IMG/VR virus record: IMGVR_UViG_3300040856_002880
Location: 1 to 24,378 of that record
Strand: one strand, 5' to 3'
Length of the DNA stretch: 24,378 nt
Source: a virus
Taxonomy: Duplodnaviria > Caudoviricetes
Shown here piece after piece: positions 1-24,378 of this stretch (positions within the stretch are counted from its first letter, which is position 1; each line of letters starts with the position of its first letter). Under the pieces are notes generated by a model. It made no database searches. It saw nothing but the letters and a program-made list of their open reading frames with translations, and had not been told where the DNA came from. A program made the translations under genes and the position numbers.

Positions 1-2
1 GT

Positions 3-587
3 TACGTAGCGAGGGTCAGCAACCCCTCTAACCAGGAGAACCCGAACGTTGCGGGTCTTCTTAAGTATTGTGTGAAACACCAGCACTGGAGCGTCTTTGA
101 GCAGGCATTCATGACGCTTGAGATCGAAACCACCAGGGGCATTGCAGCACAGATTCTGAGGCATCGTTCTTTCACCTATCAAGAGTTCTCCCAACGATAT
201 GCTGATAGTTCTCTTCTAGGAGATAGTATTCCTCTCTTTGACTTGCGTCGTCAGGATACAAAGAATCGTCAAAACTCTATTGATGATATTGATGATTCGG
301 TAAAGCAAGAGTTTGAGAGTAAGATTCGTAAGCACTTTGATGACTCTATGGTTCTCTATCAGTCAATGCTTGATATGGGAATCGCAAAAGAGTGTGCAAG
401 GTTTGTATTGCCTCTGGCAACTCCAACACGAATCTATATGAGTGGCTCGTGCCGTTCTTGGATTCATTATATCTCTCTGCGTTCTGGTCACGGAACTCAG
501 AAAGAGCATATGGATATTGCTGATGCTTGCAAGAAGATCTTTATGGAACAGTTTCCAACTGTTTCAGAAGCACTTGAATGGGTCTAA
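3..587 (+). CDS. thyX: FAD-dependent thymidylate synthase ThyX (5' end outside window)
   Basis: ThyX motif RHRSFTYQEFSQRY, plus HWSVFE and KECARFVLP. The frame is open from nt 3 (YVARVSNPSNQEN...), so the true start lies upstream of the window rather than at 72. Confidence 0.96.
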   Translation, partial: YVARVSNPSNQENPNVAGLLKYCVKHQHWSVFEQAFMTLEIETTRGIAAQILRHRSFTYQEFSQRYADSSLLGDSIPLFDLRRQDTKNRQNSIDDIDDSVKQEFESKIRKHFDDSMVLYQSMLDMGIAKECARFVLPLATPTRIYMSGSCRSWIHYISLRSGHGTQKEHMDIADACKKIFMEQFPTVSEALEWV

Positions 588-590
588 ATA
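584..590 (+). promoter_or_regulatory. Putative T4-type late promoter (CTAAATA)
   Basis: CTAAATA overlaps the thyX stop, about 23 nt upstream of the ATG at 614; one mismatch to (T)ATAAATA. Confidence 0.5.
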
Positions 591-613
591 TATCATTATG
601 TTATTTAACTTTT

Positions 614-853
614 ATGCCGACGTATAGATTTGAAAATACTGAGACGGGTGAGATCTTTGAGAAATGGATGCTCATGGCAGAAAAAGATCCATATCTCAAA
701 GAAAACCCTCACCTGAAACCACTGATTCCAACACAGATGAATGTTGGAGAAGTTGGAGATTGGCAAAATAAACTAATCTCCAAAAACCCTGGATGGAATG
801 ATGTACTTAAAAAAGCATCTAAAGCTCCAGGTTCTAAAGTAAAACCTCTCTAA
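614..853 (+). CDS. Small conserved phage protein, FmdB-like N-terminus lacking Cys
   Basis: MPTYRFENTETGEIFEK start at ATG 614; GWNDVLKKASKAPGS C-terminus; lies between thyX and phoH as in T4-like cyanophages. Confidence 0.8.
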   Translation: MPTYRFENTETGEIFEKWMLMAEKDPYLKENPHLKPLIPTQMNVGEVGDWQNKLISKNPGWNDVLKKASKAPGSKVKPL

Positions 854-859
854 TAAGAT

Positions 860-1612
860 ATGCCAAGAAGAAGAAAGGACGATCAACCAATTGGTGTTGG
901 TATGACTGCAAAGCAGATGAAAAGAAAAAAACCAATCGGTTCAGATTTGTTTAGGGAAATTGAACCTCTAACTGAAAACCAAGGTGTTTTATTTGATTCA
1001 TTTTCTGAGGGAAAAAATATAGTTGCATATGGTGCAGCTGGAACAGGAAAGACATTTATTACTCTTTATAATGCACTTAAAGAAGTTTTAGATTTGAGAA
1101 CACCATATGAAAAAATTTATATTGTTCGTTCTTTAGTTGCAACTAGAGAGATTGGATTTCTTCCTGGAGACCATGAAGATAAATCTTCTCTTTACCAAAT
1201 TCCATATAAGAATATGGTAAAGTATATGTTTGAAATGCCATCAGATGCTGATTTTGATATGCTGTATGGTAATCTTAAAACTCAAGGAACTATTAGTTTC
1301 TGGAGTACTTCTTTTATTCGTGGCACTACTTTAGATAATTGCATTATTATTGTTGATGAGTTTCAGAATCTAAATTTCCATGAGTTAGATTCTATTATCA
1401 CTCGTGTTGGTGAAAACTCCAAGATTATGTTCTGTGGTGATGCAACTCAGTCTGATTTAATTAAGACAAATGAAAAGAATGGTATTATTGATTTTATGAA
1501 AATCTTGAGGAACATGCCATCATGCGATGTAATCGAATTTGGTGTTGAAGATATTGTTCGCTCTGGATTGTGTAAAGAATATCTAATTGCAAAAATGGAA
1601 CTTGGTCTATGA
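860..1612 (+). CDS. phoH: PhoH-family ATPase
   Basis: Walker A GAAGTGKT, IGFLPG, FIRGTTLD, IIIVDEFQN, CGDATQSD and DIVRSGL motifs. Confidence 0.96.
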   Translation: MPRRRKDDQPIGVGMTAKQMKRKKPIGSDLFREIEPLTENQGVLFDSFSEGKNIVAYGAAGTGKTFITLYNALKEVLDLRTPYEKIYIVRSLVATREIGFLPGDHEDKSSLYQIPYKNMVKYMFEMPSDADFDMLYGNLKTQGTISFWSTSFIRGTTLDNCIIIVDEFQNLNFHELDSIITRVGENSKIMFCGDATQSDLIKTNEKNGIIDFMKILRNMPSCDVIEFGVEDIVRSGLCKEYLIAKMELGL

Positions 1613-2289
1613 CATTTATTCATCATAATTACTTGGGTGATCTTGAACTAAACAAAAAAGAAACTTCTGGCATCCGTCTCTATAATCTTCCAAATGGAGA
1701 CTGGGTGCCTTCTATTACTTCTGTAACTAGTTTTTACAATAAGCAAGTTTTTGTTGAGTGGAGAAAGAGAGTTGGTGTAGAAGAAGCTGATAGAATCACA
1801 AGACAAGCAACAGCAAGAGGAACTGACTTTCACCAAATATGTCAGGACTATCTTGAAAATAAAGAACTGAATATGGATGACTATCAGTTACCAACTCAGT
1901 TTATGTTTCACCATGCCAAACCATATCTGAATAAGATAAATAATATTCATGCCATTGAAAGAACTTTATATTCGGAGTATCTTGGTCTAGCAGGCCGAGT
2001 AGACTGTATTGCAGAATATGAAGGAGAGTTGGCAGTTATTGACTTTAAGACATCCACTAAAATTAAACCAGAAAAGTGGATCGAAAACTATTTTGTTCAA
2101 GAGATGTTTTATGCATCTGCTTATTACGAATTGACTGGAATTCCCATCAAAAAACTTATCACTTTGATGGTAACTCCTGGTGGTGAAGTAAAAGTATTTG
2201 ACAAAAGAAACAAAAACGACTATATTAAATTATTAGTTCGTTATATTAAAAAATTTGTACATCACAATACTGGGACGCATGGAGAATGA
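1609..2289 (+). CDS. PD-(D/E)XK exonuclease
   Basis: PSITSV, ARGTDFH, LAGRVDCIAE...VIDFKTS, Q...Y motifs; ATGA overlap with phoH. Confidence 0.88.
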   Translation: MTFIHHNYLGDLELNKKETSGIRLYNLPNGDWVPSITSVTSFYNKQVFVEWRKRVGVEEADRITRQATARGTDFHQICQDYLENKELNMDDYQLPTQFMFHHAKPYLNKINNIHAIERTLYSEYLGLAGRVDCIAEYEGELAVIDFKTSTKIKPEKWIENYFVQEMFYASAYYELTGIPIKKLITLMVTPGGEVKVFDKRNKNDYIKLLVRYIKKFVHHNTGTHGE

Positions 2290-2536
2290 ATTAGAAAAGG
2301 TACTGGAAAATAAATTCTTTTGTCCTTCTCGTTTCGCTCAAGAGATAGAATCTGTGGTTCAAAAAAATAAAGAAATGAACTATATTGATGCAATCATATA
2401 TTTTTGCGAGAAGAACAATATTGAAGTAGAATCTGTACCAAAATTAATCTCAAAGCCTCTAAAGGAGAAATTAAAATATGAGGCAATGGAGTTGAACTTC
2501 CTAAAGAAAAGTTCTAGAGCAAAACTTCCTTTGTAA
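2279..2536 (+). CDS. gp33: Late promoter transcription co-activator gp33
   Basis: YIDAIIYFCEKNNIEVESVPKLISKPLKEKLKYEAMELNFL; T4 order 33-59-32; likely start ATG 2279. Confidence 0.9.
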   Translation: MENELEKVLENKFFCPSRFAQEIESVVQKNKEMNYIDAIIYFCEKNNIEVESVPKLISKPLKEKLKYEAMELNFLKKSSRAKLPL

Positions 2537-2542
2537 TATTAA

Positions 2543-3148
2543 ATGAAAGTGACACCAATCGAGGCCTATAAGACTTATATTTCAGTTAAAAATCATTTCA
2601 CAAAACCAAACTATGATTATATCAAATACAATGGTAAAGTAAAGGCAGGTGAAAAGAGTTTTTATTCCCGTAAAGATAGGTTTTGGTTTGAAAGATTGTC
2701 AAGGCAAAAGAAAGATAATGAAATACTAGATTTTTTTGTTTCTAATTTTGCATCAGCCACTGATCCTCAGACACTTTGGATTGGAGAAATTATTAAAAGT
2801 GGAACAGATATTTACAGTGATTGGATGAAAAGAATTCAATCACTGTCTTATAATTTTAAGCAAGAAGTAGAGTTCTTGTTTTCCTCAGAAAAATTTGAAG
2901 ATATTTTCAAAATCAAAGGGTCTTCACATCCTTTGATTTTGAAGTATTATATGAAAGGAAATATTTCATTAGAAACTCTTGTTATATTTGATATGATTTT
3001 TTCTTTTAGTAAAAATTTTGACAAGAAATTAAATGATCCTGTTTGGGATATTGTAAGTATGAAAATTAAAAAGTACTCTCCATTTATACATATAGATGTA
3101 TCTCGCTATAAGAGAGTTTTAAAAGAAGTTATTTTGGAGAATAAATGA
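2543..3148 (+). CDS. gp59: Helicase loader gp59
   Basis: AYKTYISVKNHF...YDYIKYNGK...FYSRKDRFWFERL and ISLETLVIFD; synteny. Confidence 0.9.
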   Translation: MKVTPIEAYKTYISVKNHFTKPNYDYIKYNGKVKAGEKSFYSRKDRFWFERLSRQKKDNEILDFFVSNFASATDPQTLWIGEIIKSGTDIYSDWMKRIQSLSYNFKQEVEFLFSSEKFEDIFKIKGSSHPLILKYYMKGNISLETLVIFDMIFSFSKNFDKKLNDPVWDIVSMKIKKYSPFIHIDVSRYKRVLKEVILENK

Positions 3149-3489
3149 GTTTTTTTGAATCAGATGTCGTCCGAGCTGAGATGACAGAAATATCTGAATT
3201 ACAGGAAGAGATTTACAGTAATGTATTTAAATTTCCTACTATGAGTAGGGAAGATAAATTGGAACACATTAATATCTTAGAAAGACTTCTCGATAAACAA
3301 AAAGTTCTTTACACAAGACTTTCTCTTTCAGATGATCCAGAAGCAAAAGAGATGAAGAAAAGAATTTCTGAATCTGCAGTTGTTATGGGCCTTCCAGAAA
3401 ATGTTGATATGAATGTTTTTTTCCGAGACATGAGTGAGATGGTTAAAAAAATGAAGGAACAGATTGACAAAACTGGGTCAGACCTGTAG
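3145..3489 (+). CDS. Conserved cyanophage/cyanobacterial protein (DUF1825-like)
   Basis: MSFFESDVVRAEM...RLSLSDDPEAKEM pattern; position between gp59 and gp32. Confidence 0.75.
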   Translation: MSFFESDVVRAEMTEISELQEEIYSNVFKFPTMSREDKLEHINILERLLDKQKVLYTRLSLSDDPEAKEMKKRISESAVVMGLPENVDMNVFFRDMSEMVKKMKEQIDKTGSDL

Positions 3490-3492
3490 AAT
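3464..3492 (+). promoter_or_regulatory. Sigma70-type promoter for gp32
   Basis: TTGACA (3464-3469), 17-nt spacer, TAGAAT (3487-3492); SD GAGGT at 3528-3532 before ATG 3539. Confidence 0.85.
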
Positions 3493-3538
3493 AGTCAGGT
3501 ACACAAAAGCCAAATACGTACAAATCCGAGGTAATCTA

Positions 3539-4474
3539 ATGTCTTTTGCAAATCTTAAAAAGCAATCTTCTCTTGGTTCTTTGACTGCCAAACTGGTCAA
3601 AGAAGTTGAGAAAACAACTTCCAGCAGCGGTACTGATGAGCGTTTCTGGAAACCTGAAATGGACAAGACTGGAAATGGTTTTGCCGTTATTCGTTTCCTT
3701 CCTGCACCTGATGGAGAAGATCTTCCTTGGGCAAAGGTATATTCTCATGCTTTCCAAGGTCCTGGTGGTTGGTATATTGAGAACTCTCTGACTACTCTTG
3801 GTCAGAAAGATCCTGTTTCTGAGCACAACCGTGAGCTTTGGAACAGTGGTAACGATAAAGATAAAGAAATTGTTCGCAAGCAGAAGCGTAAACTGTCTTT
3901 CTATTCCAACATTTATGTTGTAAAGGATCCTGCAAATCCCCAAAACGAAGGTAAAGTTTTCCTGTTTAAGTATGGTAAGAAGATCTTTGATAAGATCATG
4001 GAAGCAATGCAACCTGAGTTTGAAGACGAAACTCCAATCAATCCTTTCGACTTCTGGCAAGGTGCAAACTTCAAGATCAAAATCGTCAAGAAGGATGGTT
4101 ATTGGAACTATGACAAGTCAGAGTTCGACCGAATTGCACCACTCCTGGATGATGACGATGCTCTGGAAGCCCTCTGGAAGAAGCAGTATTCTTTGACTGC
4201 TGTTACTGCTCCTGACCAGTTCAAGTCTTATGAAGATCTTGAAAAGCGTCTGAAGTATGTTCTGGGTCAAAAACCTGCTGCCCGTCCACAACTGGATGAA
4301 GAGGTTGATGATGAGGACAATGATCGTGGTTCTTATACTCCGAACTTTAGTTCTCGTCGTGAAGAGAGTGAACTTCCTGAAACTCTCAGCAAGCAACTCA
4401 ATAGTCTCTCATCTAAATCGGATGAAGATGAAGATGATGCTATTGCATACTTCCAGAAACTTGTTGATGATTGA
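3539..4474 (+). CDS. gp32: Single-stranded DNA-binding protein gp32
   Basis: DERFWK...GNGFAVIRFLPA, YIENSLTTLG, KRKLSFYSNIYVVKDPANPQNEGKVFLFKYGKKIFDKI, acidic tail; start at 3539 supported by SD and promoter. Confidence 0.97.
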   Translation: MSFANLKKQSSLGSLTAKLVKEVEKTTSSSGTDERFWKPEMDKTGNGFAVIRFLPAPDGEDLPWAKVYSHAFQGPGGWYIENSLTTLGQKDPVSEHNRELWNSGNDKDKEIVRKQKRKLSFYSNIYVVKDPANPQNEGKVFLFKYGKKIFDKIMEAMQPEFEDETPINPFDFWQGANFKIKIVKKDGYWNYDKSEFDRIAPLLDDDDALEALWKKQYSLTAVTAPDQFKSYEDLEKRLKYVLGQKPAARPQLDEEVDDEDNDRGSYTPNFSSRREESELPETLSKQLNSLSSKSDEDEDDAIAYFQKLVDD

Positions 4475-5494
4475 TTAATCGTATAGTCTAATATTATCAG
4501 CTCTCTTAAGGGTTCTTGACAGGTACTGTGAAGAACCCTTTTTATATGTCATAATTTCTTCAAGATCATTAAACACTATGTTTAGATATCTTGGTTTGAG
4601 TACAAATATATTTCTTTTTTTATTTTCTAATTCCATTTCATAGTCAAGATTTGTGACTGGTTCTAAAAATTGAACAGAGTCAACATACACCAATCTTTGT
4701 TCACTTGCATCATAGTATTCATAGTAATAATGGTTTTGAATTCCTCCAGTTGATTTTGATATGAATTCAACTCTTTCAGATCCAGTAATGTTTTGAGCTA
4801 CAACAATTGAATTATTTTCTATTGATGAGTCTGGAGTCACATCTACAAAAGTTATATTGGCAAATGCTTCATCAAGATAAATTTTATTTACGATATATTT
4901 TCCATTCAATATTTCATCATCACCTCCATATCCAGTTACTTCTATTTCATCACCAACTGCAAGGTTGCTTGTAAGTCCACCTTCACCAATATGAATTTTA
5001 AAAATACCATTCGCATAACTTGAACTTGCAATTTTTCTTGTTTCACTTCCAATAAATCCATTTCCTGTTTTTAATGTTGGTGGTAAAATGACATCAGCAG
5101 GAATAATCGTAACACCTAAACTATCTTTTACTTCTTTAGTTTTATAATACTTAACTGCATTTAAGTTTTCAAAAGAACCATACTTTTCAAGAAGAATATT
5201 GTCGAAAGTATTTTGCTCTAGAGGCCATTCTGTTTGTATGTTTAAGATATTATTAGAAATCAAAACTACCCAATCAAGATTCTCATCACCATAAAACTTG
5301 AATGCTACATTATCAGGTCTTTCATCACCAATAATAGAATACTTTGTGAAGAAAGAAAGGTTACCAAAAATATCTTCTCTCAGTTTTCCTCTACGAAAAA
5401 GATTTTTTACTGGAGCATATTCTGATATTTGTCTTTGATCTACATCTCTACTAACGTATTCAAAGTTTGGTACTTGTCTGAAGTATGATGACAT
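4475..5494 (-). CDS. gp53: Baseplate wedge subunit gp53 with central insertion
   Basis: YFRQVPNFEY, ERPDNVAFKFYGDENLDWVVLISNNI...EWP (LysM-like) and YEMELENKKRNIFVLKPRY. Confidence 0.88.
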   Translation of the reverse strand: MSSYFRQVPNFEYVSRDVDQRQISEYAPVKNLFRRGKLREDIFGNLSFFTKYSIIGDERPDNVAFKFYGDENLDWVVLISNNILNIQTEWPLEQNTFDNILLEKYGSFENLNAVKYYKTKEVKDSLGVTIIPADVILPPTLKTGNGFIGSETRKIASSSYANGIFKIHIGEGGLTSNLAVGDEIEVTGYGGDDEILNGKYIVNKIYLDEAFANITFVDVTPDSSIENNSIVVAQNITGSERVEFISKSTGGIQNHYYYEYYDASEQRLVYVDSVQFLEPVTNLDYEMELENKKRNIFVLKPRYLNIVFNDLEEIMTYKKGSSQYLSRTLKRADNIRLYD

Positions 5495-5495
5495 T

Positions 5496-6929
5496 TTAGT
5501 AACCTATTCCTGATGTGCTAAAGTTTGTATCATAATCTGCTTGAGTAACAGGCTCTAACTCTTGGAAAGAGAGTGACATATTATAAGAAACCATAGTGTT
5601 AGTCTCATCAGAATATGTTGCATAAGAACCATCAGGAGTATAGTCAACACTCATATTTTTCAATGCACAAGTTTTTATTAAATTCAATGAAGGATGTGCA
5701 GCATTTCCATTTGAACCTCTTATATATTTAATCTGAAATACTGGTGGGGCAGTTAAGAATAAGTTACTAACTGCTGTTCCTGGAGAAGAGAATTGTTTAA
5801 ATGCTCTGATGATTTGCTTTACTGTTTCTGCCTCATTACGATCTCTTGGAGAAAGTTTAAAATTAAAATCAAATGGTCTGAGAGTTGGTCCTTGGAATAA
5901 TAACTCAAGATTTGGATTCAATACTGCACCACCAAATCTTGACAGTAAACCAGTAGTACTAGTTGCTTTTCCTGCAAGATATAATGTTAAAGCTTCTTTT
6001 GCTCTTGCATCTCCCGCCGCAGTGCCAACTTTTGTTTTTAAACTATCAATATAATTTTTTACATCGTTAGTTTGAATTGCTTTTGATCCTGCCACTTTTT
6101 CATAATCTACAGCATTTAATTCTCCCTGATTCCAATTCACACTGTTATTGTCAGTAATTCCAGATTGAATTGGCAAATAAACAGTTCCAAATTCTTCTTT
6201 TAGATTTCTGGGCCCGGGGTTAAAAGTTGTAGATCCAGAAGTATCAACACTTCTTGGACTAAATCTAACAAACTTAAACTGGATTTTGTCTTGACCTATA
6301 ACATCTTCAGATGCTTCTGGATATACTAAGACTTTTTTACCAAAGACAGATTCAAAAGTTTTTTGTTCATCTGAAGCAATTCCACCCGCAAGTGCAGCAA
6401 TAGCTTGACTATTTTCTGCACTAGTTGGGGCATCAGTTTGTTGTGGGTTATTTTGTGCTGGACCTCCACCGCCACCAGCACCACCAGGAGCAACATTTCC
6501 TTGTGAACTATATCCGGGTGTTTGTTTAATTTTATCTAGATTTCTTTGAACTACCGGATCGGTTGCATTTAATTCAAGATTTCTTATAAAACCACTTTTT
6601 ATTGATTTATTTAACGTATTTTGTTGTTGCTGTCCATCTGCACCACCATAATATTGTTCATATAAACTTTTATTTTCTGCATATGGTGTTGACTTACCAG
6701 TAGCTGGATTAAAATTATATAAAGGCGTTCTACCTAGACTCACACCAAAAGCATTTTTGTTAGTTGTAAAAACATCATATGCGCCAGTATCTGGATTAGC
6801 TACTACAACTACATCACGATTAAATGTTGATGTAGTTGGTGCACCAATTCCATTTCCTTTCACTTTTTGTGTGAAAGTAGCCTCTAAATTGCCATTATTA
6901 TCTTTCCATCCAGGAAGTGTTGCTAACAT
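5496..6929 (-). CDS. gp48: Baseplate tail-tube cap gp48 with N-terminal extension
   Basis: VYLPIQSGITD, NPNLELLFQGPTLRPFDFNFKLSPRDRNEA, CALKNMSVDYTP, LSFQELEP. Confidence 0.88.
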   Translation of the reverse strand: MLATLPGWKDNNGNLEATFTQKVKGNGIGAPTTSTFNRDVVVVANPDTGAYDVFTTNKNAFGVSLGRTPLYNFNPATGKSTPYAENKSLYEQYYGGADGQQQQNTLNKSIKSGFIRNLELNATDPVVQRNLDKIKQTPGYSSQGNVAPGGAGGGGGPAQNNPQQTDAPTSAENSQAIAALAGGIASDEQKTFESVFGKKVLVYPEASEDVIGQDKIQFKFVRFSPRSVDTSGSTTFNPGPRNLKEEFGTVYLPIQSGITDNNSVNWNQGELNAVDYEKVAGSKAIQTNDVKNYIDSLKTKVGTAAGDARAKEALTLYLAGKATSTTGLLSRFGGAVLNPNLELLFQGPTLRPFDFNFKLSPRDRNEAETVKQIIRAFKQFSSPGTAVSNLFLTAPPVFQIKYIRGSNGNAAHPSLNLIKTCALKNMSVDYTPDGSYATYSDETNTMVSYNMSLSFQELEPVTQADYDTNFSTSGIGY

Positions 6930-6947
6930 TTTATGAGCACTTTTCTT

Positions 6948-6954
6948 TATTTAG
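6948..6954 (-). promoter_or_regulatory. Putative late promoter (CTAAATA) for gp48-gp53
   Basis: TATTTAG on the + strand, about 19 nt upstream of the gp48 start. Confidence 0.55.
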
Positions 6955-7335
6955 TTACGATTGCAAGAACCTTGCATAATTAACAGAGCGAAGATAATCA
7001 ATTTCATTATTTTCTATAATATGAAGTTTACCAGATACTTCTTGCCAGGTATAACTTCTAGATTCTCCCCAATGAAAATTAATTCCTTTAAAACCCCATC
7101 TCTGAACATCGGTACAAGCAATCAAAGGAAATTGGTCAAATCTAATGTCAGGAGTTTTGGGAAGGTAAATGAAAGTATAATATCTACCAACATCAGGTAT
7201 GAATTCAGTCTCTCTAAAGACATCCATAATTTCAAGCATAATAGATTCGGAGTCAGTTAAACCATCAATCTTTCTTTTTAACCGAGATACTCTACTAGAA
7301 GTTTTGAGAATATCTTCTCCAAATCCTTTTGCCAT
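6955..7335 (-). CDS. gp2-like DNA end protector, short form
   Basis: GRYYTFIYLPKT...FDQFPLI...GFKGINFHW resembles the gp2 core; adjacent to gp4. Confidence 0.6.
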   Translation of the reverse strand: MAKGFGEDILKTSSRVSRLKRKIDGLTDSESIMLEIMDVFRETEFIPDVGRYYTFIYLPKTPDIRFDQFPLIACTDVQRWGFKGINFHWGESRSYTWQEVSGKLHIIENNEIDYLRSVNYARFLQS

Positions 7336-7778
7336 TACTTGAGTCCGAGTTCGTTTTCTGTTATGATTTTAAATTCTATAAGTCTATCATCACAGAATTC
7401 TTTTGCAGCTTTCCATTTTGCTTGATTGACTGCATATGTTTTCATCTCATACAACCAACTTTTTGTCTTTCTTTTTGGTTCTTTTGGTTGTATAGTTTGC
7501 TTTTTTGGTTTTACTTCAATCACATAAGTTTTAATCTGACCAGTAGACTCTTTAACCTTAATGATAAAATCAGGAAAGTATCTGTGAACTCTATTGTCTA
7601 CTGGAGATTTATATGGAATCCAAAATTCTTCAGAACCCCACTCTAATATATTCTCATTCTGGTCACACCAATTACAGAATCTTCTTTCCCAGCTACTTCT
7701 ACAAATAATATTGTTTGGGTCTCCCTTATATTTTTGTGGATATGATGGTTTGAATCTACTTTTTATACTTTGTGCCAT
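7335..7778 (-). CDS. gp4: Head completion nuclease gp4 (TnsA-like fold)
   Basis: PQKYKGDPNNIICRSSWER, WGSEE..IPY.SPVD...HRYFPDF, IEVKP, YAVNQAKWKAA, ITENEL. Confidence 0.93.
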   Translation of the reverse strand: MAQSIKSRFKPSYPQKYKGDPNNIICRSSWERRFCNWCDQNENILEWGSEEFWIPYKSPVDNRVHRYFPDFIIKVKESTGQIKTYVIEVKPKKQTIQPKEPKRKTKSWLYEMKTYAVNQAKWKAAKEFCDDRLIEFKIITENELGLK

Positions 7779-7809
7779 TATCTTTGCTACATAATATATA
7801 AGGTAGAAA

Positions 7810-7817
7810 TATTTATA
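7810..7817 (-). promoter_or_regulatory. T4-type late promoter TATAAATA for gp4
   Basis: Exact TATAAATA on the minus strand (TATTTATA on +), about 32 nt upstream of the gp4 start. Confidence 0.75.
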
Positions 7818-7818
7818 G

Positions 7819-8466
7819 ATGGCAGTAACAAACGCAAGACCTTATAGGATGAGTGAGATTAAAAGTAAGTTATTGCAACCAGCATTAACTTCTCATTATG
7901 TTTGCCAATTTAATCCACCAAGAAATGACTCATTTAAAAACTTTTTTAATCAAAGAAAAAGTGCAGGATTTCTTGGTGCTGATTGGGAATCAAGGGAAAA
8001 CCAAGATTTGATTGAGTTATCTTGCTGTGAAGCATCATTGCCAGGTTCGAGTTTGGCAACAATTGATATTAATGGAGACTATACTGGAGTCTCTGAGAGA
8101 CATGCATACAGAAGACAATATGATCAGAATGCAGACTTTACTTTTTATGTAGATAAAAATCATTATATTGTTGATTACTTTGAGAACTGGTTGTCTTTCA
8201 TTGTTGGCGAAAACAATATAAAACGCCAAAGAAACCCCAATTACAGTTATAGAATAAATTTTCCACAGGACTATAAGAGTTCAAATCTTTCAATAACTAA
8301 ATTTGAAAGAGATTATTCTGGAAGAAATTTGACTTATCAATTTATTAATGCATTTCCAATAAGCATTAATTCAATGCCAGTCTCTTATGACTCCTCTCAA
8401 CTTTTAAAGTGCACCGTATCATTTAATTACAGTCGCTATGTTCTTGATAGAGGTATTATTGAATGA
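7819..8466 (+). CDS. Tail-tube-fold protein (gp54/gp19-like tube initiator)
   Basis: CCEASLPG, FTFYVD...FENW, YQFINAFPISINSMPVSY...CTVSFNY; synteny between gp4 and gp26. Confidence 0.7.
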   Translation: MAVTNARPYRMSEIKSKLLQPALTSHYVCQFNPPRNDSFKNFFNQRKSAGFLGADWESRENQDLIELSCCEASLPGSSLATIDINGDYTGVSERHAYRRQYDQNADFTFYVDKNHYIVDYFENWLSFIVGENNIKRQRNPNYSYRINFPQDYKSSNLSITKFERDYSGRNLTYQFINAFPISINSMPVSYDSSQLLKCTVSFNYSRYVLDRGIIE

Positions 8467-8534
8467 AATTATGATGTTGATAATGGAAGACTTAATTCTA
8501 CTGCCCAAAATCTAACCAATAATTCATTTGGAGG

Positions 8535-8541
8535 ATAAATA
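8535..8541 (+). promoter_or_regulatory. Late promoter ATAAATA for gp26
   Basis: ATAAATA about 30 nt upstream of ATG 8571. Confidence 0.7.
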
Positions 8542-8570
8542 TAGTAACCTGAATTTATAATTCACAAAGT

Positions 8571-9290
8571 ATGCCTTTACCAAAGATTTCGACGCCCACT
8601 TATTTCTTGACACTACCATCGACAGGGAAAGAAATTAAGTATAGGCCATTTTTAGTTAGAGAAGAAAAGTTGCTTGTACTTGCACTTGAGAGTGAAGATC
8701 CTAAGCAAATTACAGAAGCAATTAAAACAGTCATTAAGAGTTGCATCCAAACAAGAGGAGTTAAAGTAGAAACTTTACCAACTTTTGATATTGAATATCT
8801 GTTTCTCAATATCAGAGGAAAGTCTGTAGGGGAAGAGATTGAAGTTAATATTATTTGTCCAGATGATGGTCAAACAACAGTACCAGTTAAGATTTTAGTC
8901 GATGAAATTGAGGTACAAAAGTATGATGGCCATGATTCAAACATTAAGATTGATGATGACATTGTTCTTCAAATGAGATATCCATCACTTGAGCAATTTA
9001 TTAAGAACAATTTTGATTTGAATGCGACCAATGATATGGACCAGGCATTTGATCTGATTGCATCTTGTATTGATAAAATTTGTACAGCAGATGAAGTTTG
9101 GTCAACTAGTGATGTAACTAAAAAAGAAGTCAATGAGTTTTTAGATCAAATGAACTCATCTCAATTTAAAAAGATTGAGAAGTTTTTTGAGACTATGCCA
9201 AAATTAGCTCATAATATTAAGGTAACCAATCCAAATACCAAAGTTGAAAGTGAAGTTGTTCTTGAAGGGTTATCATCTTTTTTCGTATAG
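8571..9290 (+). CDS. gp26: Baseplate hub assembly protein gp26
   Basis: MPLPKI.TPTY.LTLPS...YRPFLVREEKLL, FDIEYLFLNIRGKSVGE, FFETMPKL, LEGLSSFF. Confidence 0.9.
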   Translation: MPLPKISTPTYFLTLPSTGKEIKYRPFLVREEKLLVLALESEDPKQITEAIKTVIKSCIQTRGVKVETLPTFDIEYLFLNIRGKSVGEEIEVNIICPDDGQTTVPVKILVDEIEVQKYDGHDSNIKIDDDIVLQMRYPSLEQFIKNNFDLNATNDMDQAFDLIASCIDKICTADEVWSTSDVTKKEVNEFLDQMNSSQFKKIEKFFETMPKLAHNIKVTNPNTKVESEVVLEGLSSFFV

Positions 9291-9311
9291 CAATGATCCA
9301 TATGGATCTTG
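9278..9311 (+). promoter_or_regulatory. Candidate -1 ribosomal frameshift signal (slippery heptamer + hairpin)
   Basis: T TTT TTC at 9278-9284 in the gp26 frame; hairpin at 9291-9311; the -1 frame reads CGT ATA GCA ATG into gp51. Confidence 0.6.
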
Positions 9312-9469
9312 AAAATTATTATATGTTAAATTTTGCCCTCCTTCAGTACCATAAATACTCTTTGACAGAGATTGAAAATTTGATTCCCTGGGAACGGGAC
9401 ATCTATGTTACTTTATTAAAAAATCATCTGGAAGAAGAAAAACAAAAGCAGCAATCTAATGGATCCTGA
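9293..9469 (+). CDS. gp51: gp51-like baseplate hub assembly chaperone (58 aa, not in ORF track)
   Basis: Manual translation MIHMDLENYYMLNFALLQYHKYSLTEIENLIPWERDIYVTLLKNHLEEEKQKQQSNGS; the NF.L.QYHKYSLTEIEN..PWER motif is typical of cyanophage gp51. Confidence 0.88.
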   Translation: MIHMDLENYYMLNFALLQYHKYSLTEIENLIPWERDIYVTLLKNHLEEEKQKQQSNGS

Positions 9470-11402
9470 TTTTCCCGACTTAGATGATCTACTAAACAGT
9501 ATTCAAGATGAGGGTAAAAGAGAAAGAGCTCTTGCCCTCTATGAAGGAACACGAGAAGATGATTTAGTTGAGGAAGAAATTGATGAAAGGATATTAAGAC
9601 TTTTAGGTCTAGAAGATACTTTTGATATTGACTATGATACATATAAGACTCTTTTAAAAGAAGCAAATATAAGGTATAGTGTAATAGGCACAAAGGACAT
9701 CCCAACAGATGAGGTGATGTTACTGCAAGAGGAATTAAAAAGAGTAAGAAGAAAGGTTGGTAGATTTAAGTTAAAGAAGAAAAAGATAACTGCGGATGAC
9801 CTTGGCGTATCTGGTGCAATTAGAAAAGAAGACAAGCAACAGTACTATCTTGTAAGTAAAGCCATCATTCCAGAAGCAGAGGTTTCTGGTGAAGAATCAA
9901 AGGAAAAGACTGATAGATTATTAGAAAATATTGTTACAATCAGAGAAACTGTAGAAGGTATTCTTGATAAATTAAAGGACCAAGTTAAGTTAGAAAAAGA
10001 TACTGCAGAACTTGAGAGAAAAAGAGAGCAGGTTGCAAAAAGAAATAGAAGAGAATCTGAATTAGAAAAGAAAAAGCAGAAAAAAGGTGGAGCATTAGGT
10101 GCCATTGCAAAAGTTTTTTCTCCAATACAAGGAGTTTTGAATTCTATATTCAGATTTCTTGCATATAGTATTTTAGGAAGAGCATTCCGTTCATTTATAG
10201 ATTGGTTCTCTGACGAAAAAAATAAAAAGAAAGTAGATACTATTGTAAGATTTTTGAAGGATTGGTGGCCTGCAATTCTGGGAGCACTATTCTTATTCAC
10301 AAATCCATTTGGTAGATTTATTAGAGCATTCATTGGAACTGTTTTAAAACTTACCCTTAGACTTACTAAATTTGCTATTCCAAAACTTTTAGCTTTTGCG
10401 AAGAACAAACCTGCTGTTGCTGCTGCACTTGCTGGAGCAGGATTGTTTGCTGCAGGTGCAGTTGTACCTAAACTATTCCCAGAGACTGTTGATGCAGAAG
10501 AAAGAAAAACTGAAGCAGCTCCTGGTAGTAAAGAAGAAAAGATAGAGGCACTGAAAAAGCAAAAAGCAAATTTAGGTTTCTTAGAAAAACTTCAGGGTGT
10601 TGGTTCTGAAATTGATGAGCAAATCAATCAACTTGAAACTGGACAAACAAAATCATATGGATTTAATGGTGGTGGGTCAGTTCCAGAAAATAAAATATCA
10701 GCAAAAGATATTAGATTTGATGGTGGTGGAGTAATTAATTCTGGTTCTGGATTGAAAATATCTGGTGCTGGTTCTGATACACAATTAGTTGCAGCAACTC
10801 CAGGAGAAATCGTAATATCCAAACCAGCAGTTGATACATTTGGTGCAGATACTTTCTTAGGTATGAATGAGATGGGTGGAGGAACTAACAAACCATCTAT
10901 GATTAATAATATACAATTTGCTGCTGGTGGTGGAATGGTTGGCAAAAAGAAGACTGGTATGAAACCAAATAAATTTAAGTTACCATTTTTCAACATACCA
11001 TCTTTGAGAAAAAATAAAGTTGAGAATCGTGAAAAATCTCCTGTAGGAATGTCTTCTAGAAGTTATAATAATATTTCTGTTGGAAATGTTGGTAATAAGT
11101 ACACAAATAATTCCAAGATGATTTCTCAGAATATTATGAAATCGAATAGTTATCCAGTAAACTATTCACCAAATCAGAACTATTCTCAATTGCAATTAAC
11201 TTCTGGTTCACGAGTTAATATGATGATTCCTGGGCCACTTCCCAGTGGTTCTAGTTCTTCATTCATTCCTTTGCCAGATATAGTACAATCATTGCCATCC
11301 CAACAAATGGGTGTGAATGATGGAACAAAAATTCCAGAATTTATTGGAAGTCCTTTTAGTGATAAAGCATCTATAAACGCAGGAATATACGGGATAGTAT
11401 AA
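9459..11402 (+). CDS. Tape-measure-like / baseplate hub virion protein 1
   Basis: Charged coiled-coil N-half, hydrophobic/amphipathic helices (WWPAILGALFLF, AVAAALAGAGLFAAGAVV), and SGAGSDTQLVAATPGEIVISKPAV...MN motif seen at tape-measure C-termini; directly after gp26/gp51. Confidence 0.6.
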   Translation: MDPDFPDLDDLLNSIQDEGKRERALALYEGTREDDLVEEEIDERILRLLGLEDTFDIDYDTYKTLLKEANIRYSVIGTKDIPTDEVMLLQEELKRVRRKVGRFKLKKKKITADDLGVSGAIRKEDKQQYYLVSKAIIPEAEVSGEESKEKTDRLLENIVTIRETVEGILDKLKDQVKLEKDTAELERKREQVAKRNRRESELEKKKQKKGGALGAIAKVFSPIQGVLNSIFRFLAYSILGRAFRSFIDWFSDEKNKKKVDTIVRFLKDWWPAILGALFLFTNPFGRFIRAFIGTVLKLTLRLTKFAIPKLLAFAKNKPAVAAALAGAGLFAAGAVVPKLFPETVDAEERKTEAAPGSKEEKIEALKKQKANLGFLEKLQGVGSEIDEQINQLETGQTKSYGFNGGGSVPENKISAKDIRFDGGGVINSGSGLKISGAGSDTQLVAATPGEIVISKPAVDTFGADTFLGMNEMGGGTNKPSMINNIQFAAGGGMVGKKKTGMKPNKFKLPFFNIPSLRKNKVENREKSPVGMSSRSYNNISVGNVGNKYTNNSKMISQNIMKSNSYPVNYSPNQNYSQLQLTSGSRVNMMIPGPLPSGSSSSFIPLPDIVQSLPSQQMGVNDGTKIPEFIGSPFSDKASINAGIYGIV

Positions 11403-11403
11403 A

Positions 11404-13860
11404 ATGGCAGTAATAGATTCGGAAAAACTACTACCACCATCAAAGTCCTCAGGAAATTCTTTGGACAGTCAAAAATTTCTTGTACCAATAACAAATTTAC
11501 AACCAAAATCTTCTGCCATCATAAAGGCTTCTGATATAAAACCAGGAGAAACTGAAGAACAAGCACCAAGGATTGCAAAGAAATCTATATTATTTGAAGT
11601 CATTAAGATTAAAAAGAGTACAATTAAGATAGATAAAATTCTTGGTAAGAGAAGTGAATTTGTAAAGAAGCAGCAGGAAAGAAAAAGAAAATCCTTAGAG
11701 AATGAAAGTAGAGATAAAAAGGAAAGAGCATTAGAAGGAAAAAAGAAAAAGAAAAAAGAAGGTTCTAAATTTCCATCTTTACCTGGACTTAGTTTCTTAG
11801 ATAAGATTGGCAATTTTATTTTCTATAGTCTTCTTGGAAACTTTTTTAATAATTTTGGAGAGTATCTTCCTAAACTATTAGAAATTGGAAAGGTTATAGG
11901 CCCAGTCTCAAATTTTCTTATCAGTTTCTCTGGAAAAATTTTAAATGCTACTGTTTCTTTTATTGAACTTGGATATAATGCATATGATAAAGTTAGAGAA
12001 CTGACAAAGAAAATTGGTGGTGAGGATGCAGAGAAAAAGTTTGATGAATTCAGCAAGCAATTTAATAGATTTGCAAACATTGCAATCATTGCAGCTATTG
12101 CTGCAAGTGGTGGAACTGATTTTGGTGGCGGTCGTGGAAAGGGGGGAGGAGTTCAAAGAAGAGGATTTGATACTAAAGGGAGAAGAGTAACTAATAGTGC
12201 ACAGAGAAGATACTTTCAGAAGTATGGTAGAGATAAATTCATTGAAAGATTTGGAAAAGAAAATTTAAAAAATATTCCAAAGTCTGCTCAGAGAAGTGGA
12301 TTAACAAAAGTTGCTAGAGGTGCTGTAGCAAAAACATTAGGTAGAAGTGGCTCTAAGCAAGCATTAAAGTTAACCAAAAGGTTTATAAGTCCACTTGTAA
12401 AAAGAATTCCAATCATTGGTGCATTCATAGATTTTGCATTAAATTATTTTGTCTTTAAGGAACCTCTTGGACGTGCAGCATTTAAAGCAATAGGAACGGC
12501 ATTGGTTGGTGTTATTGGAACTGCCCTTGGTGGTCCAATTGGTGCAGTTATTGGAAGTCTTTTGGGTGATTGGGCTGGAGGTGCTGTTTATGATTCATTC
12601 TTTAAGAATAAAAAACCAGTCACTCCAAAAGAAGACAGAACAAAGGACCAAGATAAAATAAAACCCGGAAGAAAACCAGAAACTCCACAATCAAGAAAGT
12701 CTTCTGGAGTAATCACTGGTTCTCAAATGGAAAAGTGGAAAGCATTTTATGCAATGGCAGAAGCAGCAGGTGCAAAGTATCCACAACTTGTGGCTGCACA
12801 GTTTGCACTGGAGTCTGGTTGGGGTCAAAGTCTTGCTGCAAAAAATAATTTCTTTGGAATTAAGGCAACGTCAAGTGAGTCTGCAACACTTTCATCAACT
12901 CAAGAAGTTTATGGAGGAAAAACTGTTCAGACTGCAGCAAGATTTAAGAACTTTGATACTCCACAAGATGCAGTCAATCATCTTGTAACTCAATGGTACA
13001 AGGACTATCGTGGTTATCGTGGAGTTAACAATGCTGGTAGTGCACAAGATGCAGCAGATATGCTTCGTTCTGAAGGCTATGCTACTGATCCTGCATACTC
13101 AGCAAAACTAAAAGATTTGATGTCTAGATTTGCTGATGTTACAGGAACAAGAGATGATATTTCTGGAATCTCTTATTCAGAATCTGGTTCTAATATAACT
13201 ACAAACATAAAAACAGGTTCTGGATATGGTTCTCAAGGAAGTAAAATTGCCGGGGAACTTGGTAGATTTATTCAGAGCGAACTTAGGAAAGGACCAGATT
13301 TCCAAGCAGTGACCGAACATCCTGAATTTGGTGGTGTTAATGCAGTTCACTCTAAAAATTCTTATCACTATTCTGGAAGAGCAATTGATATTGGTGCATA
13401 TGATTATGAACAACCACCAATTCTTAGTGTGATTGACAAATTTGGGAAAAAGACTGGATATTTTCCTGTAGAATTACTCCATGCAGGAAACGATAGGTAT
13501 CATCAAGACCACGTTCACGTTGCATATAAATCTGGAGGATGGGTTAGAGGATTAACAAAGGCAATTCTTGGTGAAAGAGGAAATGAATTTGTATTTGATG
13601 CTGATACCACAGCTGCACTGGAAGACAAGTATCCTGGACTGTTGAGTGCCCTTAACAAAGCAAACTATACAGAGTCCCTTTCATTGTTAAAAAATTATAC
13701 AAGTTATTATAATCCATCTATGAGTGGCAATACTATTATGGTGCAGAGAGTAATTGTAGAAAAACCAATTTCAATGGGTGGAAGAGGAGGTGGTGGATTT
13801 GTAGCAGACTCTTCCAGTTCTAACATAGATAATAATATAGCAGCACTATCTGTAGGATAA
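11404..13860 (+). CDS. Tape-measure-like virion protein 2 with GH73 glucosaminidase and M15-like Zn-peptidase domains
   Basis: AQFALESGWG...NNFFGIKA...GYATDPAYSAKL (GH73/FlgJ); HSKNSYHYSGRAIDI...HQDHVHV (M15-like); IPIIGAFID and GTALGGPIGAVIGSLLG helices; LGERGNEFV motif. Confidence 0.75.
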   Translation: MAVIDSEKLLPPSKSSGNSLDSQKFLVPITNLQPKSSAIIKASDIKPGETEEQAPRIAKKSILFEVIKIKKSTIKIDKILGKRSEFVKKQQERKRKSLENESRDKKERALEGKKKKKKEGSKFPSLPGLSFLDKIGNFIFYSLLGNFFNNFGEYLPKLLEIGKVIGPVSNFLISFSGKILNATVSFIELGYNAYDKVRELTKKIGGEDAEKKFDEFSKQFNRFANIAIIAAIAASGGTDFGGGRGKGGGVQRRGFDTKGRRVTNSAQRRYFQKYGRDKFIERFGKENLKNIPKSAQRSGLTKVARGAVAKTLGRSGSKQALKLTKRFISPLVKRIPIIGAFIDFALNYFVFKEPLGRAAFKAIGTALVGVIGTALGGPIGAVIGSLLGDWAGGAVYDSFFKNKKPVTPKEDRTKDQDKIKPGRKPETPQSRKSSGVITGSQMEKWKAFYAMAEAAGAKYPQLVAAQFALESGWGQSLAAKNNFFGIKATSSESATLSSTQEVYGGKTVQTAARFKNFDTPQDAVNHLVTQWYKDYRGYRGVNNAGSAQDAADMLRSEGYATDPAYSAKLKDLMSRFADVTGTRDDISGISYSESGSNITTNIKTGSGYGSQGSKIAGELGRFIQSELRKGPDFQAVTEHPEFGGVNAVHSKNSYHYSGRAIDIGAYDYEQPPILSVIDKFGKKTGYFPVELLHAGNDRYHQDHVHVAYKSGGWVRGLTKAILGERGNEFVFDADTTAALEDKYPGLLSALNKANYTESLSLLKNYTSYYNPSMSGNTIMVQRVIVEKPISMGGRGGGGFVADSSSSNIDNNIAALSVG

Positions 13861-15179
13861 TGGGATTAGAGAATCAGGTTGCAAGGCAATATAACATAGG
13901 AAAATTTAAAATATATTCCAATGATGGAAAGAATTCTGTTGACTTGACAACAGGTGAAGGATATTTTTTGAACCTACAATACAATGAAAGTATATTGGAG
14001 AATCAAGTATCTGCTACAGTAACAATTGCAGACATTGGATATGCTGTTGGAGATTCACAGAATCAAAAATATCTTGGCCTGATTGATGGTTTGGATATGT
14101 GTGGTGGTGAAAGAGTAGAACTTGTACTGGAAGATGGATACAAAAACAAATTAGAATTCATTGATGAGAAGTGTCTTTATGTTGCAAAAATTAGAAACAA
14201 ACTTGAAGATACTCAGAAGATGGTATTTGTAATTGATTTGGTAACCAAAGAATTTTTTATGAATGAACTTGTGGAAACAAGAGTTGATGGACCTTTCGAT
14301 GGTAAAATATCAGTCTCAGTAGAAAATATTCTTAAACAATATCTGAGGACAGAGAAAGATGTTGATATTGAAGAAACAGATAATGTATATTCATTTAATG
14401 GCCATGTCGAGAAACCATTCTATAAATGTACTTGGTTAGGTAAAAGGTCAGTACCAAAAGATGGGACAAGTAAATCTGCAGGATTTTTCTTTTATGAAAA
14501 TTATGATGGGTTTAAATTTAAGTCTATTGAATCATTGTTAGATTCTGAAAGAATACAATATAAAAAATATGTTTTCACAAACACTACAGAACTTCCAGAT
14601 GAATATGATGGAAAGATTCTTGAGTATATGCCCATTATTAATATTGATGTTCAACAAAAAATGAGCATAGGTGCATATGGTTCTCAAGTTAAGACATACA
14701 ATTTTTATGATAATGAATATAAAGAAAAGAACATAGGTTCTCAAAAAGAAGGAGAAAAGGGAATTAATCTTGCAGGCAACAACTTACCACGTTTACCTGA
14801 AGAAATGTTTGATAAACCAACAAGAATTATTGGTAAGATGCAACCAATTGGTGTAAAGCAAAAGTTAAATAAGGAGAAATCAAAAGAGAAGGACTACAAC
14901 GTAGATGAGATTGTTGCACAGGCAGCAAGTCGTTATAATCAATTGTTTACCATTGTATTGACTGCAAAAATTGCTGGAGATTTTTCTCATAGAGTTGGTG
15001 ATATTATATTCTGCGATTTTCCAGAACAGTCTCCAGGAAAAACTCAAGCAGTGAGTGGTAAAAATAGTGGGATATATATGATAGCCAACTTAGCACAACA
15101 AGTTGATGCCAGAGAGGGTTGTTGGACTCAGTTTACTCTTGTTAGAGATTCTTACGGAAGGAAACCATTTAAAAGATGA
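13860..15179 (+). CDS. Probable baseplate hub protein (gp27-like)
   Basis: YNESIL..VSATVTIAD, GFFFYENYDGFKFKSIESL, IAGD...VGDII, SGIYMI...LVRDSYG pattern of hub proteins; precedes gp5. Confidence 0.6.
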   Translation: MGLENQVARQYNIGKFKIYSNDGKNSVDLTTGEGYFLNLQYNESILENQVSATVTIADIGYAVGDSQNQKYLGLIDGLDMCGGERVELVLEDGYKNKLEFIDEKCLYVAKIRNKLEDTQKMVFVIDLVTKEFFMNELVETRVDGPFDGKISVSVENILKQYLRTEKDVDIEETDNVYSFNGHVEKPFYKCTWLGKRSVPKDGTSKSAGFFFYENYDGFKFKSIESLLDSERIQYKKYVFTNTTELPDEYDGKILEYMPIINIDVQQKMSIGAYGSQVKTYNFYDNEYKEKNIGSQKEGEKGINLAGNNLPRLPEEMFDKPTRIIGKMQPIGVKQKLNKEKSKEKDYNVDEIVAQAASRYNQLFTIVLTAKIAGDFSHRVGDIIFCDFPEQSPGKTQAVSGKNSGIYMIANLAQQVDAREGCWTQFTLVRDSYGRKPFKR

Positions 15180-17623
15180 CTCAAGGAAATTTTAACCCGG
15201 AACAAATTGGATCAGCAGGACTCTATTGGTGGACTGGGATTATTGTATCTGATGAGTCTTGGAAAGACAATGAGATTGCGGAGAAATGGAATACTCTAGA
15301 TCAACTTCCAGGATGGGGAGCAAGATATAAAGTTAGAATTGTAGGAAAACATACTGGTGTAAGAGAAAAACTTAGTGATGATAAGTTAGAATTGTGTGAG
15401 GTAGTATATCCTGTCACTGGTGGAACAGGCCATGCAGCAAGTTATCAAACATCAAACCTGAGACAGGGTTCAGTTGTTATTGGTTTTTACAAAGATGGCA
15501 CTGATGGAAATGAACCTATAATTCTTGGTTGTATTGGTAATAATGACCAGACAGTATTAAAAAGAGCACAGCAGAATGGTTTTGATACTCTCTCAGGATA
15601 TACAAGTAGTACAGGTACAGCAAGAGTAGCGAAGTATTCTATTCCTCCAGGAGGTTCTCCAAGGTCTAGACAATATGTTGGAGAAGCACTTTCAAATTCT
15701 ACCGATAAGGCCAACAATGCAGCAGACCAAAGAGCAGCAGAAGACCAAAGAACACCATCTCCAGTAGCATCTTCGTATGATTGTGATTTAATTAATTTTT
15801 CAGGTATTCAATTAAAGATACAAAATCTAATCATTGATATTGAGAAAAAGAAGAAAGAAATATATGATTGGAGATACTCAATTACTAATGAAATTATTAG
15901 TGAGGATGGCCAATCTTTTGGAGTAGAAGAATACGTTGCATATAAAGTTGGAAAGGTTGCAGGAGATGTAACTGCAGCAATAAAAAATCTTGTACTTGAA
16001 GTACAGAAGAAAGTAAAAGAAAACATTGAAAAAGGTGCAAAGAATTTTTATTACCTTCTTTTTCCAAATGCCAGACCTAAAGCAAAGGTTGCAATTGAAA
16101 CTGCGAATGAGTTAATTACTTGTCTGTTCAGAAAGATTATTGGTCAATTAATATCAGTAATTACTAAGTTCTTATTGTCTGCAGTTAATAAGTATATTAA
16201 TGTCCCTCTTTGTGCAGCAGAGAATATTTTAGGTGCAATCATTGGTAAGTTAAGTGGATTACTTAACTCTGCAATTAAAGCAATTATGGGGCCAGTGAAT
16301 GCAGCTCTTAAGGCAGTCGATTTGGTTGGTGATATTTTTGATATCGTTATAGGAATTTTGAGTTTTATTAAATGTGATGACCCACCAAGTTGTTCTGAAG
16401 TTAAGGAGTGGAGTATCTATGATGGCGGTGGCCAAGGATTAAATCTTGACATTGGTTCAATCATAAACAAAGTCAAGTCATTTGCAGGAGGAGTTCAGCA
16501 GTCTGTTGACCCAGATAACTTTGATTTTGATTTAGATTTTGGTGATGTATTTGATAATCCTTGTAATATAAATGCTATTCTTTGTGGTCCACCAACAGTA
16601 GAATTTTTTGGTGGTGGAGGTTCTGGAACTTCTGGTAATGCCATTGTAAGTGCATCTGGAGAAGTTTTAGGTGTTGATATTATAGGTACTGGTGGTGGTT
16701 ATTCAAATCCACCTACTGTCCGTTTTGTAGATGCCTGCGGTAAAGGTAGGGGTGCATTCGGAAGAGCTGTTATGGGTAGAGTACCTAAGAGCAACAGTGA
16801 TGGAACTGGTACTGGTACTGGTACTGGTGATGGAACTGGTACTGGTACTGGAGCAATAGATGGAAATAATAATACCGACATTGGAAACTTAGGTGATAAT
16901 GAAACAACATTAGGTGTCATTGCAGTCATTATGGATGAGACTGGAACAGGATATTTACCAACACCAAATGGGGACCAAGGTGGTGGAGGAAGAACATGGG
17001 CTGAGGCAGAAGATACTACAATTCAAAATCCAAATGGCGATTGGCAAATCCCAGTTCCACCAGGAAATACTGTCCCAGTAAATACAGGTGATACTGTAAC
17101 TACTCCACCAGGAACAATCACACCTATAGAAGGAACTGATGAAGTTATTCCTGGTGGAGCACCATATATTGTGCAGAATTCTGGTACAATTACTACACCA
17201 TCTGCACCTGATGTTAAACCATATGAAGATTATCCATCATCATCTGATGGCTCATATCCAGTCATACTGTATCTTTGTGGATTGGAAATATCAGACCCAG
17301 GATTCTTATATTCTGAAGGAGATGCTGTTGTGATTGAACCATCCAATGGTGCAACCGCAGAGATTACTTTGGGTGCATTTGGATTAATTAATAGCGTTAA
17401 GGTTACATCTCCAGGAGAAGGATTTACAGAAGTTCCAGAAATCTTTATTCAAACAGAGACTGGATATAATGCAAGACTTCTTCCAAGATTCTGCATAGAT
17501 AGAATATCGCAAGATGAACTTAAAGAACCAACACCAGAAATTCAAGACAAGATTATATCTGTCATTGATTGTGTTGGAAAGATTCCACAAACAAGAAGAG
17601 AATTTTTTAGAGTACCTCTATAA
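15176..17623 (+). CDS. gp5: gp5-like baseplate hub/spike protein (N-terminal OB fold, no lysozyme domain)
   Basis: WWTGIIV...RYKVRIVGKH...GSVVIGFYKDG...PIILGCI matches the gp5 OB domain; followed by a helical Cys-containing region and G.GY...P.V repeats. Confidence 0.8.
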   Translation: MTQGNFNPEQIGSAGLYWWTGIIVSDESWKDNEIAEKWNTLDQLPGWGARYKVRIVGKHTGVREKLSDDKLELCEVVYPVTGGTGHAASYQTSNLRQGSVVIGFYKDGTDGNEPIILGCIGNNDQTVLKRAQQNGFDTLSGYTSSTGTARVAKYSIPPGGSPRSRQYVGEALSNSTDKANNAADQRAAEDQRTPSPVASSYDCDLINFSGIQLKIQNLIIDIEKKKKEIYDWRYSITNEIISEDGQSFGVEEYVAYKVGKVAGDVTAAIKNLVLEVQKKVKENIEKGAKNFYYLLFPNARPKAKVAIETANELITCLFRKIIGQLISVITKFLLSAVNKYINVPLCAAENILGAIIGKLSGLLNSAIKAIMGPVNAALKAVDLVGDIFDIVIGILSFIKCDDPPSCSEVKEWSIYDGGGQGLNLDIGSIINKVKSFAGGVQQSVDPDNFDFDLDFGDVFDNPCNINAILCGPPTVEFFGGGGSGTSGNAIVSASGEVLGVDIIGTGGGYSNPPTVRFVDACGKGRGAFGRAVMGRVPKSNSDGTGTGTGTGDGTGTGTGAIDGNNNTDIGNLGDNETTLGVIAVIMDETGTGYLPTPNGDQGGGGRTWAEAEDTTIQNPNGDWQIPVPPGNTVPVNTGDTVTTPPGTITPIEGTDEVIPGGAPYIVQNSGTITTPSAPDVKPYEDYPSSSDGSYPVILYLCGLEISDPGFLYSEGDAVVIEPSNGATAEITLGAFGLINSVKVTSPGEGFTEVPEIFIQTETGYNARLLPRFCIDRISQDELKEPTPEIQDKIISVIDCVGKIPQTRREFFRVPL
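16797..16851 (+). repeat. 30-bp tandem duplication built of ACTGGT hexamers (DGTGTGTGTG linker)
   Basis: GTGATGGAACTGGTACTGGTACTGGTACTG followed by a 25-nt second copy. Confidence 0.9.
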
Positions 17624-18285
17624 TGACTAAAGCAAAAAACTATCATACAATAAGATATGGTAATAAAGATGGTGAGTTAAAATTTGGCCACATCACAGAA
17701 AACAATGAAACTGATGCATTCATTGTTAGAAGTGGTACGGAATCAAACCACTACATTGAAATGTCATCTACTGGAAGTGCTAGTCGTAAGCACGGAACAA
17801 CTTGTAGGTCTACAGGAACATTCCAAGTTAAAGCAGGAGACTCTGTAAAGGCACCATCAACTACAGATAAAGAAGCAAAAACAACAAGTGAAAATTATGC
17901 GATTGTTTTTGATGCAGTTGATGGGGATATTCTTTTGAATGCACCATCGGGAAGAGTTAAAATTTGTGCTCAGAACATTGAGTTAATTACTGCTGATGGC
18001 CCTGGATTGAATAATGGTGTGATTAGTCTTTCTGCAAATGAAAAAATTATTTTAAATAGTAAGAGTGAAATTGATATTCAAGGTGGCGTAAGTGTTAAGA
18101 TGGCATCAAACGATACTTTGAATATTATTGGTAAGTCTATTTTAAATGCTTATGGTGGATTAATTGACTTTGGTGATGGTTCATCGACTGCAATAGCAGC
18201 AGGTCCAAAAATTGGTTCTAAGCCATGTCTGGGCAACACATATATAAATGAAGTTAGACAAACATTAGAAAATATATTAGGATAA
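17623..18285 (+). CDS. Probable gp5 C-terminal-like beta-helix spike protein
   Basis: Alternating short beta-strand pattern (GDILLNAPSGRVKICAQNIELI, ISLSANEKIILNS); TAATG coupling to gp5. Confidence 0.55.
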   Translation: MTKAKNYHTIRYGNKDGELKFGHITENNETDAFIVRSGTESNHYIEMSSTGSASRKHGTTCRSTGTFQVKAGDSVKAPSTTDKEAKTTSENYAIVFDAVDGDILLNAPSGRVKICAQNIELITADGPGLNNGVISLSANEKIILNSKSEIDIQGGVSVKMASNDTLNIIGKSILNAYGGLIDFGDGSSTAIAAGPKIGSKPCLGNTYINEVRQTLENILG

Positions 18286-18288
18286 GAA

Positions 18289-19221
18289 ATGAAAGTACCC
18301 GATTTATTTGTAGGGAGAAGGTTGTTTGTTGGATGTGGGGAACCTGTTGGATTGGGTATAGGACCAACAGAAATTAGAGGTTCTGCGTATATTGAAGGAC
18401 CAATGATTGTTGGTAATCCATTATCATATCCAGTAGCAGAAGCTAATTTGATGGTTGCAAGATGTGTAAATGTAGAAGCACTTACACCCCCTCCACCATC
18501 AATCTTTAAAGTATCATCAAGAACTTTACCACCAACTCCTCTTGATGTAATGCTTGGTGACCCAACAGGACCTGTTGGAATACAAGTAAACTCAACTATA
18601 ATTAATATTTTAAACGCAACTGTACTTAACATAGTCTCTCCAATTACAAGTGGAACTGGAGTTTTAAATTGGGTTGGTGCAAAAACTTTAACTGGTGCAG
18701 AAGCTCTTACCGGAGCAAAGGCACAAGCAGGAGCTGAAGCAAGAGCAGGTGCAAAAGTTATTGATGGTAGCACAGTTATTAATGGAGCACTTGTAGTTAA
18801 CGGTGCAACACAAATTAATGGATTCTTAAGTTTTACGGGTTCTATTGTTGGGACTACAAAGTTATTTGACATCAAACATCCATCAAAGAAAGGTTATAGA
18901 CTTGCTCATGGATGTTTAGAAGGTCCAGAATTTGGAGTATATTACAGAGGAAAATTAGAAAACTCAAGTATAATTGAACTTCCAGATTACTGGATGAATT
19001 TAGTAGATCCAGAATCTATTACAGTAAACTTAACACCTCACGGACACTATCAAGAATTATTTGTAAAGTCCATTGAATGGGGGCGTAAAGTAATCATTCA
19101 AAATAACTCTGCAGGTAAAATAAATTGTAGTTATGTAGTACATGCAAAGAGAATAGATATTCCAGATTTGGAAATTGAATATGAAGGAACGGAACCAAAG
19201 CAAAGAAATTTAGGAGAATAA
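18289..19221 (+). CDS. Virion spike/fibre protein with hexapeptide repeats and C-terminal KxFDIxHP...LEGPE domain
   Basis: GAKTLT-GAEALT-GAKAQA-GAEARA-GAKVID repeats; KLFDIKHPSKKGYRLAHGCLEGPEFGVYYRG...IELPDYW. Confidence 0.65.
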   Translation: MKVPDLFVGRRLFVGCGEPVGLGIGPTEIRGSAYIEGPMIVGNPLSYPVAEANLMVARCVNVEALTPPPPSIFKVSSRTLPPTPLDVMLGDPTGPVGIQVNSTIINILNATVLNIVSPITSGTGVLNWVGAKTLTGAEALTGAKAQAGAEARAGAKVIDGSTVINGALVVNGATQINGFLSFTGSIVGTTKLFDIKHPSKKGYRLAHGCLEGPEFGVYYRGKLENSSIIELPDYWMNLVDPESITVNLTPHGHYQELFVKSIEWGRKVIIQNNSAGKINCSYVVHAKRIDIPDLEIEYEGTEPKQRNLGE

Positions 19222-19222
19222 T

Positions 19223-20647
19223 ATGGCACTATCTGATGACATTGTAAAGGATATGACCAAAAAATTGGAAACTAAAAAAAGTAATATTGAGTATTTTGAG
19301 AAAGAAATTCTTATTATTGATGCACAAAAAGAACCATATGATAATGCAATAGTAGAAATTGATAAAAATATTCTTGCAGATATTAATAGTGTAAATTCCT
19401 CAATGGAATCTGTTCAGAGTGCTTATCAAGCAAGAATAAATTCTGGATGTAAGTCAGATTTATTTTGGAGAATAGAATCCGAAACTGCTACTGATTTTAA
19501 TCTAATTGCAGAGAAACTACCAAATGTAGGGTATGCTGAAAGCTTCAGATACATTGATCCCGATACACTTGGAATAACCACAGCAAATGTTGGTGATGCG
19601 ATTATTGGTAATGGAAACATTTCACAAAATTTATATGCAATAAGATATAAGGATCAACCATACGTTAGAAAGGACATTGGAGATACTACTGTAGGAAATT
19701 TTATTGGAGTTGTTGGTTCTGCTTCAACAGAACTTGCAATTGTGTCTGCAATAGGTGAAGATTTTGTTGCAGATATTAGTGTTGGAAATCTAATTATCTC
19801 TACAAAAGATGGTGTGTTTTCTCCCATAGCAAACACAATCGTCGGGTTTGGGAGTACAACAATTTTTGCAACTGAACCAGTATTTGATGAAATTGTAGGT
19901 ATTGCAACAACATCTTTACAGGTATCAACATTACTTTTACAAGACACAACTGTTGGATTTTCAAGTTTGCCAGAAAGTGATGGTTCTTATGTGTCATATA
20001 CTGTTATTACAGACCCAGATACTTTTGAAGCATCTAAGGGAAAACGATTCAGATACAGTATACCACTAGAAAAGAATCCATTCTCAAAGGAAACTGTAGG
20101 AATTATAGATTCTTCCAATGTTGGTATTGGTGTAAGTATAAATGTTGTGAAAAGTGGCAATCCATCAGCAACTCAAGACTGGAAACCAGAGTATGAAGGT
20201 ACTATTAAGGGTGGAGAGAAAGTAAAATTTCCAAAAGTTGGTGGAGGAAAAATTTATTATAATGTAGGATTTGATGATGGACCCGTAGATTTTATTTTAA
20301 ATCCAGTATCTAGGGGAGATACAAGAACAGTTCCCATATCAGATTTTGATTTTAATACAGGAGGAACATACAACAATATTGCACTTCCTTTATATGACCA
20401 AGTAAGTGGTGGATCTGGATGTGGAGCTGCGGACAATGCAATTACTGATGCAGAGGATGCAAGAGATGCACTAATTTCTAACACTGGATTTGGAAAAAGA
20501 GTAGACACTGCAAATGCACTAAGAACTGAGAGAGCAGATTATGCAATAAGAATTTGGACATTAAGACAATCAATTGGAGGTGAAAATGCTAAGATAGATG
20601 AGTATGGTTCACTAGTAGATTTTGTTAATAATCAGGAGATAATATGA
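19223..20647 (+). CDS. Putative virion structural protein
   Basis: Long acidic ORF (474 aa) with coiled-coil ends and VGIATT/GFGSTT motifs, inside the late operon. Confidence 0.6.
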   Translation: MALSDDIVKDMTKKLETKKSNIEYFEKEILIIDAQKEPYDNAIVEIDKNILADINSVNSSMESVQSAYQARINSGCKSDLFWRIESETATDFNLIAEKLPNVGYAESFRYIDPDTLGITTANVGDAIIGNGNISQNLYAIRYKDQPYVRKDIGDTTVGNFIGVVGSASTELAIVSAIGEDFVADISVGNLIISTKDGVFSPIANTIVGFGSTTIFATEPVFDEIVGIATTSLQVSTLLLQDTTVGFSSLPESDGSYVSYTVITDPDTFEASKGKRFRYSIPLEKNPFSKETVGIIDSSNVGIGVSINVVKSGNPSATQDWKPEYEGTIKGGEKVKFPKVGGGKIYYNVGFDDGPVDFILNPVSRGDTRTVPISDFDFNTGGTYNNIALPLYDQVSGGSGCGAADNAITDAEDARDALISNTGFGKRVDTANALRTERADYAIRIWTLRQSIGGENAKIDEYGSLVDFVNNQEII

Positions 20648-20904
20648 ACAACACAATTTATACCAACACTGATAATCTTGTTATTGCAAGAGGAAAAGTC
20701 TTTCACAACAATACAATTTCATTACCAAAGGAATGGGAAAAGACTGTCAATCCCAAAACAATTACAGTATCCATAACTCCGTGTGGAATGTACCATAAGA
20801 TTTTTGTGAAATATGTTAATATTAAAGAGATTAAATTGGATTCTGATGCAAAGGTTCCAATTGAGTGTTATTATCAAGTAGTTGCAGAACTAAATAATCA
20901 ATAA
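20644..20904 (+). CDS. Small protein paralogous to the C-terminus of 18289..19221
   Basis: RGKV...ISLPKEW...VNPKTITVSITP.G....IFVK aligns with RGKL...IELPDYW...VDPESITVNLTP.G....LFVK. Confidence 0.75.
   Translation: MNNTIYTNTDNLVIARGKVFHNNTISLPKEWEKTVNPKTITVSITPCGMYHKIFVKYVNIKEIKLDSDAKVPIECYYQVVAELNNQ
20890..20896 (+). promoter_or_regulatory. Putative late promoter (CTAAATA)
   Basis: CTAAATA about 22 nt upstream of ATG 20918. Confidence 0.55.
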
Positions 20905-20917
20905 AAATTACTGAGAT

Positions 20918-22078
20918 ATGGCTAATCAAAGTATTAATATTGGATCTGTACCTAATGATGGAACTGGAGATAATCTAAGAGCAGGTGCAACAAAAATTAA
21001 TCAAAATTTCACAGAAATTTATACTGCTTTAGGTGATGGAACCAATTTAAGTGTAACAGAAACTGTTCAAGATGCTGTTGGAGATGCAATTTCTGCAGGT
21101 ATTCAAAATGGAATTACTGTTACTTATAATGATACAAACAATCAAATTAATTTTGATGTTACTGCAGGTTCTGTTACTCGTATAGATTATCCTGCACCAA
21201 ATCTTTATAGTCTTGCAAAAGCAGATTTAGGCACTGGTGTTAAGTACATTTTAGTAAAAGTGTGGGGAGCTGGTGGTAGCGGTGCATGTGCTGGCGCCGT
21301 TCCAGGCACCGGTCTGTGTGCCGGTGGTGGCGGTGGTGGTTATAATGAAAAGATGTTCTTTCTCGACGAATTGCAAAATAATTTTGCAATTACAGTAGGT
21401 GCTGGAGGAGCAAGAAAAACTCCTGGTGGATTTGGTAATGTAGCAGGAGATGCTGGTGGGACTAGTACTTTTACTGACGGAAATATTACTTTAGAAGCAA
21501 CAGGCGGTGGGGGTGGAGGAACTGGGATTACTCTCGGTTGCAAAGGTGGAGATGGTGGCAGATCTGGTACGTTTGATATCTTTGGTAGAGGTGCATACGC
21601 GACAGTTGATGCAGGTAATCCATTTGAAAAAACTTCAAGTCCAAATCAATTTTATTTGGGTGGATTTGGTGGAGGAAATACATCTAATGCATCATTGCTG
21701 CCTGGGCCCGATAGCACACTTTATCCTGCACTGGATAGTGGTCAAGCAGGATATTCTGTTTATGGTGGCGGTGGTGGAGGTGGCACCACCTTCGGCGGCA
21801 CTAATCTAGCAGGAGGAGACGGACCTGGAGGAAATTCCATTTATGGTGGTGGTGGCGGCTCTGGTCGGGGTGGCACTGCCGCTTTCCCTAGTTTGGGTGG
21901 AGTTTCTAATTTTGCTGGAAATGGTGGCTCAAGCACTGGTATTAGTGTTCCAACTGATCCTACCATTCAAGATGGTCAATTCCCTGCTGGAGGTGGAGCT
22001 GCTTGTCAAAGAAGTGCTGCAGGAAATTTTTCTGGTGCAGGGGCAAATGGAAGAGTTACGATTTATGTTTTCAAGTAA
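20918..22078 (+). CDS. Glycine-rich fibre/adhesin protein with gp9/gp10-like N-terminus
   Basis: INIGSVPNDGTGDNLRAGATKINQNFTEIY N-terminus; C-terminal VWGAGG.G...GGGGGGY...ITVGAGG...GANGRVTI glycine-rich domain. Confidence 0.75.
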   Translation: MANQSINIGSVPNDGTGDNLRAGATKINQNFTEIYTALGDGTNLSVTETVQDAVGDAISAGIQNGITVTYNDTNNQINFDVTAGSVTRIDYPAPNLYSLAKADLGTGVKYILVKVWGAGGSGACAGAVPGTGLCAGGGGGGYNEKMFFLDELQNNFAITVGAGGARKTPGGFGNVAGDAGGTSTFTDGNITLEATGGGGGGTGITLGCKGGDGGRSGTFDIFGRGAYATVDAGNPFEKTSSPNQFYLGGFGGGNTSNASLLPGPDSTLYPALDSGQAGYSVYGGGGGGGTTFGGTNLAGGDGPGGNSIYGGGGGSGRGGTAAFPSLGGVSNFAGNGGSSTGISVPTDPTIQDGQFPAGGGAACQRSAAGNFSGAGANGRVTIYVFK

Positions 22079-22081
22079 TTC

Positions 22082-22088
22082 ATAAATA
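22082..22088 (+). promoter_or_regulatory. Late promoter ATAAATA
   Basis: Intergenic ATAAATA about 20 nt upstream of ATG 22109. Confidence 0.7.
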
Positions 22089-22108
22089 TTCAATAAAGAT
22101 TAGATTCG

Positions 22109-22786
22109 ATGGCATATCAAGGTATAACAACGACACCTATTGCATCAGCTGATAGCCTTTTGGTGGGTGCCGTAAAAATAAATTCAAATTTTACTGAGAT
22201 TTATGATGGATTGAAGAATGGTTCTGGAGATATTACTACAGAAGTAACAGTTGCTTCTGGTACTGCATTTGAAAAAACTTATAATAAGATAACACCTGGT
22301 TCTAGACTTTCTGCAGAGTCTGATTATGAAAGATCAGTGTATTATGCAGTTTCAGATAATCCTGCAACTCTTACCCCATATGAAGAAGTGCAATTAAATG
22401 CTGGTGATTTTTTTGTACACTACATAAACGGTTCTGCAACAGGAACTCCTATTATACCAGAAGTTAGATTAAAACTTCCGCTTAATCCAGAATTTGGAAA
22501 TAAGGTTTCAATTCAGGTTGGAACTGGAATAAAATTCCAAACGGTTAGAGTATCAGGAAATACAGTTCCACCAGCAACCCCAAATAATCCACCAAGTAAT
22601 ATTTTGGGATTTACACCTACACAAACAGGAGCAGTTCCAACCAGTGATGGAATTATATTAGATGTTCCCAATACAACATACACTTTCGTTTATGTTGGAA
22701 GACCATATCAGTCTGATGTTAATACTCTCTCTGGAACTCTTTCAGAAACAAATGATGAGAATATAAGAGGATGGGTCTTGGTATAA
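22109..22786 (+). CDS. gp9/gp10-like virion protein
   Basis: ADSLLVGAVKINSNFTEIY N-terminus; LKLP.NP..GNKVSI...TFVYVG...GWVL C-terminal module. Confidence 0.65.
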   Translation: MAYQGITTTPIASADSLLVGAVKINSNFTEIYDGLKNGSGDITTEVTVASGTAFEKTYNKITPGSRLSAESDYERSVYYAVSDNPATLTPYEEVQLNAGDFFVHYINGSATGTPIIPEVRLKLPLNPEFGNKVSIQVGTGIKFQTVRVSGNTVPPATPNNPPSNILGFTPTQTGAVPTSDGIILDVPNTTYTFVYVGRPYQSDVNTLSGTLSETNDENIRGWVLV

Positions 22787-22789
22787 ATA
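22782..22789 (+). promoter_or_regulatory. Late promoter TATAAATA
   Basis: Exact consensus overlapping the stop codon; AGGAG SD before ATG 22812. Confidence 0.78.
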
Positions 22790-22811
22790 GAATACAAGGA
22801 GAATATGAGTA

Positions 22812-23126
22812 ATGGCACTTAGAGCTAGTCAATTTATAAATGCACCTTATACAATCACAACAACTACAGCAAACAAGACTCTAGAAAATTTTGAGTATTG
22901 TACTGTTTTGCCAAGCACTCCAACTGGACCCCTTACTTTAACATTGCCTAGTGCTTTTGTTGGAAATAAAGTTAAGGTTAGCGTTTTTAATAAAACTAAT
23001 GTTACACTTACAACAGGAAGTTTATTTCCTATTATGAACCTTGCAGAAGATCTTACAATAGATTCGGAATTTGCTACAGTAGAACTTGTATATGTAGATA
23101 GCAATATTGGATGGAGGATTAGTTAA
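22812..23126 (+). CDS. Small virion protein (fibre-associated beta module)
   Basis: LTLTLPS..VGNKVKV...DLTID....VELVYVD..IGWRI, similar to the C-terminus of 22109..22786. Confidence 0.7.
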   Translation: MALRASQFINAPYTITTTTANKTLENFEYCTVLPSTPTGPLTLTLPSAFVGNKVKVSVFNKTNVTLTTGSLFPIMNLAEDLTIDSEFATVELVYVDSNIGWRIS

Positions 23127-23849
23127 ATGAGCAATTTAAGCGATTTTATGGGTGCTGCTGTTGGTGCAGAAGTAACTGTTACAGAGTTTGCCTCTCCAGG
23201 CAATTTTACTTTCACTAAAGATTCTAGAGATAAGTTTTATATTGTTCAAGTTTGGGGTGCAGGTGGTGGAGGAAATTCTTCCGCACCAGCCCAACAGAAT
23301 AATCCTGGAGGTGGTGGAGGAGGTTATAATGAAAGATACTATTTACCAACAGAAATTGGTAATACGGTAGCGGTTACTGTTGGTGCAGGTGGATTCATTA
23401 CACCTCTATCAGATGGTGGCGATTCTTCATTTGGAGATTTAGTTGCTGGGGGAGGTACTACAGCTGGACTATTAATTCCAGGCATAGGTGGCCATCCAAA
23501 CAATGTTAGACTAGTCAATGCAACAGTGGCAACTGAAAGTTCTGGAAGTCCTTTTGTTGGAGGAACTGGTAATAATGCAAATGCTAATTTTGTTTTTTCT
23601 TATTATGATTCTGTTTATGGTGGTGCTGGAGGAGGCCTCGGCAGAATATCTGGTGGAGTAACCAATCCAGCAAGACTATTAGGGGGAACTTCAGTATATG
23701 GAGGAAATGGTGGTCGTGGTGGTGATGATGACGCTGGCATCGATGCAACTGATGGACAACAACCAGGCGGAGGCGGAGGCGGAGCTAGAGGAGCAGGATT
23801 CCCTGGTCGTGGTGGCAATGGATTAGTCAAGGTAATTATTTTCAGATAA
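23127..23849 (+). CDS. Glycine-rich fibre/adhesin protein
   Basis: MSNLSDF N-terminus; VWGAGGGG...GGGGGGYNE...VTVGAGG...GGNGLVKV; paralog of the C-terminal domain of 20918..22078. Confidence 0.75.
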   Translation: MSNLSDFMGAAVGAEVTVTEFASPGNFTFTKDSRDKFYIVQVWGAGGGGNSSAPAQQNNPGGGGGGYNERYYLPTEIGNTVAVTVGAGGFITPLSDGGDSSFGDLVAGGGTTAGLLIPGIGGHPNNVRLVNATVATESSGSPFVGGTGNNANANFVFSYYDSVYGGAGGGLGRISGGVTNPARLLGGTSVYGGNGGRGGDDDAGIDATDGQQPGGGGGGARGAGFPGRGGNGLVKVIIFR

Positions 23850-23852
23850 CCC

Positions 23853-23881
23853 TTGACACCTCCCACTCACCGTGCTATGAT
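23853..23881 (+). promoter_or_regulatory. Strong sigma70-type early promoter with extended -10
   Basis: TTGACA (23853-23858), 17-nt spacer ending in TGC, TATGAT (23876-23881). Confidence 0.88.
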
Positions 23882-23908
23882 AGTCAGGTAATCAACGAAC
23901 GAGACCAA

Positions 23909-24091
23909 ATGTCTGATGAGTATCTGACTCGATGCGTGGTGGACCCCATCAAGCGTACTGTGTACATCTATTCCAGTGAAGGGTCAGAAAAAGAAGTGGT
24001 CTGTGATACCACCGAAGAGTTTATGAATGTGCTAAAATTTGTTCGTGCCACACTGGGAGAAGACACTCTTGCTTATGCAAGTCCACTCTGA
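23909..24091 (+). CDS. Small acidic hypothetical protein (probably early)
   Basis: 60-aa ORF directly behind the sigma70 promoter; higher GC codon usage than the upstream late genes. Confidence 0.75.
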   Translation: MSDEYLTRCVVDPIKRTVYIYSSEGSEKEVVCDTTEEFMNVLKFVRATLGEDTLAYASPL

Positions 24092-24163
24092 GGGAAAATT
24101 AGCTTTTAATTCCATTTTTGGGCGGAAAAAAATCCCGGTAATTTTTTGGTCTGTAGGGTTTTC

Positions 24164-24373
24164 ATGAATTTAATTAAAATTGACTATCAGTCTCTAATAG
24201 AACAGAGGGTGAAGACAACACCAGAAAATGTCAAAGAAGCAAACGAGGCACTATTTTGTGCTAAAATGACTGTACCCGCAGCAGCAAAGCACTGCGGTAT
24301 GACTCAGAAGGAAATGAAAATGACCTTCCAAGAGTATCTCAAGTATCATCCACCAACTTACCAAATGGACTGA
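24164..24373 (+). CDS. Small hypothetical protein, possible helix-turn-helix
   Basis: ATG 24164; MTVPAAAKHCGMTQKEMKMTF fits an HTH pattern. Confidence 0.65.
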   Translation: MNLIKIDYQSLIEQRVKTTPENVKEANEALFCAKMTVPAAAKHCGMTQKEMKMTFQEYLKYHPPTYQMD

Positions 24374-24378
24374 TACAA

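Follow-up and report, generated by a model that had tools for sequence, protein, structure and literature searches.

The gp26/gp51 junction described here lies on the plus strand of a 24,378-nucleotide tailed-phage sequence (IMG/VR record IMGVR_UViG_3300040856_002880), the whole of which is referred to as the window. The 3′-end of gp26 reads TCA TCT TTT TTC GTA TAG, and the heptamer T TTT TTC that an earlier note on this DNA had placed at 9278–9284 is found at exactly that position. The same note had the -1 frame running open into gp51, and this also holds, as there is no stop between 9284 and the ATG at 9293, where a 58-aa ORF (9293–9469) begins; a further in-frame ATG is present at 9302. A tandem slip at the heptamer is computed to give a fusion of 299 aa, in agreement with the approximate length previously claimed. 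The features of the locus are as follows:

7819..8466, plus strand: tail-tube-family gene upstream of gp26 (PF23849, E 3.8e-20; phrog_45)
8571..9290, plus strand: gp26, the short form (TAC-N, G-equivalent), 239 aa, with the tail-assembly-chaperone fold at residues ~1–96
9264..9269, plus strand: SD-like GAAGGG (Glu-Gly codons), 8 nt upstream of the heptamer, a weak candidate stimulator
9278..9284, plus strand: T TTT TTC, the slippery heptamer, separated from the gp26 stop by one codon
9284..9469, plus strand: -1 frame segment of 61 codons, in which the gp51 annotation (58 aa) starts at 9293; predicted to form the C-terminal domain of the long form (299 aa, T-equivalent)
9295..9308, plus strand: hairpin core of 5 bp, GATCC-ATAT-GGATC, 10 nt past the heptamer and here extendable to 9291–9311
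9459..13860, plus strand: two long genes (647 and 818 aa), candidate tape-measure/tail-lysin genes

The downstream genes had been called tape-measure-like. Their position fits this description, but profile support comes down to one weak match, in the second gene. The 818-aa product contains a glucosaminidase domain and weakly matches the tape measure family phrog_167 (E 8.2e-6), while no tape-measure family among the Pfam and phrog profiles matched the 647-aa product. Elsewhere in the window, two ORFs (18289–19221 and 20644–20904) share matches to the unknown families phrog_17490 and phrog_28536, and the latter, encoding 86 aa, seems to repeat on its own a C-terminal domain of the 310-aa product of the former.

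The product of gp26 matches PF12322 (E 7.5e-77) and phrog_150 at positions 5–232. An AlphaFold2 model based on 101 sequences reached a pLDDT of 88.9. Its top structural matches among 48,161 chains were 3FGX (Z 8.1, 86 aligned residues, rmsd 4.1), 2OB9 from HK97 (Z 7.4, 83 aligned, rmsd 3.6) and 3KLU (Z 7.3, 86 aligned, rmsd 4.3), scores that are moderate and lie in the Z 7–8 range that the tool calls common; the next match stood at Z 5.4. These alignments all fall within gp26 residues ~1–96, and a passage of PMC9603447 names all three proteins as tail assembly chaperones (TACs). Because the three best matches all come from the one expected family, the N-terminal ~96 residues of the modelled gp26 are assigned a chaperone-type fold, the agreement being specific although the Z-scores are moderate. 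The structural comparison with tail assembly chaperones that had been proposed as a check thus favours the chaperone assignment. In a Foldseek search of the PDB with the same model, nothing was found at E ≤ 0.001 (2OB9 ranked 25th, with a probability of 0.60), and a search of viral models returned mainly baseplate-hub relatives and unnamed proteins. The gp26 profile retrieved nothing below E 0.1 from PDB sequences, and an Atlas search with residues 1–95 gave no usable match.

The -1 segment matches phrog_634, the gp51 family (E 9e-27), as well as positions 241–280 of the gp26 profile phrog_150, and it matches Atlas clusters with PF28602 (Gp51_C). The Pfam families of known T domains gave no match to the added segment of the window, and DUF6760 was matched by 2/98 members, at E 0.08 only. 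Isolate records annotate gp51 as a separate gene of 32 to 59 codons with arbitrary starts. Here, “gp51” would be mainly a domain rather than a free-standing gene.

For comparison, loci were gathered from IMG/VR (240 loci, the best 80 each for the gp26 of the window, Syn33 and Melnitz-3) and from 14 isolates hand-picked among 60 listed phage records, out of 693 that matched. Together with the window, and with one locus that runs off its contig (L193) left out, these amounted to 254 loci, which dereplication at 90% reduced to 117. The sample spans gp26 homologs down to 24% identity, although it clusters round three seeds, is non-random and contains related loci that are not independent. Start-codon and folding counts refer to 109 of the 117, since loci with less than 200 nt downstream or without a heptamer were omitted. 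The label “cyanophage” for the source of the window is a putative one, which rests on Synechococcus phages being the closest isolates (73% identity) among the matches listed. A query with SRB7757 matched no viral contigs.

In all 250 scorable loci out of the 254 gp26 loci, the gp51 profile placed gp51 in the -1 frame relative to gp26; the four unscorable loci comprise three that are truncated and one that is too diverged. No scorable locus had gp51 solely in the 0 or +1 frame, and one had an additional +1 match. The variable frame offset that the earlier note had named as evidence against its proposal is therefore absent from these cyanophage-like homologs. Nor are non-slippery Phe codons, its other counter-indication, the prevailing pattern: T TTT TTN was found within the last six gp26 codons of 250/254 loci, and of 113/117 after dereplication. 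The last base of the heptamer in the 250 loci is C in 196, A in 28, T in 25 and G in 1. Among the isolates, the slippery site is kept in 11/14, down to 24% identity.

The same pattern is infrequent elsewhere. Within the same genes, it is present in 2/145 internal Phe-Phe pairs and in 10/434 internal Phe-Phe/Leu pairs. Across the 18 other ORFs of the window, an in-register T TTT TTN occupies 3/6729 codon positions, and in none of the 18 does it fall within the last six codons. This rarity in the coding sequence of an AT-rich genome looks as if the heptamer were counter-selected outside the shift site.

The codon that precedes the run is TCT, AGT, GAT, AAT or GCT, and its third base is always T. 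On a quick tree, the TCT and AGT labels each force at least seven gains or losses on the starred branches. Codon use elsewhere (0.63 × 0.69) predicts the pattern at a frequency of ~0.43, compared with the 113/117 observed. The last codon of the heptamer also switches from Phe to Leu while the T run persists; a group of 29 loci (among L206–L249) has A or G as the last base of T TTT TTN and so encodes Phe-Leu in place of Phe-Phe. Since the amino acids dictate neither the last base of the codon ahead of the run nor the choice of TTT over TTC, protein conservation by itself does not suffice to account for the T run.

Four loci lack the heptamer in the last six codons of gp26. In one of them (L252, 1900–1960), seven codons separate the T run from a displaced gp26 stop, and the frame overlap is longer than in other homologs. 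The remaining three are the Vibrio phages VAP7, D528 and GR28A, in which a gp51-like ORF in the -1 frame follows a TAATG stop-start overlap without a heptamer; these phages may either slip at a different sequence or make the T domain as a free protein. The -1 segment and the slippery site are both present in Aeromonas phage 65.2 and Acinetobacter phage SH-Ab 15599, although no gene is annotated there. These junctions and segments are located as follows:

L091:3200–3420, L094:3100–3355 and L095:3180–3420: junctions of Vibrio phages VAP7, D528 and GR28A
L090:3214–3378: unannotated -1 segment of Aeromonas phage 65.2
L092:3187–3360: unannotated -1 segment of Acinetobacter phage SH-Ab 15599

A search for longer forms of gp26 returned 80 proteins (P0121–P0200), many of which carry PF12322 and PF28602 in one chain. 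These single-chain proteins are nearly all single-member clusters, and several of the 17 inspected are garbled at the junction or truncated. Indels introduced during assembly, at or close to the T run, may account for them, and they were not counted in favour of natural fusions. One of them (P0123), folded from its sequence alone, gave a model too poor to use (pLDDT 39.5).

With the frame and the run so widely retained, the junction is very probably a programmed frameshift site, at which, in a minority of ribosomes, the two tRNA-Phe on U UUU UUC would slip back by one base, yielding a short and a long chaperone. Most ribosomes would terminate at 9288 and release the 239-residue gp26. In the minority that slip, the tRNA-Phe pair would leave UUU UUC for UUU UUU, one base upstream, and the Arg codon at 9284 would be read next, giving the predicted 299-residue gp26-gp51 fusion. 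By analogy with lambda G/GT, many short copies would coat the tape measure protein, the rarer long form would use its added domain to join the tape-measure complex with the tail tube protein, and neither form would stay in the virion.

One alternative is that gp51 is a separate small gene, translated by re-initiation or coupling at the ATG two bases past the gp26 stop, and that the T run merely encodes a conserved Ser-Phe-Phe terminus. The window itself offers suitable starts at 9293 and 9302, an early ATG (within the first seven codons of the -1 segment) is present in 44/109 non-redundant homologs, and the TAATG overlap of the three Vibrio phages would suit such coupling. The lack of a clear SD sequence at gp51, pointed out in the earlier note, is not diagnostic: gp26 and 7/18 other genes of the window score equally weakly, so that an SD appears dispensable here. 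A separate gene is harder to reconcile with the 53/109 homologs in which no ATG, GTG or TTG occurs before codon 12 of the -1 segment. In 48–51 of these 53, Leu3, His5, Leu8 and Tyr11 are retained, with synonymous variation and with third positions the most variable, and codons 3–11 are interrupted by stops in 0/53 in the -1 frame, compared with 19 in one of the alternative frames and 35 in the other. In P-SSM7, the first Met comes at codon 33 or later. This conservation of N-terminal residues ahead of any start codon is the strongest argument for translation from upstream, and entry from upstream would best explain the start-less segments. Mere coding of Ser-Phe-Phe also sits badly with the excess of the slippery pattern over the frequency predicted from codon use, and with the change from Phe to Leu beneath an unchanged run. 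A separate gp51 in place of the fusion is accordingly improbable. In the window genome alone, the two in-frame ATGs make a free gp51 of 58 or 55 aa possible, and a mixed case, with the fusion plus some free gp51, is possible in the clade of the window.

The fusion could also arise during transcription, if RNA polymerase added one U within the T run. In favour of this, the signal consists of a homopolymer, the resulting protein would hardly differ, and the run extends to eight T in 20/234 loci. Transcriptional slippage usually needs 8–9 T, however, and the run comprises just six T in 212/234 loci. Its register is moreover fixed as X XXY YYZ, which slippage by the polymerase would not need. Such an origin of the fusion seems very improbable. 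Ribosomal frameshifting thus remains the preferred explanation, and the lambda G/GT-like chaperone system proposed in the earlier note is upheld by the constant -1 frame, the near-constant T run, the many start-less homologs and the TAC fold.

Stimulatory elements appear less general than had been supposed. The proposed hairpin at 9291–9311 is present in the minimum-energy fold (86 nt; z -1.77, with 10/200 shuffles folding as well) and amounts to -7.7 kcal/mol by itself. Its 5-bp core (9295–9308) is conserved, whereas the CAA/UUG pairs outside it fail to form in 15–16 of 33 close homologs. Two-sided changes affect three of the core pairs, in 4, 7 and 5 of the 33, partly at synonymous sites. 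The covariation score of the core was matched by 0/500 shuffles, a test that is inflated by relatedness. All five core pairs are kept in 21/30 homologs with His-Met at the place of the hairpin. The hairpin had also been described as burying both AUGs of gp51; it does involve them, but each AUG is only partly paired. A long stem in the Syn33/P-SSM7 clade (35 loci) was rejected as evidence, as it shows no two-sided changes.

Over the 109 homologs, the 15 codons that follow the slippery site are more stably folded than their synonymous resamplings (mean z -1.5), with mean z of -0.4 and -0.8 further downstream. Ahead of the heptamer, pairing to the anti-SD is -6.0 kcal/mol, compared with -5.2 kcal/mol for synonymous resampling, and is stronger in 76/109. 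Glu-Gly pairs at the SD-like place (n = 101) use GAG in 58 and GGG in 30, compared with 26% and 7% elsewhere. In dnaX, the SD lies at a spacing of 10 nt, and the spacing here is 8 nt. GAAGGG occurs where it had been located (9264–9269); it is slightly enriched but weak as a candidate stimulator. A general part in stimulation is not borne out for either element, the hairpin covarying only in the clade of the window and the SD-like sequence being weak, and there is apparently no universal stimulator. The hairpin is best seen as an accessory of this one clade, and it may make ribosomes pause, mask the AUGs within gp51, or combine the two effects.

Strong structure (z below -1.5) was found in 37/44 homologs with an early ATG, compared with 12/65 without; the early-ATG homologs belong mostly to one clade, plus S-PM2. 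On the strength of this difference, it is conceivable, though on balance unlikely, that the hairpin acts mainly as a lock on the AUGs, that the bare U6 run suffices for slippage in T4-like phages, and that the Vibrio phages supply a free T domain in trans. If this were true, lineages that gained an early Met would have evolved a stem over the AUG, blocking free gp51, and the Vibrio phages, with the run lost and a stop-start overlap in its place, would represent a third solution.

The preferred arrangement, a short chaperone and a -1 extended form, resembles lambda gpG/gpGT, P2 E/E+E′ and HK97 gp13 in that both forms are predicted from a heptamer ending the first ORF. It also resembles the lambda, P2 and HK97 chaperones in having a tube-family gene upstream, and the predicted N-terminal fold resembles HK97 gp13. 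In lambda, the G/GT ratio is given as 30:1 and the T domain is stated to bind the tail shaft protein, in a section of PMC5009743. Unlike the solved chaperone chains (96–119 residues), gp26 is 239 aa long, about twice their length, with extra domains beyond residue ~96, and the added domain of the window has no detectable sequence match to known T domains among the Pfam families searched. A comparable case is the -1 frameshift of Pakpunavirus and Vandenendeviridae TAC genes on GTTTTT, which, as presented in a portion of PMC12846349, likewise relies on a comparative argument, a T-rich signal and a contractile tail and is computational only; it differs in phage family and in slippery sequence.

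T4 is treated as an exception to the G/GT rule in an excerpt of a 2016 review (PMC5009743). Its gp26 (208 aa) and gp51 (249 aa) are listed as hub assembly chaperones in part of PMC3004832, where gp51 is described as required yet absent from the particle. The two T4 genes lie back to back on opposite strands (divergent), and T4 gene 26 has no slippery run at its end. T4 gp26 matches the gp26 profile only (47 bits). T4 gp51 shows weak matches in the expected order, with the gp26 profile at residues 15–128 (14.8 bits) and the gp51 profile at 209–243 (16.5 bits). As T4 gp51 matches both profiles in order and T4 gp26 only the first, T4 gp51 appears to be a hard-coded gp26-plus-gp51 fusion, and T4 would obtain the pair from two genes. 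The window is like T4 in that its gp26 is homologous along the length of T4 gp26 and its gp51 corresponds to about the C-terminal 35 residues of T4 gp51. Unlike the two full genes of T4, a single locus in the window would yield both forms; no separate full-length long gene was found among the 16 window ORFs scanned, in which there is a single PF12322 match and the gp51-like part spans 58–61 residues.

An account of T4 genes 26 and 51 as a short/long pair was reportedly given by Vladimirov, Gautam and Davidson in Virology in 2022, and the frameshift is said there to be kept in several T4-like groups. Poly-T stretches are cited as -1 signals in the TAC-N genes of T4-like phages, with reference to Vladimirov, Gautam and Davidson 2022 (Virology 566:9, pmid 34826709), in a passage of PMC12846349, and a passage of PMC10885494, citing Vladimirov 2022, states that in some T4-like phages the short form and the fused long form are encoded by two separate genes. 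As far as these passages convey it, the gp26/gp51 of the window is the same kind of locus as the T4-like TAC-N/TAC-NC genes of Vladimirov 2022. The earlier note had considered the system potentially new for T4-like cyanophages; novelty is not supported, since the two citing papers, in the passages concerned, already attribute both the chaperone identity and the poly-T frameshift of T4-like phages to Vladimirov 2022. In open-access full texts, no experimental test of the T4-like gp26/gp51 frameshift and no cyanophage-specific account of it were found, and sections of PMC9024508, PMC12859696 and PMC11526630 added nothing on it.

The probable gp26/gp51 frameshift is a further case of a system already proposed in print, and the locus counts and the clade-limited covariation of the hairpin may be additions to the account of Vladimirov 2022. 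The value of the present analysis therefore lies in confirming a published computational proposal rather than in describing a new system. The results favour a new annotation for the small “gp51” of T4-like cyanophages, as that half of a tail chaperone which is reached by frameshifting, and the large sample backs the view that T4 is no true exception to the G/GT rule.
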